In this document: positions 1 through 64,000 of the stretch, in pieces | How positions within the stretch are numbered: position 1 is the first letter of the stretch | Layout: each line of letters begins with the position of its first letter | Source of the DNA: Acidobacteriota bacterium | Lineage (GTDB): Bacteria; Acidobacteriota; Blastocatellia; UBA7656 | Length of the DNA: 64,000 bases | Direction: 5' to 3' | NCBI GenBank assembly: GCA_040754075.1 | Contig: JBFMDH010000003.1 | Span: 14,307 to 78,306 of the forward strand | Position numbers and translations under genes: made by a program | Notes under the pieces: model-generated | Told to the model about the DNA's origin: nothing | Seen by the model: only the letters and a program-made list of their open reading frames with translations | Databases searched by the model: none

Positions 1-1436
1 CTAATCCATCGGCAGCAAACACCGACGGGCGGGCAATTGATATGCAACAAATCCTCAGCGCCGGGGAGTCAGATTATGCGCCGCTGTTTCGCGCCCTCAT
101 CACCCAACGCCACAAACAGGTTTTAAGCGATGACGAGTTTTTACAACTCCTGAAAGCTCACATTGACCACGGCTTCGATTTGATTCGTGAAGACAGTAAA
201 ACTTTCAAAAACTCGGATGACTGGGTTGATTATCTGATTGAACTCACGCAGACCGGACTCGACCAACGTAAACAGGAAGCCTTGCCTCAGCCTGAAATCG
301 TCGCTTCGTTTTCAGGATTGCTGACGCTAACGCTTGGCGAAGACGCCAAGACCGGCGAACCTGTCACTGTCGAATTCAATCGCCGCACCAATAATTACCT
401 GGCGGTCGCGGGTAAACCCGGAAGCGGCAAAACCCAATTCGTTAAAGACCTGCTTGTGCAATTGCGGCGACAATCCGATTACCAAGTCAACTTTATCTTT
501 TTCGACTACTCAAAAGGCGATGTTGCCGACGATGACAAATTCATTAAGGCGACGCGCGCTGAGGTTATCAAATTGCCTGATGCGAGTCTGCCTATCAACC
601 CATTCAGCCGCGTCAATGTCGGCAGCGAAATGGCAATCAAAATGGCGGCTCAAGAGTTTTCCGACACCGTGCGCGACATCGAACGAAATATGGGCGCAGT
701 GCAAGGGCAATTCCTTTATGACGCCATCCTCACGGCTTTTGACGTAGCGCGTGGCGAAACCCTGCCTTACCCGGATTTTCACGAAGTGAGAAAAGAAGTT
801 GATTACGCTTATTTCAACAACAACCGCAAACCCGACACCCTGAGCGAAGTGATACGGCAAATCACCGATTTTCAAATCTTCGGGAAGGCAAAAAATAAAG
901 AGTTGTGGAAAACCCTGACCGATAAAACCGTCGTGGTGGATTTGCATGGACTGACGGTTTTACGCGAACTAACGGTGTGTCTGGTGCTGGACGCGATTCA
1001 TCGGGAACTGATGGCGATGCCTGATTCAGAAGTCATCAACGGCGCACGAGCAATGCGGACAATCATCGTCATTGACGAAGCCCACCATTATTTGAAGGAC
1101 AAAAAACGCAATCGCATTTTGCAAAGATTGATTCGTGAAATTCGCAGCAAAGGGGCATCGGTTTTTCTGCTGTCGCAATCGCCCGACGATTACGACCAGA
1201 ATGAATTCAATTTTGCCGAGATGTTGGAATTTATTTTCGTTCTGCAATCCAGCGCCAACGCCAGTAAATTTTTGCAAAGCGCGCTTGGCATCACGGCGCA
1301 ACGCGCAAAGCCATTGCTTGCCGAAGTCGCCAATTTAAAATCGGGCGATGCCATTACCAAATCATTTGATGAAACCAAACGCGAAGGGTTCAGCCACTTA
1401 AAATTGCGGCAATTCTGGCGCGACTTCAAGAAATAA
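1..1436 (+). CDS. HerA/FtsK-like P-loop ATPase (DUF87-type), 5'-truncated at the window edge
   Basis: The frame is open from nt 3 to the stop at 1434-1436, and the first in-window ATG is at 42. Walker A is AVAGKPGSGKTQ, Walker B is IIVIDEAHHYL, and a C-terminal SQSPDDYD motif fits HerA/DUF87 helicase-like ATPases. The N-terminus lies outside the window. Confidence 0.6.
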   Translation, partial: NPSAANTDGRAIDMQQILSAGESDYAPLFRALITQRHKQVLSDDEFLQLLKAHIDHGFDLIREDSKTFKNSDDWVDYLIELTQTGLDQRKQEALPQPEIVASFSGLLTLTLGEDAKTGEPVTVEFNRRTNNYLAVAGKPGSGKTQFVKDLLVQLRRQSDYQVNFIFFDYSKGDVADDDKFIKATRAEVIKLPDASLPINPFSRVNVGSEMAIKMAAQEFSDTVRDIERNMGAVQGQFLYDAILTAFDVARGETLPYPDFHEVRKEVDYAYFNNNRKPDTLSEVIRQITDFQIFGKAKNKELWKTLTDKTVVVDLHGLTVLRELTVCLVLDAIHRELMAMPDSEVINGARAMRTIIVIDEAHHYLKDKKRNRILQRLIREIRSKGASVFLLSQSPDDYDQNEFNFAEMLEFIFVLQSSANASKFLQSALGITAQRAKPLLAEVANLKSGDAITKSFDETKREGFSHLKLRQFWRDFKK

Positions 1437-1518
1437 CCACAAGGCTTGCTTATTGCTTGTCACCTTAAACGGGCTGTGATAAGTTCTGGCTTCCGAAAAA
1501 CCTTGTTGGAGAGTGGTT

Positions 1519-1860
1519 ATGAATATTTCAGAAAGAGTTGTGGAGGGCGTCAGCGTCCTTGATTTATCAGGCAAAATCGTGCTCGGCGAAGGCGACATTC
1601 AAATTAAAGACCGGATTAAAGATTTGCTTGCCGACGGGCAACGCCGCATTTTACTCAATCTCGGCGATGTCAGCTACATCGATTCGGCAGGGCTGGGCGC
1701 GTTGATTAGCTGTTATGCGACGACCAAACGCGAAGGCGGCAGTTTGAAACTCATGAACCTGACGAAACGGGTGCAGGATTTATTGACGATTACCAAACTC
1801 ATCACCGTTTTCGATTGTTACGACAGCGAAAGAGAAGCGATTGACTCTTACGGTAAATAA
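1519..1860 (+). CDS. STAS-domain anti-sigma factor antagonist (SpoIIAA-like)
   Basis: A 113-aa protein with a GGAG Shine-Dalgarno (SD, ribosome-binding site) upstream of the ATG at 1519. The motif LDLSGKIVLGEG...VSYIDSAGLGALIS is typical of STAS anti-anti-sigma factors. Confidence 0.7.
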   Translation: MNISERVVEGVSVLDLSGKIVLGEGDIQIKDRIKDLLADGQRRILLNLGDVSYIDSAGLGALISCYATTKREGGSLKLMNLTKRVQDLLTITKLITVFDCYDSEREAIDSYGK

Positions 1861-1897
1861 AAATTGCCATAACGGGTTTAGACATTTCGACAGCTTA

Positions 1898-1934
1898 TCG
1901 GGCGCGGCTTTGACCTCCGCGCCTGTTTGCGTTT
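1898..1934 (+). terminator. Intrinsic terminator after the STAS gene
   Basis: Hairpin GGCGCGG-ctttgacct-CCGCGCC followed by the T-rich run tgtttgcgtttatt. Confidence 0.45.
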
Positions 1935-1941
1935 ATTCGCT

Positions 1942-2514
1942 ATGAGTCCGGTTACTCACCTGCTACTCGGTTGGCTGGTCGCCAATACCACTGAACAAAA
2001 CAATCGCCGCGAACGCACTCTCATTGCTATTGCAGGGGTCATTCCAGACATCGACGGACTCGGTATTATTGCAGATGTCATCACCCGCCAGACCGCAAGC
2101 CCTACCAACTGGTTTTCCGATTATCATCACATCTTTGGTCACAATCTTGGATTTGCCATCTTCGTTAGCCTGAGCGGGTTTTTACTTGCGCGACGCAAAT
2201 GGCTCGTCGCATCACTGATGGTTGTGAGCTTTCATATGCATTTGCTTGGCGACCTTGCAGGGTCGCGCAGTCCCGACGGGTATCAATGGGCGATTCCATA
2301 TTTATTGCCGTTTTCCAATGCCTGGCAACTCACCTGGCAGGGGCAATGGCAATTAAATGCCTGGCAAAATTTCGTCATCACCGGCGTGGCGCTGGCGCTC
2401 ACGTTTACCTTTGCCATCAAGCGCGGCTATTCACCGGTTGAAATTTTTTCGCCTCGCGCTGATAAACTTTTCATCGCCACCTTGCGAAAACGTTTTCAAA
2501 AATCGCAAGGATAA
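1942..2514 (+). CDS. Membrane-bound metal-dependent hydrolase, YdjM/DUF457-like
   Basis: Multi-pass hydrophobic 190-aa protein. The N-terminal HLLLGWLV and the histidine-rich HHIFGHNLG / SFHMHLLGDL motifs resemble LexA-regulated YdjM-family inner membrane hydrolases. Confidence 0.45.
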   Translation: MSPVTHLLLGWLVANTTEQNNRRERTLIAIAGVIPDIDGLGIIADVITRQTASPTNWFSDYHHIFGHNLGFAIFVSLSGFLLARRKWLVASLMVVSFHMHLLGDLAGSRSPDGYQWAIPYLLPFSNAWQLTWQGQWQLNAWQNFVITGVALALTFTFAIKRGYSPVEIFSPRADKLFIATLRKRFQKSQG

Positions 2515-2518
2515 AATT

Positions 2519-3625
2519 TTATGGTTGTTGCGCCAGGGCTTTAACGCGCTCGATGCTTTGTTTAATCGTCGGGTCGTTGGTCACGGAATAGGCTTTCTCG
2601 TAAATTCGCAAAGCCTGTTGATACTGTTTATCGCTTTCGTAGATGTAGGCGAGTTCAGACATTGCCGCCACCGAATCGGGAATTAATTGAATAGTGATTT
2701 CCAGCGCTTCCATCGCTTTGCGCGTCTTGCCGCTACGCGAAAGGGCGATGCCATAATAGAGCCATGCCTGCCCGTTATCGGTGTTTTCTTTCGCGAGTTT
2801 TTCGAGCGGGACAATCGCTTTCTCGAAATTTTTTGCGCCAAGATAGGCGCGCCCTAAAATGTTGGCGGTCTTTAGGTCATCACGCGCCGCCTGCAATTGT
2901 TCTGCGACGCTTGCCGCTTCATTCCACAAGGCATTTGCGGCACTCACGTTTGCGCCGAGCTTACGGGCTTTTCGCATTAAACTTTCGGCAAGCAATTCAA
3001 GCGCGTTGGCGTCTTCCGCATTCGCCTTTATCGCTTCACGAAAAGCCGGAATGGCGCGGTCATCATCCTCTCTCTTGAAATACATCAAGCCAAGCAAGTA
3101 GGCATTGGTTCCCGCGTCTTTGGCATTTTCATTTTTAGTTGCCGCAAGCAAAGGCAAGGCTTCGTCGTAACGTTCAAGATAATAATAAGCGCGACCGAGA
3201 GCCGCGCGCGCGCTCGGGTCAACCTCGCGTTTGGCTTTGGTATTTAAATCAATGTAGCGTTTGAGCGGCTCAAGGGCTTTATCGTATTCGGCGAGCAGAT
3301 AATGCGATAGCCCTATGGTGTAGAATGCACCGGCAATATCCGGGCTTTGCGGCGATTGCACTTCGAGGAGTTCGATGGCGCGCGCAAGCGGCATGCCGAC
3401 TCGTTTGTAACGTTTTAAATTGAATTCGCAAAGCCCGATGTAGTACCAGGCGCCGGCAAGGTCTGGGCGCTCTAAAACGAGGTCTTGAAATTCACTGAGC
3501 GCGGCGCGATAGTCGCCTTTTTTATAGTAGGCGACGCCTCTGTCCCAATCGGCTGCAAGCGTGGAATTGACCAGGAGTAGCGTCAGTAAAATGACCGCTG
3601 AAAAACTTTTCACGAAGGATTGCAT
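2519..3625 (-). CDS. Secreted tetratricopeptide-repeat (TPR) protein
   Basis: Signal peptide MQSFVKSFSAVILLTLLLVNSTLAA followed by repeated W/Y-x-x-G-x-x-x-Y-x-x-A-L TPR units (AWYYIGLCEF, AFYTIGLSHY, AYLLGLMYF, AWLYYGIALS). An alternative upstream ATG is at 3670. Confidence 0.7.
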   Translation of the reverse strand: MQSFVKSFSAVILLTLLLVNSTLAADWDRGVAYYKKGDYRAALSEFQDLVLERPDLAGAWYYIGLCEFNLKRYKRVGMPLARAIELLEVQSPQSPDIAGAFYTIGLSHYLLAEYDKALEPLKRYIDLNTKAKREVDPSARAALGRAYYYLERYDEALPLLAATKNENAKDAGTNAYLLGLMYFKREDDDRAIPAFREAIKANAEDANALELLAESLMRKARKLGANVSAANALWNEAASVAEQLQAARDDLKTANILGRAYLGAKNFEKAIVPLEKLAKENTDNGQAWLYYGIALSRSGKTRKAMEALEITIQLIPDSVAAMSELAYIYESDKQYQQALRIYEKAYSVTNDPTIKQSIERVKALAQQP

Positions 3626-3689
3626 CAGGCAAAGATTATGGCACGATGCGAATGTCGCGGCAAAGACCATTGTTCGTCATTTTCGTCGC

Positions 3690-4658
3690 TTAGTTGCTCA
3701 AATATTTTTTGAACCAGTTTGACACTCGTTGGTCTCTTTCAATTCGATTATTCGATAAGATGTGATTATCGCCCGCATAGATCATTAACTCATACGGCTT
3801 ACCCAGTTTCTGTAATTGTTCAGCCATCAAAAGCGATTGCAGCGGACTCACCAGAGAATCCGCGCCGCCGTGCATGATTAAAACCGGAGTGTCGATTTTA
3901 TCCGCCCAACGAATTGCCGAACGTTGATAAAAAATTTCCGGTTTCTTCTGCTCGAAATCCGGCCAGATTTGTTTTGCGACGGCGCTCGAATTAGGCGAGG
4001 CGGTGAGAAAGGCTTCCATATCGGTGAATGCGCCAAAGACCGCTGCCGCCTTTAGCGGAAAGCGATTGCGAAGGGCTTGATAGGTCATCATGCCGCCGCG
4101 CGATTCACCATACATAAATAGGTTCTCCGTATCGACAAAGTTGAGTTGCTTTGCCAGTTGAGCCGTATTCATCAAATCATTCATATCCGCGCCGCCCATT
4201 TCATCCTTGCCTTCGCCGCCATCACTTTGCCGGTAAAGCGGGGCGATGATGGCGAACCCTTCGCGTGCCAGCCGATGAAAAGAGACGATCAATTCGGCAG
4301 CAATATCCCGGCGAATGAAACTGCCGCGATTAAAAATGATGGTTGGCAATTTTTGCTCGGTTAGCTTTTGTGGTCGGTAGACATAGGCGGTGATTTTCAA
4401 GCGATCGCTTAGGTATTTGATTTTTTGAAACTCAAATCGCCGGTCGCGAACCGCCGTTTCATATTCACTTTTGGTGCAATATCTTGCAACATCGGAGGTT
4501 TTTTCCGCTTCCTCATAAGTCGGGAAGGTGTAATTCACACGTTCGATGATTTCTCCATCCGCTGAACGTGGTTGACGGCTCGAACTGTTTGAGAATGTCG
4601 TAGCGTCAAAAAAAATAAGTGCGATGAGGCAGAAAAATAAAAATCGCTGGTGGTGCAT
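3690..4658 (-). CDS. Secreted alpha/beta hydrolase, prolyl oligopeptidase (S9) family peptidase or esterase
   Basis: N-terminal signal peptide, nucleophile elbow YGESRGG (GxSxG), and a downstream IMHGGADSLV...D...H arrangement consistent with an S9 Ser-Asp-His triad. Confidence 0.65.
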   Translation of the reverse strand: MHHQRFLFFCLIALIFFDATTFSNSSSRQPRSADGEIIERVNYTFPTYEEAEKTSDVARYCTKSEYETAVRDRRFEFQKIKYLSDRLKITAYVYRPQKLTEQKLPTIIFNRGSFIRRDIAAELIVSFHRLAREGFAIIAPLYRQSDGGEGKDEMGGADMNDLMNTAQLAKQLNFVDTENLFMYGESRGGMMTYQALRNRFPLKAAAVFGAFTDMEAFLTASPNSSAVAKQIWPDFEQKKPEIFYQRSAIRWADKIDTPVLIMHGGADSLVSPLQSLLMAEQLQKLGKPYELMIYAGDNHILSNNRIERDQRVSNWFKKYLSN

Positions 4659-4915
4659 CTTTCCCTCACATAGCCTTTCCGGTTACTTGCTGGATGCTCA
4701 ATTAAAACCGTTTATAAAATGAGGTTTTTCGATTTTGAAAAACTTGAATCAAGATATTCGGCGGGGTTAAAACCGGCATGCAGTATAAAAGATAATCCCT
4801 CGGTCGCTCAAACGAACAGGCAGATTTCTCATTCAGCTATTGCAGTGCTGTCGATTCCTTCTTGTGCAAAACTGATAACTACAAAGCGATTGATTGAAGA
4901 TAAAAGAGCTGAAAT

Positions 4916-5350
4916 TCAGCTAATGGCTGCCAAATTCATCTGCTCAAGAGTACGCTTTAACCGGTCAATCTCTATTTCCAATTGCTCAAATAATTCTGCT
5001 GCTTGTTCGCTTTCACCTCTGGCACCGATTTCTTCCAAACGTCGCGCCGCTTCATAAGCGCGTGGGGCGTAAAGCTCGGCAAGCGAACCTTTCAATTTAT
5101 GCGTCTTTTCAGCGATTTTTTTACTATCGGCGGCTATTACACCGACGCGGATTTCCTGCAAAACAGGCTCATACCCTTGCAGAAATATATCAATGATTTC
5201 TCCGAGAAAATCTTCATCGCCCGCCAAGTTATCGAGCAGCGCTTCGAGATTGAATATCTGGTCGCAAGCAATCACTTCGGTTGGCTGAGAAACGCTTCCA
5301 TTAACGGCAGCAGGTATGGGGCGTTCGGAATGGGAAATTACTTCATTCAT
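4916..5350 (-). CDS. Histidine phosphotransfer (Hpt) domain protein
   Basis: Carries the canonical Hpt motif THKLKGSLAEL (HxxKG). A GGAGAAG SD lies 6 nt upstream of the second ATG. Stand-alone 144-aa protein. Confidence 0.65.
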   Translation of the reverse strand: MNEVISHSERPIPAAVNGSVSQPTEVIACDQIFNLEALLDNLAGDEDFLGEIIDIFLQGYEPVLQEIRVGVIAADSKKIAEKTHKLKGSLAELYAPRAYEAARRLEEIGARGESEQAAELFEQLEIEIDRLKRTLEQMNLAAIS

Positions 5351-5613
5351 GGTCTTCTCCAATCCACTGAATACAACGGCGTGCTTGACACACTAATGCC
5401 CGGTTCACTCACCGGTTTTAAATTTTGTGCGGAAGGAGAAGTTGACAGTAATTTTTCTGAGCAAGGAAGAAGTTTGTAAAACACCTCTAATCTAATTAAT
5501 CAACTCTTCGGGGTCAATACTTTTACCTGACTCATTTGGTTTGTGTAGGAAGCTCATTGACAGTCCTGCCGGTTAATGAAAAACCAACGGCTACAAACCG
5601 CTTCCCGCTGCTG

Positions 5614-8541
5614 TTACTGCGATACCCAGCCTTCGATTTTTCTCACCACAGGCAACATCTGCGGTGGGTCATAATTGGTCATTATAATCACCGTATAACC
5701 GCTTTCAGGAAACATGCTGAGACTTGAAGCAATGCCCGGTGCGCCGCCGTTATGTCCGAAGGCGCGTTTGCCATTGACCCGCATATCGCCAAATCCATAA
5801 GCGTATCTGGCATCGCCCCCGCCCATTGCAACTTTTCCGGTTGTAAACAGCTCTGTCAGTTTCGCGCTCAACAGTTTATTGGCGGTGAGCGCACTGGCGA
5901 ATTTCAACAAATCTTCCGGCGTTGAATAACCACCGCCCGCAGGTCCCCCGCGATTTGGACGCGAATCGCTATTCGCTTTGCGCATGGTCAGGCGTTCGCC
6001 TTCGTTGTCGCTCATAAGCGTGTAGCCCATCGCCATATTCGGGGTATTGGCGGTCATTGCAAAACAATCGCTACCTGTCATCCCAGCAGGTTTATAAATA
6101 TGCTCACGCACATAATCGAAATAATTTTGTCCCGATACTTTTTCGATAATTGCGCCTAACACGATAAAGCCCGAATTGCTGTACGCGAAACGCGCGCCGG
6201 GTTCAAACCGCAACGGTTCATCGGCAAAGAGCGCCAGATAATCCGCTACGGTTTTAATCTGCGCGCGCCGCTCATCGAATTTTTTATTCCAGTAAGAGCC
6301 AAGCCCCGATGTATGGGTGAGCAAATGATGAATCGTCACTTTGTCGCGCACATCAGGGTTGGGATAATCGGGCAGATATTTTCCGACCTTATCATCAAGC
6401 GCGAGTTTTCCGGCTTCAACGAGTTGTCCAATGGATACAGCGGTAAACATTTTATTCATCGAACCGAGATTGAATTTGGTATCCACGCGATTGGGCGTAC
6501 TGGTAGATTTCACCGCCATTCCGTAAGCTTTTTTGAAAATCGCTTTGCCGTCTTTGGCAATCAACGCGACGCCGGAAAATTTATCGGCGGCAGCCTGCGC
6601 ATCGAGAAACTTTTCAATCTCTGCGAGCATTTCGGACTGAGTCAATTTTTTTGCAGGGGTCGCGGGACGATCAGGTTTACCCGTCGCCGTTTCGTTGCCG
6701 TCGCTCTCAGTTGCCGGTTGCACCTGAATCATATCAACGGCGTGCGGCGGCGTTGGTTGCACCTGTAGGGTGAGGTTGAGTAGTCGTCGGTCTTTTTGGG
6801 TTTGAATCTGTGCAGTGATTTCCAAATCCGAAGAACTCACGACGCGATGAACTTTCACGCCACCGCTCTGGTTATAAAAATCCATATCTTTTTCGGCGAT
6901 TTCTATACCATCGCCGCGTTCGCGATGAAACTGTTCCATAGTTTTCAAATCGCCCGAATTGAGGGCTTTTACAAACGCCGCAAAAGTTTTTCCCGCAGGT
7001 GTATCGGGCAACTTCACTTCATCGTTTGAGGCATTCGATTGAGCCGTTGCGCCGACGTTTGCCGGAGTTGAAGCCGGGCGGGCGCGAATATCCATAATCT
7101 GATGCGGCGGGTTGGGCGCAACTTCAATGGCAAAAGTTATCCAGTTGTTATCCTTCTTTTTCTGCGCCAGCACTTCGATACCGGTCGCTGAAGAACTGAC
7201 TACTTTTGCGATTTTCAAGCCGCCATTTGCGGCAAAAAAGCCCATGTCTTCCTGCGCGTTGTCCGGGTTGCCGCCATTTGCCTGATGAAATTTTTTCAAC
7301 TCATCGAGGCTTCCGGTATTGAAAGCTTTTAAGAATGCGGCAAGCGTTTTTCCGGCAGGGGTGTCCGGCAATTTCACTTCATCACTTTGTGCGTTGACTT
7401 GATTGACTGGTGAAGATGTCGCAGTTTGCGGCGCATCAAGTTCGCGTTGCAATGAAGCCGCGAGTCCGTTGAGTTGCTGTTTTCTCTGGTTATCATTGGT
7501 TTTTGCCGCGATATTTTTGAGCGCCGCGACCTGCGCGACCTTCAACGCCTGCTCGGCTGGCACTTCAACATCGGGTTTAACGCCAGTGCCTTCCCAGTTG
7601 GTTTTGGTGATGGGATTGATGGCGCGGCCTGCGGGAACGCCGATGCCGAAATGTTCATTGATGCGACGAAAATCTACAGGGTGCGCGCCGCCGCCAGTGG
7701 TTTCACCGACGATGGTGGCGCGTTTCAGATTTTTCAAATTGTAGGTGAACTCTTCGGCTGCCGAAAAGGTGCGGCGACTGGTCAACACATAAACCTCGCG
7801 CTTTTCGCCATAGCGTTTGCCGCCGAGTTGTTCACGTGTCCAATGTTCAGTGGTTTTATCGGTTGGTCGCCAGTAAATATCATTGAGGTGAGTGCGTTTA
7901 TCGAATAAATAGCTGCAAATCAAGGCGACCATTTGCGGCTGCCCGCCGCCGTTTTGCCGCACATCGAAAATCAATGCCTCGGTGTTGGCTAAAAAATTCA
8001 TCGCCGCAGCTAAGGTTTCCGCGCCCCACTCGGCTTCAACAAACCCGCGAAAGTCGATGTAGCCGATGTTGCCTTCCAATCGTTCGACCTTTTGAAATCC
8101 GAAATTGTTAAAGGCGACCTGGGCGCGCTCCTGTTCAATGTCTGCTTTGCTCGGCTCTTTCAAATCGCGAAACGCTACTGGGCGAAAGACGACTCTCAGG
8201 TGTTTATCGTGACTGACTTCCTGCAAATGATTGGTCAGCGTCACTGCCAGCGCCGCAGGGTTGGTGATGGCATCGTATTCTTTGCGCTGCATACGTTCAC
8301 GAATCGCCGCTTCCATTTTTTTTGCGACTTCGGGAAAAACATAGGCGGCGTTTAACTGCTTCAATGCGCCTTCGATAACCTGCACTCGCGCGGCGGCGTC
8401 AAGTTGCGGCGCAGTCTGCTGCGCAATCGTGTTTGTGACTAAAGCATTGAATAAAACCGCCGCGATAGTCATTGCACTGATATTGATTCGCAGAATATTT
8501 AAAAGTTGTTTCAGGGGTTTCATTATTGATTTACCTCTCAA
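5614..8541 (-). CDS. Secreted multidomain fusion: S41 (tail-specific/IRBP-like) peptidase, two copies of a ~100-aa repeat domain, and a C-terminal beta-lactamase-fold serine hydrolase
   Basis: Signal peptide present. S41 motifs GNIGYIDFRGF and LIFDVRQNGGG, with a TSRRTFSAAEEF serine region. Two internal repeats each start DEVKLPDTPAGKT(L/F)AAF. The C-terminal domain has SMNK (SxxK), YSN (YxN) and GHNGG motifs of class-C beta-lactamase/PBP-like hydrolases. Confidence 0.75.
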   Translation of the reverse strand: MRGKSIMKPLKQLLNILRINISAMTIAAVLFNALVTNTIAQQTAPQLDAAARVQVIEGALKQLNAAYVFPEVAKKMEAAIRERMQRKEYDAITNPAALAVTLTNHLQEVSHDKHLRVVFRPVAFRDLKEPSKADIEQERAQVAFNNFGFQKVERLEGNIGYIDFRGFVEAEWGAETLAAAMNFLANTEALIFDVRQNGGGQPQMVALICSYLFDKRTHLNDIYWRPTDKTTEHWTREQLGGKRYGEKREVYVLTSRRTFSAAEEFTYNLKNLKRATIVGETTGGGAHPVDFRRINEHFGIGVPAGRAINPITKTNWEGTGVKPDVEVPAEQALKVAQVAALKNIAAKTNDNQRKQQLNGLAASLQRELDAPQTATSSPVNQVNAQSDEVKLPDTPAGKTLAAFLKAFNTGSLDELKKFHQANGGNPDNAQEDMGFFAANGGLKIAKVVSSSATGIEVLAQKKKDNNWITFAIEVAPNPPHQIMDIRARPASTPANVGATAQSNASNDEVKLPDTPAGKTFAAFVKALNSGDLKTMEQFHRERGDGIEIAEKDMDFYNQSGGVKVHRVVSSSDLEITAQIQTQKDRRLLNLTLQVQPTPPHAVDMIQVQPATESDGNETATGKPDRPATPAKKLTQSEMLAEIEKFLDAQAAADKFSGVALIAKDGKAIFKKAYGMAVKSTSTPNRVDTKFNLGSMNKMFTAVSIGQLVEAGKLALDDKVGKYLPDYPNPDVRDKVTIHHLLTHTSGLGSYWNKKFDERRAQIKTVADYLALFADEPLRFEPGARFAYSNSGFIVLGAIIEKVSGQNYFDYVREHIYKPAGMTGSDCFAMTANTPNMAMGYTLMSDNEGERLTMRKANSDSRPNRGGPAGGGYSTPEDLLKFASALTANKLLSAKLTELFTTGKVAMGGGDARYAYGFGDMRVNGKRAFGHNGGAPGIASSLSMFPESGYTVIIMTNYDPPQMLPVVRKIEGWVSQ

Positions 8542-8634
8542 ATGGCTGATGCGCCTTCGCGAAATTCATTAGAAGGCGCGCGAGTCAAAAAATGATTGGC
8601 TGGGGGAAACTAATGTTTAATCAACTTAGCATAC

Positions 8635-9063
8635 TTACTGAGCCGGTTGCGCCTGAATGCTCATAATACCGTGTGGCGCATTGCTGTCGACTTCGATGGC
8701 GAAATTCAACCGCCGTGCATCGCTTTTTGCTTCGACCAAAACTTCCAATGCATAGTCCGAAGATTTGTTGACTTTGATAACTTTCAACCCTCCGGTCTGT
8801 TTATACGCGCCCCAATCCTGTTCGGCATTATCGGGATTGCCTTTGCGTTCCTGATGAAATTTGCGCATCACATTGATGTCACCGGAATTGAATGCCTGCA
8901 AAAATGCCGCGAAGGTTTTACCCGCAGGCGTATCCGGCAACTTCACCTCATCGGTGGCTGGCGCAGCTGTTTTCGCATCACCTGATGAGGCTTGCGCGAA
9001 ATCGGTGTTAATGAACATCACCGCGAAAATCGCCATAAGTAGCAAGGTTGAAATTATCTTCAT
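8635..9063 (-). CDS. Secreted single-domain paralog of the repeat domain of the upstream fusion protein (possibly DUF3471-like)
   Basis: The ATG at 9061-9063 is preceded by GGAG. Signal peptide MKIISTLLLMAIFAVMFINTDFAQA, then DEVKLPDTPAGKTFAAFLQAFNSGD...PHGIMSIQAQP, which is clearly homologous to both internal repeats of the 5614..8541 protein. Confidence 0.65.
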   Translation of the reverse strand: MKIISTLLLMAIFAVMFINTDFAQASSGDAKTAAPATDEVKLPDTPAGKTFAAFLQAFNSGDINVMRKFHQERKGNPDNAEQDWGAYKQTGGLKVIKVNKSSDYALEVLVEAKSDARRLNFAIEVDSNAPHGIMSIQAQPAQ

Positions 9064-9091
9064 AAAAAATGGACTCCTCAAAGGTTGAATA

Positions 9092-11722
9092 TTAAAAACT
9101 GAATCGGATGCCGCTTTCGATTCTGCGTCCGGGCAGAGCGGCTGTTGCCTGCCCGTAAAAAGGCGATGTCTGAACGCCTGTAAAATTGATGCGATTGGGG
9201 TGATTGAAAATGTTGTAAGCCTGAACGTAGAGTTCACCGCGCCAGCGTTTGTTGATGCCGCCGGTGCCACCCATACCGCCAAGGATGTCGCTATCATTTG
9301 AGCGAATGATTTTTACCTGGGGACCGCCTGCGGCTTCTTTCGGTTTGCCGAATCCGAATCCCCAACCAAGGCGCATGCCCATATCGAAACGCGCCGCGCC
9401 ACGGGCGCTGTTGCGACCGACGCTCGCAGGACGGTCGTTGCTTACGCTGTCGCCGTTATTATCAAAGCCTGTGGTGATGTTGTAAGGCGCAGCGGAACTT
9501 GCCTGCAAAATCGTGCCGATGCGAATCGCGCCGGGAAATTGATAATTGAACATCGCGAACAGATGATGCCTTGTATCATAAGCCGCCGGTCCGCGTTCGG
9601 CGCGCAAATCCGCATTGTTTGCCGGGAGGCTGAACGGGCTATCGGTTTCGTTTATCGCTTTCATATAAAAATAACCGAAAGTGGCAAACAAATATCTTTG
9701 CGGCGGGCGCGTGAAATTCATGTTGACGTTGACGCCAAATTGTTGCCGCGAAGCGTACGCCGTTGATTCGACCTGCGTGATGTTGCCAAATTGCGCGTCG
9801 GGGCGAACGCCATTCACGGGCGCATTGAGATTATGTCCGCGCAAAGTGTGAACGCCGCGTTGATAGGAATAATTGGCGTTGAGGTTGATGGTTGGCGCAA
9901 GCTGTCTTTGTAAGCCAACCGAAAACTGCTCAAGGTAAGGCAGATTCATTTCCGGGTCAGCAACAATTTTACTTGCCGGTAAAATGATTTGCGCGCCGCC
10001 GGTCAACGGATTTGGGAAGCCCGGATTTTGCACAATCAAATCGCGTTGCCGTGTACCATCGACGCGCAGAATCTGTTCGGTGATTTCCGAACCGACCCAG
10101 CCGTAAAAAATTCCCGCCCCGGCGCGAAACGTGGTCTTGCCGTCTTTGAATGGCGACCACGCGATACCGAGGCGCGGCGCGAAATTGTTTTTATCCCGGA
10201 CGTTGTTCTGCCATTCGTAGCGCAAGCCCAGACTGAGTGACAGGCTTTTATGCAATTTAAAATCGTCCTGTAAATAAGCGCCAAACTGATGCTGCGAAAA
10301 TTCCACACGCGGGTCGCCCGAACGCTTGGAAAAGGTCGTCGGTCGCCCGGCGCGAAAATCATCAAGGCTTGCAAAGATGAATGTGCCATTGGCATTGACG
10401 CGCTCATTGCTCTGATAATTGCCGAATTCATAGAGCACGCCGGTGCGCATGGTGTGTTTGCCGATGACGAAATCGATGTTGTCGGCGACTTCCCACTCGA
10501 AGACCTCGCGCGTCCCGGAAATCTGCGCGCCGCCGCTACCAAAGGCATTCAACACCTGAATGGTCGGCGCTTGTGAAGCCGACGATTTATCAATCGCTTG
10601 CCAGCGCGCCTGAAAGAGAATTTCATTGACCAGTTTTTTACCAACCGCGCCGGTGTCTGCAAATCTGAACAGATGTTCGACGGTGTCATTGGTGTAGGCG
10701 CGTTCCGGCAAATCGAAATCGCCGACGCCGAGGTTATCAAGTCGTGAAGCGTTGCGCTGATATTCGGTTCTCAAAGTATGGGTTTTATTGAGCGCGTGTT
10801 CGATTCTTGCGGAAAAATTCAAAGTCTTTGACGGGCGACGCGCGACATCGTTGAACGCGCCGTCGGGTAAAGCGGCAACAATGGTTTTCGATTCATAAGC
10901 GTTATTGCCATCGGCATTCAAAAACAGCGACGTGCGATTTTTCCAGAGCGGTCCGTCGAGTGAAAACCCGAAGCGGCGAAATTGTTCGGGGGCGCGAAAC
11001 GGCGCAAAGGCGTTGCGCGCATTTAACGACTCATCGCGAAATCCGAAATTCATAGAGCCGTGCCAGTTGTTGACGCCGGGTTTGGTAAGGATGTCAACGG
11101 TGATGAAATCTGCTTCATGATTGTCCGCCGAATAAGGATTCATGCGAAAGCGGATTTCGCGGATTTGCGATTTGGGCGGTAATTTCCCGCCGCGAAAGCC
11201 GTTGACTTTAAAACTCGCGCCCGGTCCTGCCATATTGCGTATAGCCTGCTCGAATTCTTCGGGGTCGTCCGGCAGTTGCGAAATTTGCTCTGCGGTTAAA
11301 ACATTGGTGAAAGCGTTTTTGCCATTATCGAGACCTTTTTCCTGGGCGCTCTGGGCGATGGTGACATTTTCTTTTACACCTTCGATTTCCATTTGCACTT
11401 CAATTTTATTGTTACCTGATTTCAAAGATTTATCTTTGATTTCCCGGGTGATGAAACCGGCGACCGACACGCGCAATTGAAAGCCAGCGGTGGCAAGGCG
11501 CAGGAAAGTGGCTTCGCCGCGCTCGTTGGTTTGCGCGGTGTGCTCTTTGCCATCGCTGGTTTGCAATTGCAATGTCGCGGCGACAATCGCTGCGCCTGTC
11601 GGGTCAACCACGGTGATACGCAAGCTGGCATCGTTTTTTGATTGCGCGGGCGCATTCAAAATGGCAATGGCGAATATGAGAAGCAGACTGATGATTTGCG
11701 CAAAGCGTTTTGTTTTTAGCAT
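9092..11722 (-). CDS. TonB-dependent outer-membrane receptor with N-terminal carboxypeptidase-regulatory-like domain
   Basis: Signal peptide [29 protein letters not shown]-terminal [22 protein letters not shown]...ERGEATF Cna-B/CarD-like fold, a plug-like region, a long beta-rich body, and a C-terminal aromatic residue (…GIRFSF). Confidence 0.75.
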
Positions 11723-11851
11723 CGAAATACCTCTGAGCAGATAGCGAACGATGAATGATGAATTTAAGATAAAATCCAGCCGATTTTTGCTTCATCACTC
11801 ATCGTTCAAACTCAAATCTCTGGACACCGGACACCGGACTCATGACTTGGG

Positions 11852-12775
11852 TTACTTTTTGAATTTTTCAGCTTTCAGTGGCGGATTGATTTTGAACTTG
11901 GCGATTTCAGTCTCTTCGCTGACCGCGCCATTGGTGGCGCGGGTAATTTTGTGCGGCAACCAGATGCCATCAACCGCGCGATAATCGGTGTAGAAAATCT
12001 GTATCTCGATTTCGTTGGGTTTTTCCGGGGTGGCTTTAGCGGCGTCGGCTTGTTTTTCAATCTCTTTGGCTCGTTTATGCGCTTCTTCCTGACTGCCGGC
12101 TTGGAAGGATTCGGTTCGCACCATGATTTTTGGAGCGAAACCGCGATAACTGAGCATCAACGGTTGATGGGTTTTCTGGTCTAGAAACAGTCGCGCTGCA
12201 AAGCCATCCGCGCCGCGGGCTTCGATGACATCGGCTTTGCCTTCGGGGGCTTCGGCTTCGCCCGCGTAGGTGAATTCGATTTGGTAAGCATCGGGAACCG
12301 TAAGCAACCAGGCTAAAAGATTTCGCGCATAATCATTTTTCATGACGCGCAGTCGCTGCGCTTTAGCTTTTTCATCATCACTACCAGGGCGACGCATGAC
12401 GACCACGCCGCTACCCGAAGAACTCTGGTCTTCCAGCAGTTCGTTGCCATTAAATCCGCCGATGCGGGTGATGTGTGCTGCGCCGCCCATCATCGTCAGG
12501 TTTTCGGTGAGTTTGAATTTATCCGGGAACAAAAATTCCATTTCAAACTCGCCTTCCATTTCCGGGGCATTGGGCGCGAGAATGCGCCGGAATTTCCCGG
12601 TGCAGGAAAGGCTTTGGACGGCTTTCAATTTGGCTTCCCCGCCGAGCGCCTGCCGCGCCTGGGTGAGCAATTCCTGAGCGCGCGCTTTATCGCCGTCACT
12701 GGCGAGCAAAATCGGATTGGACGCGCCGGTAATCGCAAAAATAACAATAAGAATCAATTCAATCATCTTGTGCAT
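11852..12775 (-). CDS. Secreted hypothetical protein (LolA-like / outer-membrane lipoprotein-sorting-like, tentative)
   Basis: Signal peptide MHKMIELILIVIFAITGASNPILLA. No catalytic motifs recognised. The family assignment is tentative. Confidence 0.4.
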   Translation of the reverse strand: MHKMIELILIVIFAITGASNPILLASDGDKARAQELLTQARQALGGEAKLKAVQSLSCTGKFRRILAPNAPEMEGEFEMEFLFPDKFKLTENLTMMGGAAHITRIGGFNGNELLEDQSSSGSGVVVMRRPGSDDEKAKAQRLRVMKNDYARNLLAWLLTVPDAYQIEFTYAGEAEAPEGKADVIEARGADGFAARLFLDQKTHQPLMLSYRGFAPKIMVRTESFQAGSQEEAHKRAKEIEKQADAAKATPEKPNEIEIQIFYTDYRAVDGIWLPHKITRATNGAVSEETEIAKFKINPPLKAEKFKK

Positions 12776-13058
12776 AACTCCATTTCTCCTTCAACTGGTT
12801 TGGTCAGAACGCGCTGCCGCGACATCCCTATTAACGCACAAAATCGAAAAGAAGTGGTTAAGGATAGGCAAAGAGATTGTTAAGGATGTAAAAAGATGAC
12901 CGCCTTCACTCAGCTAAGGCAAATGGGTTGATTGAAGGTGAAGCGTAGAACAAACGCCGTGAAGCATTCAGCCCGATCAGGTATGGTCTGGCTTTTTCTT
13001 TCTCACTTTGCCGACCGGTTAGCTTAGGCTGATGCTGACGCTACTTTCTGCAAACAGG

Positions 13059-13108
13059 TCCCTGAATTTTCGCATTCGCGTTCTGCTCCAGAGTCAGGGC
13101 ATTTTTTT
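13059..13108 (+). terminator. Putative intrinsic terminator (stem CCCTGA / TCAGGG plus T-run) in an ORF-free region
   Basis: tCCCTGA...(28-nt loop)...TCAGGGcattttttt. The loop is long, so confidence is low. Confidence 0.3.
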
Positions 13109-13172
13109 ATCATTTTGCATCGCTTTTATTCCGCTTTGCGTCAGTGGCTATAGGCTTAAATTTCCGTGCCTG

Positions 13173-13202
13173 CCCCACTTATTTGAGTGGGGCTTTTTTT
13201 AT
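13173..13202 (+). terminator. Strong intrinsic terminator with no upstream plus-strand ORF (candidate sRNA 3' end)
   Basis: GCCCCACT-tatttg-AGTGGGGC followed by TTTTTTT. This is an 8-bp GC-rich stem with a 6-nt loop and 7 U residues, plus-strand specific. Confidence 0.6.
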
Positions 13203-13380
13203 TGCAAAATCTTTTGGTTCAAACTCTCAATAACGTTGACCTATTACCTCCAAGACCGGCGGTCTAAATGATGACTTAAACCAGATTTGATTGTTCAATT
13301 ATTCAGTGCCATTTTGCATCGTCAGTTTCAGGTTTCCCGTCTACTAATCGCGTAAACCGATTTTGAAAGGAGCAGGCATT

Positions 13381-14010
13381 ATGGCGAACTTTACGAAATC
13401 TGTTATCAGCGTTCCGGTGTTTGGAAAAACCACGATCACCATGCTTGGCGGCGGCCCGCCTCCGGCGAATCTGGCGCTTGATATTAGACCGGATAATCCC
13501 GGTTTGGTTTCTGCAACCCGGACAGCCACCCGATTGGGGCCCGAATATGATTGGGAGATTACCGGTAAATTTCCCGGAAAGACCCTGCTGCAAGCCCTCA
13601 TTCCCGGAACCGCGAGTACCTATTCCGCTCCCCTTGAAGTAGTGGTAACCGGGCGCATCACGATTAAATTTTCAGCCAATGGCGAAGGAACCATGACCTG
13701 TGTGGGCTTAGGAAATTTCAAGGTGTTAGGTCAACCGGGAAGACAATACCCCAAAGATATAACCGTTGATCCGAATGCCGACCCCACCGTCAAAAAGACG
13801 CTTCATCATAGTAAAGAATTTAATGTCGATATGCCCTTTGCAATACGAATCTGGGGACAGATGGGAATTTTTATTCACGAATTTCCTGATAACCTGAGCG
13901 AAAATGGCGGGCCCTCTGCCGGGTGTATTCACGTTGGCAAACCCAATTCAAAGCGCGTCTTCGACTATATCGTTACCCGAACGCGCATTACCATCGAATA
14001 CCCTTGGTGA
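13381..14010 (+). CDS. L,D-transpeptidase-like (YkuD-fold) domain protein
   Basis: AGGAG SD upstream of the ATG at 13381. The C-terminal GIFIHEFPDNLSENGGPSAGCIHVGKPN resembles the YkuD catalytic H...(S/T)HGC(I/V)R motif, with substitutions. Confidence 0.5.
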   Translation: MANFTKSVISVPVFGKTTITMLGGGPPPANLALDIRPDNPGLVSATRTATRLGPEYDWEITGKFPGKTLLQALIPGTASTYSAPLEVVVTGRITIKFSANGEGTMTCVGLGNFKVLGQPGRQYPKDITVDPNADPTVKKTLHHSKEFNVDMPFAIRIWGQMGIFIHEFPDNLSENGGPSAGCIHVGKPNSKRVFDYIVTRTRITIEYPW

Positions 14011-14348
14011 ATCGTAGAAGGAATGAACGGTTGTGAGACTATCCGTTGCTTGAGATAGCCAAACATCTGCCTATGTTGGCAGCACAATCGCCGGACTCAA
14101 GGAAAGCGCCGAGGGAAAAGTTCAGCCCTTGATGAAAACAAATCTGTCTTTGAGCAGCAAAACGGCAAAGGGCTGATTCCCGATAAATGAGGTTGAAAAG
14201 TTGCAATATGGGCAGCAAGCCGGGCGGCGCAATTTACGACTCAAACGCTAAAACCGAACCTCCTCCAATGGTAAATAATATTGAGGAACCGGGTAGTGAT
14301 TAGGGTTCTCAATGATTATCCGTATTGCCCGGTTTTCTCTACCTCGGT

Positions 14349-15086
14349 CTATCTTGACGCCGCCAGTGTCGCAATGGAGTTGCAGGCGCAGGCTTCGACG
14401 CCGTAGTTAAACCCATTTCTGAAAGCCGCTGTGCGTTTTTGCGAAGTGCCGTGGGCGTTTTTTGCATAGATGCTGATGGCGGTGTGGTCACCGGCTTCGA
14501 TGAGTGAACTGATGGCTTTCGGAATATCATTTGTCTCAAGACGTGGCGTGCGACTTTCGCTTCGGGCAAAGGCTCCGGCAAAACAATCGGCTTTCAACTC
14601 TTTTTCAATGTCGTAACGATTCGCAGAGATGCGCCCTTGTCTTTCAAGCAGGGTTTGCACCGCGTGTCCCCATTCGTGGGCGAGAATCGTCACTACCGCA
14701 AAATCGCCATGCTTTGCCATCTGAGCGTAAAAGAAATTGTAGTCATAATAAATCGCATGGGCTGACGGAATGTACAGGGCGTTGCGCAACGGTTGGCTGG
14801 CGCGATAGACCGTGGGCGCAGTGTAACGCAAACCGTTGGCGGCGAAAACCTCGCGCCAGTAAGCGTTGATGTAAAAGCCGGCGGTTCTCACCAGTTCATC
14901 AACTTCCCAGTTGGTCGGCGCAGCCATTTCGGTTGTGAAATTGAAATCGGCAGACGAAAAAGCGTAAACCGCAACCGGCTCAATCGGTCTGGTTGAAAAT
15001 GGCGCACCGGTTGACGCAAGACTGAACAGGGCGAATAAACCAACCAACGCATAAAGCACAACATTTCGTTTCACTCGTTTAATCAT
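14349..15086 (-). CDS. Putative neutral zinc metallopeptidase (YpfJ-like)
   Basis: HEWGH (HExxH) motif. N-terminal membrane anchor or signal MIKRVKRNVVLYALVGLFALFSLA. Confidence 0.6.
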   Translation of the reverse strand: MIKRVKRNVVLYALVGLFALFSLASTGAPFSTRPIEPVAVYAFSSADFNFTTEMAAPTNWEVDELVRTAGFYINAYWREVFAANGLRYTAPTVYRASQPLRNALYIPSAHAIYYDYNFFYAQMAKHGDFAVVTILAHEWGHAVQTLLERQGRISANRYDIEKELKADCFAGAFARSESRTPRLETNDIPKAISSLIEAGDHTAISIYAKNAHGTSQKRTAAFRNGFNYGVEACACNSIATLAASR

Positions 15087-15175
15087 TCGTTTCTCCTTTA
15101 AGCGATTTTTCTGTCAATTGGGAGCGGCGCAAAACGCCTGTCGATATTCCCTCAGAATAAAATTGTGTGAGTCGT

Positions 15176-15529
15176 TTAACCGACCAGCATGCGAAAGAAA
15201 CCTTTCAGTAGATTAATCGCGCCGGTAATAAACAAACCGATGGTGACAATATAAATGCCGCCGTTTTTTGCCGCTGAATAAGAAGCCGCGGTAATCACCA
15301 CGCCTAAAACCAACAGCGCAAGACCTGCGAAAAAGGCTTTGGCTCCGGCTTTGCGAAAAGCCGCTTTCTTGGCGCGTTGCGCTTCGCCGACGATTTGCCC
15401 GGCATCTTCCTGTGAAAACCCTTTGCCAATGAGTTCGACAATAACTTCGTGTTGTCGTTTGCCGTTGATGAGCGCCGACAGCGCTTCAATGTAGGATTGT
15501 TCAAAAATCTGGTGTAAGTTGTTGGTCAT
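15176..15529 (-). CDS. Small membrane protein, hypothetical
   Basis: 117 aa with two C-terminal hydrophobic helices (FFAGLALLVLGVVITAASY, IYIVTIGLFITGAINLL). Confidence 0.4.
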   Translation of the reverse strand: MTNNLHQIFEQSYIEALSALINGKRQHEVIVELIGKGFSQEDAGQIVGEAQRAKKAAFRKAGAKAFFAGLALLVLGVVITAASYSAAKNGGIYIVTIGLFITGAINLLKGFFRMLVG

Positions 15530-15604
15530 CTTCTTCTCCTTGAGTTTTCGTTTTCACCAGGCAAGGTCGCTGAAAACCGCGCGATATTGCCTGGTTGAAA
15601 AAAT

Positions 15605-15665
15605 TTTTTACTGAGCGTAAAAAATCAGCCGCGCCTTTTGCATCAACTCAAAGGACGCGGCTGAC
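15605..15665 (-). terminator. Intrinsic terminator of the lipoprotein gene (minus strand)
   Basis: On the minus strand: TCAGCCGCG...CGCGGCTGA, a 9-bp stem, followed by ATTTTTTAC. Confidence 0.5.
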
Positions 15666-15687
15666 GCGCAGCGCGGGTTAAAAAAGT

Positions 15688-16254
15688 TCAGGCGCGAATT
15701 TCAAAGGAATTTAAAAAGCGCGAGGCTTCGGATGGCACATTAGCGTTTTTAGGCATGACAAACATCACCTGATAGAGTCTGCGCCCGACAATCACCACTT
15801 GAGATACACCGATGAAATCATTACCTTCGATGCGCACGACGCGCCCGCTATAACCGCTGATGGAAACATTTTCCTGACGCATAATGCGTCCGCGCATGCC
15901 ATCTGCCTGACCTTGACAGGCGCGATTCAACGCCTCGCCATCCAGCGCATAAGGGTAATCATTGTAGGCGACAAAATAAGCATATCTGCCGTCGGGGCTT
16001 TCAACGGAATAGACGTGTTGGGTGACCCAATGACCGGATACAGTTTTTATTGGTCTGGTGGTGTATTGCGGATTGGCGGGCATCATTACCGAAAATCCAC
16101 CAAGGTTCGATGACACCGGAACCATGCTGCCGGATTGTCTGGCATATGCCGATTGCCCGGCATAGGCTGACAGCGCGCAACCGGTTATCAACATCGGCAA
16201 CATCGCAACGAACAACATAAAAAACGGTTTAATCAGGTAGCTTCTCTCAAACAT
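15688..16254 (-). CDS. Lipoprotein, hypothetical
   Basis: Signal peptide with lipobox LITGC. Confidence 0.5.
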   Translation of the reverse strand: MFERSYLIKPFFMLFVAMLPMLITGCALSAYAGQSAYARQSGSMVPVSSNLGGFSVMMPANPQYTTRPIKTVSGHWVTQHVYSVESPDGRYAYFVAYNDYPYALDGEALNRACQGQADGMRGRIMRQENVSISGYSGRVVRIEGNDFIGVSQVVIVGRRLYQVMFVMPKNANVPSEASRFLNSFEIRA

Positions 16255-16374
16255 TTTTTTCCTCTCCTTTTCTCAATCGGTTTTCTAAATTTTCAATAGA
16301 GCCTTCAGGCTCACTTGCTGAGTTATTGACGGGCGGCGCAACATGGCAGCCGATATTTGCCGCCGCTGAATTTA

Positions 16375-16488
16375 AAATCGCAGCGAGCCGATGTATAAAA
16401 GCGTGCCGATACTTGCCATCAATAAACCTGCCTTGATACATCCGGCGGCAATTGCCAGAAAGATAATGCTGATTTTTTCGTTCATCGT
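16375..16488 (-). CDS. Small hydrophobic peptide (38 aa), hypothetical
   Basis: ATG preceded by GGAGGGAAG 5 nt upstream. Encodes MNEKISIIFLAIAAGCIKAGLLMASIGTLLYIGSLRF. Absent from the ORF table because it is under 60 aa. Confidence 0.35.
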
Positions 16489-16687
16489 TTCTTCCCTCCG
16501 CTCGTGGACGGCGCGAAAAATCCGGGGATATTCCTGAACTCAAAAATTTTTTCAGCAATCAAAAAGGGGTGTGGATGAAGCGCCGGTCATCCCGTATAAT
16601 CTGCCTGATTTTATTGGGTATTCCGGTTAATCTGGATAGAACGAGCGCGTTTAATCGCGACTCTGAGCGGGTAGCGGAGGCTTCACC

Positions 16688-17788
16688 TTGGCTGAACAAC
16701 GAAAATCCGTCGAAGCGCTTCTTGAAGATGCAAAAGAAACCATCGAAGGCATCATCAGAAAAAAATTCCGCGTTTCGCTTTCGCCATCGGATGGTCGTTA
16801 TGAAAATCAAAATGCCCTGGAACTCTGCCAGGAAGTTTATACTCTGCTGTTTGAACGGTTGGTCGAACAGGAGCACAATCCCACCGCCGAACCGATTCGC
16901 AGCATTCGCGATTATGCAGCGGTTCTCACCTATCATCGTTGCGCCGAGTTGCGGCGCGCGCAGAATAAACAGTGGCACAGTTTAAAAAATAAAGTTCGTT
17001 ATTTTCTCGGCAAACGCCCTGAATATGCGGTGTGGAGTAATGACACCGGCGAATGGTTGTGCGGTTTCGTCTCGCAAAAAAATCGTCCGCCGAGTCGCGA
17101 ACTCGCTGTAAAACTTGAAGCCTTGAATCAGCATACGCCAACCATTTTGCCTGCCCATTTAATCAGCAAAGATTTGCGCAATCTCAAAGACGCCGACTGG
17201 CAGGAATTAATCGAAACCATTTTCAAACACCTCGACAGCGCCGTTGAAGTCGATGATATCGTCAGCGCCATCGCCGACATTTTCGGTGTGCAGGATGACC
17301 TGCCGCTTAGCGAAAGCGCTTTCGATAATGAAGAACCAGGGCGTCCGCCCATTGACCCGAAAGATGAAGGGTTGACGCCCGAAGAGACCCTCAGTCAACG
17401 CCAGTTTCTTGAAAAACTCTGGCAGCAGATTGTTGAACTGCGCCCCAATCAACGCATCGCTTATCTGTTGAACTTTCGCGATGCGGATGGCGATATTCAA
17501 TTATTTACCTGGAACGGAATCGTCAGCCTTGAACAGATTGGCGCGCTGCTTAATTTGACCGACGAACAGTTTGAACGGGCATGGCAGGCGTTGCCGCTGG
17601 ATGAAGCGACGCGGGCATTGCTTCGCACAACCACAGAGTATCACACGAAATTTGCGGCGCTTTTTGCGCATATTCCGCTCGAAGATTTATTGATTGCCAG
17701 GATGCTTGGCGGCGAACGCCAGCAGGTCATCAATTTGCGCAAGTGCGCGCGTGAACGGTTGGCGAAATATCTGCGGTCATTTCAATAA
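16688..17788 (+). CDS. Extended ECF-type RNA polymerase sigma factor (sigma-70 region 2 and region 4 like)
   Basis: TTG start. Region-2-like IRDYAAVLTYHRCAELRRAQNKQW and C-terminal region-4-like helix-turn-helix NLRKCARERLAKYLRS. At 366 aa it is unusually long for an ECF sigma. Directly followed by an anti-sigma gene. Confidence 0.5.
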   Translation: MAEQRKSVEALLEDAKETIEGIIRKKFRVSLSPSDGRYENQNALELCQEVYTLLFERLVEQEHNPTAEPIRSIRDYAAVLTYHRCAELRRAQNKQWHSLKNKVRYFLGKRPEYAVWSNDTGEWLCGFVSQKNRPPSRELAVKLEALNQHTPTILPAHLISKDLRNLKDADWQELIETIFKHLDSAVEVDDIVSAIADIFGVQDDLPLSESAFDNEEPGRPPIDPKDEGLTPEETLSQRQFLEKLWQQIVELRPNQRIAYLLNFRDADGDIQLFTWNGIVSLEQIGALLNLTDEQFERAWQALPLDEATRALLRTTTEYHTKFAALFAHIPLEDLLIARMLGGERQQVINLRKCARERLAKYLRSFQ

Positions 17789-17917
17789 TTTTTTACAGGA
17801 AAATTTATGAGCAAAAATATTTTTAGCGTTGGTAATATGCGAACCCTTTGGGCGACTTTAATAGCTGGAATAGACGGTTTTGCCGGTCACGGGCAGAGGT
17901 GAAAGGTTGGCACAATA

Positions 17918-18928
17918 ATGTTGGAGCACCTTACAAGTGAACAGATCGAGCAGTATCGCGCGCGGCGTTTAAAGCCCGAAGAGTTTTTACAGGCAGACCG
18001 GCATCTGTTTTCCTGTGCTGTGTGTCGCGCCCAGTTGCCGCCCGGTGAACTGCAAAGCGCGTTCAGTAAACTGAAGCGCAATCTGCAAACCGCATCCGAC
18101 CGGGACAGTCACCTTGATTATCAATTGCTCGAAGCTTTCGTCGATAATCGCGCCAATGAATTGGATAGAGAAATTGTCGAAAGCCACATTGAAATGTGCA
18201 GCGATTGTGCTGCCGAATTAAAAGAGCTTCAGGCATTTGCCGCCATGTTGAAAAGCTCAGCCGAGGCGGATAAACCTACGGTTGTCGCGCCTTCGCTGTG
18301 GCAAAAATTTCTCGCAGGCATTGGGCTATCAACTGCCGGCGCGTCCTTTTCCGTCTGGCGTCTTGCAGCCGTAGCCGCGATGTTGCTCTTAATTGCCGCT
18401 GTCTCGACTTTGGTGATTTTTCAACTGCGTAATTTCAAATCGCAACAAATGGCTCAAAGCGACAACCACCAAGCAACACCTGAAAACCTCAACGCCAATC
18501 AGAACAAGCCGGCAAATCCGGTCATCGCAACCGAGGGCAATCAAAATCAACAAACGAGTAATAAAAACATCGCGCCGCCCGCGCCGCCCCGACCCACTTC
18601 CGTATTCGCCTTTCTGGTGCCGCTGGAAATCGGTAAAGGAGGCGGCGATGAAAGCACATTAAAAATTGCCCCCGATGTCGGTTTTGTGGATTTAAAGGTC
18701 GCAATCAAAAACGCCGAAGGAAAAACATTCACCGCGCGATTGAAAAAACAAGGTGGCGGTGCGCGAAACTTCAAAATGATTAAAACTCAAGATGGCTTTG
18801 TCGCCCTCAGAATCCGCGCCAATGAATTGAGCGATGGCTTTTATTACCTGACGATTAGGCGCGCGCCCGCCGAAGCCGATGATTCGCCCATCGAAACTGG
18901 TTTTACGGTCGTGAAATTAAAAAATTGA
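17918..18928 (+). CDS. Anti-sigma factor, zf-HC2 type, single-pass membrane protein
   Basis: N-terminal HxxxCxxC zinc finger (HIEMCSDCAAEL), a transmembrane helix WRLAAVAAMLLLIAAVSTLVIF, and a C-terminal extracytoplasmic domain. Confidence 0.6.
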   Translation: MLEHLTSEQIEQYRARRLKPEEFLQADRHLFSCAVCRAQLPPGELQSAFSKLKRNLQTASDRDSHLDYQLLEAFVDNRANELDREIVESHIEMCSDCAAELKELQAFAAMLKSSAEADKPTVVAPSLWQKFLAGIGLSTAGASFSVWRLAAVAAMLLLIAAVSTLVIFQLRNFKSQQMAQSDNHQATPENLNANQNKPANPVIATEGNQNQQTSNKNIAPPAPPRPTSVFAFLVPLEIGKGGGDESTLKIAPDVGFVDLKVAIKNAEGKTFTARLKKQGGGARNFKMIKTQDGFVALRIRANELSDGFYYLTIRRAPAEADDSPIETGFTVVKLKN

Positions 18929-19047
18929 AAGTCCAAAAACGACAATAATGACCGGCATTTTTAGGCTATTGAGGCAGGCTGTGCCTGTCTTTTCAATCCA
19001 CCACCTAACTTCCGGTTGAAACTTTTTACCCATTGCGAGTTCGCTGC

Positions 19048-19446
19048 TTACATGCCTGTGGCGGGTTCACCGAACCCATTTTCTTTTGCCAGAAAGCTGT
19101 GGATTTTCAGTAACAAGCGTTGAAAATCGACAGGCTTGGTATCGTACTCATCACAGCCCGCGGCGAGCGCTTTTTCTCTGTCAGTCGAAAGCGCATGCGC
19201 GGTGAGCGCAATAATCGGTATGTGCCTGGTGGTAGCATCGGATTTCAGTCGTCGTGTGGCTTCCCAGCCGTCGATTTCGGGAAGACTCAAATCCATTAAA
19301 ATCAAATCGGGAAAACCCTTATGCGCTTCGGCGATTCCCTGTAATCCGTCACTGGCAACCGTCACTTCGTAACCTTTGCGCATCAGCCTTCGCGATAGCA
19401 TATCACTGTTCATTTCATTGTCATCAACCAGAAGAATTTTAGACAT
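19048..19446 (-). CDS. Single-domain response regulator (CheY-like receiver)
   Basis: ILLVDDNEMN...DLILMDLSLPEIDG...IPIIALTAH...K matches the receiver-domain D/D/T/K signature. The start overlaps the kinase stop by 8 nt. Confidence 0.8.
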   Translation of the reverse strand: MSKILLVDDNEMNSDMLSRRLMRKGYEVTVASDGLQGIAEAHKGFPDLILMDLSLPEIDGWEATRRLKSDATTRHIPIIALTAHALSTDREKALAAGCDEYDTKPVDFQRLLLKIHSFLAKENGFGEPATGM

Positions 19447-21802
19447 AAGCTTCCCTTTGAGAATTCGTTTGCGTGACCTGAACGTTAAGCGAATTTCGCA
19501 CCTCGCTGATCATCTCTTCACGGTTGTACTTGCCTTTGGTTAAAACCTTTGAGACTTGTCCTTGAGCGTAAGAAAATTCTTTGACATCGACATCTTTGGC
19601 GGTAATCGCGATGATCGGTATGGATTGCCAAAGAGGATTGCGGCGCAATTCGATGACGAATTCAAAGCCATCCATTTCAGGCATCATTAAATCGAGCAAA
19701 ATCACTTGCGGCGGACTGACCGCCACCTCCTGCAAGGCGACGCGACCATTTTCCGCCTGTCTGATTTGCCAGCCCTCTTTTTCCAGGGTGCGATAAATCA
19801 GCTCGCGGGTGGGCGCATCATCTTCAACAATCAGCACCTCGCCGCCGGGATTAGCGGTTTTGTATTGATTCAAGGTTTGAATCAACCGCAGGCGTTCAAT
19901 CGGTTTCACCAGATAAGCCGAAGCGCCGAGCGCATACCCTAAATTTTCATCTTCAAGAAAGGTCAGTAAAATTACCGGAATGTGCGATACCGCAGGGTTG
20001 GCTTTCAAAGCCGCAAGCACTGCCCAACCATCCATACTCGGCATCAGGACATCCAGAGTAATGGCTACCAGATTGACCTCGCTGGCAAGTTTCAAGCCGG
20101 TTTCGCCATCAGCCGCACAAATGACATGAAAACCTTCTCTGGTTAAATAATGGCGCATCAATTGGTGAACCGAAGGGTCGTCATCTATCACCAGAACCGT
20201 ATTGGCGGCGCGTTCAGGTTGTGAACCGGACGGTATGCGCTGAGTCGGAAAATTCGCTTCGTCGGTTTTGCGGTGCGTCAAATCACTTGCAATTTCAGCA
20301 GGCATGAACACGGTAAATGCGGAACCTTTGCCAGGTTCGCTTTGCACCGTGATCGTGCCGCCGAGTTGCTGACAGAAGTGTTTGGTAATCGCCAGACCGA
20401 GTCCTGAGCCACCGTATTTGCGTGTCGTTGACGAATCGGCTTGCGAAAATTCTTTGAACAATTTCTGCACTTGTTCGGGCGACATGCCGATGCCTGTGTC
20501 GCTCACGCAAAAACGAATCCAATCCTTATCGTTTATCATCTGGCGCGAGACCTGCAAATTGACTACGCCGTTTTGCGTGAATTTGCAGGCATTGCCTAGC
20601 AAATTAAACAACACCTGCCGCACTTTGGTTAAATCGGATTTCATGAAACCCAGTTGCTGGTCACAAAACACCTTTAGTTGATTGGCGTTTTTGTCAACCA
20701 GCGGGTGCGACGTGGTGATGACGCTTTCAACCAAACTTTGCAGGTCAAAATTTTCAATATGCAATTCCATTTTGCCCGCTTCGATTTTTGACAGATCAAG
20801 AATGTCATTGATGAGACTGAGCAGATGTTTCCCGGCGAGATTGATTTTTTGCAGGTCGGGCACAAAATCTTCATAACCGGAATCGGTGGCTTCTTCCTCG
20901 AGCATTTCGCTATAACCGATGATGGCATTTAAAGGCGTGCGCAATTCGTGGCTCATATTGGTTAAAAACTCACTCTTGGCGCGGCTCGCTTCTTCGGCTT
21001 TATCTCTGGCGGCAATCAACGCTGCATTGGTAGTGCGCAAATCGGCGGTGCGTTGCGCGACTTCCTCTTCGAGATGGTCGCCATGTTTTTTTAATGCTTC
21101 ATCGCGCTTTTCGATTTGTGCGAGCATTTCATTGAAGGTATTAATCAGCAGACCGATTTCGTCACGTCCGTATTGGACGGCGCGAATAGAATAGTTCTTT
21201 TCTTCCGACACCGTATTGGCGACGTGCGCCAGGTCAAGCAGCGGTTGAGTGATAATTTTCTGTAGTTGCGAGGAAATTAAAATAGCGATGAGCAAAGCCC
21301 CTAACACCACCCCGCCAACAATCACCGCATACCGATGCCAACGCGCGTGGATTTGCTCAAGGTCGGATTCAATAAACAGCGTTCCAATGGTTTCACCGTC
21401 GAGCACTATTTCACGATATAAAATCAACCGCTCATCGGTGAATTCCGTCAGGTTCCGGTGAAGCGGCGGCGGGGTGATTTTCAATCCATTGGGATTACGA
21501 ACGTAGCTTGCGAAAAGCGAATCGTCTTCAGCAAGAATAGTTGCTGAAACAATACCGGGTTCGGCTTTCAAAGCCGCAAGCACCTCTTCGGCAGTCTCTC
21601 GATCTTGAAAAGCAATGGCTGCCGTGCAGTTGGTCTTGATAATTTCTGCCTGCGCCGACAAGCGGTTTGCCATCTCGCGTTTGAAGGAGAGCAGGTCATA
21701 GGCGAGAAACGCTATGCAAGCGACCAACAGCGCGACGCTACTGGTAATCATAATGATTAAATTGAGCTTTCGTTTGATCGATAAATTTCTAAATGTGAAC
21801 AT
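19439..21802 (-). CDS. Hybrid sensor histidine kinase (periplasmic sensor, HAMP, HisKA, HATPase_c, two receiver domains)
   Basis: GGGAG SD before the ATG at 21800-21802. Two transmembrane helices flank a ~150-aa periplasmic segment. H-box is NMSHELRTPLNAI, with N/G1/G2 boxes (NLLGNACKFT, DTGIGM, GGSGLGL). Two REC domains follow (VLVIDDD..., VLIVEDD...). Confidence 0.85.
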   Translation of the reverse strand: MFTFRNLSIKRKLNLIIMITSSVALLVACIAFLAYDLLSFKREMANRLSAQAEIIKTNCTAAIAFQDRETAEEVLAALKAEPGIVSATILAEDDSLFASYVRNPNGLKITPPPLHRNLTEFTDERLILYREIVLDGETIGTLFIESDLEQIHARWHRYAVIVGGVVLGALLIAILISSQLQKIITQPLLDLAHVANTVSEEKNYSIRAVQYGRDEIGLLINTFNEMLAQIEKRDEALKKHGDHLEEEVAQRTADLRTTNAALIAARDKAEEASRAKSEFLTNMSHELRTPLNAIIGYSEMLEEEATDSGYEDFVPDLQKINLAGKHLLSLINDILDLSKIEAGKMELHIENFDLQSLVESVITTSHPLVDKNANQLKVFCDQQLGFMKSDLTKVRQVLFNLLGNACKFTQNGVVNLQVSRQMINDKDWIRFCVSDTGIGMSPEQVQKLFKEFSQADSSTTRKYGGSGLGLAITKHFCQQLGGTITVQSEPGKGSAFTVFMPAEIASDLTHRKTDEANFPTQRIPSGSQPERAANTVLVIDDDPSVHQLMRHYLTREGFHVICAADGETGLKLASEVNLVAITLDVLMPSMDGWAVLAALKANPAVSHIPVILLTFLEDENLGYALGASAYLVKPIERLRLIQTLNQYKTANPGGEVLIVEDDAPTRELIYRTLEKEGWQIRQAENGRVALQEVAVSPPQVILLDLMMPEMDGFEFVIELRRNPLWQSIPIIAITAKDVDVKEFSYAQGQVSKVLTKGKYNREEMISEVRNSLNVQVTQTNSQREAYV

Positions 21803-21825
21803 GCAAACTCCCAACCGGGGACCCC

Positions 21826-22428
21826 TCACCTGACCACTTTGGCAAGCGACAACAGTTTTGAACTGATGCGTAAACGCGAACGCTCGGCTAAATCCGTGTT
21901 AATTACCATGCCAACTTTATTGGCTTCTCTGGTTAATTGAATGACGCCGCCAAATTGTATAAAGCTTTCCATATCGCCGACCGTGAGGACACTTGCGCCA
22001 CGCACCGCGCCGTTGATTTGCGCCATCCGACCACTTTCCGAACTCGCTATAAACAGGATGTGGCAACTCTTCAAGCCAGCGCCAACCGATAATCTTTTGA
22101 CCACCAGAGGTCTGCCATTTGCCGATTTCCCACTGAGCAGTCGGTCAATGGCAGAGCCAAACGGGTCATTGCCGACAATGCCGACAACCAGCGGCGCGCC
22201 CGCATCCGTGAAACTTTCTGCCGGCCAGTCAACGAATTTGGCGAAGTTGTAAAGAAAGGCGGCTTTGATTTCATACTCACCGGCGCTTTGCGCGAATTGA
22301 TTGGCAGGCATCCACAGCAGAAGTGATAGGCAAAGTATAATGCGGCAAACCGAACGCCGGGTCTTCACCAACCGCGAATGTCGCGGATTGCCCTGAGCAA
22401 ATTTTTTGTTCGTTGGTTTAAGCATCAC
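21826..22428 (-). CDS. DUF4154 / YfiR-like periplasmic protein
   Basis: Signal peptide, then the YfiR/DUF4154 hallmark KAAFLYNFAKFVDWP. Sits immediately upstream of, and co-directional with, the hybrid kinase. Confidence 0.6.
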   Translation of the reverse strand: MMLKPTNKKFAQGNPRHSRLVKTRRSVCRIILCLSLLLWMPANQFAQSAGEYEIKAAFLYNFAKFVDWPAESFTDAGAPLVVGIVGNDPFGSAIDRLLSGKSANGRPLVVKRLSVGAGLKSCHILFIASSESGRMAQINGAVRGASVLTVGDMESFIQFGGVIQLTREANKVGMVINTDLAERSRLRISSKLLSLAKVVR

Positions 22429-22493
22429 CCTTCGCTAACCCGCTGCAACCTACTGTCCACTCGATTTTCAATTCGTCTCCAACCTATTGATGC

Positions 22494-24587
22494 TTATTTT
22501 TTCTTGCCAAATCCGTAACTGAGTTTGACGCGAAACCGGCGACCATCCTGGGTGATGGTATTTTGCCTAAGTTCTTCGCCGACCGGATCGCTGTATTTCT
22601 GGTCAAACAAATTGTAGAGGCTGAATGATAATTCCCAACCGTGCCCAAGCCTTTGTTTAAGCAGCGTCAGGTTGGTCATCCAATATCCATCAGCCGGGAT
22701 GCCGAGAGCGGTTTTTCTTTCACCGGTAAAACGAACATCCAGACTGGAATATAAAGTTTCTTTCCAAAGCGGCAGGCTGAGATTGAAATAAGCCTGTTGG
22801 CGCGGCGAATTGACCAGGTCATCGCCCAACCGCTCATCCTCGGTTTTTTGATAAACGAAACTGGCTTTGCTTTCCAGACGCTTCATTTTCGCTTCAATTT
22901 CAAGTTCGATGCCGCGCGCTTTGATGTGGTCGGCATTTCTGAAAACAATCAGATTGTCCAAAGGATCGATCTGCTGAGAGATAAGGCTATGGATATGATA
23001 AAAATAGCCGGATGCCGACAGACGAACATGGTTGCCGAGATATTGTTCAAAAACCGCTTCGGTGGTTTTAATAGTTTCCGGTTTAAGGTTGAGCGCAGGT
23101 TTTTGAATTGCGCTATCGCCATAAAACAGTTCAAAGACATTGGGCGCGCGAAACGCCTGACCATAGAGCATTTTGAACCAGGTTTTCTTAAACGGATTAA
23201 CTATCAAAGCGAGTCGCGGATTGACGGTCGAACCGAAGGTGCTGTAACGGTCAAAACGCAGACCGACATTGAGCAGCAGTTTTTTGGAGATGGCAAATTC
23301 ATCCTGCGCATAAAGCGCGTGAATATGTGAAGCGCGTCGACCGGCAAGATAAATTTCTCCCGTATCTTCGGCAAAATTATCCTGATCTTGTTGGAAATTG
23401 TGGCGAAATTCTGTGCCGAAGGTGAGTTTGTGTTTTTGCGCCAGGTTTTTGGCAAGCGTGAATTCGCTTCCCCATTGCCTGCCGGTGGCTGCGTCTTTGG
23501 CGATGTAAGTTGTCGGCGCTTCATCCGCTGAGCGTTGGTAAACTAAATCGCCGCTGTAGATATATTGGTCATAGTAAGCGCGTCCCGTGAGATGAAAGCC
23601 GGACGACAGATTGCGCTCATAGCGCAAGTCTGCATAGCCGAAACTATCGCGTGTGTTGTTGCGCCGGTCATTGAAACGGGTTTCAAATGCGGCGGTCGGA
23701 ATGCCTTTTTCTCTTGCCGAATAAACCCCTGCAACGGTGAAATTGCCGAACGACAAATTGCCGAAAAAATTATGAAACCGGTCATAGTCCGCGTCTTCGG
23801 CAATGCCATTGTTGGTTTCGGGCATGTCAAATTCTTTGTAGTAAAGACGACGATTGCCTTTGCTGTCATAAAAGGTGCCGGAAAGTAGCAATCCCAAGCC
23901 GTTGGCAAATTGGTCGCCATAACTGATGCGCCCTCTGTAGGTCTGCAAACTTCCGGCATCCGTTGAAACTTCCAATCCGTGAAACGCTTCGCCTTTTTTG
24001 GTGATGATGTTAATCACCCCGAAAAAGGCATTGGTTCCGTAAAGCGAAGAACTCGGACCCCGGATGATTTCGATTTGTTCAATGAGGTCGATGTCCACCG
24101 GGAAAGCGGTTTCATAATAGACACTGTCATAAATATTTTCATTGACGCGATGACCGTTAATCATCAATAGCAATCGGCTGTTGTAATCCTCCGGGCGACT
24201 GAATCCGCGTACCCCCACATAAGCATAATTTCGGTCATAGCTCACATAAAAGCCTTTGACGCTGGCTAATACGTCGGTCAGGGTGCGATACCCGAAACGG
24301 CGAATTTCTTCAGCCGTAATGACGGTTATCGATGCCGGCGCATCAGTCACTTTCTGGGCGAATTTTGATGCCCCGGTGACAATTTCAACCTCCATCAACT
24401 CTTCGATATCGAGTCCGGTCAAATCGGCTTTCTGCTTTTCATTCTGCGCCAAAGCGTTGGGCAAGCTGCCAGCCTGCGCCAGTGCAAGAGACAGTATCGC
24501 AATTCGTAAATGGATAAGCGTTCGCTTATAACACCACTTTGACAAGACAGTTCTGCAAAGAGCAAATATTCGATGGAATAGATGCAT
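22494..24587 (-). CDS. TonB-dependent outer-membrane receptor
   Basis: Plug domain motifs (DAPASITVITAEEIRRFG, IEIIRGPSSSLYGTNAFFGVINIITK) followed by a long beta-barrel region. Confidence 0.8.
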   Translation of the reverse strand: MHLFHRIFALCRTVLSKWCYKRTLIHLRIAILSLALAQAGSLPNALAQNEKQKADLTGLDIEELMEVEIVTGASKFAQKVTDAPASITVITAEEIRRFGYRTLTDVLASVKGFYVSYDRNYAYVGVRGFSRPEDYNSRLLLMINGHRVNENIYDSVYYETAFPVDIDLIEQIEIIRGPSSSLYGTNAFFGVINIITKKGEAFHGLEVSTDAGSLQTYRGRISYGDQFANGLGLLLSGTFYDSKGNRRLYYKEFDMPETNNGIAEDADYDRFHNFFGNLSFGNFTVAGVYSAREKGIPTAAFETRFNDRRNNTRDSFGYADLRYERNLSSGFHLTGRAYYDQYIYSGDLVYQRSADEAPTTYIAKDAATGRQWGSEFTLAKNLAQKHKLTFGTEFRHNFQQDQDNFAEDTGEIYLAGRRASHIHALYAQDEFAISKKLLLNVGLRFDRYSTFGSTVNPRLALIVNPFKKTWFKMLYGQAFRAPNVFELFYGDSAIQKPALNLKPETIKTTEAVFEQYLGNHVRLSASGYFYHIHSLISQQIDPLDNLIVFRNADHIKARGIELEIEAKMKRLESKASFVYQKTEDERLGDDLVNSPRQQAYFNLSLPLWKETLYSSLDVRFTGERKTALGIPADGYWMTNLTLLKQRLGHGWELSFSLYNLFDQKYSDPVGEELRQNTITQDGRRFRVKLSYGFGKKK

Positions 24588-24825
24588 AATCGCCTCCTGG
24601 ACATCAGCGTTTCTAAGATCAGGGATGGTACGGGGTAAGGAAGTTTTTATTTGCTGACCATAAAGCTGGCATATCGCGCGGGAGGGAAGATTGCAGGTAG
24701 TTTGGGAGCAGACGAGGCGAATTTAACAATCAACGGCGCGGAAATCAATACTTTTATCTGGCGCGCATATTGAACTTTAATCGAAAAAGCAAGTTGCCTG
24801 GCGTCGCCCGTAAACGATAAACAAA

Positions 24826-24856
24826 AGCGCCATAGAGGACGCCTGAGTTTGGCGTC
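24826..24856 (-). terminator. Stem-loop terminator downstream of the permease gene
   Basis: Perfect 11-bp stem AAGAGGACGCC / GGCGTCCTCTT. On the minus strand it is followed by GGCGCTTTTGTTT. Confidence 0.45.
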
Positions 24857-24875
24857 CTCTTAAACCGCGCCGCGC

Positions 24876-26816
24876 TTAACCGCCAATGTGCACAGCGGGG
24901 CGACGATTGGGGTCAGGTTCGGCGAGTCTTAATACCTCGCGGGTCACAGGCGCGGTATCGCCTTCGCCGAAAAAGATGAATTGCAAAACATATTTGAGCG
25001 GATTGCCTTCGCTCCAACCGAAATAGGCATGCGGAGTTTTGCCGGTTTCATCGCGCAGGTGCAGCAAGAATGCCGCAATCGCATTGGGAATCGCAGGGCT
25101 TTTGGTTCTGAGAATTTTATAAGGTCCAAGCGCAACGCCGCGCACTTTCAAGACGCCGGAAAATTCGGAAGCATCGCCGGGTCGCACTTCAAAGAAAACC
25201 ACCGGGTCATCTTCAGGGATATGATTGTCTTCGCGCGCCTCTTTCTCTTTATAAAGATATTCGCGCTCGTTGCCGCGGTCGCGTTTATTGGGAACAATGC
25301 GAATCTCATGACCTTTTGATAACTCGGCGATAAATTCCAGAGCTTTTTTGTCGAGTTCGACACGTTCGATACGCAATTCGGTTGAGCGCAAGGCGCGCGA
25401 AATCAGTGAAGTGGTCACAATTGCCAGAATAAAGAACGAAGCGATTTTCACGCCATCGGTTCGCTCAACGATATTGGTTATCGTTGTATAAGTGAAAACC
25501 AAAGTGATAGCGGCAAAGATATATTTCATATTGCCGTTTCTCCATGCCGCCATGGTCACAGCGATTGCCGCAGAGGTCATCAGTACCAAAACGCCGGTTG
25601 CATAAGCGCCGCCCTGCGCATCGACATTAGCCTGAAAAATGATGGTTACAGCAAACGCGATGCCCGTGAATACCAGCACCAGCGGGCGCGTGGCTTTCGC
25701 CCATTCGGGTGCCATGCCGTAACGCGGCAGATAACGCGGCACAATGTTGAGTAACCCAGCCATTGCCGAGGCTCCGGCAAACCATAAAATCAAAATCGTG
25801 CTGATGTCATAAGTGGTGCCAAACAGGTCGCCAAGATATTCATGCGCCAAGTAAGAGAGCGCCCGACCATTGGCTTCTCCACCTTTTTCAAATTTTTCAG
25901 CGGGAATCAAAATCGTCGTCGCCAAACTGCTGGCAATTAAAAAAATGCTCATGATGAAAGCTGCCGCGCGCAGCAATTTGCGGGTGTTGCGAATGCGCCC
26001 TTGCGGATGCGCTGCGGTGTCTGTGGCGTCGCCTTTCACCAAAGGCATGACCGCAACCCCGGTTTCAAATCCTGAAAGTCCGAGCGCCAGTTTCGGAAAG
26101 ACCAGAATTGCCGCGCCAATCATCCCCGCCGGATTGCTGTGCGCCGTAAATAGTTTGCTTTTCCAATCGGGAATCAATTCGGCGTGTTGAATGAGTTCAT
26201 AAACCCCGACGCCAATCACCACCGCATTGAGTCCCAGGTAAATAATCACTAAAAAAACCGCCAGTCCGATGGCTTCTTTGAAACCTTTAAGAAAAACTGC
26301 GCCGAGTGTGGCAATGAGCGCCAGGGTAAGCCAGACTTCGTGATGCAGAAAATGATAGTTGTGAACGAAAGGATTTTCGATTACATGGGCTGTGGCATCG
26401 GCTGCCGAAAGCGTAATGGTGATGATGAAATCGGTTGCCGCAAAACCAAGCAGAATGAGCACCAGGGTTTTGCTTTTCCAGCGCGATAACAACCCTTCGA
26501 GCATGGAAATCGAACCTTCACCATTGGGGCTTGCGGCAGCGACTTTGCTGTAAATCGGCAACGCGCCGAAAAGCGTCAGCAAAACCAGAATCAACGTCGC
26601 AATCGGCGACAACGCGCCCGCCGCTAAAAATGCAATGCCCGGTTGATAGCCGAGGGTTGAAAAATAATCAACCCCGGTCAAACACATGACCTTGTACCAG
26701 GGGTGCGTGTGATGGAGAGTTTCTTGATGTGGTTTTTTACTCGGAAGGTAGCCTTCGAGTAACCACTGTTTGAATGCGCCAGGGGTTTTCTTTTTCGATT
26801 TCGATGAATCTGCCAT
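24876..26816 (-). CDS. APC-superfamily amino acid permease with C-terminal cytoplasmic extension
   Basis: Twelve or more hydrophobic helices (res 50-450) with a characteristic G-rich loop, then a ~190-aa hydrophilic C-terminal domain. Confidence 0.65.
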
Positions 26817-26914
26817 GTCGTCCTCAGCTTTTCGTCAGATAGTCATTACTACGTCGTTTGCGCCAATTCGATTAAGGAATGAAATAATTTGTTTTGTGAA
26901 AACGATGAATAGTT

Positions 26915-27436
26915 TTACTGCAAATTCGGCTGGCTTAAAAGGTCAATATAAGCCACCGCGATTAAATCCTCTTGGTTAATCGCGAGTTTCTCCATCAACG
27001 CTTGAGTTGTGCGTTCGCCTTCGACCATCGTTTGGTCGTCGCGCATTACAAATTCAAGCTCAACAAAATGTCCGAGATTTTCGACTTCGTCAAGGTGTAT
27101 GCGGGTTTGTCCGGCAAGATAAAGCCAACGGCATTTACGCACCACGCCGCGCACAGGGAGAACCGTTGAAAGAATGGTTTTCAGCGTCTCAGGCTCACTG
27201 GTGCGAGCGATTAAATAGGTGGAGGTTTTTGCCGTTGGCGTATCGGCGCGTGAATACAAAATCAACTCGCCGCGCGTAGCGTCAAAGACGCGCAATTTCA
27301 AACGCCCCTGTGCGGTTTCAAAAAAGGTGTCTTCCTGAATGAGCAACTCGACGGGCGTATCGGAAATTTGTTCGGCTAAATTTTTGAGCGCCGCGAAATC
27401 GTTGACGCGGGCTTTGATTTCAATATTTTTCGGCAT
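26915..27436 (-). CDS. CYTH-domain protein (class IV adenylyl cyclase / triphosphatase-like)
   Basis: N-terminal NIEIKARV (the ExExK CYTH signature), 173 aa. Confidence 0.55.
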   Translation of the reverse strand: MPKNIEIKARVNDFAALKNLAEQISDTPVELLIQEDTFFETAQGRLKLRVFDATRGELILYSRADTPTAKTSTYLIARTSEPETLKTILSTVLPVRGVVRKCRWLYLAGQTRIHLDEVENLGHFVELEFVMRDDQTMVEGERTTQALMEKLAINQEDLIAVAYIDLLSQPNLQ

Positions 27437-27548
27437 GATGTAGTCAAGAAGTGAAACAAGCTATCTTCAAAATATTTTCTGAACCGCCAAGCCGCCAACT
27501 TCGCCCAACAAATTATTAAAAAATCCCGGCGGTTTTTTGGTTTGCAAT

Positions 27549-28562
27549 CTATTCAATCAACGCTTCAATGACCCGAATCTTTTCGGCAAGCGTGCCCGCA
27601 TTTGGAATCGGCACCAGTGGCAGCGTCGCGCCGTATTGCAAAACTTCATCGAGTTGAGCGCGGCAAAATTCCATCGTTCCGCAAATCGCCACGGCATCAA
27701 CCATTGCATCGCTCACCGCGTTAATCGCTTCTTTGCGCCGACCCATTTGCCAGAGGGTTTGAATTTGCCCGGCAACATCGGCAAACCCCAGACGCGCAAG
27801 CGATTCTTTATAAAAATCGCCCATTCCGCCGACATAATAGGCAAGCGGCAAGCGCGCCGCTTTTCTTGCGCTCGCCGCATCATCGGAAACCATAGTGTTA
27901 ATGAAAGGCGCGATGTCGATTTGCTTGACGTCACGACCTGCTGCTTCACAACCTTTTTGAATTTCGACAATGCCTTCGTTGAACTGCGTGCGCGCCCAGT
28001 GCGTGGGCAACCAACCGTCGGCGATTTCGCCGATTTGACGAAGGCTTTTCGGCGTCAGCGCAGCAATGTATATCGGCAAATCTGCCCTTACGGGTTTAAA
28101 TCCAAGCTTGAATCGTTGCAACTGAAAACACTCACCCTCGAAATCCGTCACTTCACCTGCGAGCAACAAACGAATGATTTGAATGGTTTCTTTGAGGCGC
28201 GTGAGTGGTTTTTGGAATGGCACGCCGTGAAAATCTTCGATGACGCGCGCCCCGCTGGTTCCAAGTCCCAGGCGAAATCGCCCGCCGGAAATTTCATCAA
28301 GGGTTGCGGCGCTCATCGCCAGCACCGCAGGGGTTCGCGAAAACACATTGACGATGCCTGTGCATAAATGGATTTGTTTGGTATGAACCGCGAGTTCCGT
28401 GAGTGTCGTAAAGGCATCGCGTTCCCAGGCTTCGGGAATCCAGATGCAGTCGTATCCGCAACCATCTGCGGCTTTCACACATTCAATGAGTTCGCGACGG
28501 TCGAAGCCGCTTTTATCAAAACCAGGCAAGCGTCCAAGATAGAGTCCAAGTCTTCGCGTCAT
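27549..28562 (-). CDS. LLM-class (luciferase-like) flavin/F420-dependent oxidoreductase
   Basis: MTRRLGLYLG... TIM-barrel LLM fold motifs (GYDCIWIPEAW, GGRFRLGLGTSG). An alternative upstream ATG at 28652 would add 30 aa. Confidence 0.6.
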   Translation of the reverse strand: MTRRLGLYLGRLPGFDKSGFDRRELIECVKAADGCGYDCIWIPEAWERDAFTTLTELAVHTKQIHLCTGIVNVFSRTPAVLAMSAATLDEISGGRFRLGLGTSGARVIEDFHGVPFQKPLTRLKETIQIIRLLLAGEVTDFEGECFQLQRFKLGFKPVRADLPIYIAALTPKSLRQIGEIADGWLPTHWARTQFNEGIVEIQKGCEAAGRDVKQIDIAPFINTMVSDDAASARKAARLPLAYYVGGMGDFYKESLARLGFADVAGQIQTLWQMGRRKEAINAVSDAMVDAVAICGTMEFCRAQLDEVLQYGATLPLVPIPNAGTLAEKIRVIEALIE

Positions 28563-28783
28563 CGTTTGCACATTAAACCGAAAACCCGCGATGCGGTAAA
28601 GTCGTGATGAAGGCGTGGCAGATTCGCGCCTTGTTTTAAAAATATTTTTCATTTCGTTTTGCTGATTTCATTAGCAGTTACCTGCAACCAAAGAAAAATT
28701 GAATGAAGTATAAAAATAACTTTCTTGACTCTGATAAAACCGGAATGCTATACCATAAGCGTTTGATAAACAGTCAAAGGCTT

Positions 28784-28870
28784 ATGAAAAAAACCATGTG
28801 TTCAATGTGTTGTTGTTGTTGCATGTGTCGCGGACGAGCGCGCGAAGCCTTTGATGGAGGTGCATCATAA
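28784..28870 (+). CDS. Polycysteine leader peptide (MKKTMCSMCCCCCMCRGRAREAFDGGAS), candidate cysteine-sensing attenuator ORF
   Basis: Seven Cys codons (TGT/TGC) in a 28-codon uORF, including five consecutive. It lies 125 nt upstream of cobA-cysH-cysC-sir. In-frame alternative starts are at 28796 and 28805. Confidence 0.55.
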   Translation: MKKTMCSMCCCCCMCRGRAREAFDGGAS

Positions 28871-28918
28871 ATTAAGTTCTACTAAATTCTGAGTAAACTC
28901 AGAAGGAATTTAAGAAAA

Positions 28919-28960
28919 CCCACCACAGGCTTCAAAACCTGCGGTGGGTTTTTCGTTTTT
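28919..28960 (+). promoter_or_regulatory. Intrinsic terminator (attenuator) between the Cys-leader and cobA
   Basis: CCCACCACAGG-cttcaaaa-CCTGCGGTGGG followed by TTTTTCGTTTTT, 37 nt before the cobA ATG. A second small hairpin TTCTGAG-taaa-CTCAGAA sits at 28876-28893. Confidence 0.55.
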
Positions 28961-28996
28961 GGGCAAATTATTTTAGCGGGTAACAGGCACACAACA

Positions 28997-29800
28997 ATGA
29001 GCAACAGGCAGGCACACACCGGCAAAGTCTATTTAATCGGCGCAGGTCCGGGCGATGCGAAACTCCTGACCATCAAAGCCGCCGAGAGTATCGCCGTAAG
29101 CGAGGTTATCGTTTACGACTATCTGGTTAATCCCGAAATCCTGGCGCACTCGCGACGCGGCGCAGAATTGATTTACGTCGGCAAACGCGCCGGTGAACCT
29201 TCCATCTCGCAAACTCAAATTAATCAAATCCTCATCGCACACGCCCGCGCCGGAAAAATCGTTTCGCGTCTCAAAGGCGGCGACCCGTTCATCTTCGGAC
29301 GCGGCGGCGAAGAGGCTGAAGCCCTGGTTGAAGCCGGTATCGCCTGGGAAGTTGTGCCGGGAATTTCGTCGGGCGTTGCCGCTGCGGCTTACGCAGGGAT
29401 ACCACTAACGCATCGCAACTATGCTTCAAGCGTTGCTTTCATCACCGGGCACGACAGCCGCAAAAATCGCCCTGCTGTCGACTGGCAAGCCGCTGCGAAT
29501 TTAGCCGACACCCTGGTGATTTTTATGTGCGCCGAAACCATTAAACAGATTGCCCGCGCGCTCGTTGCCGGCGGGCGCGCGCCGTCAACGCCGATTGCCA
29601 TCATTCGCTGGGGAACTTACGCGCATCAGGAAGTCTATGCGGGAAAGCTCGCAGATTTGGCGAATGATGACGGCGAATTTTTAGACATCAAGCCACCGGC
29701 GATTGCCATTGTTGGCGAGGTGGTCGCGCTCAAAGAAAAATTGAACTGGTTCCATCATCAGGTCTTTGAATTTGGACTAGCCGAGGTTGCAGGTTTTTGA
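28997..29800 (+). CDS. cobA: Uroporphyrinogen-III C-methyltransferase (siroheme synthesis)
   Basis: VYLIGAGPGDAKLLTIKA...GKIVSRLKGGDPFIFGRGGEE matches the SUMT (tetrapyrrole methylase) signature. Confidence 0.85.
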   Translation: MSNRQAHTGKVYLIGAGPGDAKLLTIKAAESIAVSEVIVYDYLVNPEILAHSRRGAELIYVGKRAGEPSISQTQINQILIAHARAGKIVSRLKGGDPFIFGRGGEEAEALVEAGIAWEVVPGISSGVAAAAYAGIPLTHRNYASSVAFITGHDSRKNRPAVDWQAAANLADTLVIFMCAETIKQIARALVAGGRAPSTPIAIIRWGTYAHQEVYAGKLADLANDDGEFLDIKPPAIAIVGEVVALKEKLNWFHHQVFEFGLAEVAGF

Positions 29801-29812
29801 AAGGAGAACGTC

Positions 29813-30541
29813 ATGGCGCAAGCGAAAAATCAACTCATCAACTTGACTCCAAATCACACCATGCTTACGCGCATCAGAAATGCCGCGGCGCTTTTTGAAA
29901 ATGCCGCGCCAACGGAAATTTTAGAATGGGCATTCAAACAATACGGCGACAAACTGACGATTGCCACAGGATTCGGTGTCGAAGGCATGGCGCTCATCGA
30001 CATCGCCGTAAAAATCAATCCGCAATTAAATGTGTTTTTTCTCGACACCGATTTTCTTTTTCCCGAAACTTACGCGCTGCGCGAAATCATCGAGGAACGC
30101 TATCAAATAAAAATTCAAGCTTACAAAACTGAACTGACGCCCGAAACTCAGGAAGAAATTTATGGCGCAAAGCTCTGGGCGCGTGACCCGGATTTATGTT
30201 GCCGACTAAGAAAACTTGAACCGCTCAAACAAGCCCTGCGCGATAAACTTGCCTGGGTCACTGCCATTCGCCGCGACCAGACGGCGACGCGCGCCAGTGC
30301 CCGCGTTGTCGAATGGGACGCGCGCTGGCAGTTGGTCAAAATCAATCCGCTGGCGCGCTGGACGAAGCGCGATGTGTGGAGCTATGTCGTTAGAAACCAT
30401 GTCCCCTATAACCCTCTCCATAACGAAGGCTTCACCAGCATCGGCTGTACCCATTGCACGCGCTTCGTCCGCGTCGGCGAAGAGGAACGCGCCGGTCGCT
30501 GGGCAGGACACGCGAAAACCGAATGCGGATTGCACGCCTAA
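29813..30541 (+). CDS. cysH: Adenylylsulfate/phosphoadenylylsulfate reductase, thioredoxin-dependent
   Basis: PAPS-reductase fold with the C-terminal ECGLH motif and the CC...CxxC cysteines of [4Fe-4S] APS reductases (CCRLRK...CTHCT). Confidence 0.8.
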   Translation: MAQAKNQLINLTPNHTMLTRIRNAAALFENAAPTEILEWAFKQYGDKLTIATGFGVEGMALIDIAVKINPQLNVFFLDTDFLFPETYALREIIEERYQIKIQAYKTELTPETQEEIYGAKLWARDPDLCCRLRKLEPLKQALRDKLAWVTAIRRDQTATRASARVVEWDARWQLVKINPLARWTKRDVWSYVVRNHVPYNPLHNEGFTSIGCTHCTRFVRVGEEERAGRWAGHAKTECGLHA

Positions 30542-30581
30542 AAATCAACCACAACCAAATAAAGAAGAGGAGATTAAATAA

Positions 30582-31181
30582 ATGAGTTCACAAGGCAATG
30601 TCATCTGGCTTACCGGGCTTTCGGGCGCGGGGAAAACCACGCTCACACAGGTTCTCAGCAAACGCTTGCGCGCCGCAGGCAAACGAGTAGAAATACTCGA
30701 TGGCGATGAGGTGCGCGAAAATCTCAGTCGCGGTCTCGGGTTTTCAAAAGCTGACCGCGATACCAACATTCATCGCATCGGTTTCGTTGCGCGTCTGCTG
30801 GCGCGAAACGGCGTGACGGTCATTGTCCCGGCAATCTCGCCTTACCGGGAGACGCGCAGCGATGTGCGCGAGTTGATTGAAAGTGATGATGTCCGATTCG
30901 TTGAAATTTTTGTGCGCTGTGATTTACCGACCTTGATTGAACGCGACGTCAAAGGTCTCTACAAAAAAGCGCTTGCCGGTGAGGTGAAAAATTTTACAGG
31001 CATCAGCGACCCCTATGAAGAACCGCTCACCCCGGACATTTTAGTTGATACGGCGCGGCAAACCCTTGAACAAAGTGAAGTAATTATTATTGCGAGGCTT
31101 GGTGAACTCGGTTTGTTCAACGATTATGCCGCGTCCCTGAACCAGTTTGCTTTGACTGAAACGACAGCAGTTCAAGGCTAA
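30582..31181 (+). CDS. cysC: Adenylylsulfate (APS) kinase
   Basis: [15 protein letters not shown] P-loop and [27 protein letters not shown]-like motifs typical of APS kinase. Confidence 0.85.
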   Translation: [199 protein letters not shown]

Positions 31182-31300
31182 GGAAAAGTTCAAAGCGTTG
31201 CTTTCAGATTAAACTTTACACCACGATTCATTTTTCTCTGACGCAACGCTTTGAACCCGTTTTTCAAACGGCGCTTCACGCGCCTTATAGCAGGCAGTTT

Positions 31301-32914
31301 ATGAGCAATATCGAAGAGATTAAAAAACGCAAAGACGGGTTAGATGTGCTCGCGGATATTTACCGTTACGCGGCGACCCAGGAGACGATTTCGCCCGATG
31401 ATGAAGCGTTGTTTCGCTGGTATGGCATCTACACCCAACGACCCGCCGAAGATGGATTCTTTATGGTTCGCACACGCATACCGGGCGGCGATTTGACGCC
31501 AACGCAGTTGCGCGTATTAGCGGAACTTGCCGAACATCATGGTCGCGGGCTTGCCGATATTACGGTGCGTCAGAATATTCAATATCACTGGGTGCGGGTT
31601 GAGAGTTTGCCGATAATTCTTGATCGGTTGCGCGAAGTCGGGTTATCAACCACAGAAGCTTGCGGCGATTGTGTTCGCAATATTTTGAACTGTCCGGTGT
31701 CGGGCGTCGATAGCGAAGAACTCTATGACACCACGCCGCTCATCAAAGCGGTGAATGAATTTTTCATCGACAATAAAGATTTCTCAAACCTGCCGCGCAA
31801 ATTCAAAATCGCCATCACCGGCTGCGCCTACGCTTGCGTCTATCCCGAAATCAATGACATCGGCATTTTCGCAGTTCGTGATGAACAAGGCGAAGTCGCA
31901 TTTCGCGCCCGCGTTGGCGGCGGGTTGTCAACCACGCCGCGATTCTCGAAAGATTTGGGTGTGCTGGTCGCGCCCGATGAAGTGGTCGATTTATGCGCGG
32001 CGGTGGCGACGGTTTTTCGCGACGAAGGCAATCGCAAAAATCGCAAACGGGCGCGCTTGAAATTTTTAGTTGAAGAGTGGCAAATCCCGCGCTTTCGCGA
32101 AGCCGTTGAACGGGTGATGGGGCGAAAACTCCGTCGCGCCGCAACGCCTGAAGCCGAACCCATTCAAGAGCGCGACCGCTCGCATCTCGGCATCCACCGG
32201 CAACGCGAAAACGGCTTGTATTATGTGGGGATTTCGATACTCGGCGGCAGAACCAATGCTTGTGAACTCAGGCGGCTTGCCGATTTAGCTGAACAGTTTG
32301 GCAGCGGCAGAATCCGCACCACCAACACGCAAAATATTTTGCTGCTCGACATTCCCGAAAAAAATATATTGGCGCTCACACAGCAACTCGACCTCAGCGG
32401 TTTCGATTATCAACCGAACTGGGCGCGCAAAGGCATGATTGCCTGCACCGGCATTCAGTTTTGCAAACTGGCAATTGCCGAAACCAAAAATCGCGCGAAG
32501 CAATTGGATGAATACCTTTCCGAACATGTCGAACTCACGGACAGCGTGCGCATCAGCGTGACGGGTTGTCCGAACTCTTGCGGGCAACATCATATTTGCG
32601 ATGTTGGACTCGAAGGCTCGCTCGTGCAAATCGGCGGCGTGAAGAAAGAAGCTTTTCAAATCTTTTTAGGCGGCGGCGTCGGCAGACATGAATCCTTCGG
32701 CAGACGCATAGGGGTTCGCGTGCTTGCCGATGATTTGGGCGAATCGCTTGGACGGCTCTTTGCGCGTTATAACGATGAGCGCGTCGGGCAAGAAACCTTT
32801 CAGGAATTCTGTCTGCGTCACAGCGATGAAAAATTGACGGAATTTCTAGCGGCTTCACCCCCAACGATTAATCCATCGTGCGCCGCGATTGAATCCCAGC
32901 CTGCACCGGTTTGA
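31301..32914 (+). CDS. sir: Assimilatory sulfite reductase (ferredoxin-dependent, siroheme/[4Fe-4S] hemoprotein)
   Basis: Nitrite/sulfite reductase ferredoxin-like half-domains, with cluster/siroheme cysteines in TGCAYACVYPEINDIG and TGCPNSCGQHHICDVGL. Confidence 0.8.
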   Translation: MSNIEEIKKRKDGLDVLADIYRYAATQETISPDDEALFRWYGIYTQRPAEDGFFMVRTRIPGGDLTPTQLRVLAELAEHHGRGLADITVRQNIQYHWVRVESLPIILDRLREVGLSTTEACGDCVRNILNCPVSGVDSEELYDTTPLIKAVNEFFIDNKDFSNLPRKFKIAITGCAYACVYPEINDIGIFAVRDEQGEVAFRARVGGGLSTTPRFSKDLGVLVAPDEVVDLCAAVATVFRDEGNRKNRKRARLKFLVEEWQIPRFREAVERVMGRKLRRAATPEAEPIQERDRSHLGIHRQRENGLYYVGISILGGRTNACELRRLADLAEQFGSGRIRTTNTQNILLLDIPEKNILALTQQLDLSGFDYQPNWARKGMIACTGIQFCKLAIAETKNRAKQLDEYLSEHVELTDSVRISVTGCPNSCGQHHICDVGLEGSLVQIGGVKKEAFQIFLGGGVGRHESFGRRIGVRVLADDLGESLGRLFARYNDERVGQETFQEFCLRHSDEKLTEFLAASPPTINPSCAAIESQPAPV

Positions 32915-33124
32915 AAGTCTGAGGACAGGTATTTCTATAAAGCTGCCATCGCGGTTTACCCGCTTGGGTTTGGTAGATGGGGGCACCAGAAACTTGCCAG
33001 TCGCTGATGGTTTAATGCGGACTTTCGCACAGCCGCCTTAACTTTTTGGGTAACATTTCCCAACTGAGGATGAAATTGTGAAGCGATGACGCGGCTTACC
33101 TGGTTTCAAGAGGTTGCTGATAAC

Positions 33125-33150
33125 CCGGCGGGCTTTTTGTAAACTGCGGG
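33125..33150 (+). terminator. Possible terminator of the cys operon
   Basis: AACCCGGCGGGCTTTTT, a GC-rich palindrome followed by a T-run. Weak. Confidence 0.3.
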
Positions 33151-33515
33151 TTGATGGTGAAGCGACTGCGGACATCGGCATTCTCGATAAATTCAATGAC
33201 CGGGGGATTCGATTAACCTACCGATTTTTTTTGATTTTCTCCGGCTTTCTTCATTGCAAAACCAACTTGCCCGGTTATTTGTCGCCCGCTGGCGCGCAAA
33301 AAAGACTGCGCTTATTGACCATCCGTTATCAAAATCCACGATAGTTTGCAGGGTTTTCCGGCAGGCAAATTTAAATTTTTGGCGGCATATCACTTGCTTA
33401 AATTTTTAGGCACGTTTTCAACACCTCTCAAACAATCCATCGTCTGTGAGTCAAGCGGGGCAATCACTCATGAAACGACTGTTGACCTGGCGATGAGACT
33501 AAGGAGAATCCGCAA

Positions 33516-34985
33516 ATGCAAGCGCAACCGTCAATTCTCACTTGCCCGAATGGACATCGCAATCCACCGATTGAAGGCGGGGTGTTTTGTCCGACCTGCG
33601 GAGGTCAACTGGTAGCGGTTGCGCCGCCAGACGCTACTGCTCGACCACAGCCGCCTTTCAATACTCCCCCGCAATTTTATAACCGGACGCCGAATTTTCC
33701 GCCGCCAATGAATTATCAACCGCCGCAATGGTATGCGCCGAATATGGCGGGACAGAATTTTGCTCAAGGGTTTTGTCAGTTTTGTGGCGGCAATGGCGCA
33801 AGACTCGCTCCCCATCTGATGGTCTGTCCCGATTGTCATTGGTTGCGCCCGCTCGTTCCCGGATATGCTTTGGATTGTTCGGTATTTCAATGGGCACAGG
33901 ATGGTGCGGCAATGGCGAAGCTGCGCTCACTCAGCCCGCTCAACGCCGCCGCCCGCACGGTTTCCGATAAAGTCGGGCGGCGTTGGATAGAGACAACTTT
34001 CAATGCCATTCAATTGAGCGATAAACAATTGCCGGCGGTTTATCAGCAAGCGGTGCTGGCGGCGCGGATTCTCGCACTCCCGTTTATGCCGGAAGTTTAC
34101 GTTTCCGGCGACCGGATGTGGGATGCTGCAACCTATGGCAGCGACACCAGCGCCTTCGTAATCATCGGCACAGCTCTGGTCACCAATTTTCAAGGAAAAG
34201 ATTTATTGTTTATGCTGGCGCGCGAAATGGGACATTGCCGCGCCGGTCACGCGCTCTGGAAAACTGTCATCCGATTTTTACTCGGTGAACAAAGTCCCAG
34301 ACGCGGCATGATGGCTGGCGGCTTGCTGGCGAATTTGAATCTTTCCCATCTGGTCGAAGGAGCCGTCGAATTGCCGTTACTGGCTTGGGCGCGACAATCC
34401 GAAATTACTGCCGACCGCGCCGGATTGCTTGCAGTTATGGACGAAGAAATTGCCCGCCGCGTGCTGTTGACCTGGTATCTCAAATCGGCTCAGTTGATTC
34501 GCCAAATCAATATGGAGGCGTGGCTGGAACAGGAAGCCGATAGCGATGACCAGATGACGAAATTGTCCGAGATGACTTCATCATCTACGCCATACATTAC
34601 GCGCCGCCTCAAACTGTTGACCCAATTTGCTCGCAGCCCCGAAATGGAAAACTGGCGCGCAAGAATGCGTGGCATCATTGCGCCGCCGCCTGTGCCGCGT
34701 GCACAGCGTCCGCCGTTAATTGCGCAAGGCAACCAACCTGCGCCTGCAAGTCCGGCAGTTGCGCCGCCACAAACCAAACCCGCAGATGATGCGCTTCGCA
34801 TCATCTGTTCAGCCTGTCGCACACCGATGCGCATTCCGCGCAGCGCGCTTGCAGGCAAAGCCGCTTTGAATGTGCGTTGTCCGAACGCTCAATGCGCCAA
34901 AATCGTTACCTTGAAAAAGCAACCTGCGCCGCCTCAACCTGTGGCGACTCCAAATAAGGAAGCCGAATCGGAAGTTGATTCATAA
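33516..34985 (+). CDS. Zinc-ribbon-flanked M48-like (HtpX/BepA-fold) protein with a degenerate HExxH (R-E-M-G-H)
   Basis: AGGAGA SD. N-terminal double zinc ribbon (CPNGH...CPTCGG; CQFCGG...CPDCHW). Central region ...FMLAREMGHCRAGH... plus downstream SEITADRAGL matches the M48 pattern AHExxHxxxxH...ExxADxxG, except the first His is Arg. C-terminal zinc ribbon CSACRT...CPNAQC, preceded by Pro-rich linkers. Confidence 0.5.
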   Translation: MQAQPSILTCPNGHRNPPIEGGVFCPTCGGQLVAVAPPDATARPQPPFNTPPQFYNRTPNFPPPMNYQPPQWYAPNMAGQNFAQGFCQFCGGNGARLAPHLMVCPDCHWLRPLVPGYALDCSVFQWAQDGAAMAKLRSLSPLNAAARTVSDKVGRRWIETTFNAIQLSDKQLPAVYQQAVLAARILALPFMPEVYVSGDRMWDAATYGSDTSAFVIIGTALVTNFQGKDLLFMLAREMGHCRAGHALWKTVIRFLLGEQSPRRGMMAGGLLANLNLSHLVEGAVELPLLAWARQSEITADRAGLLAVMDEEIARRVLLTWYLKSAQLIRQINMEAWLEQEADSDDQMTKLSEMTSSSTPYITRRLKLLTQFARSPEMENWRARMRGIIAPPPVPRAQRPPLIAQGNQPAPASPAVAPPQTKPADDALRIICSACRTPMRIPRSALAGKAALNVRCPNAQCAKIVTLKKQPAPPQPVATPNKEAESEVDS

Positions 34986-35011
34986 GGCTTTGCAGAAAAG
35001 GAGAATTTACC

Positions 35012-36169
35012 ATGAACTCTGATGAAACCATCGTCGTTACAGAAATCCCTGTAACGGATGCCAATCCGGCGGTCATTGAAATCATCACCGCTAAGCCCGA
35101 CACTCAGGCAACAGTAACCAACGAAACTGACACACCGGCGATTGTCGAGGCGATTCAGGATGTGATTGAAGCGATTACCGGTGATGATGCCAACCCGGAT
35201 ATAGCCGGTTATGTCATCGTTGATGCGGAGAGCGCCGAACCGGCGATTGCCGCTTTGTCAGTCGAAGAAGCGGAAAGTGAAAATCTGACCGCCGAAGAGG
35301 CTGGCGAAGTGGCGGAAATCTCTGTTGATAGCGCCGCAGAGGTCGCGCCTGTCATTGACCAGGCGTCAACGATGGATGCCGGACTTTACGTTGCCGGTGA
35401 AGCGACCGATACCATAGAACCAATAAATACCGATGAAGTGATTGCACAACCTGAATCGGTCAACGAAAGCGCCACGGAACCGACGGAAGCAGACCTTGAA
35501 ACTGCTGAAGCCCAGGCTCATGCGCAAGCGGCTGACGAAGCCCAAGCCCGCGCCGATGCAGACATCGAAGCAGGCGATTATCGCGCCGCGGCAGAAGAAC
35601 GCGAGATTGCCGAAAACGAAGCGTGGGCGGCGGTCGATAGCGATATGTTGCATGGCGAAAGTTCCTATCGTCTGGAAAGCGCCGCAGACGAACAAGCCGA
35701 AGGTAAGTATTGGGAGCAGGAGGAAGCCAAACACGCTGAGGCGGGCGATTATGAAGCCGCCCGCGAGGATGCTTCACGCGCCGCAGATGCCATCGGCTGG
35801 GCGGATTATTACGCCGGCGGTGATGACCACAGTGGACAGGCGCGCGCCGAGTACGAAAAAGAAGACTGGGCAGTTTGGGAACAAAATCAGGCGGATGCTG
35901 ATCGACAGGAAGCGGTCAATTACGCCGAGAGCGGCAATTTTGAAAACGCCGCGCAATATGCAGAATATGCCGCAGAGCATCAGGAACAGGCAGATACCTA
36001 TGGACAAGAGGGCGAACATGACGCCGTCGGTGCAGTGTATGATCCGTCTTCGGATGTCGCAGAAGATACGCCCGTCGATGCGCCCGATACTTCTTATGAC
36101 ACCTATGATACGACGACCACCGATTACGCAAGCGATACGTCTTATGATGCGGGCGAATCCGATTATTGA
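35012..36169 (+). CDS. Hyperacidic, low-complexity, predicted intrinsically disordered protein (385 aa)
   Basis: AGGAGA SD, starting 27 nt after the preceding stop. Extreme D/E/A/T/Y bias with no hydrophobic segment and a Tyr-rich C-terminal tail DTSYDTYDTTTTDYASDTSYDAGESDY. The in-phase opposite-frame ORFs here are artefacts of the GAN-rich composition. Confidence 0.5.
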   Translation: MNSDETIVVTEIPVTDANPAVIEIITAKPDTQATVTNETDTPAIVEAIQDVIEAITGDDANPDIAGYVIVDAESAEPAIAALSVEEAESENLTAEEAGEVAEISVDSAAEVAPVIDQASTMDAGLYVAGEATDTIEPINTDEVIAQPESVNESATEPTEADLETAEAQAHAQAADEAQARADADIEAGDYRAAAEEREIAENEAWAAVDSDMLHGESSYRLESAADEQAEGKYWEQEEAKHAEAGDYEAAREDASRAADAIGWADYYAGGDDHSGQARAEYEKEDWAVWEQNQADADRQEAVNYAESGNFENAAQYAEYAAEHQEQADTYGQEGEHDAVGAVYDPSSDVAEDTPVDAPDTSYDTYDTTTTDYASDTSYDAGESDY

Positions 36170-36324
36170 TTCAACCCGAAAAGCTGCGTAGACGAGAAAA
36201 TGATTGGCAACGCGAATCGTTGACGATTGCTTTTACTCAGCGCCCGTTGAGCAAGCGGTCTTTTCAACGACGCGGTCATAGACCGCTGGTTCAACCTCAG
36301 TCAATGATTTTGGCAAGCGGCTCT

Positions 36325-36365
36325 AAAAAACCTTGAGTTGTTGGAAAACCTCAAGGTTTTAAAAG
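36325..36365. terminator. Bidirectional stem-loop between the acidic-protein gene and mutY
   Basis: AAAAAACCTTGAG-ttgttggaaa-ACCTCAAGGTTTTAAAAG: a palindrome with A/T runs on both sides. Confidence 0.45.
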
Positions 36366-36448
36366 TGCAGACCTGATATTGAAGTGTTGAGAGGCGCGCA
36401 AACTTCTGCCATCGGGGTGCGAAGTACCTTGCAAACAGCTTTCATCGG

Positions 36449-37561
36449 TTAAGCATCGATGCGCCGCAAATCTTCGATGATTTTTTTATTAGCTTTGGGA
36501 AACGCATAATTTTCGAGGTCGGCGAATTTGACCCAGCGAATTTTTTGACTGGTCTTGGGACGGGCTTTGCCGCTCACATACCGACAATGAAAAGCATGCA
36601 GGGTGATGCGAAAGTGAGTGAATGAATGTTGCACCACCGAAAAGCGTTCGCCGACTTCGACGACAATGCCGGTCTCTTCCAGCATCTCGCGGGCGCAACA
36701 AGCTTCGAGCCGTTCTTCGGGTTTGAGTTTACCGCCGGGAAATTCCCAGAGATTGCCAAGCAAGCCTTCCGACGGGCGCAAAGCGATCAGGACTTTGCCA
36801 TCTTTATGTACGACACCGATGACGATTTGATGATGCGGGATGGCGGCTTTCTTTGATTTGCGCGGAAATTCAGCGAGACGATTTTCATGATAGGCGCGAC
36901 AATACGGACGAATCGGGCAACCTTCACACGCCGGATTTTTCGGGCGGCAAATCAATGCGCCGAGTTCCATCATCGCTTCATTAAACTTTCCGGCGCGACC
37001 CATCGGAACCAGGGAATCGGCGATGCGCTGAAATTCGCGTTTGGCGGCGGGTTTGCGAATGTCCGATTCGATGACCAGCACTCTTGAGAGCACGCGCATC
37101 ACATTGCCATCAACCGCCGCATAGTCTTGGTTGAATGCGAGACTCGCGACGCTTGCGGCGGTGTACACGCCAAACCCTTTCAACTCTAAAAGCGCCTCGC
37201 GTGAAGCGGGCAACTCACTGTGATGTTTTTCGACAATCACGCGCGCCGCGTCGCGCAGGTTGCGGGCGCGCGCATAGTAACCAAGCCCTTCCCAGGCTTT
37301 CATCAACACCGTGTCTTTAGCTCGCGCCAAAGACTTAACATCAGGAAAAGTTTTTAAGAAGCGTTCGTAAAACGGGATGACGGTGGCGACTTGCGTTTGT
37401 TGCAACATCACTTCGGCAATCCATATTTGGTAGGGGTCGCGTGTCTGTCGCCACGGCAAATCGCGTTTATGTTTTTCAAACCACGCGAGCAACGCTTCGA
37501 TGAATTTTTTCTTGTTGAATTTTTTCGGTGGCGGCAGCGTCGTGCTCATTTTCCTTTTCAC
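36449..37561 (-). CDS. mutY: A/G-specific adenine DNA glycosylase with C-terminal NUDIX-like domain
   Basis: HhH-GPD motif (LPGVGRYTA-like FGVYTAASVASL), [4Fe-4S] cysteines CxxxxxxCxxC...C (CRPKNPACEGCPIRPYC), and C-terminal MutT-like residues. Confidence 0.85.
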   Translation of the reverse strand: MKRKMSTTLPPPKKFNKKKFIEALLAWFEKHKRDLPWRQTRDPYQIWIAEVMLQQTQVATVIPFYERFLKTFPDVKSLARAKDTVLMKAWEGLGYYARARNLRDAARVIVEKHHSELPASREALLELKGFGVYTAASVASLAFNQDYAAVDGNVMRVLSRVLVIESDIRKPAAKREFQRIADSLVPMGRAGKFNEAMMELGALICRPKNPACEGCPIRPYCRAYHENRLAEFPRKSKKAAIPHHQIVIGVVHKDGKVLIALRPSEGLLGNLWEFPGGKLKPEERLEACCAREMLEETGIVVEVGERFSVVQHSFTHFRITLHAFHCRYVSGKARPKTSQKIRWVKFADLENYAFPKANKKIIEDLRRIDA

Positions 37562-37705
37562 TTCTTAGGATGTGATGAAACTGGAGTTTAGCGAACCCGC
37601 GCCGGGCAAACAAATGTGTCCGTATCGCCGGTGGCAGCAGGCAGGTTTATTGGCAAACAAACCCACCCGCTACCGCAAGCTATATGAACATTGTAGTATC
37701 TTCCT

Positions 37706-38530
37706 ATGCCTGAACTTCCTGAAGTTGAAACCGTGCGCCGCTCTTTGGAGTTGTTGTTGCCTGCAAGAACCATTGTTGAGATTTCGGTGCGTGAGCCGCG
37801 ATTGCGCGTGACGGTTGACGAAGACCGATTGAATGAATTGATTTTGCAACGCCAGGTCGAACGCCTCACGCGGCGCGCAAAATATCTCATCGTGCATTTC
37901 ACCGAGGGCAGTTGTTTGATTTTGCATTTAGGGATGACCGGACAACTGCTTATCCTTTCGGCGCACGAGCCGCTCGATAAACATGACCATGTCATTTTAA
38001 CTCTCGATAATGGATTGCATCTGCGCTTTCGCGACCCGCGCCGATTCGGTTGTGTCATCGCCATTGAACAGAGCCAACTTGATGAACACGCGACGCTCAG
38101 ACAACTCGGCGTCGAGCCGCTTTTGGAAAATTTCACTCCTGAATATTTATTCCGCCGTTCGCGTAAATCGAAAAAGCCGGTGAAGAATTTCATTATGGAT
38201 CAGCAAATCGTTGTCGGAGTGGGCAACATTTACGCCAGCGAAGCGCTGTTTCTGGCGGGCATTCATCCATTGCGCGAGGCCGGACGCATCACGCTCAAGC
38301 GTTATGAAAAACTGCACGCGGCAATTATTCAAGTTTTACAGGAAGCCATCGCGCTTGGCGGCACGACGATAGATGATTTTCGCAACAGCGACGGAACGAG
38401 CGGTTACTTTCAACAAAAACTGCGCGTTTATGGGCGCAAAGGCGAACCTTGTCCCAGTTGTCAAACCCCGATTCGCTCGCAAGTGCTTGCCGGTCGTTCG
38501 ACCTTCTTTTGCCCTAAGTGTCAGCGGTGA
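37706..38530 (+). CDS. mutM: Formamidopyrimidine-DNA glycosylase
   Basis: N-terminal MPELPEVETVRR (catalytic Pro2/Glu3), H2TH domain, and C-terminal zinc finger CPSCQTPI...CPKCQ. Confidence 0.9.
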   Translation: MPELPEVETVRRSLELLLPARTIVEISVREPRLRVTVDEDRLNELILQRQVERLTRRAKYLIVHFTEGSCLILHLGMTGQLLILSAHEPLDKHDHVILTLDNGLHLRFRDPRRFGCVIAIEQSQLDEHATLRQLGVEPLLENFTPEYLFRRSRKSKKPVKNFIMDQQIVVGVGNIYASEALFLAGIHPLREAGRITLKRYEKLHAAIIQVLQEAIALGGTTIDDFRNSDGTSGYFQQKLRVYGRKGEPCPSCQTPIRSQVLAGRSTFFCPKCQR

Positions 38531-38810
38531 GTATTTCTATTTTCGCACCGTTGAAATGCGAATAAGGCTGCAAAATTCTGTTTGAAACATTCAGCCACCC
38601 TTGCTTGTTTCATAATGCTTTGTGGTTGCTCGGCATTAGACCGCAGAGATAGTAATGCCAGGATAAGTTATTGAGAGAAAAACGCTTCAAGCGAATCGCT
38701 TATCACTTGATAAAAACAATCTATTTGCCCGCTCAATAAAACAGTGTTATTCATTCAACGACCAAAACTTCCGGGCAGGCTGTGTCAATCCTTTCACAAA
38801 CGGTGAATGA

Positions 38811-40364
38811 ATGGCTGAGAGAATAAAAGTATTCGATACGACGCTACGTGATGGTGAACAATCGCCGGGTTGCAGTATGAATCTCGAAGAAAAGCTGCGT
38901 CTTGCACACCAACTCGACACCCTTGGCGTGGATGTTATCGAAGCCGGATTCCCAATTGCCTCAGACGATGATTTTGCGGCAGTTCGCGAAATTGCGCGAC
39001 AGGTTCGCCGTCCGATTATTGCAGCCCTGGCGCGCGCCACTCGCGAAGACATCGAACGCGCCTGGGAAGCTTTACAGGAAGCCGCCCGCCCACGCATTCA
39101 CACATTCCTTGCCACTTCCGATATTCATCTGACCGCTAAATTAAAAATCACCCGCGAAGAATGTCTGGCGCGCATTGCCGAATCGGTCGCCTTAGCCAAA
39201 AGTTTTACCGATGACGTCGAATTCTCAACCGAAGATGCAACCCGCACCGACCTCGACTTTTTAGTTGAAGCCGTCAGCGCCGCCGTCAAAGCCGGTGCCA
39301 CAACCGTGAATATCCCGGACACCGTTGGGTACACCATTCCACGCGAATACGCGCATATCATCAAGACGCTTCGCGAACGTGTCGAAGGCATCGAAAAAGT
39401 CACCATCTCTGTGCATTGTCATAATGATTTGGGAATGGCAGTTGCCAATTCGCTCGCGGCTATCGAAGCCGGAGCCAGACAAATCGAATGCACCATCAAT
39501 GGCATAGGTGAACGCGCCGGTAACGCTTCACTGGAAGAATTAGCGATGGCGCTCAATGTTCGCAAAGATTTGCTCGCCTATGAGACCGGCATTAACACGA
39601 CGGAAATTTATCGCAGCAGTCAGATGTTATCGAACATCACGGGTATTCCGGTGCAACCCAATAAAGCCATTGTCGGACGCAATGCTTTTGCGCACGAAGC
39701 CGGAATTCATCAACACGGGGTCATCGCCGATAAGTTGACTTATGAAATCATGAAGCCTGAAACCGTTGGCGTAAAACAAAGCGTCCTGGTGTTAGGCAAA
39801 CATTCCGGGCGTCACGCTTTGCAAAAACGTTATGAAGAGATGGGCTATGTGTTGACCCGAATTGAACTCGATAAAGCCTACAAACTCTTCACTATGCTTG
39901 CCGACCAGAAGAAAGATATTTACGACGAAGACCTGGTCGTCATTCTGCAAGATGGTCTGCGCGAAATTCCCGAAACCTTTAAACTGCGAAATGTTGAAGC
40001 GCTCGCCGGAACCACCAAAGATTCGTGGGCAACTGTGACCCTCGAACGCGATGAACAGGCGATGTCACGCAGCGCACACGCCGGAGGTCCGGTGGCTGCG
40101 GCTTACGCGGCAATTGATTTTCTTACGGGAACAAATCCCACACTGATTGATTACGAAGTGCGCTCAGTAACCGGCGGAGCCGATGCCGTGGGCGAAGTTT
40201 TTACGCACATTGAAATTGATGAAAAAACCTTCACGGGTCGCGCTGCTTCCACAGATGTTGTTGAAGCCAGCGCCCGCGCTTATTTGCATGCCATCAACAA
40301 AGCTCTGCACGCGCGCAGTTTGAATGCGCCTAAGAAAAAGAGCTTTGCAGGAGCAGCGGATTAA
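38811..40364 (+). CDS. leuA: 2-isopropylmalate synthase (or closely related citramalate synthase)
   Basis: [16 protein letters not shown] and [21 protein letters not shown] motifs of the HMGL-like DRE-TIM fold, with a C-terminal LeuA dimerisation/regulatory domain. 517 aa. Confidence 0.8.
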
Positions 40365-40369
40365 AAGAA

Positions 40370-40513
40370 ATGCAATACTCGGCAAATCGAAAACCGAATA
40401 GTTTTGCCAAAGCCGTCGTCAAAGAAACCGACGATATTCTTGCGCTTTCCGTCATTACTCTGCTTATTCCGGTAATTATTGTAGTCGTAGTACTGCTTAT
40501 TAAAAGCGGATGA
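40370..40513 (+). CDS. Branched-chain amino acid leader peptide (47 aa: MQYSANRKPNSFAKAVVKETDDILALSVITLLIPVIIVVVVLLIKSG)
   Basis: ATG 6 nt after the leuA stop. Twenty of the last 26 codons encode Ile/Leu/Val, including the run ATT ATT GTA GTC GTA GTA CTG CTT ATT. Followed by alternative hairpins and an intrinsic terminator ahead of ilvB. Confidence 0.7.
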   Translation: MQYSANRKPNSFAKAVVKETDDILALSVITLLIPVIIVVVVLLIKSG

Positions 40514-40582
40514 CGGTAACTTGCAAAAGAAAGCAAAAGCAAAAGCCGTCATCAAGAAAAAAAGATGACGGCTTTTGAATTT
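40449..40582 (+). promoter_or_regulatory. Four-segment transcription attenuator of the ilv operon
   Basis: Segment 1 CCGTCAT (40449-40455, inside the leader ORF). Segment 2 GATGACGG (40509-40516, overlapping the leader stop). Segment 3 GCCGTCATC (40544-40552). Segment 4 GATGACGGC (40563-40571) followed by TTTTGAATTTT. Pairings 1:2, 2:3 (antiterminator) and 3:4 (terminator) are mutually exclusive. Confidence 0.65.
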
Positions 40583-40631
40583 TACGGCGCAGCATCAACG
40601 AAATTGATTGCCATATCAAAAAGGAAATCGC

Positions 40632-42383
40632 ATGGGAGCCATAGCACGAGAACTCATTAAACGGGCAGCACAGCACGAACCCACGCCGCAAGTGATGAGC
40701 GGCGCACGCATCGTTTGTGAAGCGTTGATGCGCGAAGGCGTTGACACAATCTTCGGTTATCCGGGTGGGGTGGTGTTGCCGATTTACGATGAATTGCTTA
40801 ACTACAAAGGCAAAATCCGTCACATCCTGGTGCGTCACGAACAGGGCGCAATGCACATGGCTGAAGGTTACGCGAAAGCCACAGGCAAAGTCGGATGTGT
40901 GTTGGTCACCTCAGGTCCAGGCGCAACCAATACAGTCACCGGCATTGCCAATGCTTTTTTGGATTCAACGCCGCTGGTGGTCATCACCGGTCAAGTGCCG
41001 ACGAAACTCATCGGCAACGATGCCTTTCAGGAAGTCGATACCGTGGGCATCACGCGCGCCTGCACCAAGTACAACTATCTGGTAAGCGATGCGCGCGATT
41101 TGCCGCACATCATCAAAGAAGCCTTTTTCATTGCCCAAACCGGGCGTCCGGGTCCCGTGTTGATTGATATTCCCAAAGACGTTTGCACCCAAACCGCGCC
41201 CTTCGTTTATGCCGATAACATCAACGTTGCGGGCTATGCGCCCCACCTGTTTGGTGAATCGGAATCCATCAAACGCGCCGCGCAAAAAATCGCGTCTGCC
41301 GAAAGACCGATTCTCTACATCGGTGGCGGCGTCATTCACGCCAATGCCTTCGATGAAATCGTCGAACTTGCTGAGCGGCTTTCTTTGCCGGTCACGCCAA
41401 CTTTGATGGGACTTGGTGGATTTCCGTCGGGGCATCCGCTCAATTTGGGAATGCTTGGCATGCATGGAATGTACTGGGCAAATATGGCGGTTTCCGAAGC
41501 CGATTTGCTGATTGCCGTCGGCGCGCGATTTGATGACCGGGTGACCGGCGCGCTCAATAAATTCGCGCCCCATGCCGAAATCATTCACGTCGATATTGAC
41601 CCCGGTTCAATCAGCAAAAATGTTCGCGCCACCATAGGCATCGTCGGCGACGCGAAAACCGTGGCGCAACAATTGATTGATGCGCTCAGCGAAGCAGAAT
41701 GCGCGACGAGTCGCGAACGCCTCAACAGTTGGTGGCAACAGATAAACGAATGGAAAACTTATGCGCCGCTCACTTTTGATGATACGGATGAGGTGATTAT
41801 GCCGCAGCGGTTGATTCGCGAATTGCACCGTTTAACCCAGGGCGACGCGATTATCGCAACCGATGTCGGACAGCATCAGATGTGGCTTGCGCAATATTAT
41901 CCGTTCAATTCGCCGCGCCAGAATTTGACGTCGGGGGGACTCGGCACAATGGGTTATGGATTCCCTGCGGCGCTCGGCGCGCAACTGGCTTTTCCGAATC
42001 GTCAGGTGATTGCTTTTGTCGGCGACGGCGGATTTCAAATGACCGCGCAGGAACTGGCGACCGCTGTGAAGTGCCGCGCCAATGTCAAAGTCATTGTCAT
42101 GAACAACGCGACGTTGGGAATGGTGCGCCAACTGCAAGATTTGTTCTATGACGGTAATTGCACGAATGTTGATTTAAGCGGCAATCCCGATTTCGTCAAA
42201 CTCGCGGAAGCTTACGGGGCAACCGGACTGAGAGCCACACGCCCCGAAGAGTTGAGCGAAGTGTTAGAACGCGGCTTGAATACGCCCGGCGTGGTGGTGA
42301 TGGATATTGCGGTTGCCGATAACCTGAATGTCTATCCGATGGTTCCCGCAGGCGCAGGGCTGACGGAGATGATTTTGAATTGA
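40632..42383 (+). CDS. ilvB: Acetolactate synthase large (catalytic) subunit
   Basis: AGGAAA SD. TPP-enzyme motifs ([19 protein letters not shown]...N...) and 584-aa length. Confidence 0.9.
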
Positions 42384-42387
42384 AGAA

Positions 42388-42521
42388 GTCTGGAGTCTGG
42401 AGTCGAGAGTCTGGAGTCTCAAATTTGTAGGGGTGAGAGTAGCTTCAAAAATAGAGAGGCAAAATCAACGTTCAAATTTGAAACTGCGGACTCCAGACTC
42501 CAGACTCTCGACTCCAGACAG
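42388..42521. repeat. Inverted arrays of tandem heptamers (GTCTGGA x4 / GACTCCA x4) flanking a ~65-nt spacer in the ilvB-ilvN gap
   Basis: The left arm is gtctgga gtctgga gtcgaga gtctgga gtctc. The right arm is gactcca gactcca gactctc gactcca gacagtc, its approximate reverse complement. Inner direct repeats caaatttg x2. Confidence 0.7.
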
Positions 42522-42525
42522 TCTT

Positions 42526-43050
42526 ATGAAACATACAATTTCAGTAATTCTTGAAGACCGCTTCGGAGATTTGCAACGCATCGTTGGCATGTTCAGCGCC
42601 AAGTGTTTGCCGATTGAATCCCTGAGCGTTTCACCGACCATGAATGGCACGCTCTCTTCGGCAACTATCGTCACCAGTGGCGAAGCAAAAGCCATCGAAC
42701 AGATTGTCAAATTGCTCAATCGTCAGGTGCGCGTATTGAGCGCGGCGGATGTGACGAATCTCGATTGTATCGAGCGCGAAATGGCATTTGTGAAAGTCAA
42801 AGCGGAAAACGGCGAAGCGCGACAAAAGGCTTTGAATCTGGTGTCGCTTTTCCATGCCAAAATCGTAGATGCGACCAACGAAGGTTTCATTGTCGAAGTC
42901 ATTGGTGACAGCAATACGGTTCGCGGTCTGGTGCATTCGCTGCAACCGTTCGGCGTGCACGAGGTCGTGCGCACCGGAACCGTAGCCATCGAGCGATTGA
43001 ACGAAGCGGGTGAGCAAGCGGCTGCTAATTGCCAGGTCGCGGCAGATTGA
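42526..43050 (+). CDS. ilvN: Acetolactate synthase small (regulatory) subunit
   Basis: ACT domain MKHTISVILEDRFGDLQRIVGMFS and a C-terminal AHAS small-subunit domain. Confidence 0.85.
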   Translation: MKHTISVILEDRFGDLQRIVGMFSAKCLPIESLSVSPTMNGTLSSATIVTSGEAKAIEQIVKLLNRQVRVLSAADVTNLDCIEREMAFVKVKAENGEARQKALNLVSLFHAKIVDATNEGFIVEVIGDSNTVRGLVHSLQPFGVHEVVRTGTVAIERLNEAGEQAAANCQVAAD

Positions 43051-43160
43051 TTTTTGTTGAGCAAACGGTCTTTGACCGCGATGAGTATTACTCATTGAGC
43101 AAACGGTCTTTGACCGCAAATAAGAAGATTTGATGTCCGTTGAGTGAGCGGTCTAAAGAC
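43051..43160. repeat. Three tandem ~36-bp repeats, each carrying the palindrome (A/G)CGGTC-N3-GACCGC, in the ilvN-ilvC gap
   Basis: ttgagcaaacggtctttgaccgc x2 and ttgagtgagcggtctaaagaccgc, plus the palindrome ATGAGTATTACTCAT at about 43082. A related copy, ttgagcaagcggtc...gcggtcatagaccgc, lies at 36246-36301. Confidence 0.65.
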
Positions 43161-43208
43161 CGCGAGCGAAATTTAAACCAGGAAGATATTTTTAATTCAG
43201 AGGATTTT

Positions 43209-44225
43209 ATGAAAATTTTTTATGACAAAGATGCTGACCTTGACTATCTACGAGGTAAAAAAATCGCCATCATCGGGTATGGTTCACAAGGTCATGCGCA
43301 TGCGAATAATTTAAAAGATTCGGGTTGCGATGTAATTGTCGGACTCAAAGCCGGGAGCCTTTCGCGCGCCAAAGCCGAAGCCGCCGGTCTCACGGTTCAA
43401 GACACTGCCGAAGCTGCCTTCAACGCCGACATCATCATGATGCTGGTGCCCGATGAAGTCGCGCCGAAAATTTATGCGCAGGATATTGCGCCAAATCTGT
43501 TGCCCGGCAACTCCCTGGTGTTCGCGCATGGCTTTTCGATTCATTTCAAAAAAATCGTGCCGCCGGAAAACGTCAATGTTTTTATGGTTGCGCCCAAAGG
43601 TCCCGGTCATCTGGTGCGCCACGAATACACCGAAGGACGCGGTGTTCCGTGTTTGCTGGCAATTCATCAGGACGCCAGCGGCAACACCCAACAAACAGGA
43701 CTCGCTTATGCGTCGGCGATTGGCGGCGGTCGCGCGGCAATTTTGGAAACCACGTTTCGCGAAGAGACCGAGACCGACCTTTTCGGTGAACAAGCGGTCT
43801 TGTGCGGCGGTCTCGCCTCGCTCATTCAAGCCGGTTTCGATACCTTGGTTGAAGCGGGCTATTCACGCGAGATGGCTTATTTTGAATGCCTCCACGAAGT
43901 CAAACTCATCGTTGATTTAATTTATGAAGGCGGCATTTCCAACATGCGTTATTCGGTATCGAACACCGCCGAATATGGCGATCTATCGCGCGGCGGGCGC
44001 GTCATTAATGACGGCGTGCGGCAAGAGATGAAACAACTTTTAAAAGAAATTCAGTCGGGCGAATTCGCCGACGAATGGATGGCTGAAAATGAAGCCGGTA
44101 AACCGCGTTTCAAAGCTATGGAAGCCGCAGGACTGGCGCATCCGATTGAAGAGGTCGGCAGAGAGTTGCGCGGCATGATGCCCTGGCTTCAGCAAAATAA
44201 ATTGGTCAACAAAGCGAAAAATTAG
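43209..44225 (+). CDS. ilvC: Ketol-acid reductoisomerase
   Basis: NADP-binding motif [17 protein letters not shown], class-I KARI length (338 aa), and the C-terminal knotted domain. Confidence 0.9.
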
Positions 44226-44349
44226 CGAGAAGTGACGGGTGATGAAAGGGGCTGTTTCAAAGTGCTGAGAAGCAAATCGCATGGAAGACTCCTTAGAAAT
44301 TCGCCCGCTAGTCACTCGCCACTTGTCGCTAAATTAAAGAGAGGTAGTT

Positions 44350-44724
44350 ATGGGTTTTTACGATTGGGACAAAATGCGAGCCGAAGATATTTCGGAACTC
44401 TATAAACGGAAAATGGCGATTGGCGAAAATCTCACGGTCGCGCGCGTCGAAGTGCAACAGGGCGCAACCACCCAGACGCATTCACACGAGAGCGAAGAAG
44501 TCATCATGGTTTTAAAAGGCGCGTGGCGATTTTATCTGCCACACGGCGAAATCACCCTGCGCGCCAATCAAATGCTGTCGATTCCACCGGGCGTCGAACA
44601 TTCATCGGAAGTTCTGGAAGACACGGTTGCCATAGACATCTGCACACCGATGCGCTTTGATTGGATTACCGGCGAAGACCGTTTTTTGCATCAAGACCCG
44701 GATCAATTGCTCTGGGCAGTATAA
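44350..44724 (+). CDS. Cupin-2 domain protein inserted in the ilv operon
   Basis: Small beta-barrel cupin motifs (HSHESEEVIMVLKGAWRFYL, PPGVEHSS). Located between ilvC and ilvD. Confidence 0.55.
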   Translation: MGFYDWDKMRAEDISELYKRKMAIGENLTVARVEVQQGATTQTHSHESEEVIMVLKGAWRFYLPHGEITLRANQMLSIPPGVEHSSEVLEDTVAIDICTPMRFDWITGEDRFLHQDPDQLLWAV

Positions 44725-44725
44725 C

Positions 44726-44893
44726 TGGTGGTCGGTAGCCGGTCGTCGGCAGTCGGTTTTTAGCAATCAGTAGTTTGGTAAAACATTTGCTCTAGTTGTT
44801 GAGTTGAAATTCAATTACTAAACCAAATCCGTGCGAGCAACTGAATACGAAGAACCGATAACCGGCTACCGGCTACCGACTACTGACTACCAA
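44726..44893. repeat. Inverted arrays of tandem heptamers (GGTNGYC x4 / reverse complement x5) flanking a ~95-nt spacer in the cupin-ilvD gap
   Basis: Left arm: ggtggtc ggtagcc ggtcgtc ggcagtc ggt. Right arm: accgata accggct accggct accgact actgact acc. Confidence 0.65.
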
Positions 44894-44895
44894 CT

Positions 44896-46563
44896 ATGAG
44901 AAGTAATTTAATCAAACTCGGCGCAGAACGTGCACCGCATCGCAGCTTGCTCAAAGCTTGTGGTGTGACCGATGGCGATATGCCGAAACCGTTTATCGGC
45001 GTTTGCAATTCTTACATTGACATCATTCCCGGTCATCGCCATTTGCAGGAACTCGGCAAACTCGCAAAAGAAGCGGTGCGCGAAGCCGGTGGCATTCCAT
45101 TTGAATTCAATACCATCGGCGTTGATGATGGCATTGCGATGGGACACATCGGCATGAAGTACAGTTTGCCGTCGCGTGAAATCATCGCCGATTCGGTTGA
45201 AACGGTCATCGAAGCGCACCGGCTCGATGGCATGGTCTGCATTCCGAATTGCGACAAAATCGTGCCGGGAATGTTGATGGCGGCGATGCGCGTCAATGTG
45301 CCGGTGATTTTTGTAAGCGGCGGCGCGATGCGCGCGGGCAAGCTCTCAACCGGAAAAAGCGTCGATTTGATGCACGTCTTTGAAGGCGTCGGCGCAGTGC
45401 AAGCGGGAAAACTTTCTGCCGCAGAGCTTCAGGAAATCGAAGATGTCGCGTGTCCGACCTGCGGTTCATGTTCGGGAATGTTCACCGCCAATTCGATGAA
45501 CTGTTTGATGGAGGCGCTGGGGGTCGCGCTTCCCGGCAACGGTACGTTTTTAGCAGATTCAGTTGATCGCCGTGAACTGGTGAAACAAGCGGCAGCGCAG
45601 ATTATCGAACTGGTGAAAGCCGATTTCAAACCGAGCGATTACATCACGCTCGCGTCGTTTGATAATGCCTTTGCGCTCGATGTGGCGATGGGCGGTTCAA
45701 CCAACACCGTGTTGCACACGCTGGCGATTGCCCGTGAAGCGGGAATCGAATATCCGCTTGAACGTTTGAATGAAATCTCTCAGCGTGTGCCGACGATTTG
45801 CAAAGTCAGCCCGGCGCGTCCCGATGTGCACATCGAAGATGTTGAGAGAGTCGGCGGCATCAGCGCCATTTTGAAAGAACTCGCAAAACGCCAAGGGGCG
45901 CTGGAGTTAAATCAAAAGACCGTGACTATGCAAACGCTTGGCGAAAATATTCGCGAAGCCGCCGCGCCTGATGGCGATGTGATTCGCACCCTTGAAGAAC
46001 CTTTTTCGGAAACCGGCGCGCTGGCAACTTTATTCGGTAACCTCGCGCCCGAAGGCGCAGTCATCAAACGCGCCGCCGCCGATCTGGATTATTTTACCGG
46101 CACGGCGATGGTTTTCGATTCGATGGAAGAAGCCTGTTCTGCTATTTTAAGTGGACTCGTAAAAAAAGGTTCCGTGGTGGTGATTCGTTACGAAGGACCA
46201 CGCGGCGGTCCCGGTATGCAGGAGATGCTTGCGCCGACGGCAAACATCGTTGGCATGGGACTCGGGCGCGACGTGGCGCTGATCACCGATGGGCGGTTTT
46301 CGGGCGCGACCCGCGGCATCTGCATCGGGCATGTTTCACCGGAAGCCGCAGCCGGCGGGACGATTGCCGCGCTTAAAGACGGTGATGTGATTACCATCGA
46401 TTTGAAGAACAATCGTCTGGAAGTTGATTTGGATGCAAGCGAAATCGCCGCGCGCCTTGCCGCCTTGCCGCCATTTCAAACGCGCGTCAAGAGTTCGTAT
46501 TTGCGGCGCTATGCATCGCTTGTGACATCGGCGAACACCGGAGCGGTTCTCAGAAAAGTTTGA
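44896..46563 (+). CDS. ilvD: Dihydroxy-acid dehydratase
   Basis: ILVD/EDD family motifs ([36 protein letters not shown]). 555 aa. Confidence 0.9.
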
Positions 46564-46572
46564 AGAGTGCAG

Positions 46573-46653
46573 GGGTGAAAAGGTGAAGAGGTGAATGCGA
46601 AATTTAAATCGCTTTAAGCTCTGAATCCTGAGTCCTGAATCCTGAATCCTGAC
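46573..46653 (+). repeat. Tandem short repeats in the ilvD-leuB gap (GGTGAAR-A x3; CTGARTC heptamer x5)
   Basis: ggtgaaaa ggtgaaga ggtgaatg, then ctgaatc ctgagtc ctgaatc ctgaatc ctgact, immediately before the leuB ATG. Confidence 0.65.
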
Positions 46654-46654
46654 T

Positions 46655-47716
46655 ATGAAACTGGATATAGCCACATTACCGGGTGATGGAATCGGCAGAG
46701 AAGTCGTTGCCGAGGGCGTGAAGGTGGTTTGCGCCATTGCCCAGCGGTTCAATCACGAAGTCGATATTCGTGAGTATGCCATCGGTGGCTCGGCGCTTGA
46801 TGAATTTGATTCACCGTTTCCCGAAGCGACTGCAAAGGGTTGTCTGGCGAGCAAAGCCGTTTTATTAGGTGCGGTCGGTGGTCCAAAGTATGATGCGAAT
46901 CCGCGAGGCAAAAAACCCGAAGACGGACTTTTGGCGCTCAGAAAAACTTTGAAGGCGTATGCCAATCTGCGCCCGATTGTGGTTTACCAGGAGTTAATTG
47001 AGGCTTCGCCGCTGCGACCTGATATTGTCGAAGGTTGCGATATGTTGATCGTGCGCGAACTGCTCGGCGGATTGTATTTTGGCGAGCCGCGCGGCATCAA
47101 AGAAGACCAGGCGTTTAACACGATGGCTTATTCGATTCCTGAAATCGAACGCATCGCCCACGTGGCGTTCAAAGCCGCTGAAAAACGACGGGGCTTAGTG
47201 GCATCGGTTGATAAAGCGAATGTTTTGGAAACCTCGCAACTCTGGCGCGAAACCGTGAGCCGCGTGGCGCAAGCTTATCCAACCGTCAAACTCGAACACA
47301 TCTTGGTTGATAATTGCGCCATGCAAATTGTTCGCGACCCGCGCCGCTTTGATGTGATTTTAACCGAAAATATGTTCGGGGATATTTTGTCAGATGAGGC
47401 AGCCGTGATTGCCGGTTCCATCGGTATGCTGGCATCTGCAAGCCTTGGCGGCGAGGTGGGACTGTATGAACCGGTTCATGGTTCTGCGCCTGATATTGCA
47501 GGTCAAGGCAAAGCCAACCCGCTTGGCACTATTGCATCGGTTGCGATGATGTTGCGTTATTCATTCGACCTTGAAGAAGAGGCGCGTGCCGTTGAAAGCG
47601 CCATCAAAACCGCTCTGGCAAACGGTCTGCGCACGGCAGATTTAGTCACTGGAAGCTCAGCGGTTCCGACAGCTGTAATGGGCGATGCCATAAAATCGCT
47701 GCTCCTTAGTATTTAG
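46655..47716 (+). CDS. leuB: 3-isopropylmalate dehydrogenase
   Basis: Isocitrate/isopropylmalate dehydrogenase motifs ([32 protein letters not shown]). Confidence 0.9.
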
Positions 47717-47839
47717 TCCTTGGCTCACATCCTCAGTTGAGCAAATCAATCACCTTAAACAAGCGATTGCGAGTTGTTCAAAAAAAGATACAGCTAAGGT
47801 CTAGGTTTAAAAATAACAAGAAAAACTCGGTGGAAGACT

Positions 47840-50800
47840 ATGAAAGACGATGTCCCTTTTAGGTTGCTCTATGATTCTCAATTTGAACACGACGCTTGCG
47901 GTGTAGGGTTTGTCGCGGATATTGCAGGAAATCCGAGTCATGCGCTGTTGGAAATTGCATTGCAGGCGCTCAATCATCTCGTGCATCGCGGCGCGATTGA
48001 TGCCGATGGCAAAACCGGCGATGGCGCAGGTGTGCTCACCCAACTGCCGAAAAAATTCTTTCAGAAAAAGATTGAAAAATTATGCGGCGCGCGACTTCAA
48101 GCGGAAGATATTGCCGTCGGCATGTTTTTTCTGCCGCAGGATGAAACCATTCGTGTCCGCTCGAAAAGCGCCATCAAACGCGCGCTCAAACAATACAACC
48201 TGGAATTTTTAGCCTGGCGCAATGTGCCCGTAGATAAAAACGCGCTGGGCACAAAAGCTGCTGAAACTTTGCCGCGCATCGAACAGGCTTTGATTGCGCG
48301 CGGCGACTGTCCGCTTACGGAATTTGAGTCAACCCTCTACCTGGTGCGCAAAGAGATTGAACGCCAGACCGCCAACCTCAAAGGCTTTTACACCGTTTCA
48401 CTGTCAAATCAAACCATCGTCTATAAAGGTTTGTTGGTTGCCTCGCAACTCAAAGCCTTTTACAAAGATTTAAGCGACGGGGATTTCGCTTCGGCAATCG
48501 TCGTCTTTCATCAACGCTATTCAACCAACACGTTTCCCAACTGGTCGCTCGCTCAACCGTTTCGCATGATTGCTCACAACGGCGAAATCAATACCATTGC
48601 CGGAAATCGCAACTGGATGCGAGCGCGTGAAGCCACCTTGAATTCACCTTTCTGGCAAGAACGCATCGAAAAACTCAAACCGGTCATCTGGTCTGCGGGG
48701 TCGGATTCGGCAAGTTTAGATAACACCGCCGAGTTATTGATTAAGAGCGGGCGCGATGTGCTGCAGTCGATGTTGATGTTGATGCCTGAAGCCTTTGAAA
48801 ACGCTCAGGGGATGAATGCCGATTTGCGCGGTTTTTATGATTATTCGGCGTGTTTGATGGAACCCTGGGACGGTCCGGCGGCGGTCGCCTTCAGCGATGG
48901 CAAAATCGTCGGCGCGCGATTAGACCGCAATGGACTGAGACCTGCGCGTTACGCCGTCACCAGTGATGGCTTGATGATTCTGACTTCCGAAGCCGGAGCT
49001 ATTGAACTCGCGCCGGAAACCATCGTCGAAAAAGGCAGACTTGCGCCCGGCGAAATGATTGCCGTGGATACGACGCGCGGCGTGGTCTTGGGCGATGAAG
49101 AAATCAAACGCGGGTGCGCGGCGCGCAAGCCCTATGCCGATTGGGTCAGAGACGGCTTTGTCGCCTGTCCCAGCATTGCCGATAACAACTGCACCGATGA
49201 TTTCAATGACCTCAGTTTAACCGAGCGCATGAAGGCTTATGGTTACACCCTTGAAGATGTGCAGCGCATCATCGACCCGATGTTTGAAGAAGGCAAAGAG
49301 CCTGTGGGTTCGATGGGCGACGATACGCCGCTTGCGGTTTTATCTGCGAAACCGCGAGTGCTTTATAACTATTTCAAACAGCGGTTCGCGCAGGTTACCA
49401 ATCCGGCGATTGACCCGATTCGCGAACGCGGCGTGATGTCTTTGGAAACCCTGCTTGGCGCAAGAGGCAGTTTGCTTGAAGAGCGCGCGGAGTTTGCCAA
49501 ACTGGTTAAATTGCATAGCCCGGTGATTACCAACAACGAGCTTGAATGGTTAAAAAACCTCGATAAACAGGGCTTTTCGGCGATAACTTTGAAAACGCTT
49601 TTTGAAGTAAAAAATGATCATGCCTGTTCAGAGATGGTTTCAGACCGCCAGGCAAGCGGTCAAAGATCGCTTCTCAACTCTAAGCCTGAGTTATCCGGTT
49701 CTTGCCTGGAAAACGCGCTTGATGAGTTATGCGCACAGGCAAGCGAAGCCGCCGACAAAGGCTACGCGATTTTAATTTTAAGCGATAAAGGCATAGATGA
49801 ATCACACGCGCCGATACCGATGTTGCTTGCCGTGTCGGCTGTGCATCATCACTTGATTCGCGAAGGCAAACGCCTGCGTGTCAGTCTGATTGCCGAAACT
49901 GCGGACGCCCGCGAAGACCATCACTTCGCCTGTTTGATGGGTTACGGAGCCAGCGCGGTGAATCCTTATCTGGCATTTGAAATCGTTGCCAACGAAGTTC
50001 AGCATCGCGGCATGAGCACACCGGCGGCGCTCAAAAATTACAAGACCGCGGTTGAAAACGGCTTGTTGAAAATCTTGGCGAAAATGGGCATCGCGACGAT
50101 TGCCAGTTACAGCGGCGCGCAGATTTTTGAAGCCATCGGCGTCGGCGACCGGTTGATTGAAAAATATTTTACCGGCACACCTTCACGCATCGGCGGCATC
50201 ACGCTTCGCGAAATCGCCGGAGACGGGTTGCAATTTCACGCCTCGGCATTTGCCGTAAAAGATAAACAGCAACTCGATGATGCAGGCTATTATCGCTATC
50301 GCGCGGGCGGCGAATTTCACACCTTCAATCCGCAGGTCTTTCGATTGTTGCATAAATTCGCGAGAGCCGGTGATGAAGAAGCCTTCAAAAAATTCGCTGC
50401 CCAAATCGATACGCGCGCGCCGGCGGCGCTTCGCGACTTGCTGGAATTTCGCAAAGGCGAAAGCATCGCGCTCGATGAAATCGAAGCCGCAGAAAATATC
50501 GTGCGGCGGTTTTCGATTTCCGCCATGTCGCTTGGCGCATTATCGCCCGAAGCCCATGAAACTTTAGCGATTGCCATGAATCGCCTTGGCGCAAAGAGCA
50601 ACAGCGGCGAAGGCGGCGAATCGCCCGCGCGTTATCGTCCGCGCGAAGATGGCGACTCGGCAAACAGCCGCATCAAGCAAGTGGCTTCGGCAAGGTTTGG
50701 CGTGACGCCCGAATATCTGGTGAGCGCCGATGAACTCGAAATTAAAATCGCGCAGGGCGCAAAACCCGGCGAAGGCGGACAATTGCCCGGTCATAAAGTG

Positions 50801-52462
50801 ACTGCCGAAATTGCCGCCATTCGCCATTCAGTGCCGGGCGTGACTTTGATTTCGCCGCCGCCGCATCACGACATTTATTCCATCGAAGACCTCGCGCAAC
50901 TGATTTACGATTTGCGTCGCATCAATCCGCGCGCCCGCATCGCTGTGAAGTTGGTTTCGGAAGCAGGCATCGGCACGATTGCCGCAGGTGTGACGAAAGC
51001 TTTTGCTGATGTCATTCACATTGCCGGGCACGATGGCGGCACGGGCGCGTCGCCTCTCAGTTCGATTAAAAACGCCGGTTCGCCCTGGGAACTCGGACTT
51101 GCGGAAACCCAGCAGACGCTGGTGCTCAATGATTTGCGTTCGCGTGTGCGCCTGAGAGTTGATGGCGGCTTCAAATCGGCGCGTGACGTAGTGATGGCGG
51201 CGATGTTTGGCGCAGAAGAATTCGGCTTTGCGACCTCGGCGCTTGTGGCGCTTGGTTGCGTGATGGCGCGGCAATGTCATTTGAATACCTGTCCGGTTGG
51301 CATCGCAACCCAGGAACAAAACTTGCGCGAACGTTACGCAGGCAAACCCGAAATGGTGATTAATTATTTCCTTTCGCTTGCCGAAGACGTGCGCGTTTTG
51401 CTTGCCGAACTCGGATTTCGTTCGCTTGATGACATCGTCGGGCGCGCCGATTTGCTGGTTGAAAAAACCGATGTCAGGCTGCCGAAAGGGGTGAAATTGG
51501 ATTTGCGCGCGCTGGTTGCTAATGCCGATGAATCCAATACGCGCCCGCGCCGATTCATTGCGGCGCACAAACGTCACGAAGAGGATTCATTGGAAGAGCG
51601 CATGATGTTACAGGCATCGCGCGCCATCTTTACAGGCAAACCGATTCAACTGTCTTACAAAATTAAAAACACTGACCGCGCCGTGGGCGCGCGCCTCGCA
51701 GGAGAGATTGCCGGAATTTACGGCAATGCCGGCATGCAGGATGCGACCGTTGATATTATTTTGCGCGGCAGCGCCGGTCAGAGTTTCGGGGCGTTTTGTG
51801 CGTCGGGCATGAAACTGACAGTCATCGGCGAAGCCAATGATTATGTCGCCAAAGGTATGGGCGGCGGCGAAATCATCATTCGCCCACCGGCTGAAGCCTC
51901 TTTCGATTCATCGAAAAATGCCATCATCGGCAATACCGTGTTATATGGCGCAACCGGCGGAACCCTGTTCGTTGCGGGTCGCGCCGGTGAACGTTTCTGT
52001 GTTCGCAACAGTGGCGCAGATGCGGTGGTCGAAGGCGTTGGCGACCACGCTTGCGAATATATGACTGCCGGAACCGTCGTGGTGCTTGGCGAAGTGGGGC
52101 GCAATTTTGCAGCCGGGATGACCGGCGGCGTGGCGTATGTTCTGGACACGGATGAAACCTTTGAGCGGCGTTGCAATCAAGAGATGGTGACGCTCGAAGC
52201 GTTAAAGAGCGAAAGCGATGCGCAAGTGGTGCGCGCCCTCATTCAACGACATTTTGAACTCACCGGCAGTTTGAAATCTCGCGAAGTGTTGTGGAACTGG
52301 AAAAATTATCGCCGTCAATTTTGGAAAGTCATCACCCAGGGCGCAAAGTTAATCGAAGCGCAGAAAAAAACCGAGAGCAAAGGCGCCGCGGTTCAGGGCA
52401 GTCGCAGAGTTTTTGCTGCCGCCGAACGCTGGGTAAAAACCAGGCTTTTCCAAATTATCTGA
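47840..52462 (+). CDS. gltB: Glutamate synthase large subunit (GltB; length consistent with a ferredoxin-dependent type)
   Basis: N-terminal Ntn amidotransferase CGVGFV (Cys1 after Met removal), a central FMN/Fe-S domain, a synthase domain and a C-terminal GXGXG domain. 1540 aa. No adjacent gltD. Confidence 0.85.
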   Translation: MKDDVPFRLLYDSQFEHDACGVGFVADIAGNPSHALLEIALQALNHLVHRGAIDADGKTGDGAGVLTQLPKKFFQKKIEKLCGARLQAEDIAVGMFFLPQDETIRVRSKSAIKRALKQYNLEFLAWRNVPVDKNALGTKAAETLPRIEQALIARGDCPLTEFESTLYLVRKEIERQTANLKGFYTVSLSNQTIVYKGLLVASQLKAFYKDLSDGDFASAIVVFHQRYSTNTFPNWSLAQPFRMIAHNGEINTIAGNRNWMRAREATLNSPFWQERIEKLKPVIWSAGSDSASLDNTAELLIKSGRDVLQSMLMLMPEAFENAQGMNADLRGFYDYSACLMEPWDGPAAVAFSDGKIVGARLDRNGLRPARYAVTSDGLMILTSEAGAIELAPETIVEKGRLAPGEMIAVDTTRGVVLGDEEIKRGCAARKPYADWVRDGFVACPSIADNNCTDDFNDLSLTERMKAYGYTLEDVQRIIDPMFEEGKEPVGSMGDDTPLAVLSAKPRVLYNYFKQRFAQVTNPAIDPIRERGVMSLETLLGARGSLLEERAEFAKLVKLHSPVITNNELEWLKNLDKQGFSAITLKTLFEVKNDHACSEMVSDRQASGQRSLLNSKPELSGSCLENALDELCAQASEAADKGYAILILSDKGIDESHAPIPMLLAVSAVHHHLIREGKRLRVSLIAETADAREDHHFACLMGYGASAVNPYLAFEIVANEVQHRGMSTPAALKNYKTAVENGLLKILAKMGIATIASYSGAQIFEAIGVGDRLIEKYFTGTPSRIGGITLREIAGDGLQFHASAFAVKDKQQLDDAGYYRYRAGGEFHTFNPQVFRLLHKFARAGDEEAFKKFAAQIDTRAPAALRDLLEFRKGESIALDEIEAAENIVRRFSISAMSLGALSPEAHETLAIAMNRLGAKSNSGEGGESPARYRPREDGDSANSRIKQVASARFGVTPEYLVSADELEIKIAQGAKPGEGGQLPGHKVTAEIAAIRHSVPGVTLISPPPHHDIYSIEDLAQLIYDLRRINPRARIAVKLVSEAGIGTIAAGVTKAFADVIHIAGHDGGTGASPLSSIKNAGSPWELGLAETQQTLVLNDLRSRVRLRVDGGFKSARDVVMAAMFGAEEFGFATSALVALGCVMARQCHLNTCPVGIATQEQNLRERYAGKPEMVINYFLSLAEDVRVLLAELGFRSLDDIVGRADLLVEKTDVRLPKGVKLDLRALVANADESNTRPRRFIAAHKRHEEDSLEERMMLQASRAIFTGKPIQLSYKIKNTDRAVGARLAGEIAGIYGNAGMQDATVDIILRGSAGQSFGAFCASGMKLTVIGEANDYVAKGMGGGEIIIRPPAEASFDSSKNAIIGNTVLYGATGGTLFVAGRAGERFCVRNSGADAVVEGVGDHACEYMTAGTVVVLGEVGRNFAAGMTGGVAYVLDTDETFERRCNQEMVTLEALKSESDAQVVRALIQRHFELTGSLKSREVLWNWKNYRRQFWKVITQGAKLIEAQKKTESKGAAVQGSRRVFAAAERWVKTRLFQII

Positions 52463-52642
52463 ATGCGAGAAAATAAACTGTCCGAATTCGTATTAAATTC
52501 GCGAATTGAACAGCAATGATAGAAAAGCGATTGAAGACGGTTTTCACATCATCAATCACATCATTCAGGAAAATCAGGCAATCAACGATTAATTCGGGTA
52601 AATAATCAAAATTAAGAATAATCACGAATCTAGGGGTTAGCT

Positions 52643-53596
52643 ATGGATTTAATGCAACTTGAAATGTTTGTTGCGATGGTCGAAGAACAGAATTTTCATA
52701 AAGCCGCTGAGCGTGTCTTTCGCACCCAACCGGCGCTCAGCATGGCGCTTAGAAAACTCGAACAGGAACTCAGCGCGCCGCTGTTTGACCGCTCAGACCG
52801 CAACAACTATTCGCTTACCGATAGCGGCGAAGTGCTCTATGAATACGCCAAACGCCTGCTCAATCTGCGCGATGAAGCGATAACCACTTTGCAACGCCTG
52901 CACACCTTGCAAAGCGGACGCATTCGCATCGGCGCTAATGAAAGCACCAGTCTTTACCTGTTGCCGCAACTCATTCTGGCGTTTCGCGAACAATTTCCGA
53001 AAATCAAAATCGAAGTCTTTCGCCAACTCTCGACGAAATTGCCGACCGAACTAAGGCAGCGCAATTTGGATGTCGCTATCTTAGCCTATTTGCCGGAAGG
53101 CTCTGACCTTGAATCAACCTTGATTGTGCGCGATGAACTGGTATTGATTGCCAGTCCCGAAAACCCGCTGGCGCATGAACAGCGCGTTCATATACGCGAT
53201 TTGGGCGGCGAATCGTTTATTGCCCACAATGCTCATTCACCGGCGCGGCAAAAAGTTATTGATACGTTTCGCAAATATCAAACGCCTTTAAATATCACCA
53301 CCGAAATCGCCACGATGGAGACGATCAAAAAATTCGTTTCCATGAATATCGGTCTTGGGTTTGTGCCGCTCATGTGCGTAACCGAAGCGGTCGAGCGCGG
53401 CGAACTGGTTGTCGTACCGCTTGAAGGCTTTCATTATGAACGCAATTTGTGGGCGGTGCGGCGGCGAACGGAAGCCCATTCACACGCGGCGCAGGCGTTT
53501 ATGAAAGTCATTCAGACGATGTTGGAAGAGAATTTGCAGAAAGCCGCTATTCCATCCATCAATCGCGATGGGGATGAAACGGCACAGATAAATTAA
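52643..53596 (+). CDS. LysR-family transcriptional regulator
   Basis: N-terminal helix-turn-helix MDLMQLEMFVAMVEEQNFHKAAERVFRTQPALSMALRKLE, then a LysR substrate-binding domain. Confidence 0.85.
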   Translation: MDLMQLEMFVAMVEEQNFHKAAERVFRTQPALSMALRKLEQELSAPLFDRSDRNNYSLTDSGEVLYEYAKRLLNLRDEAITTLQRLHTLQSGRIRIGANESTSLYLLPQLILAFREQFPKIKIEVFRQLSTKLPTELRQRNLDVAILAYLPEGSDLESTLIVRDELVLIASPENPLAHEQRVHIRDLGGESFIAHNAHSPARQKVIDTFRKYQTPLNITTEIATMETIKKFVSMNIGLGFVPLMCVTEAVERGELVVVPLEGFHYERNLWAVRRRTEAHSHAAQAFMKVIQTMLEENLQKAAIPSINRDGDETAQIN

Positions 53597-53695
53597 ATTT
53601 TGCGAGCAACGCCGAGTGTTGGGCTTGCCGTCAGAATAAGCGTCTGCGTAAAATTCGCATCTGACAAATCATCATCACATTTGAGGAGAAAGAAA

Positions 53696-53962
53696 TTGAA
53701 GAAAGCCAGATTATTCATTGTTGTACTTTTCATAGCCGGACTCGTTCCGATCTTTACCAGCAGTTCAATGGCTTATCCGCCATTTGTCGCCAAATCCAAA
53801 AAGTTCGGAGCCAAAGATTGCAAGTTCTGTCATGTGAAAGCCGAAGGCGGTCCCCCCTTCAACGCGCGTGGCAAGTGGTTAATCAGCGAAAAGACCAAGC
53901 GCAACGCCGATGCCGTTGACCCGGAATGGCTCGCGGATTACAAACCTGCGAAAAAGAAATAA
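53696..53962 (+). CDS. Small secreted CxxCH-motif protein (mono-heme c-type cytochrome-like)
   Basis: TTG start 7 nt after GAGGAG. Signal peptide MKKARLFIVVLFIAGLVPIFTSSSMA. Single CKFCH heme-binding motif. 88 aa. Confidence 0.45.
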   Translation: MKKARLFIVVLFIAGLVPIFTSSSMAYPPFVAKSKKFGAKDCKFCHVKAEGGPPFNARGKWLISEKTKRNADAVDPEWLADYKPAKKK

Positions 53963-54125
53963 CCCCGCGATTAACAACATAAAAGGCTAAAGTGAGCAGT
54001 CGGCGCTTTAGCCTTTTGTATTTTGTGAAGCTGATTTTTTGCGGGATTATCATTGAAACTGATTGAACAAATCACCGAAGCCTCGATGGGGCACGATTCA
54101 ATACCTTGAAACGCCGTTGGTTTTA

Positions 54126-55718
54126 TTAATCATTCGTCTGTTTCAAAGCTTTTCGGTCAATCTTGCCGCGATCATTTTTCGGAAGGTCGGCGACAAATTC
54201 AATCCAGCGCGGGTATTTGTAAGGCGCCAGGCGACTCTTCACCATATCTTTTAAATCCGTTTCCAACTCTGCGTTTGCCGCGTGACCTTCGGCGACCACA
54301 ATAAAGGCTTTCGGTTTGATTAAGCCTTGTTCATCCATCGCGCCGATAACCGCAACTTCGGCGACTGCCGGGTGTTCGAGCAGACAATTTTCAATCTCTG
54401 TGGGCGAAGCAAACATGCCGCTCACCTTCAACATTTCATCGGTGCGCCCGGCATACCAGTAATAACCCTGTTCATCGACGCGAAACTGGTCGCCGGTCGT
54501 ACACCAATCGCCCGCAAAGGTCTCTTTGCTCTTGTCGTGCGCGTTCCAATAACAAAGCGCCGCCGAATCGCCTTTGATTCTCAGCGTCCCCATTTCGCCG
54601 GTCGGCACTTCGCGCCCTTCTGCGTCAACAATCTGCGCGGTGTAGCCTTCGACGATGCGACCGAGGCTGCCGAGTTTGACATCGCCCGGACGATTGGTGA
54701 TGTAGATATGAAACATTTCGGCAGAACCGATGCCGTCTAAAATCTCTACGCCGAAAGTCTCAATCCAACGCAAATAGAGTTCGGGCGGCAGGGCTTCACC
54801 CGCCGATAAACAAAACCTGAGACTCGACAAATCATAACGCTTCGCGCTGTTCGCTTGATGTTGCAGCATGGCGTTAATCATGGTCGGTACGCTGGTTAAA
54901 ATCGTCGGGCGATATTTTTCAATCATTGCGAACATGGCTTCGGCAGTTGAACGCTCGGCAAACAGCGCGGTTGCGCCGCCGACCGCAAATGGAAACAGTA
55001 GATTGGTTCCGGTCGCGTAACCGAAAAATAATTTCGGGACTGAAAGCGTGATGTCCGATTCGTTGATACCAAGCACCCGTTTGGCGTAGCACTCGGTGTT
55101 GTAAGGCATATCGTGTTGCAGATGAACGGCGGCTTTCGGTTGCCCGGTCGAACCTGATGTAAAAAGCCAGATAGCGAGGTCGTCGCGGGTCGTCGGCGCG
55201 GTTGCCAGTTCGCTGGAATGTTCGGCGATGGTTTGCTCAAACGGGTGAATATCACAGTAGCCGGCGATGCCTTCGATTTTACCTGTGACCTCTGTGTCAA
55301 CAACGAGAATGTGTCTGAGGAAACGCGAATGCGCGACCGCAGGTGTGAAGCGTTCCATCACGTCTTTGTGAACCACGGCGACTTTGGCGCGAGTGTATTC
55401 GAGATAATATTCGTAATCGCTGGTCGGCAAAATGGTGTTGACCATGGAAATCACCGCGCCGATTTTTGCAGTGGCAAACCACGCGGCGACGAATTCGATG
55501 GAATCCGGCAGCACAAGCAACACACGGTCTTCAATTTCAACACCAAACGAACGCAAGGCATTGCCGCAAGCGTTCGCCATTTGCTGCACGTCGCTGTAGG
55601 TGTATTGTTCATCGCGATAGTAAACGGCAACCTTATCGCCGCGCCCTTCGCTGATGTTGTGATCAAGATAATAAGTTGCAATGTTGAACGGTTCTGGAAA
55701 AGATATGGTCATAGTCAA
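54126..55718 (-). CDS. AMP-dependent acyl-CoA ligase (benzoate/aromatic acid-CoA ligase-like)
   Basis: AMP-binding motif LFTSGSTGQPKAAVH. Other adenylate-forming enzyme blocks (YGSAE-like GIGSAEM, GDxxxxDxxGxxxxxGRxDxxxKxxG region) are present. Confidence 0.75.
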   Translation of the reverse strand: MTMTISFPEPFNIATYYLDHNISEGRGDKVAVYYRDEQYTYSDVQQMANACGNALRSFGVEIEDRVLLVLPDSIEFVAAWFATAKIGAVISMVNTILPTSDYEYYLEYTRAKVAVVHKDVMERFTPAVAHSRFLRHILVVDTEVTGKIEGIAGYCDIHPFEQTIAEHSSELATAPTTRDDLAIWLFTSGSTGQPKAAVHLQHDMPYNTECYAKRVLGINESDITLSVPKLFFGYATGTNLLFPFAVGGATALFAERSTAEAMFAMIEKYRPTILTSVPTMINAMLQHQANSAKRYDLSSLRFCLSAGEALPPELYLRWIETFGVEILDGIGSAEMFHIYITNRPGDVKLGSLGRIVEGYTAQIVDAEGREVPTGEMGTLRIKGDSAALCYWNAHDKSKETFAGDWCTTGDQFRVDEQGYYWYAGRTDEMLKVSGMFASPTEIENCLLEHPAVAEVAVIGAMDEQGLIKPKAFIVVAEGHAANAELETDLKDMVKSRLAPYKYPRWIEFVADLPKNDRGKIDRKALKQTND

Positions 55719-55730
55719 TAATCCAAGTTT

Positions 55731-56172
55731 AGTGATGAGTAATGAGTGATGAGTTTCTCATTTAGAGTTCATCACGTCGCCTCTGAACAGATGCGCGTAA
55801 TCCTCCGATTATCTGTCCTAATTCTTTTGCTTTTGTCATCAATGAATCAAAAGCTGGTTTCTCTAAATATCCCGCGTCTAATGCAACATAAAGTTGCGAA
55901 CGGAATTCGGCACAGGACGCTTTGGCAATCGAAAGAAATTGATGAAACTCTGTAGCTTTTCCTCGCTCAAACCCTTCAGCGATGTTTGACATGATCGAGA
56001 CTGAGGCTCTGCGAATTTGATCTTTCAAGCCATAATCCCGCGCAAATTTTCCTTCCTCAGTAACTTTATAAATGAATGAGGTCAACGCCCGAGCTTTTTG
56101 CCAGGCGATAAAATCTTCAAATTGTTCTATCCTGTTTCCACTCATTACTCATTACTCATCACTCATTACTTT
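55731..56172. mobile_element. Cassette: four-helix-bundle gene flanked by inverted arrays of tandem heptamers (AGTRATG x3 / YACTCAT x4)
   Basis: Left arm: agtgatg agtaatg agtgatg ag (55731-55753). Right arm: cactcat tactcat tactcat cactcat tact (56139-56172). The arms are reverse complements of each other. The cassette sits exactly in the gap between two minus-strand genes. Confidence 0.55.
55762..56145 (-). CDS. Four-helix-bundle protein of the type found in 23S rRNA intervening sequences (TIGR02436-like)
   Basis: 127 aa, all-alpha, with conserved pattern ...[56 protein letters not shown]... typical of this family. Confidence 0.6.
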
Positions 56173-56173
56173 C

Positions 56174-56751
56174 TTATTGCCAGGTCGCGTAAAACTCACA
56201 AAACGCATCGCCGCGCCCGGTGCAACGGGTGTGCAGGACGCGCGGGTTTTCGGCTCCGCAAATTTCGATGGCGCGGCGAAAATATTCGGTGCCGCTGGCG
56301 CAATAACTCACGGGCGGCGGGGTGTCGTAATTGATTTTGAGCATGCCGCTATTCGGGCTTAACTCTTCATAAGTCGCGGTGCCGAAATCTTGATAGGAAC
56401 GATGAATGAGCGCCGTCTGTCTTAAAAAGGCGTGAATGTCGGCGTCGAGCAAACTGCTGTACGCGCCGGATAAATTCGAGGTCGCGGAAAATTCTCCGAG
56501 TTTTTGAAATATCGCTTCCGGGTTGCCGTCAAGCACATCGGCGATGGCATTATCTACGCGGTCAAGTAGAGCGAGGGTGTACCAATGATCGATTTCGATT
56601 TCGCTAAGCGCGGCGCGGTCGGCTTCGCTAAGTTGCTCCAGCACTGTAGTCCAAACGTCGAGTCCGTGATTCATCAAAACGTATAAAAATCGTGAGCGCA
56701 AAACTCCGCCTTTGATGTGCATATCAGCGTAAGCGGTTGATGGCGAATTCA
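56174..56751 (-). CDS. Hypothetical protein with C-terminal Cys motif (CASGTEY...CTGRGDAFCEF), possibly V4R/DUF2378-like
   Basis: GGAG SD before the ATG at 56749-56751. No confident family assignment. Confidence 0.35.
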
Positions 56752-56828
56752 TGTTGCATCTCCAATCGTGTAAAATCAGCGGCTCAGTCGGTCGAATTAT
56801 AGCCGAAACCAAAAGGTCAAGGTAGCAC

Positions 56829-57902
56829 ATGAAAAAATCAACTACGAAAAAAGTTGTGCGATTGAAAGTTAAAAAATTGCAAAATGCGATTACCGATGTC
56901 GCAGGCATCGCGGTCGGTCACGCCGCCAACGAAGAAGCGCGTACCGGCTGCACGGTGATTTTATGTAATGCTGAAGGGGCGGTCTGCGGCGTTGACGTGC
57001 GCGGCGCGGCACCCGGCACGCGCGAAACCGATCTGCTCGACCCGTCGAATTTAGTTGACCGCGTCCATGCGGTTTTGCTTTCGGGCGGCTCGGCTTTTGG
57101 ACTGGATGCCGCAACTGGCGTGATGAAATTTCTGGAAGAGCGCGGCATCGGCTTCGACACAGGGGTAGCGCGCGTGCCGATTGTTCCGGCGGCGGTGATT
57201 TTCGATTTAGCAGTGGGCGCGGCAAACATTCGCCCCGATTCGGTGATGGGTTATCTCGCCTGTATGAACGCGACGAGTGAACGGGTTGCCGAAGGCGCGG
57301 TTGGCGCGGGCACAGGCGCGATGGTCGGGAAAATTTTGGGGTTGTCGAATGCGTCGCCGGGTGGTGTGGCAACGGCTTCGATGAAACTCGCATCGGGAGC
57401 GACCGTCGGTGTGCTGGTGGTGGTTAATGCTTTTGGCGATATTGTTGATCCGACGAGCGGCGAAATTTTAGCGGGCGCAAGGTTTCCCAACGGGCGTGGC
57501 TTTTTGAATACGCAGAGAGCCATTGAACAGGGCTTGCCGCAAAGAGGGGGCAGAGGTTCCGCACAAGCAAAAGCGAAGAATAGAGAGAAGGGTGAATTAA
57601 AAAATGTTTCGCGCAAGCTCTCGGCGATTTCAAAACATCCGTTTGCTTCGGGAATAGAAAACACCACGCTGGCAGTTGTGGCGACCGATGCGAAACTCAC
57701 GAAAGCCGAGGCTCGCAAAGTCGCACAGATGGCGCATGACGGACTGGCGCGTGCCATCCGCCCGATTCACACCATGTTTGACGGCGACACCATTTTCGCG
57801 TTATCAACCGGCGCGATGCAAAGTGACGTGACCACCCTTGGCACTGTCGCCGCAGAGCTATTAACCAAGGCGATTGTTCAAGTGGCAAACCTTAAACTGT
57901 AA
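56829..57902 (+). CDS. DmpA/S58-family (ArgJ-like fold) aminopeptidase or amidase
   Basis: ITDVAGIAVGHA...GCTVILC...GVDVRGAAPGTRETDLL and a central self-cleavage-type GS/T site (AVLLSGGSAFGLDAATG) are typical of P1/S58 peptidases. Confidence 0.65.
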   Translation: MKKSTTKKVVRLKVKKLQNAITDVAGIAVGHAANEEARTGCTVILCNAEGAVCGVDVRGAAPGTRETDLLDPSNLVDRVHAVLLSGGSAFGLDAATGVMKFLEERGIGFDTGVARVPIVPAAVIFDLAVGAANIRPDSVMGYLACMNATSERVAEGAVGAGTGAMVGKILGLSNASPGGVATASMKLASGATVGVLVVVNAFGDIVDPTSGEILAGARFPNGRGFLNTQRAIEQGLPQRGGRGSAQAKAKNREKGELKNVSRKLSAISKHPFASGIENTTLAVVATDAKLTKAEARKVAQMAHDGLARAIRPIHTMFDGDTIFALSTGAMQSDVTTLGTVAAELLTKAIVQVANLKL

Positions 57903-58983
57903 CATCCGCGCTGCGCGTGAACTCGGCGGTTTTCGGGTCGCGGGCGTGCGCGTGTTTATAATCATCGGCGTTGTGATGCACATCGGGCGGACAGCCGCGC
58001 TCAATCATTGAAGCGAAATAGGCATCAATCTGGTCGAATATCTCGGTGATGGTTGGCGAATGAAAGACCCGTTCGCGAAGTCGCGCGCCGCCCGCAAGTC
58101 CGTGTGTGAAATAGCCGCACATCTGTTTCAACTTGCCACTCAATGCGCGTTCCGGCATTTCGTCTTTCAGGAGTTCGTAATAGCGATGCAGAACCTGTTG
58201 CTTTTCGCCTAACCCCGGTTGATAAATATCGCGCCCTTCCATCAAATCGACGGTCTGGCGAAATATCCACGGGTTGGCAATCGCGCCGCGCCCGATCATC
58301 ACTGCGTCAACCGCTGTTTGCTTGAATCGCGCAACGGCTTGTTCGGCATTGATTACATCACCGCAACCGATGACTGGAATGTTCACTGCCTGTTTGACCG
58401 CCGCAATCACCTCCCAATTGGCGCGTCCGCTATAACCTTGCATTCTGGTGCGCCCGTGAATCGCAACCATATTGCCGCCGCTGCCTTCGACGATTTTCGC
58501 GACTTCGATGGCATTGATGCTGCTGTCGTCCCAGCCTGTGCGAAGCTTCATGGTCACAGGAATTTTCACCCGGCGACGAATCGTGAGAAGGATTTTTTCG
58601 AGTTGCGGCAAATCGCGAAGCAGCGACGAACCGCCACCGCCTTTCACCACTTTTTTAGCAGGGCAACCGCAATTGATATCAACGATGTCTGCGCCTGCTT
58701 CTTCGATGATTTCCGCAGCCATTGCCATGCGCTCTTCGTCGTAACCGAAAATCTGAATCGACAGCGGGCGCTCTTCCGGCAAAAACCGCATCATGCGGTG
58801 CGTCCGCATATTGCCGCGTGTGAGTCCTTCGACGGAAATAAACTCGGTGACGATTAACCCGACGCCGGTGAGTTCTTTAATCAGGCGACGAAAAGAGGAA
58901 TCGGTGACGCCAGCCATTGGCGCTAAGACCAGCGCCGGATTGATGCGCACATTGCCGATAAACATTTCACGAACTGCATTCAT
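57892..58983 (-). CDS. dusB: tRNA-dihydrouridine synthase
   Basis: LAPMAGVTDSSFRRL...DINCGCPAKKV...GRTRMQ matches Dus family motifs (FMN TIM barrel with catalytic Cys). Confidence 0.8.
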   Translation of the reverse strand: MNAVREMFIGNVRINPALVLAPMAGVTDSSFRRLIKELTGVGLIVTEFISVEGLTRGNMRTHRMMRFLPEERPLSIQIFGYDEERMAMAAEIIEEAGADIVDINCGCPAKKVVKGGGGSSLLRDLPQLEKILLTIRRRVKIPVTMKLRTGWDDSSINAIEVAKIVEGSGGNMVAIHGRTRMQGYSGRANWEVIAAVKQAVNIPVIGCGDVINAEQAVARFKQTAVDAVMIGRGAIANPWIFRQTVDLMEGRDIYQPGLGEKQQVLHRYYELLKDEMPERALSGKLKQMCGYFTHGLAGGARLRERVFHSPTITEIFDQIDAYFASMIERGCPPDVHHNADDYKHAHARDPKTAEFTRSADVTV

Positions 58984-59059
58984 AGAGCGAAAAGTTTAAC
59001 ATGCGAGCGGCGCGGGCGGACAGTTTTTAGAAATTTGTGGCGATACGGCATAGGGTTTT

Positions 59060-59180
59060 GTGAAAGTGAAAAGCGTAAACTCTGAAAGGAAGAAATTTTC
59101 CTGGATAGAGGCGGATACAACGCACCATCAGATGAATCCGCTCTATCCGAGAGTAAACCTTTCACTTTCGCAAGCGGCGC
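59060..59180. repeat. Nested inverted repeat (long imperfect hairpin) built from short tandem units, upstream of the DUF1592 gene
   Basis: Outer arms gtgaaagtgaaaagcg / cctttcactttcgc. Inner arms GGATAGAGGCGGAT / ATCCGCTCTATCC, with a 19-nt loop. Confidence 0.55.
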
Positions 59181-59347
59181 ATAGCGTTTCATGGTGAGGC
59201 GTCGGATTTTGAAAAAATTCATGATTTGGAAAAGGTTCAAACGCAGCCATTAAATTTTCAGTCTTTCTATTTCAGGCAGCACCCTTGGCGCGTATAATAA
59301 AAGCCACGTTCCGACCTTGATTTCTTAAACCGGATTAAGGCGCGTTT

Positions 59348-61825
59348 ATGAGCAGAAAGCTTCTAGCCCGATTGTTGATAGTTTTATCCCCGTTGGTGTG
59401 GCTGATGATTGCCCCGCCAACCGAGCATGCGCAAAAAACCGCAAGCGCCATTACTTTCGATAAAACCATTCAACCTTTTTTAGCCGCCAATTGTTACGCT
59501 TGCCATAATGCCAAAGTTAAATCGGGAGGCTTGAATCTCGAAGCTTATAAAACGCGCCAGTCGGTCGCGCAAAACCGCGCAAGCTGGGAACCTATCGCAG
59601 AGAAATTGCGCACCGGCGAGATGCCGCCGCAAGGCGTGCCGCGACCAAATAAAGTTGAGGTTGAAAAAGTCGTCAACTGGATTACGAGTGAACTGGCGCA
59701 TGGCGCGTGGATGACCAAGCCCAATCCCGGTCGCGTCACAGCGCGCCGTCTGAATCGCGCCGAATATAACAACACCGTGCGTGATTTGCTGGGCGTGGGT
59801 CTGCGCCCCGCCGATGATTTTCCCCAGGACGATTCCGGTTATGGGTTCGATAACATCGGCGATGTGCTGTCGCTTTCACCTGTGCTGATGGAAAAATATT
59901 TCGCCGCCGCAGAACGTGTCGCTCGTACAGCAGTGTTCGGACAAGCGTTAATCAAGCCGACGCTGGTGCGCAAAGGCGCAATCGGACAACGCATCATGCC
60001 GCGCAACACGCCTTTATTCGACTATGACCTCACCGGACTCAGCCTGCCGAACGGCTTGCAGACGACTTATCGTTTTCCGGTGGATGGTGAATATAATCTG
60101 CGCAGCTTTTTGGGCGGCATTCGTCCAGCCGGGTCAGAAGCTTTGCAAATCGCTTTATGGATAGATGGTGAGCAGGTCAAAGTTGTTACCTTCGATCCTG
60201 ATGGGGTCGCGTCGTTTGCCCAGGATAGGCAGGAATTCTGGGGCATGGCACAGGATTTCCGCACGCGCATCACTGCCGGTGAGCATTGGCTGGCGGTTTC
60301 AATTCTGCGCCTCTACGAAGGGTTGCCGCCCGCTTACAAGGGACCCAATCCATCAAAGAAACCAACGCCGCCACCGCCTGTATTCAAAGCGCCGCCGAAT
60401 CTGCCGCCGGAACGAGTTGAAGAACTCAGAAAAGCTTTTGAAGCGCGCCGCGCCGAAGTGATACCGGCAAATGATGCGCGCATCACCGCCATTGAAATTG
60501 GCGGTCCCTACGAACAACCGCGAGGACCTTCGGCAGTGAGTCGCAAGTTAATTTACAGTTGCGGGCATGTTGACGGTCATCATCAAGCGGATTGTGAGCG
60601 GAAGATTATTGCGAATCTCGCGCGTCGCGCTTATCGTCGTCCGGTCACGCCGGAAGAAATCAATCAATTGGTAAACCTCAGTTCATTAGCCAGACAACGC
60701 GGCGATTCATTTGAAGAAGGGCTTACCCTGGCGCTTGAAGCGATGCTGGTTTCGCCGCATTTTCTCTTTCGCATCGAAAAAGACCAGGCGACAACGGCGC
60801 AAACCGCGCGTCCGTTGAATGATTATGAACTGGCTTCACGCATCAGCTATTTTCTGTGGAGCAGTATGCCCGATGATGAATTGCTGCGATTGGCTGAACA
60901 AAAGTTACTCAGAAAACCCGAAGTGCTCGCAGCGCAAATCAGACGTATGCTACAGGACGCGAAATCCTTTGCGCTGGTGGAAAATTTCGGCGGGCAGTGG
61001 CTGGAACTCCGCAAACTGGAATCGGTCAACCCAGACCGTAACCGCTTTCCCGAATTCGATGAATACCTGCGCCGCTCGATGCGTCGCGAAACCGAATTAT
61101 TTTTTGATTACATCATTCGCAATGACCAGAGCATCCTCGATTTCATTGATGGCAACTACACCTTTGTGAATGAGCGACTGGCAAAATTTTATAAACTCGA
61201 TGAGGTGAATGGCGCAGATTTTCGCAAAGTCGCGCTGACCGGCACAGAGCGCGGCGGCGTACTCACGCAAGCCAGTGTGCTCACGGTTTCATCCTATGCG
61301 ACGCGCACTTCGCCTGTGCTTCGCGGTCGTTGGATTTTGGAAAATCTGTTGAATGCGCCGCCACCGCCACCGCCGCCCGATGTGCCAAACCTCGATGAAG
61401 CGAAAATCGGCAAATCGATTTCACTACGTGAACAATTGGAACAGCATCGCAAAAATGCGACCTGCGCCGCCTGCCATGCGCGAATGGACCCGCTGGGGTT
61501 TGGACTCGAAAATTTCAACGCCATCGGCGCGTGGCGCACCGAGGATGGTAAATTTCCGATTGACTCGACAGGCACGCTGCCTGATGGCAGGACTTTTAAA
61601 GGTGCCGGGCAACTCAAAGCGCTGTTGAAAGCTGACCGCAATGCCTTTGCCGAAGGCTTGACGGAAAAATTATTGACCTATGCGCTGGGACGCGGGCTTG
61701 AAGCCTATGATAAACCGGCAGTGAAAAAGATTGCCGCTCGCGTGACTGCCGACAATTATCGTTTTTCCAGTCTGGTGCTGGAAATTATCAAAAGCCTGCC
61801 GTTTCAAATGCGAAGAGGAGATTGA
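59348..61825 (+). CDS. DUF1592-family protein (with DUF1595/DUF1587/DUF1588-like regions), planctomycete-type, N-terminal CxxCH
   Basis: Signal peptide, then CYACHNAKVKSGGLNLE (cytochrome-c-like motif), and a C-terminal CAACHARMDPLGFGLENF motif typical of this family. 825 aa. Confidence 0.6.
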   Translation: MSRKLLARLLIVLSPLVWLMIAPPTEHAQKTASAITFDKTIQPFLAANCYACHNAKVKSGGLNLEAYKTRQSVAQNRASWEPIAEKLRTGEMPPQGVPRPNKVEVEKVVNWITSELAHGAWMTKPNPGRVTARRLNRAEYNNTVRDLLGVGLRPADDFPQDDSGYGFDNIGDVLSLSPVLMEKYFAAAERVARTAVFGQALIKPTLVRKGAIGQRIMPRNTPLFDYDLTGLSLPNGLQTTYRFPVDGEYNLRSFLGGIRPAGSEALQIALWIDGEQVKVVTFDPDGVASFAQDRQEFWGMAQDFRTRITAGEHWLAVSILRLYEGLPPAYKGPNPSKKPTPPPPVFKAPPNLPPERVEELRKAFEARRAEVIPANDARITAIEIGGPYEQPRGPSAVSRKLIYSCGHVDGHHQADCERKIIANLARRAYRRPVTPEEINQLVNLSSLARQRGDSFEEGLTLALEAMLVSPHFLFRIEKDQATTAQTARPLNDYELASRISYFLWSSMPDDELLRLAEQKLLRKPEVLAAQIRRMLQDAKSFALVENFGGQWLELRKLESVNPDRNRFPEFDEYLRRSMRRETELFFDYIIRNDQSILDFIDGNYTFVNERLAKFYKLDEVNGADFRKVALTGTERGGVLTQASVLTVSSYATRTSPVLRGRWILENLLNAPPPPPPPDVPNLDEAKIGKSISLREQLEQHRKNATCAACHARMDPLGFGLENFNAIGAWRTEDGKFPIDSTGTLPDGRTFKGAGQLKALLKADRNAFAEGLTEKLLTYALGRGLEAYDKPAVKKIAARVTADNYRFSSLVLEIIKSLPFQMRRGD

Positions 61826-61831
61826 ACATCA

Positions 61832-63187
61832 ATGATCATCACCCGCAAACATCTGCCGCGACGAATATTTTTAAAAGGCGTGGGAACCGCGATTGCCTTG
61901 CCGATGCTCGATGCGATGACGCCTGCACTGGCGTTGCCCAATCAAATGAAAGCCCGGACGCCTGTTCGTTTAGCTTTTGTCTATGTGCCAAACGGCATCG
62001 TCATGAAAGACTGGACGCCGAAAACCGCTGGCAAAGATTTTGAGTTCACGCGAATTTTGAAACCACTTGAAGCCTTTCGCGAAGATTTGCTGGTGCTTTC
62101 GGGACTCGATGACCACAACGGCAATGCGCTTGGCGACGGTCCGGGCGACCACGCGCGCGCCGGTGCAGCGATTTTAACCGGTGTGCATTGCAAAAAAACT
62201 GCGGGCGCAGATATTCATAACGGCATTTCTGCCGACCAGGTCGCGGCAAAAGCCATAGGCGCAAAGACTCGTCTGGCATCAATGGAACTCGGTTGCGAAG
62301 ATTCGCGCACTGTGGGCAATTGCGATTCGGGGTACAGTTGCGCTTATACCAACAGCATTTCCTGGCGCAGCGAAACCACGCCGATGCCGCCCGAAGTCAA
62401 TCCGCGCAACGCATTTGAACGATTGTTCGGGACAAATGATTACAGCCTCAATGCCGAAACCCGCGCCAGACGGGCAGAATATCGTAAGAGCATCCTTGAT
62501 TTGGTTCGCGAAGATTCCGAGAAACTGAGCAAGAGTCTAGGGCAGGCAGACCGTCGCAAAATTGACGAATACCTCACCGCAGTGAGAGAAGTTGAAAAGC
62601 AAATCGCTGCTGCCGAAAACGATAATGCACAGGTCAATCCGACGATTGAAAAACCCGCAGGCATTCCCGCGACGTTTCGTGAATATGCGAAAATCATGTT
62701 TGACCTGCAACTGGTGGCTTTTCAATCCGACATCACGCGCATCTCTACGTTGATGCTCGGTCGTGAAGGCAGCATGCGCGTCTATCCCGAAATTGAAGTC
62801 CCAGACCCACATCATCCGCTTACCCATCATCGCAATAATGCCGAGTGGATCGAGCGAGTCACGAAAATCAATTGTCTGCACACAGAATTATTCGCCTATT
62901 TTCTGCAACGGCTCAAATCCACAAAAGAGGGCGAAGGCACATTGCTCGACCATTCGATGATTGTTTATGTCAGTGGTCTAAGCGATGGCAATCGACACAC
63001 GCACGAAGAGTTGCCGGTGATTTTGGCGGGACGCGGCGATGGCAAACTTCAACCCGGATGCCATATGGTTTACAAAAGAGGCACGCCAATTACCAATTTG
63101 TATATGAATTTGCTTGAACACTTGGGCGTTCAAGTTGAGCGCCTTGGCGACAGCACCGGTAAACTCGCGCAGCTTACGGAAGGGTAA
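61832..63187 (+). CDS. DUF1552-family protein with twin-arginine signal (partner of DUF1592)
   Basis: GAGGAG SD. Tat motif RRIFLKGVGTAIALPMLDAM. 451 aa. Confidence 0.6.
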   Translation: MIITRKHLPRRIFLKGVGTAIALPMLDAMTPALALPNQMKARTPVRLAFVYVPNGIVMKDWTPKTAGKDFEFTRILKPLEAFREDLLVLSGLDDHNGNALGDGPGDHARAGAAILTGVHCKKTAGADIHNGISADQVAAKAIGAKTRLASMELGCEDSRTVGNCDSGYSCAYTNSISWRSETTPMPPEVNPRNAFERLFGTNDYSLNAETRARRAEYRKSILDLVREDSEKLSKSLGQADRRKIDEYLTAVREVEKQIAAAENDNAQVNPTIEKPAGIPATFREYAKIMFDLQLVAFQSDITRISTLMLGREGSMRVYPEIEVPDPHHPLTHHRNNAEWIERVTKINCLHTELFAYFLQRLKSTKEGEGTLLDHSMIVYVSGLSDGNRHTHEELPVILAGRGDGKLQPGCHMVYKRGTPITNLYMNLLEHLGVQVERLGDSTGKLAQLTEG

Positions 63188-63297
63188 AGATTTTTACATC
63201 GCTTTAATTTCTAAAATTTTTTCCTGCGGCTGTGCTGCTTTAAAGATTTTTACATCGCTTTAATTTCTAAAATTTTCTTCTGCGGCTGTGTTGCTTT
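63185..63297 (+). repeat. Tandem duplication of a ~57-bp unit beginning at the DUF1552 stop codon
   Basis: taaagatttttacatcgctttaatttctaaaatttt(t)tcctgcggctgtgctgcttt occurs twice with three mismatches/indels. Followed by hairpins CGGGGA...TCCCCG and GGGGC-tac-GCCCC. Confidence 0.75.
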
Positions 63298-63492
63298 GAT
63301 GTGCGGGGATTTTCAGACTCCCCGATGCTTCGCTTATTTTTTTCGGGGCTACGCCCCAAATTGGCAGCGCAGCCGAAGAAGTATTGAATTTGTAATCAGC
63401 ACGGTTAATCCACTGGCTGAATAAGGTTCCGACACATTAACGTTAAAGCCAAGCCGTCAATATTCCCTGCACAATTTTGGAGAAAACCATTG

Positions 63493-64000
63493 ATGATGAA
63501 AACTGCAACTGTCGTGCTCCTGTTTTTATTTGTCTTTCCTTTAACCACTTTCACACAAACGCAACCACCGCAGGAAAATTATCCGTTAAGCGCGGATTCC
63601 AAACCGCAACCCGGCGTGCCGAAAGGCGAAGTGCTCAAATTCAGTTTTGCTAAATCGAAAATTTTTCCCGGCACCTATCGCGATTACTGGGTCTATGTGC
63701 CGGCTCAGTATTCGCCCGATAAACCCGCCTGTGTGTTGGTCAATCAAGATGGCTTGCAATACGATGCGCCAACGGTTTTCGATAATTTGATTCACAAAAA
63801 AGAAATGCCCATCACCATCGGCATATTCGTAATGCACGGGCGCGTGCTTGCCGCCGATAGTAACACCGCGCTTGACCGCTTCAATCGCAGCTTTGAATAT
63901 GACGGACTCGGCGATAACTATGTGCGTTTTTTGCTTGAAGAATTGTTGCCTGAAGTGGAGAGCAAAAAAACTTCGGATGGACGAGCGATTCGCTTATCTA
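63493..64000 (+). CDS. Secreted esterase (enterochelin/feruloyl esterase-like alpha/beta hydrolase), 3'-truncated at the window edge
   Basis: Open frame to the window end, not in the ORF table. Signal peptide MMKTATVVLLFLFVFPLTTFTQT. The GTYRDYWVYVPAQY motif is typical of the PF00756 putative esterase family. Confidence 0.55.
   Translation, partial: MMKTATVVLLFLFVFPLTTFTQTQPPQENYPLSADSKPQPGVPKGEVLKFSFAKSKIFPGTYRDYWVYVPAQYSPDKPACVLVNQDGLQYDAPTVFDNLIHKKEMPITIGIFVMHGRVLAADSNTALDRFNRSFEYDGLGDNYVRFLLEELLPEVESKKTSDGRAIRLS

Follow-up and report, generated by a model that had tools for sequence, protein, structure and literature searches.

A conserved Blastocatellia operon encoding an exported fusion of an IRBP-type S41 module, NTF2-like domains and an S12-type serine hydrolase

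In the 64-kb stretch of Acidobacteriota DNA that we analysed (hereafter the window), the minus strand carries a conserved Blastocatellia operon that encodes a LolA-like protein, a TonB-receptor-like outer-membrane barrel, optionally a small NTF2-like protein and, last, a large fusion protein in which a signal peptide is followed by an IRBP-type S41 module, two NTF2-like domains and a PF00144 (S12-like) hydrolase. The fusion is a real, lineage-specific variant assembled from known parts; since its parts all fall into known superfamilies, the system is not new in kind. Judged from its sequence, the product is most likely a bifunctional serine peptidase acting on peptide-like substrates after their import, perhaps hydrophobic ones or ones with D-residues. 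The features are as follows (positions in the window).

5586..5602, minus strand: terminator-like hairpin and T-run, 12 nt past the fusion stop (consensus scan, sequence)
5614..8523, minus strand: fusion gene, 969 aa plus stop (ORF, translation, Pfam domains)
5659..6609, minus strand: PF00144 beta-lactamase-fold (S12-like) serine hydrolase, residues 639-955 (Pfam, solved relatives, conservation)
6709..7023, minus strand: NTF2-like domain copy 2, residues 501-605 (repeat alignment, family HMM, DNA repeat family)
7069..7383, minus strand: NTF2-like domain copy 1, residues 381-485 (repeat alignment, family HMM)
7561..8385, minus strand: IRBP-type S41 module, Peptidase_S41_N plus Peptidase_S41, residues 47-321 (Pfam, PDB sequence search, hhalign)
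8422..8523, minus strand: predicted Sec signal peptide, residues 1-34, MKPLKQLLNILRINISAMTIAAVLFNALVTNTIA followed by QQ (read from sequence)
8551..8579, minus strand: intergenic hairpin, GCGCCTTC / GAAGGCGC, 13-nt loop, no U-tract (read from sequence)
8635..9063, minus strand: stand-alone paralog, 142 aa, signal peptide plus one NTF2-like domain (8638-8952)
9092..11722, minus strand: outer-membrane barrel, TonB-dependent-receptor-like, 876 aa (Pfam CarboxypepD_reg, OMP_b-brl_4 and TonB_dep_Rec_b-barrel)
11852..12775, minus strand: U300, exported 307-aa protein of LolA/LolB-superfamily fold

The open reading frame of the fusion spans 5614..8541 on the minus strand, and translation probably begins at the ATG at 8523, preceded by GAGAGG at a distance of 8 nt. 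A preliminary description of this region had given the product 975 residues; the reading frame exists, but the likely start yields 969 aa, and this product is 100% identical to the NCBI entry "MAG: serine hydrolase [Acidobacteriota bacterium]". The same description had proposed an exported polypeptide combining an S41 domain, two repeats and a beta-lactamase-fold domain, and this architecture is borne out by the ORF, the Pfam matches and the repeat alignment; the motifs it quoted (GNIGYIDFRGF, LIFDVRQNGGG, SMNK and YSN) are all found in the translation, and two different serine-hydrolase folds are indeed bridged by a duplicated domain in one exported chain. Pfam matched Peptidase_S41_N at residues 47-114, Peptidase_S41 at 152-321 and Beta-lactamase at 639-955, with no match between the S41 and Beta-lactamase regions and no PDZ substrate-recognition domain, and no NCBIfam model names any component, every score being far under cut-off. 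On reading the sequence we saw no lipobox Cys in the signal peptide and no recognisable export tag or lipobox in the fusion; the product is probably Sec-exported and periplasmic.

The C-terminal head scores 228 bits against PF00144, for which the Pfam cut-off is 27. Its motifs are S688-M-N-K691, Y781-S-N783 and H924-N-G926 (a codon check places the Ser codon at 6460-6462), and in the alignment of catalytic residues that the preliminary description had called for, SxxK, YxN and HxG all align to those of solved D-peptidases and other MEROPS S12-type proteins. The best solved relatives were the B. halodurans PBP 3tg9, the B. cereus alkaline D-peptidase 4y7p, the P. abyssi "CubicO" protein Pab87 (2qmi) and Streptomyces R61, with E-values to solved S12-type relatives of 1e-24 to 6e-46; ClbP and a DD-carboxypeptidase were also among them. 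Ser688, Lys691, Tyr781 and Asn783 are conserved (98 fusions, 52 species), with Ser, Lys, Tyr and Asn invariant in the 98 fusions. HxG is present in 28/98 fusions, the window protein included, and the other 70 are without about 25 residues that include the HxG box, so the members may not all share one S12 chemistry. The lack of the HxG segment in most members sets the fusions apart from the S12-type peptidases, as does the accessory domain, which is N-terminal and NTF2-like here, whereas accessory domains in the solved S12-type enzymes named above (e.g., Pab87) are C-terminal beta-barrel domains. The JGI name for the family is "CubicO group peptidase".

The N-terminal head is an IRBP-type S41 module by Pfam (PF03572, 90.6 bits against a cut-off of 24; PF11918, 39.8 bits against 26.6), and a PDB sequence search with it returned IRBP modules with an E-value of 8e-46, or 5e-58 with a profile, the match to vertebrate IRBP modules (7jti, 9frx, 1j7x, 4lur) being full-length over residues ~50-335. 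Vertebrate IRBP, a retinoid binder, consists instead of four modules in tandem, most of which lack the Ser, whereas in the fusion a single module is joined to NTF2 domains and an S12 hydrolase. The bacterial family to which the module belongs is the source from which vertebrate IRBP was derived, and the operon gives a first genomic context for these bacterial relatives. Bacterial IRBP homologs retain the nucleophile Ser, as does the fusion, and are regarded as peptidases that keep the catalytic Ser (PMC10120077). By hhalign to E. coli Prc, Ser254 of the fusion (codon 7762-7764 by a codon check) corresponds to Prc Ser430 (precursor Ser452). In this head the catalytic-residue check thus bore out the nucleophile but not the canonical Lys: Gly279 sits at the position of Lys455, 25 residues after the Ser, and the position is Gly in 52/52 species sampled. 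Since the general-base Lys is Gly in all homologs examined, S41 activity, a candidate only, would need an alternative base. The catalytic fold is common to the fusion and the S41A proteases (E. coli Prc/Tsp, CtpA, CtpB), with the NGGG loop conserved, and the fusion differs from them in having no PDZ and in the loss of Lys from the Ser/Lys dyad. Ser254, His108, His212, Asp106 and Glu311 are invariant (98 fusions, 52 species), and so are Arg189, Asn191, Asn214, Glu257 and Glu258 across the 52 species. Tricorn and CPAF are S41 enzymes with Ser/His/Glu sites, and CPAF matches the S41 profile over positions 204-285, the Ser-Glu region, with an E-value of 4e-5.

Between the two heads, the internal repeats show 46-57% pairwise identity in protein alignments with each other and with the C-terminal 105 aa of the stand-alone paralog, which adjoins the fusion and, as previously described, consists of a signal peptide and one domain copy in 142 aa. 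All three copies begin with an identical DEVKLPDTPAGKT, and a family HMM scores each at about 1e-36 and found no extra paralogs elsewhere in the 64-kb window. The three copies are only 64-71% identical at the DNA level, which indicates old duplications and rules out recent gene conversion among them. An earlier suggestion that the repeat is DUF3471 did not survive, as Pfam returned no match either for the whole fusion (E<=0.01) or for the three isolated repeats (E<=10), and identity with PDZ, also raised, has no support among the Pfam matches. Instead, the repeat has the fold of the NTF2-like superfamily (SnoaL/ketosteroid-isomerase-like), a three-helix cone packed on a curved antiparallel sheet, and the domain, of NTF2/SnoaL type, is probably a distant relative of ORF_12_N. 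The three window copies reach no score against Pfam ORF_12_N (PF18042) itself, and a sequence search of the repeat against solved structures gave nothing significant, the best match being a SnoaL cyclase (E 0.039). PBP2a-type MecA_N is also an NTF2-like domain ahead of a penicilloyl-serine-transferase fold, with a faint, non-significant match to repeat 2 (E 0.03), but that system has another class of catalytic domain and a membrane-anchored context.

The domain family comprises 1,936 clusters at 50% identity, and 60 long relatives included PF00144 in 30 and S41 in 11. Exported hydrolases carry the domain as a mobile accessory module, and it is also joined to S41 alone, so it is not simply an S12 lid. 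These results define an uncatalogued NTF2-like accessory domain of about 1,900 clusters with no Pfam model, found repeatedly in exported hydrolases of the S12 and S41 types and also secreted as a protein of its own; our literature searches found no publication on this architecture or domain. The whole architecture had been thought unusual. Within its lineage it is not rare: the fusion, in a family mainly confined to Blastocatellia, is common there with >100 clusters at 90% identity, most of them single-repeat forms (S41-NTF2-BLAC, 93 clusters; S41-NTF2-NTF2-BLAC, 14 clusters). The modules also occur in other orders, the further architectures found being BLAC-S41, NTF2-BLAC-S41, BLAC-NTF2-S41, NTF2-S41 and S41-NTF2, and a Zixibacteria MAG carries them as adjacent split genes. 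Fusion of the modules has been repeated and independent, and the varied orders together with the split genes argue for functional coupling of the S41 and S12 modules, that is, for IRBP-type S41 peptidases and PF00144 hydrolases working together.

The gene for U300 was missed by the preliminary description. Its product has the fold of the LolA/LolB superfamily, an unclosed beta-barrel with a helical lid, and it has no Pfam match and no sequence-level membership among LolA/LolB-superfamily partners such as DUF1329 (PDB 4z48; 3bk5). DUF1329 proteins pair with DUF1302 barrels, whereas U300 is paired here with a TonB-receptor-like barrel and a hydrolase. The barrel scored over cut-off with PF25183 (225 bits) and PF00593 (TonB_dep_Rec_b-barrel, 38 bits against 27); Pfam found no Plug domain at E<=10, and there was no PDB sequence match, solved TonB-dependent transporters included, so that import is assumed. 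Orthologs of the barrel, 55-70% identical, adjoin fusions in loci L002, L003, L004, L005, L012 and L085, and in these loci as in the window U300 and the barrel flank the fusion, with varying gene order. The two genes are suggested to lie near the fusion in many further loci; fusion loci L001 and L006 are without either, and the stand-alone paralog is found in only some loci. The terminator-like hairpin past the fusion stop is the probable end of the operon.

A role in processing peptides or cell-wall fragments appears the most reasonable, and as a whole we favour, with a probability of about 0.45, an exported two-headed serine peptidase supplied by import through the barrel and acting in sequential breakdown for nutrition. 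The barrel would import a peptide-like substrate, plausibly with D-amino acids and/or a hydrophobic moiety (peptidoglycan stem peptides, lipopeptides and necromass peptides are candidates), and the two active sites would degrade it in sequence. One head would be an IRBP-type S41 peptidase with Ser254 as nucleophile and a non-canonical general base; the other would be an S12-type (PF00144) hydrolase of penicilloyl-serine-transferase fold, with D-stereospecific peptidases as nearest solved relatives. NTF2 folds usually dimerise, and because of this the extra NTF2 copies, in cis or stand-alone, would be expected to pair with the copy abutting the S12 domain or to hold ligand. That abutting copy probably caps or extends the substrate pocket, by analogy with ORF12/Cpe of the Streptomyces clavuligerus clavulanic-acid cluster (PDB 2xep; Pfam ORF_12_N plus a beta-lactamase-like domain), in which the wall of the active-site pocket includes residues from the N-domain, a domain that is needed in vivo (PMC6478378). 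Cpe differs in being cytoplasmic, with one N-domain, a class-A-like catalytic domain, no S41 and a biosynthetic cluster as its setting, whereas the hydrolase of the fusion is class-C/S12-like and its NTF2 domain is duplicated and separately encoded. The operon is a concrete, testable candidate for peptide scavenging by abundant soil oligotrophs (Blastocatellia); the fusion gene comes from soil Acidobacteria.

Housekeeping of the cell's own peptidoglycan or envelope proteins, with the S12 head as an AmpH/PBP4b-like DD-carboxy/endopeptidase and the S41 head as a Prc/CtpA-like regulator of cell-wall hydrolases, is an unlikely alternative. Among NCBIfam models the S12 part comes closest to PBP4B, AmpH and D-aminopeptidase, but all scores are far under cut-off (e.g., 90 against 385 bits); the R61 DD-peptidase and a DD-carboxypeptidase are among its solved relatives, and the S41 fold is common to Prc and CtpB, yet the fusion lacks both the PDZ and the catalytic Lys that Prc/Ctp use. 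The operon is preceded, at 600 nt, by a gene for a YkuD L,D-transpeptidase, but this gene was not seen in the other loci examined, and the family, mainly of Blastocatellia, is linked to a barrel and a LolA-like protein rather than to cell-wall genes. That the fusion is a beta-lactamase conferring antibiotic resistance we regard as highly improbable: alongside the PF00144 match there is a weak class C similarity, but this reaches 72.1 bits against a cut-off of 415 (NF033085), and among solved proteins D-peptidases and PBPs come nearest, rather than AmpC. It is also doubtful that the S41 module, like that of vertebrate IRBP, serves in binding or as a scaffold without catalysis and presents ligand to a single active S12 or esterase head. 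The canonical Lys is missing in every member and the closest similarity is to a non-enzyme, but Ser254 and its set of polar residues are invariant across 52 species, whereas most IRBP modules lost the Ser, and S41 includes enzymes with Ser/His/Glu sites, one of which, CPAF, matches the profile.

D-stereospecific peptidases of S12-type fold inactivate non-ribosomal peptides, and the operon might serve in detoxification or catabolism of non-ribosomal (lipo)peptides, with the LolA-like, NTF2 and IRBP-like folds binding the hydrophobic part and the S12 head cleaving at D-residues like such resistance peptidases or ClbP. We hold this lipopeptide role improbable. The folds concerned (LolA/LolB and DUF1329 in U300, NTF2, IRBP) are known for lipid, steroid or retinoid binding, and the solved relatives include ClbP and alkaline D-peptidase, but the argument is wholly by fold analogy, NTF2 and LolA folds serve non-lipid roles too, and there are no biosynthetic or resistance genes near the operon; it also overlaps with nutritional peptide breakdown without excluding it. 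Equally speculative is the idea that the bacterial sister family of vertebrate IRBP belongs to a dedicated pathway that leads hydrophobic peptides with D-residues from the outer membrane to the periplasm. Here LolA-like, NTF2-like and IRBP-like folds would pass ligand to both serine-hydrolase sites, a non-Lys apparatus would serve the S41 head, and the "PDTPAG" NTF2 domain would be a new, widespread module of exported hydrolases for substrate capture or dimerisation; if true, hydrophobic-ligand binding would precede transfer of the gene family into vertebrates. Export or surface display of the hydrolase by the barrel and the LolA-like protein, in place of substrate import, seems very unlikely. 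LolA-like proteins carry cargo through the periplasm to the outer membrane, and the barrel has no detected plug or similarity to solved TonB-dependent transporters, but its TonB_dep_Rec_b-barrel match is over cut-off, its CarboxypepD_reg N-domain is typical of receptor-type barrels, and the fusion carries neither lipobox nor recognisable export tag.

The preliminary description had grouped the TonB-receptor-like gene, the paralog and the fusion with Hpt, S9 and TPR genes in one co-directional cluster. All of these do lie on the minus strand, but the conserved set is the LolA-like protein, the barrel, the optional small NTF2 protein and the fusion. We rejected Hpt and S9 as parts of the system, as they are absent from every other locus, and TPR, which was found again in L001 and L002 alone, both of them close relatives with synteny. 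Compared with L002, the Hpt and S9 genes are an insertion. The hairpin at 8551..8579 falls between the stand-alone gene and the fusion.

The longest form of the fusion open reading frame ran on the minus strand from a TTG at 8541 to 5614; an ATG at 8523, with GAGAGG 8 nt upstream, gave a product of 969 residues, matched exactly by an NCBI MAG protein whose sole name there was "serine hydrolase [Acidobacteriota bacterium]". At its N-terminus the product looks to have a Sec signal peptide (…TNTIA/QQ) with no lipobox, and the remaining layout, with the region directly upstream, was as follows:

Fusion residues 47-114: Peptidase_S41_N (Pfam)
Fusion residues 152-321: Peptidase_S41 (Pfam)
Fusion residues 381-485: NTF2-like copy 1, a 105-aa unit
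Fusion residues 501-605: NTF2-like copy 2, a 105-aa unit
Fusion residues 639-955: Beta-lactamase, PF00144 (Pfam)
Window 8551-8579, minus strand: GC-rich 8-bp hairpin, GCGCCTTC...GAAGGCGC, with a 13-nt loop and no U-tract
Window 8635-9063, minus strand: stand-alone NTF2 gene, the next gene upstream of the fusion, annotated "hypothetical protein" (142 aa: signal peptide plus third copy)

Residues 322-638 returned no Pfam domain, and a search of the 64-kb window found no fourth copy of the NTF2-like unit. The three copies shared 46-57% protein identity and 64-71% DNA identity, and we read them as old paralogs, neither a recent duplication nor an assembly artefact. Since the open reading frame, the Pfam domains and the repeat comparison agreed, the arrangement proposed in the preliminary description (an S41 domain, two repeats and a beta-lactamase fold, with a stand-alone paralog of the repeat adjacent) is correct. 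The hairpin lies within the 111-nt gap separating the stand-alone gene from the fusion, and could adjust the expression ratio of the two.

The repeat had also been tentatively equated with DUF3471, an identification that did not survive the Pfam search; a PDZ domain likewise had no Pfam match, the fold being NTF2-like instead. Neither Pfam nor NCBIfam models matched the repeat, the lone trace being to MecA_N, an NTF2-like family (E 0.03). A 27-sequence alignment yielded a very confident AlphaFold2 model for the stand-alone copy (pLDDT 95.9), in which a four-stranded sheet comes after three helices. Among 47 diverse relatives of the repeat, 10 had weak matches to the Pfam family ORF_12_N, which appears to be its closest catalogued relative, and a few matched SnoaL_2, SnoaL or DUF4440, while a PDB sequence search with the 47-sequence profile gave nothing significant. 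From the predicted fold, the weak ORF_12_N and SnoaL matches and the lack of a PDB match, the repeat is therefore a separate, unmodelled family in the NTF2-like superfamily. When 1.84 billion representative proteins were searched exhaustively with a profile of the repeat, 1,936 clusters passed E≤1e-3, of which 663 also passed E≤1e-10. In 124 of the 144 best new representatives the domain began no more than 70 residues from the N-terminus, that is, directly behind the signal peptide; 78 of the 144 were shorter than 200 aa, and 22 carried two or more copies. Longer relatives contained PF00144 (30/60) or S41 (11/60).

The combination of S41_N, S41 and Beta-lactamase was found in more than 100 clusters at 90% identity among the matches listed, nearly all from Blastocatellia or Acidobacteriota metagenome bins. 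Sorting 120 listed proteins with our own HMMs for the S41, NTF2 and PF00144 (BLAC) modules gave the following architectures:

S41-NTF2-BLAC: 93 proteins
S41-NTF2-NTF2-BLAC: 14 proteins
Four or five S41 modules in tandem, without NTF2 or BLAC (all vertebrate IRBP, retinol-binding protein 3): 5 proteins
S41-BLAC: 2 proteins
BLAC-S41: 2 proteins
NTF2-BLAC-S41: 1 protein
BLAC-NTF2-S41: 1 protein
NTF2-S41-NTF2-BLAC: 1 protein
S41-NTF2: 1 protein

An additional survey of one genome per species found S41 alone in many Pyrinomonadaceae, NTF2-S41 in six genomes, and NTF2-BLAC alone in Zixibacteria, Ignavibacteria, Planctomycetota, Myxococcota and Gemmatimonadota. A Zixibacteria MAG (L022, 9878-12750) had split genes, S41 and then directly NTF2-BLAC. 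Because the modules are joined in several orders and also occur split, these architectures are classic evidence that the three act jointly; they also show an NTF2 module apparently working with both enzymes, the beta-lactamase fold and the S41. Two further loci carried NTF2-BLAC-S41 amid Planctomycete-type neighbours (PSCyt/PSD1/DUF1501; L086, 7001-9538) and BLAC-S41 without NTF2 (L087, 7001-9109).

The S41 part aligned end to end with single IRBP modules (E 8e-46; 5e-58 with a profile), and by this match it falls within the group of bacterial S41 proteins that was the source of vertebrate IRBP, a group that keeps the catalytic Ser (PMC10120077). When the profile was aligned to the sequence of E. 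coli Prc, Ser254 corresponded to the nucleophile Ser430 and Gly279 to the general-base Lys455. The Lys position was Gly in all of the 98 fusion proteins and 52 species-level S41 domains compared, and Ser254, Asp106, His108, Arg189, Asn191, His212, Asn214, Glu257, Glu258, Trp310 and Glu311 were invariant among them; His281 was found in 43 of the 52 species-level domains. This conservation pattern resembles that of an enzyme whose base is non-canonical. In tricorn protease and CPAF the site is Ser/His/Glu, with the Glu about 58 residues beyond the Ser, and the spacing from Ser254 to Glu311 is 57 residues; CPAF matched the S41 profile over this region (E 4e-5).

For the C-terminal part, the best PDB relatives were a B. 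halodurans PBP (3tg9, E 6e-46), alkaline D-peptidase (4y7p), Pab87 (2qmi), a DD-carboxypeptidase, LACTB, EstB and R61. The SMNK and YSN boxes singled out beforehand as serine-hydrolase motifs both aligned to these solved relatives, as did an HNG box. Against the NCBIfam class C beta-lactamase model this part scored 72 bits, the cut-off being 415. The segment with the HxG (KTG-equivalent) box was kept in 28 of the 98 fusions, including that of the window, and was lost in the other 70 through a deletion of ~25 residues (window residues ~897-925 in the P0001-P0107 homologue alignment); the chemistry of the two subgroups may differ.

Around the fusion, the Hpt, S9 and TPR genes named as part of its cluster in the preliminary description proved not to be the conserved set, which instead comprises a TonB-receptor-like barrel and an exported protein, U300, unmentioned there:

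Window 9092-11722, minus strand: barrel, 876 aa, CarboxypepD_reg + OMP_b-brl_4 + TonB_dep_Rec_b-barrel (Pfam), upstream of the stand-alone NTF2 gene
Window 11852-12775, minus strand: U300, exported, 307 aa, upstream of the barrel
Window 4916-5362, minus strand: Hpt-domain gene, on the stretch from the fusion to the TPR gene
Window 3690-4658, minus strand: S9 peptidase gene, on that same stretch

U300 had no Pfam match; its predicted fold is LolA/LolB/DUF1329-like and its family is large, with at least 656 homologues. Orthologues of the barrel (55-70% identity to the window gene) and U300 (39-67%) flanked the fusion in six homologous loci (L002, L003, L004, L005, L012 and L085), in the order U300-barrel-[NTF2]-fusion or U300-[NTF2]-fusion-barrel, and in L011 they lay beside an S41-NTF2 protein; many additional pairings beyond these loci are implied by contigs of equal length among the matches. 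The window, L001, L002 and L085 all had the stand-alone NTF2 gene beside the fusion, a neighbour absent in L003, L004, L005 and L012. Divergently upstream of U300, L003 (608-3296), L004 (1519-4780) and L085 (962-3677) encoded a sensor kinase (HisKA/HATPase) with a response regulator of the OmpR type, a pair that may regulate the operon; none was adjacent in the window. The Hpt and S9 genes occurred in the window only, and since in the syntenic L002 the fusion is followed immediately by the TPR gene, they look like a local insertion between the two. Gaps of ~250 nt lie on the upstream sides of both, and a terminator-like hairpin lies 12 nt past the fusion stop codon.

The exported fusion has two serine-hydrolase sites, each conserved separately, one resembling D-stereospecific peptidases and the other of the IRBP-type S41, and is tightly linked with the outer-membrane barrel and the LolA-like carrier. 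From these sites, this linkage and the presence of NTF2 on both enzyme types, our overall reading, held at a little under even odds (roughly 45%), is a nutrient-processing unit. Such a unit would take up a peptide-like substrate through the barrel, bind or chaperone it with the LolA-like and NTF2 proteins, and cut it with the two hydrolase heads in turn. NTF2 folds commonly dimerise, so the extra copies may pair with the copy adjoining the S12 domain. That adjoining copy probably adds to the S12 pocket, by analogy with Cpe, where the active-site pocket is lined by the N-domain, which is also required in vivo (PMC6478378). Likeness of the S12 head to D-peptidases, together with the lipid-binding character of three of the folds, suggests by analogy that the substrates carry D-residues and/or hydrophobic parts, candidates being peptidoglycan stem peptides, lipopeptides and necromass.

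Less likely rival roles are envelope housekeeping and the detoxification of lipopeptides; against the former stands the link to a receptor-like barrel. The barrel and LolA-like route might also serve export instead of import: no Plug domain was detected in the barrel and solved structures were unmatched even with a 5-sequence profile, so its transport direction is an assumption, its C-terminus (...MRFSF) being a typical outer-membrane beta-signal and its subgroup of Acidobacterial "TonB-dependent receptors" structurally uncharted. The S41 module might instead be non-catalytic, as the Gly in place of the Prc Lys could suggest; the invariant Ser254 and its companions argue for activity. Beta-lactamase activity would accord with the fold of the C-terminal part, but its low class C score and its nearest solved relatives, which are D-peptidases and PBPs, speak against it.

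Every part of the system falls in a known superfamily, and ORF12/Cpe is a solved precedent for an NTF2-like domain ahead of a beta-lactamase fold, as in the fusion. Literature searches on the repeat family (which we call "PDTPAG"), its S41/S12 fusions and the Blastocatellia operon found nothing; the family, its recurrent fusion with S41 (IRBP-type) and S12 hydrolases, and the conserved operon with a LolA-like protein and receptor-like barrel each appear to be undescribed. The finding merits a domain definition, without being a categorically new system, and biochemical testing is warranted.

Just upstream of the operon in the window are genes for a YkuD-type L,D-transpeptidase (13363-14010, plus strand) and a putative neutral Zn-metallopeptidase (14349-15086, minus strand), neither seen at the other loci examined. 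At the opposite end, on the plus strand of region 42-2514, a gene for a HerA/FtsK-like ATPase (42-1436) precedes genes for a protein with a STAS domain (1513-1860) and for the membrane protein YdjM (1927-2514), the last two syntenic with L002 and bearing no relation to the fusion.

Follow-up and report, generated by a model that had tools for sequence, protein, structure and literature searches.

What do intrinsic terminators end when no gene lies ahead of them? The question is raised by a 605-nt gap (12776-13380) in the 64,000-nt stretch of DNA from an Acidobacteriota MAG analysed here (the window), which separates a gene for a 307-aa protein on the minus strand from a YkuD/L,D-transpeptidase gene on the plus strand. 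An earlier reading of the sequence without database searches (the sequence-only reading) had described an ORF-free gap of about 600 nt carrying two plus-strand terminators, and had taken these to mark a small RNA gene on that strand. The extent of the gap and its freedom from ORFs are borne out; its left edge, given as the end of the 307-aa gene, is instead the START codon of that gene (position 12775). The genes on either side are the following.

11852-12775, minus strand: gene for a 307-aa hypothetical protein with a signal-peptide-like N-terminus, taken from the list of open reading frames and heading a conserved operon
Operon order: the 307-aa gene, then a CarboxypepD_reg/TonB-like outer-membrane barrel (9092-11722), a small protein, and an S41 peptidase/beta-lactamase fusion (5614-8541)
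13381-14010, plus strand: gene for a 209-aa YkuD-domain L,D-transpeptidase-like protein (LDT; Pfam PF03734), the first plus-strand gene past the gap

The outer-membrane protein (OMP) and S41 domains of the operon were assigned by Pfam, and a Pfam search with the 307-aa protein was without match. This protein has 394 homologues, the nearest at ~66% identity, and operon synteny is kept in the related loci L001, L002, L004, L005 and L028. The far-side neighbour of the operon differs in each of L001, L002, L004 and L005, and distal to the conserved block described below there is a synteny breakpoint, beyond which the upstream neighbour is different in every relative. Scans of genome contigs and metagenome contigs with single proteins (the 307-aa protein and the LDT) gave no match. 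Homologues of the LDT protein number only 21, are spread across Acidobacteriota, Pyrinomonadaceae and Microcystis, and occur in unrelated contexts, one of them in a T6SS cluster with ClpV on one side and VgrG on the other. The closest homologue (77%) has transposases nearby and a 680-nt gap upstream, the homologue in L006/L007 starts 25 nt past ClpV, and that in L008 starts 16 nt past another gene. Nothing similar to 12900-13380 was found at the loci of LDT homologues whose DNA was compared. Given these unrelated contexts, none of them resembling 12900-13380, the LDT gene looks horizontally mobile and without a conserved leader.

No credible ORF was found in the gap. The 79-aa ORF at 13032-13271, which spans both flagged terminators and had been dismissed as implausible in the sequence-only reading, is absent from the MAG annotation, has no Pfam match and has no homologue among 5.8 billion proteins, in agreement with that judgement. 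The remaining ORFs (12780-13385) are of ≤31 aa and lack a Shine-Dalgarno sequence, and a tRNA/tmRNA scan gave no genes. A pseudogene remnant was considered and rejected, as tblastn of the proteins upstream of the operon in relatives against the window gave no match in the gap. A coding remnant was likewise rejected: in a six-frame translation against all loci only the conserved element described below matched, and it did so via nucleotide identity.

The two terminators flagged in the gap are the following.

13172-13193 with T7 at 13194-13200, plus strand: T3, a strong terminator, GCCCCACTT-ATTT-GAGTGGGGC, with 9 pairs, GC-rich, -15.7 kcal/mol
13084-13101 with T7 at 13102-13108, plus strand: T2, a weak terminator with a 5-pair stem and a loop of 8, -4.1 kcal/mol

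T3 stands at the exact place where a strong terminator had been reported, and it is unidirectional, the minus strand having no T-run. The second reported terminator, T2, is present but weak and at chance level, whether folded as the simple hairpin listed above or as an alternative branched structure (13060-13099, -11.2 kcal/mol). Loosely defined terminator-like sites number 5 in the interval 11500-14500 (4.7 expected) and 52 in the whole window (53 ± 7 expected). Strict criteria leave the T3 hairpin as the sole site in 64 kb, where dinucleotide shuffles predict 0.68 ± 0.9, and about 0.006 hairpins of this grade are expected in a 600-nt gap. T3 is unlikely by chance only given its position; the counts alone are compatible with chance. 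Comparable hairpin-plus-T terminators occur at 15626-15665, 24829-24868, 40545-40576 and 53982-54016, all at real gene ends, and T3 is notable mainly for its position and for this use of similar structures by the genome. The sequence from 13004 to 13380 has no relative in any related locus compared, in the plasmid collection or among the viral contigs. T2 and T3 appear to be lineage-specific, occurring in this genome only among the loci compared, and neither the flagged terminators nor a unit ending near 13200, as the sequence-only reading had proposed, has a counterpart in any related locus.

A third plus-strand terminator, T1, was not listed in the sequence-only reading and is the sole conserved one of the three. 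It forms the 3' part of a conserved element, with the following layout.

12890-13003, plus strand: candidate sRNA of ~114 nt, non-coding, consisting of P1, P2, a linker and P3/terminator, with homology in related loci
12901-12907 with 12934-12940, plus strand: outer stem of P1 (full hairpin 12901-12940)
12943-12946 with 12954-12957, plus strand: P2, with the loop AGAACAA
12958-12969, plus strand: conserved single-stranded linker
12970-12993, then TTTTTCTTTCT, to 13003, plus strand: P3, which is terminator T1, AGCCCGATC-AGGTAT-GGTCTGGCT

The homology was found in L026 (Blastocatellia MAG092), where positions 735-799 match 12933-12997 of the window. Using nhmmer, the match extends to 12903-12999 against 705-801 (E 7.8e-8, reciprocal best), and it is the single significant nhmmer match of L026 in the window. 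In additional loci of the L026 clade, nhmmer gave further copies at 1395-1505 of L028 and at 3350-3474 of L029 (identical in L030), as well as a second, weaker copy at 2630-2745 of L029 (also in L030); the two copies of the element in L029 are referred to as L029a and L029b. Outside the window, homologues thus occur at four loci, which count as three further lineages, L029 and L030 being identical in sequence. In each case the copy is located upstream of the orthologous operon for the 307-aa protein and the TonB-like OMP and is oriented divergently from it. The downstream neighbours of the element are unrelated to one another: the window has LDT there, L026 and L029 have ORFs of 220 aa and 140 aa, respectively, and L028 has an arabinofuranosidase gene that runs convergently and ends there. 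Such a pattern is incompatible with a cis-acting leader.

P3 and its U-rich tail are present in the window, L026, L028 and L029a, and are weaker in L029a and L029b. The L026 terminator, GAGCCTGACCAGAAATGGTTGGGCTT + TTTTTT, occupies 771-796 on the plus strand (11 pairs, T6), and its counterpart in the window is AGCCCGATCAGGTATGGTCTGGCT + TTTTTCTTTCT (12970-13003). T1 in the window, with 8 pairs, one C·U mismatch and an interrupted U-tract, is weaker than its orthologues (-10.8 kcal/mol versus -12.4 in L028 and -14.6 in L026). The "terminator with nothing to terminate" recurs in four lineages. A plus-strand sRNA gene in the gap accordingly has comparative support, but at 12890-13003 and with T1 as its terminator rather than at the place and with the terminators first proposed; the conserved unit falls inside the interval originally noted (12880-13202) and ends ~200 nt before 13202. 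Conservation, the lack of which had been set beforehand as counting against an sRNA, is found for 12890-13003 and not for 13004-13202. The original observation is partly confirmed by these results, and its interpretation partly supported.

A covariance model, R1, was based on an alignment (A4) of five sequences, comprising four independent orthologues and one degenerate paralogue. Built from A4, the model scores the window element at 104 bits. It recognises no copy in L001, L002, L004, L005, L024 or L025, which carry the same operon, and no second copy in the window. Since the element is missing from several loci with the same operon, its distribution is patchy, and it would seem to be either dispensable or often lost. 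Viral contigs with the core motif amounted to 8 chance matches, none of which is recognised by the covariance model, and the plasmid collection gave no match to the element or to 13004-13380. We also considered 13004-13110 and 13109-13202 as decayed tandem copies of the element, and rejected this on a covariance-model match at 13111-13204 of 6.9 bits (E 0.07 in 800 nt) that is terminator-driven.

Between the element and the operon lies a second conserved feature.

12814-12899, minus strand: conserved block, TTTTACATyCTTAAC-N16-CTTAACCA-N17-TGCGTTAATAG in operon orientation

Within the block, ATCCTTAAC is directly repeated at a 22-nt period, and an extended -10-like box, TGnGTTAAT, precedes the 307-aa start codon by ~45 nt; from these features we infer a putative promoter/operator of the 307-aa operon. 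A blastn comparison of the gap with L001, L002, L004 and L005 gave this one conserved block only, with 84-89% identity over 72-81 nt in loci where the adjacent protein is just ~66% identical, and from 12900 onward there is no conservation in these loci. The block pattern is present in L001, L002, L004 and L005 and also in L024-L027 (from a scan of one genome per GTDB species), and occurs once in the window. Antisense terminators analogous to those of the window were found in none of the relatives without the element, L001, L002, L004 and L005 among them. In the window the distal edge of the block abuts the candidate sRNA, while in L026, L028 and L029 the two are 150-235 nt apart and a stretch with tandem CTGTGACCkAA repeats lies between them. 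An ECF-sigma reading of the block was rejected because the AAC-to-CGT spacing of ~20 nt is too long, and an integron attC reading because the R-box consensus is not matched, both judged by eye only.

Folding of the four orthologues forms a long P1 hairpin in all of them, with a conserved outer stem, CGCCUU(C)/(G)AAGGUG, and an inner hairpin sequence that is different in each. P2 has the form GCGU-AGAACrA-ACGC, in which one pair changes from G-C to C-G in two sequences, and the changes in P3 between orthologues preserve pairing. In A4, 87.8% of cells are paired; shifting the 3' partners by 1-3 columns lowers this to 28-45%. One-sided changes are in many cases compatible with G·U pairing, one G·U pair of P1 is invariant, and P3 has several G·U/U·G pairs; the fold is therefore predicted for the plus strand only. 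Double-sided covariation is seen at 2 pairs in the five sequences, no more than in shuffles, and neither L029 copy folds well (z +1.0 and +0.75).

Core identity is 79% between the window and L028 and 72% between the window and L026, versus 45% at third codon positions of the adjacent gene, suggesting that in these comparisons the element evolves far slower than synonymous sites of that gene. Between the closely related L028 and L029a the core is barely more conserved (67% versus 63% at synonymous sites). There is no conserved ORF in the element; stops are differently placed in every frame, and the substitutions have no 3-nt periodicity. A sigma-70 scan gave no plus-strand promoter, and no shared promoter was recognised upstream of the element copies; a -10-like box, TGTAAAAA, was read at 12887-12894 by eye only. 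Duplex folding of the element against 10 neighbouring translation-initiation regions gave z-scores from -1.8 to +1.0, none above shuffled background, and complementarity to the translation-initiation regions of the OMP or 307-aa genes was likewise at background.

We judge the chances that 12890-13003 is a genuine RNA gene to be about even, and treat it as a candidate. Our confidence is just as evenly divided on the wider proposition that the gap holds a plus-strand non-coding transcription unit of ~105-114 nt (12890/12900-13003), which would belong to a small undescribed family of Blastocatellia-like Acidobacteriota. Transcription of the element would proceed away from the operon, perhaps driven by the conserved block acting bidirectionally; the box at 12887-12894 would place the start near 12901, and transcription would end by intrinsic termination at T1. 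The product may be a trans-acting sRNA that base-pairs through the conserved unpaired stretches GGUGAAGCG, AGAACrA and GAAGCAUUsAGCC, possibly co-regulated with the neighbouring uptake operon. Because T1 is weaker here than in the orthologues, we read T2 and T3 as catching T1 read-through, which would yield nested 3'-extended isoforms of ~210 and ~300 nt, and they may also insulate the downstream, apparently horizontally acquired LDT gene. This back-up role of T2 and T3, inferred from one genome, is the least supported step of the preferred reading. Put together, a new sRNA family that is divergent from and co-regulated with a TonB-like outer-membrane uptake/peptidase operon via a shared bidirectional region (CTTAAC direct repeats), with nested isoforms ending at three terminators, is a proposal we advance tentatively.

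For T2 and T3, an orphan sRNA ending at T3 and a relic borne by LDT are comparably plausible to the catching of read-through. The first of these would be an independent lineage-specific sRNA, either of ~85-95 nt starting at ~13110-13120 or of 200-300 nt starting further upstream, and we regard it as rather unlikely. T3 is the best canonical terminator of the whole window and has no plus-strand gene upstream to terminate, a TATCAT -10-like box is present at 13108-13113, and 13109-13202 folds far better than shuffles (z = -4.0), while 13004-13110 folds like random sequence (z = -0.27). However, the score of 13109-13202 is owed almost wholly to the terminator hairpin, the box is accompanied by no -35 box and no plus-strand promoter call, and one such hairpin per 64 kb is close to the shuffle rate (0.68). 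No homologue of this unit exists in the related loci, plasmids or viral contigs, and the 6.9-bit match of 13111-13204 to the covariance model (E 0.07) is not significant. Rfam support for a unit ending near 13200 does not go beyond terminator resemblance: at gathering thresholds the whole window gave 0 matches with Rfam 15 (4227 models), and at E <= 10 there were just sub-threshold, terminator-driven matches in 12700-13450. The best of these near-matches, to Spot 42 (RF00021) at 13112-13201, reaches 23.4 bits, far under the gathering threshold of 80.

Alternatively, T2 and T3 could be relics or insulators without an RNA product, representing the orphaned 3' end of a lost gene or sequence that arrived with the LDT gene and shields it. 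The synteny breakpoint on the far side of the promoter block is consistent with such an origin, as are the absence of any match to 13004-13380 and the patchy occurrence of LDT (Acidobacteriota, Microcystis) in unrelated contexts, with transposases near its closest homologue. We nonetheless think it improbable, given that the gap holds no coding trace of the neighbour genes of relatives and that a stem of 9 perfect pairs followed by an unbroken T7 appears maintained, not decaying.

It is very unlikely that 12890-13003 acts at the DNA level, as a short dispersed repeat, a recombination site or a protein-binding region. Its position exactly at the synteny breakpoint, its presence in some operon-bearing lineages and absence from others, and the two direct-orientation copies flanking the 140-aa gene in L029 and L030 would fit such a feature, but the strand-specific hairpin-plus-U-tract and the G·U pairs point to a function at the RNA level. 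Moreover, the element occurs once in the 64-kb window, with no integrase or transposase close by, and the two copies in the 5-kb L029 locus share only 46-48% identity with each other, which argues against a recent duplication or an att-site pair.

Least credible of all is that the whole gap is a long LDT leader with the terminators as attenuators under riboswitch or leader-peptide control, for which one may cite the location of all three terminators on the LDT strand and upstream of LDT, the lack of a canonical promoter between T3 and the LDT start, an apparent leader-peptide attenuator elsewhere in the genome (28787-28948) and a 9/10 complementarity of 13167-13176 with the LDT Shine-Dalgarno region (13369-13378), but this complementarity is one among 14 chance pairs of equal quality within the gap, LDT homologues in L006/L007 and L008 have no such leader, the element travels with the 307-aa operon and not with LDT, T3 is 180 nt from the start codon, and neither a riboswitch family match nor a leader peptide with a Shine-Dalgarno sequence or codon runs (12780-13385) was found.

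If the tentative proposal of an sRNA family co-regulated with the operon and produced as nested isoforms is true, Acidobacteriota, for which almost no sRNAs are annotated, would gain one of their first regulatory sRNAs whose genomic partner is defined. A 2022 review lists four annotated sRNAs for the whole phylum Acidobacteriota (PMC9029176, Table 1), and the Acidobacteria ncRNA candidates Acido-1 (RF01686) and Acido-Lenti-1 (RF01687) were defined by comparative genomics only (PMC2864571). Neither of these two families has a match in the gap at E <= 10 or in L026, L028 and L029 at E <= 1, at which level Rfam as a whole gave 0 matches in the latter loci. Acidobacteriota are abundant soil bacteria, and the candidate RNA, conserved beside a nutrient-uptake-type outer-membrane operon, would offer a starting point for work on post-transcriptional regulation there; the covariance model R1 could be used for annotating the element in MAGs.

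Among described RNAs, Spot 42 shares with 13112-13201 a GC-rich terminal hairpin with a U-run and a small hairpin before it; it differs in that the aligned identity does not extend beyond the terminator and that 14 nt stand in place of 44 model positions, and this segment is not a member of the family. OmrA/OmrB and RyhB/PrrF are sRNAs controlling TonB-dependent receptor genes, which the element resembles by genomic context only, namely a TonB-like outer-membrane uptake system, with no Rfam match. OxyS-oxyR, GcvB-gcvA and SgrS-sgrR of E. coli are reportedly intergenic, terminator-ended, trans-acting sRNAs divergent from a functionally linked gene or operon. The element differs from OxyS, GcvB and SgrS in having no sequence or structure homology to them, in its neighbour, a transporter-like operon and not a regulator gene, and in its phylum, Acidobacteriota. 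It is like them in its length of ~100 nt, its ORF-free intergenic site, its several hairpins and unpaired stretches, its 3' hairpin with a U-tract, and its conserved divergent neighbour on one side and variable neighbour on the other. The kind of element is ordinary, and the family small and patchy; while it appears to be a member of no described family, the element resembles the familiar ~100-nt, terminator-ended intergenic sRNAs.

The minus-strand operon headed by a 307-aa hypothetical gene (11852-12775), with a CarboxypepD_reg/TonB-like outer-membrane barrel gene next in order, is preceded by a control block laid out as CTTAAC-N16-CTTAACC-N18-GCGTTAAT, within which the direct repeat ATCCTTAAC has a 22-nt period. 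Conservation of the block (84-93%) is far above that of the adjoining coding sequence, and it probably combines an activator site with an extended -10 promoter. The block and its copies in related loci, the latter in their own coordinates, are as follows:

Window, 12814-12899 (-): control block upstream of the operon
L001, 4621-4675: control block copy
L002, 776-830: control block copy
L004, 4892-4946: control block copy
L005, 4895-4949: control block copy
L024, 6221-6275: control block copy
L026, 402-456: control block copy

This acidobacterial promoter block is also present, at 93% identity over 42 nt, in L025 (CAZTUB010000001.1, 727 kb), a contig labelled 'uncultured Clostridia bacterium'. 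The contig also has a gene homologous to that of the TonB-like outer-membrane protein, with 64% identity at the nucleotide level across 1.2 kb. It belongs to a co-assembled MAG, and its taxonomic label may be wrong.

Between the control block and the conserved ~114-nt sRNA-like element (12890-13003, +), relatives carry two to three copies of an 11-nt tandem repeat, CTGTGACCkAA, possibly a response-regulator-type binding array; the window has none. The element itself occurs in L029 and L030 as two diverged copies in direct orientation (46-48% mutual identity), on either side of a 140-aa gene of unassigned function with a Cys/His-rich motif at its C-terminal end. The downstream copy looks degenerate.

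L026, ~530-560: tandem repeats
L028, ~1560-1590 (-): tandem repeats
L029, ~3600-3640 (-): tandem repeats
L029, 2635-3472 (-): 140-aa gene and flanking element copies
L030, 277-1114 (-): 140-aa gene and flanking element copies

The gap before the YkuD/L,D-transpeptidase-like gene (13381-14010, +) also holds an exact 12-nt direct repeat, CATTTTGCATCG, at 13111-13122 (+), directly after the weak terminator's T-run, and at 13310-13321 (+), 60 nt upstream of the start codon; roughly 0.01 chance repeats of this length are expected per 600-nt region.

Elsewhere in the window, one region has the appearance of a transcription attenuator with a cysteine-codon leader peptide:

28700-28960 (+): intergenic region between a luciferase-like monooxygenase gene (27549-28652, -) and a tetrapyrrole-methylase gene (28997-29800, +)

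Here TTGACT-N17-TATACC lies upstream of a small ORF (28787-28873, +; product MKKTMCSMCCCCCMCRGRAREAFDGGAS) with eight Cys among its first 15 codons. A strong hairpin 3' of the ORF (28920-28948, about -18 kcal/mol), followed by TTTTTCGTTTTT, immediately precedes the methylase gene, which is of the siroheme/uroporphyrinogen-methylase type.

Homologues of the L,D-transpeptidase-like protein occur in Microcystis aeruginosa and, at 58% identity, in a Pyrinomonadaceae MAG (L006, 5001-5639; L007, 3317-3955). The latter homologue belongs to a type VI secretion cluster, also containing DUF4123 and PAAR genes, where ClpV (TssH) lies on one side of it and VgrG on the other; this position suggests that the family comprises T6SS effectors or cell-wall-remodelling accessory proteins.

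Follow-up and report, generated by a model that had tools for sequence, protein, structure and literature searches.

The window analysed here, a 64-kb stretch of Blastocatellia DNA, carries on its forward strand a four-gene operon of assimilatory sulfate reduction, cobA-cysH-cysC-sir (28997..32914), the members of which are identified by matches to Pfam and NCBIfam models. The first gene, cobA (28997-29800), encodes a TP_methylase domain protein of the uroporphyrinogen-III C-methyltransferase type, i.e. a siroheme methyltransferase; it is followed by cysH (29813-30541), which codes for a (P)APS reductase with the PAPS_reduct domain, cysC (30582-31181), which codes for an APS kinase, and sir (31301-32914), the product of which is a NirA-type sulfite reductase with the NIR_SIR domain. 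This gene order is identical in all homologous loci. An operon of this composition supplies sulfide for cysteine synthesis and is hence suited to control by a system that senses cysteine. The first-pass annotation, which was made from the letters of the window alone, had named the same four genes and had remarked that no ATP sulfurylase is encoded among them. The gene assignments hold, and the absence of the Sat-type ATP sulfurylase is found by tblastn to apply to the entire window. As a check on a wider regulon, the lengths of the contigs that bear Sat homologues were also set against those of the cobA loci, and no two coincided. The divergent gene upstream of the leader described below codes for an F420-type luciferase-like oxidoreductase, and not for an SsuD-type sulfonate monooxygenase; no connection with sulfur is evident for it.

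Ahead of cobA lies a short upstream ORF (uORF) on the same strand (28784..28870), which extends from an ATG at 28784 to a TAA at 28868-28870 and has 28 codons before the stop, with the predicted product MKKTMCSMCCCCCMCRGRAREAFDGGAS. Its delineation is supported by a conserved start context, AAGGCUU-AUG, and a conserved reading frame. Seven of its codons specify Cys, namely codon 6 (28799-28801), codons 9-13 (28808-28822) and codon 15 (28826-28828), of which five are consecutive; it is thus a short ORF upstream of sulfur genes with at least two adjacent Cys codons. Nowhere else in the 64-kb window, on either strand or in any frame, do five or more TGY codons stand in a row; given its base composition, the expected number of such runs is about 0.004. 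Two further ORFs were considered and set aside. A 55-codon ORF from an ATG at 28703 begins 5' of the conserved promoter and lacks conservation, and we prefer the ATG at 28784. A second Cys-rich short ORF in the window (49797-49853) is out of frame within an ORF of 1540 aa and can be attributed to chance.

To define the range of the leader, we collected cobA loci from species-representative genomes and JGI metagenomes, and retrieved others by looking up exact proteins among the CobA homologues. All 16 loci with CobA proteins 68-83% identical to that of the window (L001, L002, L081, L161-L172 and the window itself) have the leader, in 13 distinct sequences, that of the window included; it is absent from the 157 loci in which CobA is at most 59% identical. 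A nhmmer profile of the 13 leaders recovers its members with E values of 1e-42 to 1e-50 and has zero matches in those 157 loci. As the profile matches nothing beyond the close relatives of this CobA, the leader is specific to one clade of Blastocatellia. Its other bearers are MAGs of Blastocatellia (Acidobacteriota) along with contigs from soil metagenomes, and the CobA of the window has an identical counterpart in an Acidobacteriota MAG. The clade is well represented in soil metagenomes, as the protein collection has at least 120 CobA clusters with 66% or higher identity to the window protein, all of the best 120 clusters reaching this value. The comparison of orthologous loci that had been proposed as a check on the uORF thus comes out in its favour, with a Cys-rich uORF, its Shine-Dalgarno (SD) sequence, an ATG and a terminator preceding cobA in every close relative collected.

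The homologous uORFs have 28-34 codons, with 3-7 in-frame Cys codons that lie between codons 6 and 15 in the 13 distinct sequences; the fewest, three each, are seen in L168 and L172. Cys is the sole amino acid kept among the peptides, the remainder of which is variable. Both Cys codons are used across the 13 leaders (TGT 57 times, TGC 13 times), the indels inside the Cys region come in multiples of three, and the alternative frames have few Cys codons or none. The retention of Cys alone in the peptide, the mixture of TGT and TGC and the triplet indels together indicate that these codons are selected as codons. The start context AAGGCUU-AUG, in which only 3 nt separate AAGG from the AUG, is common to the homologues with the exception of L165, which has GAGGA-N8-AUG instead. 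This signature of translation is kept in all 13 homologues, and the uORF is accordingly predicted to be translated. A search of the flanks of the homologous loci brought up no additional Cys leader.

Upstream of the uORF we predict a sigma-70-type promoter (28725..28754, forward strand), which consists of a -35 box TTGACT (28725-28730), an 18-nt spacer and an extended -10 box TGcTATACC (28746-28754). The -35 element TTGAC(T/G/C) is found at a constant distance from the uORF in 13 of 13 distinct homologues. The -10 box has the form TATAnn in 10 of the 13, being TATTCT in L002 and TAAGGT in L168 and L171, and the TGn extension ahead of it is likewise present in 10 of the 13. From these elements transcription would be expected to start near 28761, about 22 nt before the AUG of the uORF.

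Between the uORF and cobA lies an intrinsic terminator (28914..28960, forward strand), in which a stem formed by 28914-28929 and 28938-28953 encloses an 8-nt loop and is followed by a U run. The core arms of this stem are CCCACCACAGG (28919-28929) and CCTGCGGTGGG (28938-28948), with one A.C mismatch; together with the A/U extension (28914-28953) they form 15 bp with a folding energy of -22.2 kcal/mol. The T run TTTTTCGTTTTT occupies 28949-28960 and its end is 36 nt before the cobA ATG at 28997. The terminator is kept in all homologues (95.1% paired, 5 covarying pairs) at a distance of 9-48 nt from cobA on the same strand. Between the uORF stop and the terminator, MFE folds place a spacer hairpin (28872..28913, forward strand; -12.2 kcal/mol), with an inner part of 7 bp at 28887-28904 that is lengthened by the pairing of 28872-28880 with 28905-28913. 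Spacer hairpins of the CUGAG/CUCAG kind recur in most homologues, in a region that aligns poorly. The RNA fold of 28760-29010 is far more stable than its shuffled controls (z = -4.5). The architecture reported in the first-pass annotation is therefore borne out: it had described a 28-codon uORF with seven Cys codons, five of them consecutive, which is present in the sequence as stated, and after it a small hairpin and a strong terminator before cobA, which correspond to the inner hairpin at 28887-28904 and to the -22.2 kcal/mol stem with its U run. A simple consensus scan for promoters and terminators reported neither at the leader, since the mismatch beside the 4-bp top of the stem and the -10 box TATACC, with its final C, breach the rules of the scan; the thermodynamic fold and the conservation of these elements override this negative.

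When the 13 leaders are submitted to RNAalifold without guidance, three helices are predicted: a long-range helix that we term 1:2, a hairpin that we term P, and the terminator. Segment 1 (28773..28783, forward strand; GUCAAAGGCUU) is the SD-containing end of the 5'UTR right before the start codon of the uORF, and would act as the anti-antiterminator strand. Segment 2 (28845..28857, forward strand; AAGCCUUUGAUGG) is the putative switch strand, which can pair either with segment 1, through 28845-28855, or with the 5' arm of the terminator, through 28847-28857. Hairpin P (28828..28845, forward strand) has the arms (U)CGCG and CGCG(A), closes an 8-nt loop and stands directly after the last Cys codon. 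Taken together, the three helices comprise 28 pairs, in which 92.6% of the cells are standard pairs and 14 of the 28 pairs are changed on both sides; 0 of 500 shuffles reach these values and slid registers are only 36-46% paired. Helix 1:2 itself (28773-28783 with 28845-28855), which RNAalifold predicts independently and which is also present in the MFE fold of the window leader, is 90.8% paired with 4 covarying pairs. For hairpin P covariation extends to 5 of its 7 pairs: the sequence differs by subgroup (GCGCGCC/GGCGCGC, GUAUGCC/GGCAUAC, GUACGC/GGCGUAC and others) and the hairpin is present in every homologue; read by eye, the alignment of the 13 sequences has it beginning 0-2 nt past the last Cys codon. 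The version of P in the window is the weakest, at -7.6 kcal/mol. The most conserved stretch of the leader is the block AGCCUUUGAUGGAGG (variant AGCCUUUAGUGGAGG), which is read in frame 0 in seven homologues, as AFDGG, and in frame 2 in six, as (E/K)PLVE. A block that is read in two frames is conserved as RNA and not as peptide. The naked window leader, folded from its predicted 5' end, contains 1:2, P, the spacer hairpin and the terminator, with a total of -66.5 kcal/mol; since this is the terminated state, the default of the leader is termination.

Segments 3 (28919-28930) and 4 (28937-28948) lie within the terminator, and their pairing, 3:4, is the terminator stem. The alternative pairing 2:3 joins GCCUUUGAUGG (28847-28857) to CCACCACAGGC (28920-28930) and uses nearly all of the 5' arm of the terminator. 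This is at odds with the first-pass annotation, in which no convincing antiterminator could be recognised by eye, and the reason for the oversight is likely that 2:3 is at its weakest in the window's own subgroup, where it has 9 bp, two single mismatches and an energy of -10.8 kcal/mol. Across the homologues the 2:3 register has 81.1% of its cells paired, as against 23-61% in slid registers. One pair is A-U in six sequences and G-C in five, a compensatory change, and a second double change, from U.C to A-U, is shared by L167 and L169, members of different subgroups; the covariation of 2:3 is limited to these two positions, in related sequences. With segments 1 and 4 (the latter being the 3' arm of the terminator) removed, RNAalifold returns 2:3 as the sole consensus structure. 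MFE folding of the nascent transcript, begun after P and carried through segment 3, likewise includes 2:3 in 10 of the 13 leaders, that of the window among them. In 11 of the 13 leaders no upstream 16-nt stretch pairs better with the terminator 5' arm than segment 2 does; in the remaining two, segment 2 falls short of the best stretch by no more than 0.4 kcal/mol. The alternative folding that the first-pass annotation had called for, carried out by MFE and RNAalifold, hence gives 1:2, P, the terminator and 2:3. These models indicate that an antiterminator which is mutually exclusive with the terminator exists. The spacer hairpin, in the antiterminated fold, would sit inside the loop that is closed by 2:3.

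Helices 1:2 and 2:3 share 9 nt of segment 2. The uORF stop codon lies 7-20 nt past segment 2 in the homologues. The mean energies are -24.8 kcal/mol for the terminator, -16.7 kcal/mol for 1:2 and -13.5 kcal/mol for 2:3, an order that fits an attenuator that is off by default and in which the antiterminator wins only kinetically. An additional pairing, of the freed 3' arm of P with the loop or 3' arm of the terminator, was considered and rejected: GCGCC-type complementarity of this sort is apparent by eye in only 4 of the 13 leaders.

By computation, then, the leader has all the elements of an attenuator: a leader ORF, cognate codons, an intrinsic terminator, an antiterminator and an anti-antiterminator. 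We consider it highly probable that it is a classical ribosome-mediated transcription attenuator which senses charged tRNA-Cys and controls cobA-cysH-cysC-sir, the operon most likely being switched on when cysteine is short. Some features weigh against this reading: 2:3 is weak in the window's own subgroup and covaries at two positions of related sequences, AAGG stands only 3 nt from the AUG, and L168 and L172 have no more than three Cys codons. In the mechanism that we propose, transcription would begin about 22 nt ahead of the uORF and the RNA would pass through three mutually exclusive pairings, 1:2, 2:3 and 3:4. When cysteine is plentiful, a ribosome running to the stop codon would cover segment 2, or segment 1 would capture segment 2; if the uORF is not translated, segment 2 would likewise be unavailable. 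With segment 2 unavailable, the terminator would form and RNA polymerase would stop at the U run that precedes cobA by 36 nt. Under a shortage of Cys-tRNA the ribosome would stall in the Cys run, at codons 6-15, where it would unwind hairpin P, which adjoins the last Cys codon, and occupy the 61-nt loop that 1:2 would otherwise close; a second ribosome would probably be held on the SD during the stall. Segment 2 would then be free until segment 3 is made, upon which 2:3 would form and RNA polymerase would read into the operon.

The details of this relay are held with less confidence than the function: we infer the stalling, and above all the way in which the stall blocks 1:2. If the ribosome is taken to cover about -15/+14 nt, then with its A site on codons 6-15 it stays clear of segment 1, which lies at -11 to -1 relative to the start codon. 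The stalled ribosome, in other words, does not physically mask segment 1. MFE folding, the results of which are noisy in this respect, is in keeping with this geometry: with the stall footprint alone masked, 1:2 persists in most homologues, and with both the footprint and segment 1 masked, 2:3 is formed in 7 of 13 nascent transcripts. In such footprint-masked folding 2:3 appears only when segment 1 is masked. As the stalled ribosome misses segment 1, the relay must be indirect, by the unwinding of P, by steric effects or by the queued ribosome.

Four other explanations can be weighed against this one with the same evidence. Translational attenuation of the mycobacterial type, in which the Cys tract, or a structure that involves it, would mask the ribosome-binding site of cobA and a stall on the Cys codons would unmask it, the terminator being non-regulatory, has an experimental precedent in the polycysteine sORFs of Mycobacterium smegmatis (10.1101/834739), and the MFE fold of 28760-29010 in the window indeed pairs the UGU run with the ACA-rich start region of cobA. 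We reject this long-range pairing as the mechanism because it is not conserved in the homologues: the complementarity between Cys tract and cobA start has z values against shuffles that range from -3.3 to +1.7 across the 13, with -1.2 for the window. Such a model also leaves unexplained the covarying terminator and the conserved antiterminator strand that lie between the uORF and cobA, and we regard it as very unlikely. Nor do we favour a structured leader RNA, either a riboswitch or a protein-binding element, that would control the terminator with the Cys codons being incidental. The fact that most of the conserved nucleotides are kept as RNA and not as peptide, and the covariation of the helices, would agree with it, but the helices are simple alternatives with neither a conserved junction nor a pocket, and in-frame Cys codons, SD and AUG are kept in 13 of 13 leaders despite nucleotide changes around them, with indels in multiples of three. 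Rfam gives no match at E values up to 10. The best score of any Rfam family in 28300-29300 is 22.9 bits, well short of the gathering score of 54, and nothing in the whole window attains a gathering score, the families searched including the His, Leu, Thr, Trp and Phe leaders, SAM riboswitches, the T-box and others. On these grounds such an RNA is equally improbable.

The uORF might alternatively encode a functional small Cys-rich peptide, for instance a metal- or redox-active one, the terminator merely ending a short transcript; it does have a predicted promoter, an SD and a terminator of its own. Against this stand the conservation of Cys alone, the variation in the number (3-7) and spacing of the Cys residues, the C-terminal half that is read in two frames in two subgroups, and the position of the unit, which invariably precedes cobA by 9-48 nt and shares its strand, so that we assign this explanation a slightly smaller chance still. 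The least probable of the four is Rho-dependent termination or polarity, with translation of the uORF shielding the transcript and the hairpin with its U run not being the regulated site. A Rho mechanism was proposed for the terminator-less actinobacterial Cys leaders (PMC1262725), and the first-pass annotation had put forward Rho or ribosome occupancy as alternatives when it lacked an antiterminator. In the present leaders a canonical intrinsic terminator covaries in all homologues and has a competing antiterminator. The 9-48 nt from terminator to cobA leave little space for a Rho loading site. With a covarying terminator and a predicted antiterminator at hand, neither Rho nor pure ribosome occupancy is needed. 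The ribosome-mediated attenuator thus remains our preferred explanation of the locus.

As such, the leader resembles those of the trp, his, leu, thr, ilv and pheA operons of E. coli and Salmonella: it has an SD-led ORF that is rich in codons of the pathway; it has mutually exclusive pairings 1:2, 2:3 and 3:4, with 3:4 being the intrinsic terminator; its RNA, if untranslated, is predicted to terminate by default; and the operon that it precedes makes the sensed amino acid or a precursor of it. It differs from them in that the amino acid sensed would be cysteine, the operon is one of assimilatory sulfate reduction and the organism belongs to the Acidobacteriota. It also differs in its layout, in which segment 1 is the SD/5'UTR of the uORF and does not overlap the regulatory codons; because of this, 1:2 encloses the whole sensing region together with hairpin P. 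There is no sequence homology between the classical leaders and the present one, and the Rfam leader families are unmatched.

The mycobacterial polycysteine leaders to which the first-pass annotation had appealed as an established precedent are functional analogues, in that there, too, a short upstream ORF with consecutive Cys codons responds to the supply of Cys-tRNA and governs operons of cysteine or sulfur metabolism, but they are a different device: the sORFs are leaderless, and the case examined acts on translation. For this group, Ms5788A and the 'Cys ribulon', the mechanism examined is that of a stalled ribosome which blocks a duplex sequestering the downstream ribosome-binding site (Canestrari et al., 2020; 10.1101/834739), and the authors contrast their translational mechanism explicitly with terminator-based attenuation (10.1101/834739). 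No intrinsic terminator takes part in that mechanism, whereas the present leader combines a 5'UTR with an SD, an intrinsic terminator and an antiterminator. With transcription predicted to begin some 22 nt ahead of the AUG, and with its conserved SD, it would not be leaderless, and the conserved downstream element is the terminator in place of a duplex sequestering the downstream ribosome-binding site. Leader peptides with Cys runs and without terminators had been predicted earlier in Actinobacteria (PMC1262725). A further comparison is offered by uORFC-8-2, which precedes cysS in Rhodobacterales and is predicted to be a ribosome-mediated attenuator with a Cys uORF, a terminator stem and a U run (Brewer et al., 2021; PMC8632094). 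In this alphaproteobacterial leader, codons 14 and 15 form a tandem Cys pair inside the first stem (PMC8632094). By its description it is set apart from the present leader, as it controls a cysteinyl-tRNA synthetase while cobA is downstream here, and as the Cys run of the Blastocatellia leader is 5' of hairpin P and outside any conserved stem. Attenuators have also been predicted in Acidobacteria in a survey, almost all of them without an assigned function (PMC2965389). In the literature, which our search covered incompletely, we found no Cys leader in Acidobacteria or before sulfate-assimilation operons of the cobA/cysH type. Sensing through Cys codons is so far documented in Actinobacteria, in translational or terminator-less form, and in Rhodobacterales ahead of cysS. 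To these the present locus would add a full terminator/antiterminator Cys attenuator for a biosynthetic operon.

Acidobacteriota are a dominant and poorly cultured phylum of soils, and to our knowledge essentially nothing is known of how sulfur assimilation is controlled in them. The leader offers a concrete candidate for a cis-regulator of the operon that converts sulfate to sulfide in a soil clade of Blastocatellia. Its unusual layout, with its own Shine-Dalgarno sequence as segment 1 and a hairpin abutting the last Cys codon, poses the question of how a stall is relayed to the terminator. With a length of about 200 nt, it might also serve as a compact cysteine-responsive expression switch.

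We further raise, as a tentative and rather doubtful proposal, that the cysteine regulon of Blastocatellia is built from at least two unrelated designs of polycysteine leader. The first would be the present attenuator, its switch being set by ribosome traffic, i.e. by the stalled ribosome and a queued or initiating one, and not by the masking of segment 1. If the proposal is true, the sensing of cysteine by leader ORFs arose repeatedly outside Actinobacteria. The second design is seen in other Blastocatellales: ahead of sat-cysC-cobA-sirC-cysH lies an sORF of 47-50 codons that ends in CCCC(C)R-stop and has no terminator. By analogy with mycobacteria, a CUCCU stretch beside its Cys run may serve to hide the Shine-Dalgarno sequence that lies downstream.

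A second type of polycysteine sORF, unrelated to the leader upstream of cobA-cysH-cysC-sir in the window, was found in other Blastocatellales. These sORFs, 47-50 codons in length, are seen in three loci (L004, 1457-1600; L173, 3345-3487; L174, about 3391-3542) and are characterized by C-termini of the form ...TTCSCCCC(C)R* or ...KQSCCCCCR*. They are preceded by a promoter of the form TTGACA-N17-TATAAAC/TATAAGC and are followed, 240-300 nt downstream, by a conserved ORF of 65-73 aa (M..KFEIADW...), which is directly adjoined by sat-cysC-cobA-sirC-cysH. No hairpin and U-run terminator was found after the sORF in any of the three loci. RNAalifold, run on the three sequences, predicts two pairings: that of the CUCCU just 5' of the Cys run with the Shine-Dalgarno sequence (AGGAG) preceding the downstream ORF, and that of the UGU run with a CCACAACAA stretch. 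Judged by this predicted pairing in only three sequences, the second type would resemble the mycobacterial translational design.

Within the window's own leader type, the most conserved block across the window (28845-28860) and its homologues corresponds to columns 109-124 of the leader alignment (A1). It is translated as AFDGG in one subgroup and as (E/K)PLVE in the other: these are two distinct reading frames of the same block, which arise because the subgroups differ in the length of the hairpin that starts 0-2 nt after the last Cys codon, and the difference, in nucleotides, is not divisible by three. In L169 (4001), L170 (2756) and L171 (4001), cobA is annotated as starting either 5' of the leader terminator or inside it, giving CobA proteins of 282-289 aa. 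Public gene calls thereby conceal part of the leader in these loci; the true starts are likely to lie 11-19 nt 3' of the U run (L169, 4052; L171, 4028).

Upstream of the leader, the divergent neighbour in the window (27549-28652, minus strand) is a luciferase-like, F420-type oxidoreductase. In the window's subgroup (L161-L164, L167) this gene and the leader are syntenic. The enzyme is not a sulfonate monooxygenase of the SsuD type, and hence it has no evident sulfur link. In certain other relatives, a PALP-family (cysteine-synthase-like) gene is found upstream of the leader, accompanied by a sigma-54 activator (L165, 1-997 and 1843-3465; L171, 1-1157 and 2054-3586) or a ThiS-like gene (L172, 337-1961). 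No Cys-rich leader was seen in these three PALP-gene regions; the genes themselves hint that the neighbourhood devoted to sulfur or cysteine may be larger.

In the operon, the window CysH (29813-30541) possesses the CC...CxxC motifs (CCRLRKLEPL, SIGCTHCT) that mark iron-sulfur APS-type reductases, despite the presence of an APS kinase in the same operon; NCBIfam places it between the PAPS- and APS-reductase models. One homologous locus, L001 (CAZTUB010000022.1), is labelled 'uncultured Clostridia bacterium'. It carries a Blastocatellia-type leader and operon, with a CobA 68% identical to that of the window, and probably owes its label to a mistake in binning or labelling.

What the first reader, a model, noticed from the sequence alone, without database searches (positions are those of the whole stretch)
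33516..36169. Operon of a zinc-ribbon-flanked pseudo-M48 protein and a 385-aa hyperacidic disordered protein
The first gene has paired zinc ribbons at both termini. Its central M48-like domain has the HExxH first histidine replaced by Arg (AREMGHCRAGH) while retaining the downstream ExxADxxG element, suggesting a regulatory or binding role rather than an active protease. Twenty-seven nt later, with its own SD, starts a protein that is almost entirely D/E/A/T/Y with no hydrophobic segment and a Tyr/Asp tail. Possible roles include a nucleic-acid mimic, a polyanionic chaperone, or a metal/mineral-binding protein. This gene pairing is not something I recognise.
Basis: partly seen in the sequence, partly recalled or inferred. 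Interest (0 to 1): 0.55.

Follow-up and report, generated by a model that had tools for sequence, protein, structure and literature searches.

The report
Dead M48 protease with hyperacidic partner
Two adjacent genes encode a zinc-ribbon protein with a protease fold that has permanently lost a metal-binding histidine, and an extremely acidic helical-repeat protein; the pair is inherited together across several bacterial phyla, has never been studied, and its function is unknown.

Summary
GeneA (33516-34985) is an M48-fold protein with R-E-x-x-H in place of H-E-x-x-H. GeneB (35012-36169) has pI 4.05 and net charge -89. The H->R change is not a sequencing variant: all 211 homologs examined carry Arg. 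A further 13 have lost the catalytic Glu and 41 the third zinc ligand. The nearest outgroup M48s (Thermus, Tsukamurella, Nonomuraea) keep HExxH and have no acidic neighbour. The pairing is conserved: 77 of 81 loci have the acidic gene directly downstream, and 44 of those overlap geneA's stop codon. Distant geneB relatives in Asticcacaulis, Terricaulis and other Proteobacteria also follow a pseudo-M48 gene. Two corrections apply. GeneB is only about half disordered: residues ~155-350 form three long TPR-like helical hairpins (pLDDT 94-98). GeneA has two N-terminal zinc ribbons and one C-terminal ribbon. Most other genomes add a third gene upstream, a zinc-ribbon membrane protein (DUF4190 or SHOCT), which this window lacks. 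My best reading is a non-proteolytic complex near the membrane, in which the remodelled protease groove acts as a binding site. That mechanism is inferred, not shown. GeneB has no family annotation, and I found no publication on the module.

The parts
33502..33506 (+). Shine-Dalgarno (AGGAG) of geneA, 9 nt before the ATG
   Evidence: Read directly from the sequence.
33516..34985 (+). geneA: 489-aa pseudo-M48 protein with three zinc ribbons (pI 9.1)
33537..33605 (+). Zinc ribbon 1 (C10, H14, C25, C28)
   Evidence: Ligands are 90-94% conserved in 48 orthologs. Weak DZR and Zn_ribbon Pfam hits. Replaced or joined by a GYF_2 domain in some orthologs.
33636..33767 (+). P/Q/Y-rich disordered linker (residues 41-84)
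   Evidence: pLDDT 41-47. Column identity 0.21-0.33.
33774..33836 (+). Zinc ribbon 2 (C87, C90, C104, C107), packed against the M48 core
   Evidence: All four Cys are invariant. pLDDT 92-95, continuous with the core. Present in proteobacterial homologs and absent from the HExxH outgroup.
33843..34685 (+). M48-like gluzincin core (residues ~110-390)
34221..34250 (+). Remodelled metal-binding motif R236-E-M-G-H240-C-R-A-G-H245 (the former HExxHxxxGH)
   Evidence: R236, E237, G239, H240, R242, G244 and H245 are invariant in 48 orthologs. Arg is at position 1 in 211 of 211 homologs. Aligned to the HExxH of real M48s. This is the most conserved segment of the protein, with column identity 0.94-0.96.
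34386..34424 (+). W-A-R-Q-S-E296-I-T-A-D300-R-A-G, the third-ligand (ExxAD) motif
   Evidence: Column identity 0.98. E296 aligns with the third zinc ligand of M48s. This Glu is replaced by A, Q, H or D in 41 of 211 homologs, mainly proteobacterial.
34791..34916 (+). C-terminal zinc ribbon 3 (C431, C434, C455, C460), basic
   Evidence: Cys are invariant. pLDDT 92-96. Weak Zn_ribbon_4/5 hits. Fold hit to the ZitP zinc finger 2nb9, prob 0.54. Duplicated in proteobacterial homologs.
35000..35003 (+). Shine-Dalgarno (GGAG) of geneB, 8 nt before the ATG
   Evidence: Read directly from the sequence.
35012..36169 (+). geneB: 385-aa hyperacidic protein (pI 4.05, net charge -89)
   Evidence: ORF. Composition. 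No Pfam, NCBIfam or PADLOC family. 100% identical to an NCBI hypothetical protein, AB1757_04110.
35012..35179 (+). geneB N-terminal conserved short elements (residues 1-56): a beta-hairpin-like 'TE..DG..E.T' motif and a short helix
   Evidence: Conserved in the alignments. AF2 gives strands 6-11 and 22-27 and helix 44-56, but at low pLDDT. Proposed as a docking motif; this is inference.
35180..35473 (+). geneB acidic disordered linker (residues 57-154)
   Evidence: pLDDT 37-52. Variable in length and sequence but always acidic.
35474..36061 (+). geneB folded core (residues 155-350): three long helical hairpins, each with a G-(D/N)-(Y/F)-x-x-A turn
   Evidence: pLDDT 94-98, with helices 159-186/190-206, 218-243/247-268 and 275-306/310-334. 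Core length is 193-209 aa in 45 homologs. 27 columns are invariant. Only 130 cluster representatives among 1.84 billion match at E<=1e-3.
36062..36166 (+). geneB Asp/Tyr/Thr-rich tail (residues 351-385)
   Evidence: pLDDT 44-67. Orthologs carry [YFV]-D-[ST] or PVDD units here, and the last residue is not conserved.
36244..36268 (+). Weak terminator-like hairpin with a T-run, ~75 nt after the geneB stop
   Evidence: Consensus scan only, and the number of such sites is not above the shuffle expectation. An isrD Rfam hit here is below threshold.

Best explanation
SHOWN. GeneA and geneB form a conserved, co-inherited and probably co-translated gene pair. GeneA has an M48 metalloprotease fold, but the first zinc-ligand His is fixed as Arg across the whole clade. 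The catalytic Glu and the third ligand are dispensable in some lineages. GeneA also carries three structural zinc ribbons. GeneB is a polyanion with a compact three-hairpin helical core between acidic disordered arms.

INFERRED. GeneA does not cleave peptides. Its former active-site cleft is the most conserved part of the protein. I propose it has been repurposed as a binding site for an extended peptide or ligand, most plausibly a conserved linear element of geneB. Candidates are geneB's N-terminal hairpin motif or the G(D/E)HGG..YDPSS(E/D)V stretch that follows its last helix. The basic zinc ribbons and linkers would add electrostatic or specific contacts.

The two proteins would then form a stable cytoplasmic complex, with geneA as adaptor and geneB as a polyanionic scaffold or sequestering surface. 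In most genomes the adjacent Zn-ribbon membrane protein (DUF4190 or SHOCT) would tether this complex to the inner face of the membrane. In this window's genome that anchor gene is not adjacent.
For: Pseudo-enzyme status:
- Arg at HExxH position 1 in 211 of 211 homologs; 13 have RQxxH; the third ligand is lost in 41.
- Asticcacaulis has E->Q and Terricaulis E->A at the third ligand.
- The HExxH-bearing outgroup lacks the zinc ribbons and the acidic neighbour.
- The remodelled site has the highest conservation in the protein, 0.94-0.98 column identity.

Coupling:
- 77 of 81 loci have the acidic ORF immediately downstream on the same strand.
- 44 of 77 overlap the geneA stop codon, 33 of them by exactly 11 nt.
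- Distant geneB relatives also sit after a pseudo-M48 gene: L081, Terricaulis (hhalign 96.9%, E=1.4e-10) and Asticcacaulis (99.3%, E=1.8e-20).

GeneB is a real folded protein.

Membrane link: a Zn-ribbon plus DUF4190 gene lies directly upstream in 53 of 81 loci, and a Zn-ribbon/TM/SHOCT gene in L081, L082 and L084 (TM/SHOCT without a ribbon in L085).

Charge: geneA is net positive in 91% of homologs (median +8), against geneB's median of -90.

Neither protein has a signal peptide or TM segment.
Against: No physical interaction was tested, because multimer modelling was not available. No natural geneA-geneB fusion exists among 226 homologs. The M48 core itself is roughly neutral (median net charge 0), so an 'Arg-lined acid-binding groove' is not supported by bulk charge. 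The window's own genome lacks the membrane-anchor gene next to the pair. One locus, L058, has the acidic gene on the opposite strand and without the helical core. What the complex ultimately does is unknown. Keeping E237, H240 and E296 in most members could mean some residual chemistry.
Confidence: 0.5

Rival explanations
1. GeneA is still an active hydrolase that uses a different metal site or a metal-independent mechanism (for example H240, E296 and another residue such as C241 or H245, with R236 stabilising the transition state). GeneB is its substrate, pro-domain-like inhibitor or activator.
For: E237, H240, H245 and E296 are invariant among the 48 acidobacterial orthologs, and C241 is 90% conserved. 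The site is under the strongest purifying selection in the protein. M48 enzymes are often kept inactive by plugs and partner domains (abstracts of the BepA papers listed).
Against: 13 of 211 homologs have Gln in place of the catalytic Glu, and 41 of 211 have lost the third ligand, yet these lineages keep the operon and the acidic partner. C241 is Ala or Val in several orthologs. No homolog retains the canonical site.
Confidence: 0.1
2. GeneB is the functional component: a high-capacity binder or buffer of cations (Ca2+, Fe3+, other metals, polyamines) or a template for a mineral or granule. GeneA is its chaperone, loader or regulator.
Confidence: 0.15
3. The module is a cell-pole or sub-membrane organising hub comparable to PopZ with ZitP. 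GeneB self-assembles through its helical core and presents acidic disordered arms with N-terminal recognition motifs. The zinc ribbons of geneA and of the membrane protein dock onto it.
For: GeneB's layout is a short conserved N-terminal motif, an acidic disordered linker and a C-terminal helical domain. The geneA C-terminal ribbon gives weak Zn_ribbon_4/5 hits and a fold hit to the ZitP zinc finger, prob 0.54. A membrane protein with an N-terminal ribbon is encoded in the operon in most genomes. The ZitP zinc finger is reported to act with PopZ in polarisation (PMC5182065, title and abstract seen). The similarity of geneB's layout to PopZ rests on my own knowledge.
Against: No sequence similarity to PopZ: no Pfam hit at E<=1. 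The Caulobacterales that carry this module presumably already have PopZ (my own knowledge, not tested). Self-assembly and localisation are untested. The ribbon similarity is weak.
Confidence: 0.15
4. GeneB is a nucleic-acid mimic or decoy that acts in phage defence or anti-defence, or in control of nucleoid proteins. GeneA is a zinc-ribbon nucleic-acid binder.
For: The extreme negative charge resembles DNA-mimic proteins (my own knowledge). Zinc ribbons can bind nucleic acids (PMC3581485). In Asticcacaulis, phage-like genes lie ~3 kb downstream (Peptidase_M78, aGPT-Pplase3).
Against: No PADLOC match for either protein. No copy in 50,697 phage records, and only distant canonical M48s on plasmids. 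In the window the pair sits among what look like housekeeping genes. The vertical-looking distribution across Acidobacteriota is unlike that of a mobile defence island.
Confidence: 0.05

Closest known systems
Soluble canonical M48 metallopeptidases of the Thermus / Tsukamurella / Nonomuraea type (WP_202819499, WP_068742246)
   Same: Closest sequence relatives outside the clade, at 25-30% identity (BLASTP E=3e-23). They share the ...GH-E-x-x-H-x-x-x-G-H-A...W-x-R-x-x-E-x-x-x-D-R-x-G signature and are soluble, with no TM helices.
   Different: They keep HExxH and have no zinc ribbons. Of the two with annotated neighbours (Thermus, Tsukamurella), neither has an acidic gene downstream. None has been characterised, as far as the tools show.
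BepA (YfgC), the E. coli periplasmic M48 protease with a fused TPR domain
   Different: BepA is periplasmic, has an intact HExxH, and carries its TPR domain in the same polypeptide. Here the protein is cytoplasmic, the motif is RExxH, the helical-repeat partner is a separate hyperacidic protein with ~58-aa hairpins and no TPR Pfam match, and zinc ribbons have been added.
HtpX / Ste24 (ZMPSTE24) membrane M48 proteases
   Same: Homologous catalytic-domain fold. The motif helices align residue for residue.
   Different: Those are integral membrane zinc enzymes. GeneA has no TM segment, lacks the first zinc ligand, and scores far below the NCBIfam HtpX cut-offs (17.7 bits against 369).
PopZ with ZitP (Caulobacter polar hub and its zinc-finger membrane adaptor)
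   Same: An acidic, partly disordered protein with a C-terminal helical domain, operating with a membrane protein that carries an N-terminal zinc finger. Weak fold hit of the geneA ribbon to the ZitP finger (PMC5182065).
   Different: No detectable sequence homology. ZitP and PopZ have no protease-fold component. This is a functional analogy only and is untested.
Pseudoproteases in general (for example iRhoms) as a concept
   Same: A protease fold whose catalytic machinery is lost while the substrate-binding region stays under selection, used for binding or regulation (my own knowledge).
   Different: No M48-family bacterial pseudoprotease with a dedicated partner turned up in the searchable literature.

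Membership tests
Peptidase family M48 (Pfam PF01435 / MEROPS M48) | Sequence match to the family profile above the curated threshold | tested here: met
   42.9 bits against a cut-off of 20.3, E=6.2e-11. All 48 aligned orthologs match.
Peptidase family M48 (Pfam PF01435 / MEROPS M48) | Gluzincin fold most similar to solved M48 structures | tested here: met
Peptidase family M48 (Pfam PF01435 / MEROPS M48) | HExxH zinc-binding and catalytic motif | tested here: not met
   RExxH in the window and in 211 of 211 homologs; 13 have RQxxH. GeneA is therefore a non-peptidase homologue, not a functional member.
Peptidase family M48 (Pfam PF01435 / MEROPS M48) | Third zinc ligand Glu in the downstream ExxAD motif | tested here: met
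   E296 is present in the window and invariant in the acidobacterial orthologs. It is lost in 41 of 211 homologs across the wider clade.
Peptidase family M48 (Pfam PF01435 / MEROPS M48) | Zinc-dependent peptidase activity | not testable with these tools
   Needs purified protein, metal analysis and activity assays.
HtpX (NCBIfam equivalogs) | Score above the equivalog cut-off; N-terminal TM helices | tested here: not met
   Best score is 17.7 bits against a cut-off of 369. No hydrophobic segment: maximum KD19 is 1.43.
TPR repeat proteins (for geneB) | Match to TPR-type profiles; 34-residue helix-turn-helix repeats | tested here: not met
   No Pfam hit at E<=1 for geneB, and none at E<=0.01 for 45 homologs. 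The hairpins are ~50-60 residues long. Only the G-(D/N)-(Y/F)-x-x-A turn motif resembles TPR. One homolog is labelled 'TPR repeat protein' by JGI.
BepA-like M48-TPR chaperone-proteases | Periplasmic location, intact HExxH, TPR domain fused to the protease | tested here: not met
   No signal peptide-like segment, RExxH, and the helical-repeat protein is a separate gene.
PopZ-type polar hub | Homology to PopZ; self-assembly; polar localisation | tested here: inconclusive
   No Pfam hit of any kind for geneB, so homology is not supported. The architecture is analogous. Assembly and localisation cannot be tested here.
Known anti-phage defence systems (PADLOC) | Match to a defence-system protein model | tested here: not met
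   No PADLOC family at E<=1 for either protein. No phage-borne copies.
Three-gene module 'Zn-ribbon membrane protein + pseudo-M48 + acidic protein' (defined in this work) | Upstream same-strand gene for a Zn-ribbon plus DUF4190 or SHOCT membrane protein | tested here: not met
   Present in 53 of 81 loci and in L081, L082 and L084 (L085 has a TM/SHOCT gene without a ribbon). Absent from the window: 32915-33515 is non-coding and tblastn finds no copy anywhere in the 64 kb. The window holds the two-gene core only.

The most novel reading that the evidence does not exclude
The pair is the core of an unrecognised membrane-proximal system that spans several phyla. An ex-protease has become a dedicated reader or adaptor for a family of hyperacidic helical-repeat proteins. 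Those proteins would form a polyanionic scaffold (a PopZ-like hub or condensate, or a cation-sequestering layer) at the inner face of the membrane, tethered there by zinc-ribbon membrane proteins. This would be a new class of bacterial cell-organising or ion-buffering machinery with no characterised homolog.
Probability: 0.25. Interest if true: 0.8.

Novelty: new variant of a known kind. Interest (0 to 1): 0.55.

Why it matters
If the reading is right, this is a clean bacterial example of a protease fold turned into a non-catalytic binding module. One metal ligand is fixed as Arg in every member, while the other catalytic residues have been lost in separate subsets of the family. GeneA is locked to a partner family that no database describes.

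The module is not a curiosity of a single MAG. The two geneA searches returned 1,107 and 651 protein clusters. It occurs in at least 217 species-level genomes, mainly soil Acidobacteriota, a group that is hard to culture. It also occurs in culturable Caulobacterales such as Asticcacaulis biprosthecium C19, which may make it open to experiment.

It also offers a natural test of how much of a gluzincin active site can be removed while the cleft remains functional. It may show what hyperacidic, half-disordered proteins do in bacteria. The limitation is that the function is unknown and every mechanistic statement beyond 'non-catalytic and co-inherited' is inference.

Tried and rejected
- A PSP-linked 'metallopeptidase + PspAB + SHOCT-like' system described in PMC11237479 was checked. 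It is a membrane-associated peptidase with different partners, and nothing ties it to this module.
- Literature searches for M48 pseudoproteases, DUF4190, SHOCT with zinc ribbon, and M48 with acidic protein found nothing relevant.
- PADLOC, phage and plasmid searches were negative for a mobile or defence origin.
- The promoter/terminator scan and Rfam scans of the flanks gave nothing above chance.
- No natural geneA-geneB fusions were found.
- The idea that the M48 core is basic enough to bind the polyanion by bulk charge was tested and not supported (core median net charge 0).
- The afdb50 fold library was unavailable.
- The first metagenome scan, using a 25-sequence alignment, failed for lack of conserved stretches. 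A six-sequence subset worked but returned only one locus.
That alignment was therefore re-done against real sequences.
Full report
**1. What is in the sequence**

Each has a good Shine-Dalgarno sequence: AGGAG 9 nt before the geneA start and GGAG 8 nt before the geneB start. The gap between the genes is 26 nt. Both proteins are 100% identical to entries from a 395-kb contig of an Acidobacteriota MAG. Those entries are annotated 'M48 family metallopeptidase' and 'hypothetical protein AB1757_04110'.

GeneA has pI 9.1. GeneB has pI 4.05, net charge -89, 26% D+E and 3% K+R. Neither has a hydrophobic segment that could span a membrane. GeneB is the only one of 61 window ORFs of at least 140 aa that meets my acidic criterion.

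**2. GeneA is an M48-fold protein that cannot be a canonical M48 enzyme**

- **The substitution.** A profile alignment to E. coli HtpX places AREMGH on AHEISH and ARQSEITAD on SRHREFHAD. BLASTP against Tsukamurella WP_068742246 (E=3e-23) aligns FMLAREMGHCRAGHA with FVIGHELGHALSGHA, and WARQSEITADRAG with WQRKSELSGDRAG. R236 therefore occupies the position of the first zinc-ligand histidine. The catalytic Glu (E237), the second His (H240) and the third-ligand Glu (E296) are present.
- **A fixed trait of the clade.** In 48 aligned orthologs R236, E237, G239, H240, R242, G244, H245, E296 and D300 are invariant. Across the 211 homologs that my pattern could read, position 1 is Arg in all 211. Thirteen have also lost the catalytic Glu (RQxxH). 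The third ligand is E in 165, A in 32, Q in 7, H in 1, D in 1 and unread in 5. Asticcacaulis biprosthecium has ARQSQITAD and Terricaulis has QRHSAITAD. These lineages keep the operon after losing further catalytic residues, which argues that catalysis is not the selected function.
- **The site is still under selection.** The two motif segments are the most conserved parts of the protein, with mean column identity 0.94-0.98. The site is being kept for something.
- **Outgroup.** The nearest relatives outside the clade are soluble M48s on Thermus, Tsukamurella and Nonomuraea replicons, at 25-30% identity. They keep HExxH and the Glu and have no zinc ribbons. The two whose neighbours were inspected (Thermus, Tsukamurella) have no acidic neighbour.

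**3. Zinc ribbons**

There are three, not two pairs:
- C10/H14/C25/C28, with ligands 90-94% conserved.
- C87/C90/C104/C107, invariant. It is modelled as packed on the M48 core and is present in proteobacterial homologs too.
- C431/C434/C455/C460, invariant and basic.

Between the ribbons lie low-confidence P/Q/Y-rich linkers. Some orthologs carry a GYF_2 domain at the N-terminus. The C-terminal ribbon gives weak Zn_ribbon_4/5 hits and a weak fold match to the ZitP zinc finger. The family's net positive charge (median +8, positive in 91%) sits in the ribbons and linkers. The M48 core is about neutral.

**4. GeneB is a real protein family and only half disordered**

- **Conserved core.** Aligning the downstream acidic ORFs shows a well-conserved core at window residues ~155-350. 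The N-terminal arm and the C-terminal tail vary in sequence but stay acidic.
- **Fixed length.** The core is 193-209 aa in 45 homologs, with almost no indels. It is 44-61% identical to the window protein and has 27 invariant columns.
- **Predicted structure.** AlphaFold2 models the core at pLDDT 94-98 as three long helical hairpins (159-186/190-206, 218-243/247-268, 275-306/310-334). Each turns at a G-(D/N)-(Y/F)-x-x-A motif. Residues 1-154 and 351-385 are low-confidence.
- **TPR-like turn, not a TPR.** The turn motif resembles a TPR, and JGI labels one homolog that way. But no TPR profile matches, and the hairpins are about 58 residues long, not 34.
- **A narrow family.** An exhaustive profile search of 1.84 billion cluster representatives with the core alone finds 130 proteins at E<=1e-3 and 66 at E<=1e-30.

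**5. The pairing is conserved, tight and old**

A scan of one genome per species (185,579 species) found 217 genomes encoding a geneA relative. The 80 best loci are mostly Blastocatellia and Pyrinomonadaceae, Chloracidobacterium, and Terriglobia such as Terracidiphilus and Granulicella.

In 77 of 81 loci (window included) an acidic ORF follows geneA directly on the same strand. These ORFs have D+E 0.16-0.31, K+R 0-0.05 and lengths of 142-494 aa. Three of the four exceptions simply run off the contig end. The fourth, L058, has a convergent acidic ORF that lacks the helical core. In 44 of the 77 the geneB start overlaps the end of geneA, 33 times by exactly 11 nt, which suggests translational coupling.

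The weak tail of the core profile search contained a separate subfamily of ~180-225 aa acidic proteins. The one metagenomic locus recovered for it, L081, again shows a Zn-ribbon membrane protein, then a pseudo-M48 (REMGHCAAGH) and then the acidic protein 36 nt downstream.

Searching with that pseudo-M48 found 651 more clusters. They include Asticcacaulis biprosthecium C19, Asticcacaulis sp. YBE204, Terricaulis, Hyphomonadaceae, Pseudomonadales, Gemmatimonadaceae and Tectomicrobia. In the three contexts I inspected, the pseudo-M48 is followed by one to three hyperacidic proteins. One of these is a geneB-family member: Terricaulis against the core profile gives 96.9%, E=1.4e-10, and Asticcacaulis against the short subfamily gives 99.3%, E=1.8e-20.

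**6. A frequent third gene, absent from this window**

Clustering all flanking ORFs showed one more conserved neighbour. It is a ~150-aa protein encoded directly upstream on the same strand (median gap 17 nt) in 53 of 81 loci. It has an N-terminal zinc ribbon, a Q/P-rich linker and a two-TM DUF4190 domain (Pfam E=5e-13). In 11 loci a DUF2752 membrane protein lies just upstream of geneA as well (in the five I read, between the DUF4190 gene and geneA).

In the proteobacterial loci that position holds a TM/SHOCT protein, which in L081, L082 and L084 begins with a zinc ribbon (the Terricaulis L085 protein has no ribbon). The window has 600 bp of non-coding DNA there and no copy elsewhere in the 64 kb. 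No other neighbour is conserved across the set.

**7. How it most likely works**

The following are shown:
- GeneA has lost a canonical catalytic site.
- The remodelled cleft is under strong purifying selection.
- GeneA and geneB are co-inherited and often translationally coupled.
- GeneB has a folded core between polyanionic disordered arms.
- Both proteins lack export signals.
- A membrane protein with a cytoplasmic zinc ribbon is usually encoded in the same operon.

The following is inferred. GeneA acts as a non-catalytic adaptor, and its cleft binds an extended peptide. The natural candidates are conserved linear elements of geneB: the N-terminal 'TITETAPDGTETxIEIT'-type hairpin, or the 'G(D/E)HGG..YDPSS(E/D)V' stretch after the last helix. 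The basic ribbons would add contacts, and the membrane protein would tether the complex. What the polyanionic partner then does is open: scaffold or hub, cation or polyamine buffer, or decoy for basic proteins. I give the overall model 0.5.

Rivals:
- **Residual catalysis with an altered metal site (0.1).** This is weakened by the RQxxH variants and by the lineages that lost the third ligand.
- **GeneB as a metal or cation binder, with geneA as helper (0.15).**
- **A PopZ/ZitP-like hub (0.15).** This is compatible with the main model.
- **DNA mimic or defence (0.05).** This is weakened by the negative PADLOC, phage and plasmid searches.

**8. Comparison with known systems**

By homology, geneA belongs to the M48 superfamily as a non-peptidase homologue. 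It passes the profile and fold tests and fails the HExxH test. It is not HtpX: 17.7 bits against a cut-off of 369, and no TM helices.

The closest architectural parallel is BepA, an M48 domain working with a TPR domain. But BepA is periplasmic, catalytically intact and a single polypeptide.

The closest functional analogy for the acidic partner plus zinc-ribbon proteins is PopZ with ZitP (PMC5182065), without any detectable homology.

None of six literature searches turned up a paper on this module, on M48 pseudoproteases in bacteria, or on the function of DUF4190.

**9. Verdict**

The 'disordered' label and the specific functional guesses are not established.

I rate this a new variant of a known kind: a pseudo-enzyme clade of M48, with an undescribed partner family and operon. 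There is a real but unproven chance that the module as a whole is a new kind of system. Interest is 0.55. The module is widespread, cleanly defined and may be open to experiment in cultured Asticcacaulis, but its function is unknown and it does not bear on a recognised open question.

Noticed in passing
window 32915-33515: A 600-bp stretch with no convincing gene sits where most orthologous loci encode the Zn-ribbon/DUF4190 (or SHOCT) membrane protein. tblastn with 64 such proteins finds no copy anywhere in the window. The only matches are to geneA's own N-terminal ribbon and P/Q linker, which resemble the membrane protein's N-terminus.
   Followed up: partly
geneA C-terminus (window 34950-34982) and 226 homologs: After the last zinc ribbon the geneA family ends in a conserved short acidic motif. 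The last residue is D/E in 68%, position -2 is D/S, and positions -5 to -3 hold M/L/Y/F (for example EANMSADE, EAAMSFDD, RNLNYDNE; the window has EAESEVDS). GeneB tails are built from similar [YFV]-D-[ST] units. This could be a shared docking motif or degron, but it is unexplained.
   Followed up: partly
L058 7587-8174 (minus strand): This is the one informative locus without a same-strand acidic partner. It has a convergent 195-aa acidic ORF (D+E 0.31) whose N-terminus resembles the geneB N-terminal motif (EVTLVDAGADGTVEAVIVDEG), but it lacks the helical core.
   Followed up: partly
L082 (Asticcacaulis biprosthecium GL883077.1 904333-915769); L081; L084; L085: The proteobacterial versions of the operon are larger. 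They hold up to three consecutive hyperacidic proteins after the pseudo-M48. In L081 and L082 there is also a Peptidase_C39_2-like gene (in L081 with a lipoprotein-like N-terminus) and a P/Q-rich lipoprotein, which hints at a complex spanning the envelope. In L082, phage-like genes (Peptidase_M78, aGPT-Pplase3/ADDT, thymidylate synthase) lie ~3 kb downstream.
   Followed up: partly
L078, L079 (bins labelled Planctomycetaceae / Pirellulaceae); also bins labelled Chthonomonadaceae, Capsulimonadaceae, Heliobacteriaceae: Orthologs of the acidobacterial type turn up in MAGs assigned to other phyla. L078 and L079 carry RQLGH, so the catalytic Glu is lost. I did not resolve whether these reflect horizontal transfer or mis-binning.
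   Followed up: no
several geneA orthologs (e.g. P0043, P0047, P0068, P0071, P0073): A GYF_2 domain, which binds proline-rich sequences, occurs in some orthologs. The operon's membrane protein and geneA itself both have P/Q-rich linkers. A ZnR plus GYF combination is described for the Myxococcus gliding protein GltJ (PMC11135422, abstract only).
   Followed up: no
window 35442-36191 (+) and 35366-35777 (-): Long K/R-rich or otherwise odd ORFs overlap geneB in other frames. They are shadow ORFs produced by the GA-rich Asp/Glu/Ala codons of geneB. The 34-36 kb bin has the highest AT skew (0.15) in the window and near-highest GC (0.55).
   Followed up: yes
window 29813-32914 and 36449-40364: By eye, the flanking genes look like housekeeping genes: PAPS/APS reductase-like, APS kinase-like and sulfite reductase-like upstream, then MutY-like (minus strand), Fpg/MutM-like and 2-isopropylmalate synthase-like downstream. 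I did not run these against family libraries. None is conserved next to the pair in other genomes.
   Followed up: no
whole window: There is no tRNA gene and no Rfam family above gathering threshold in the entire 64 kb. A 1,540-aa ORF at 47840-52462 was not examined.
   Followed up: no
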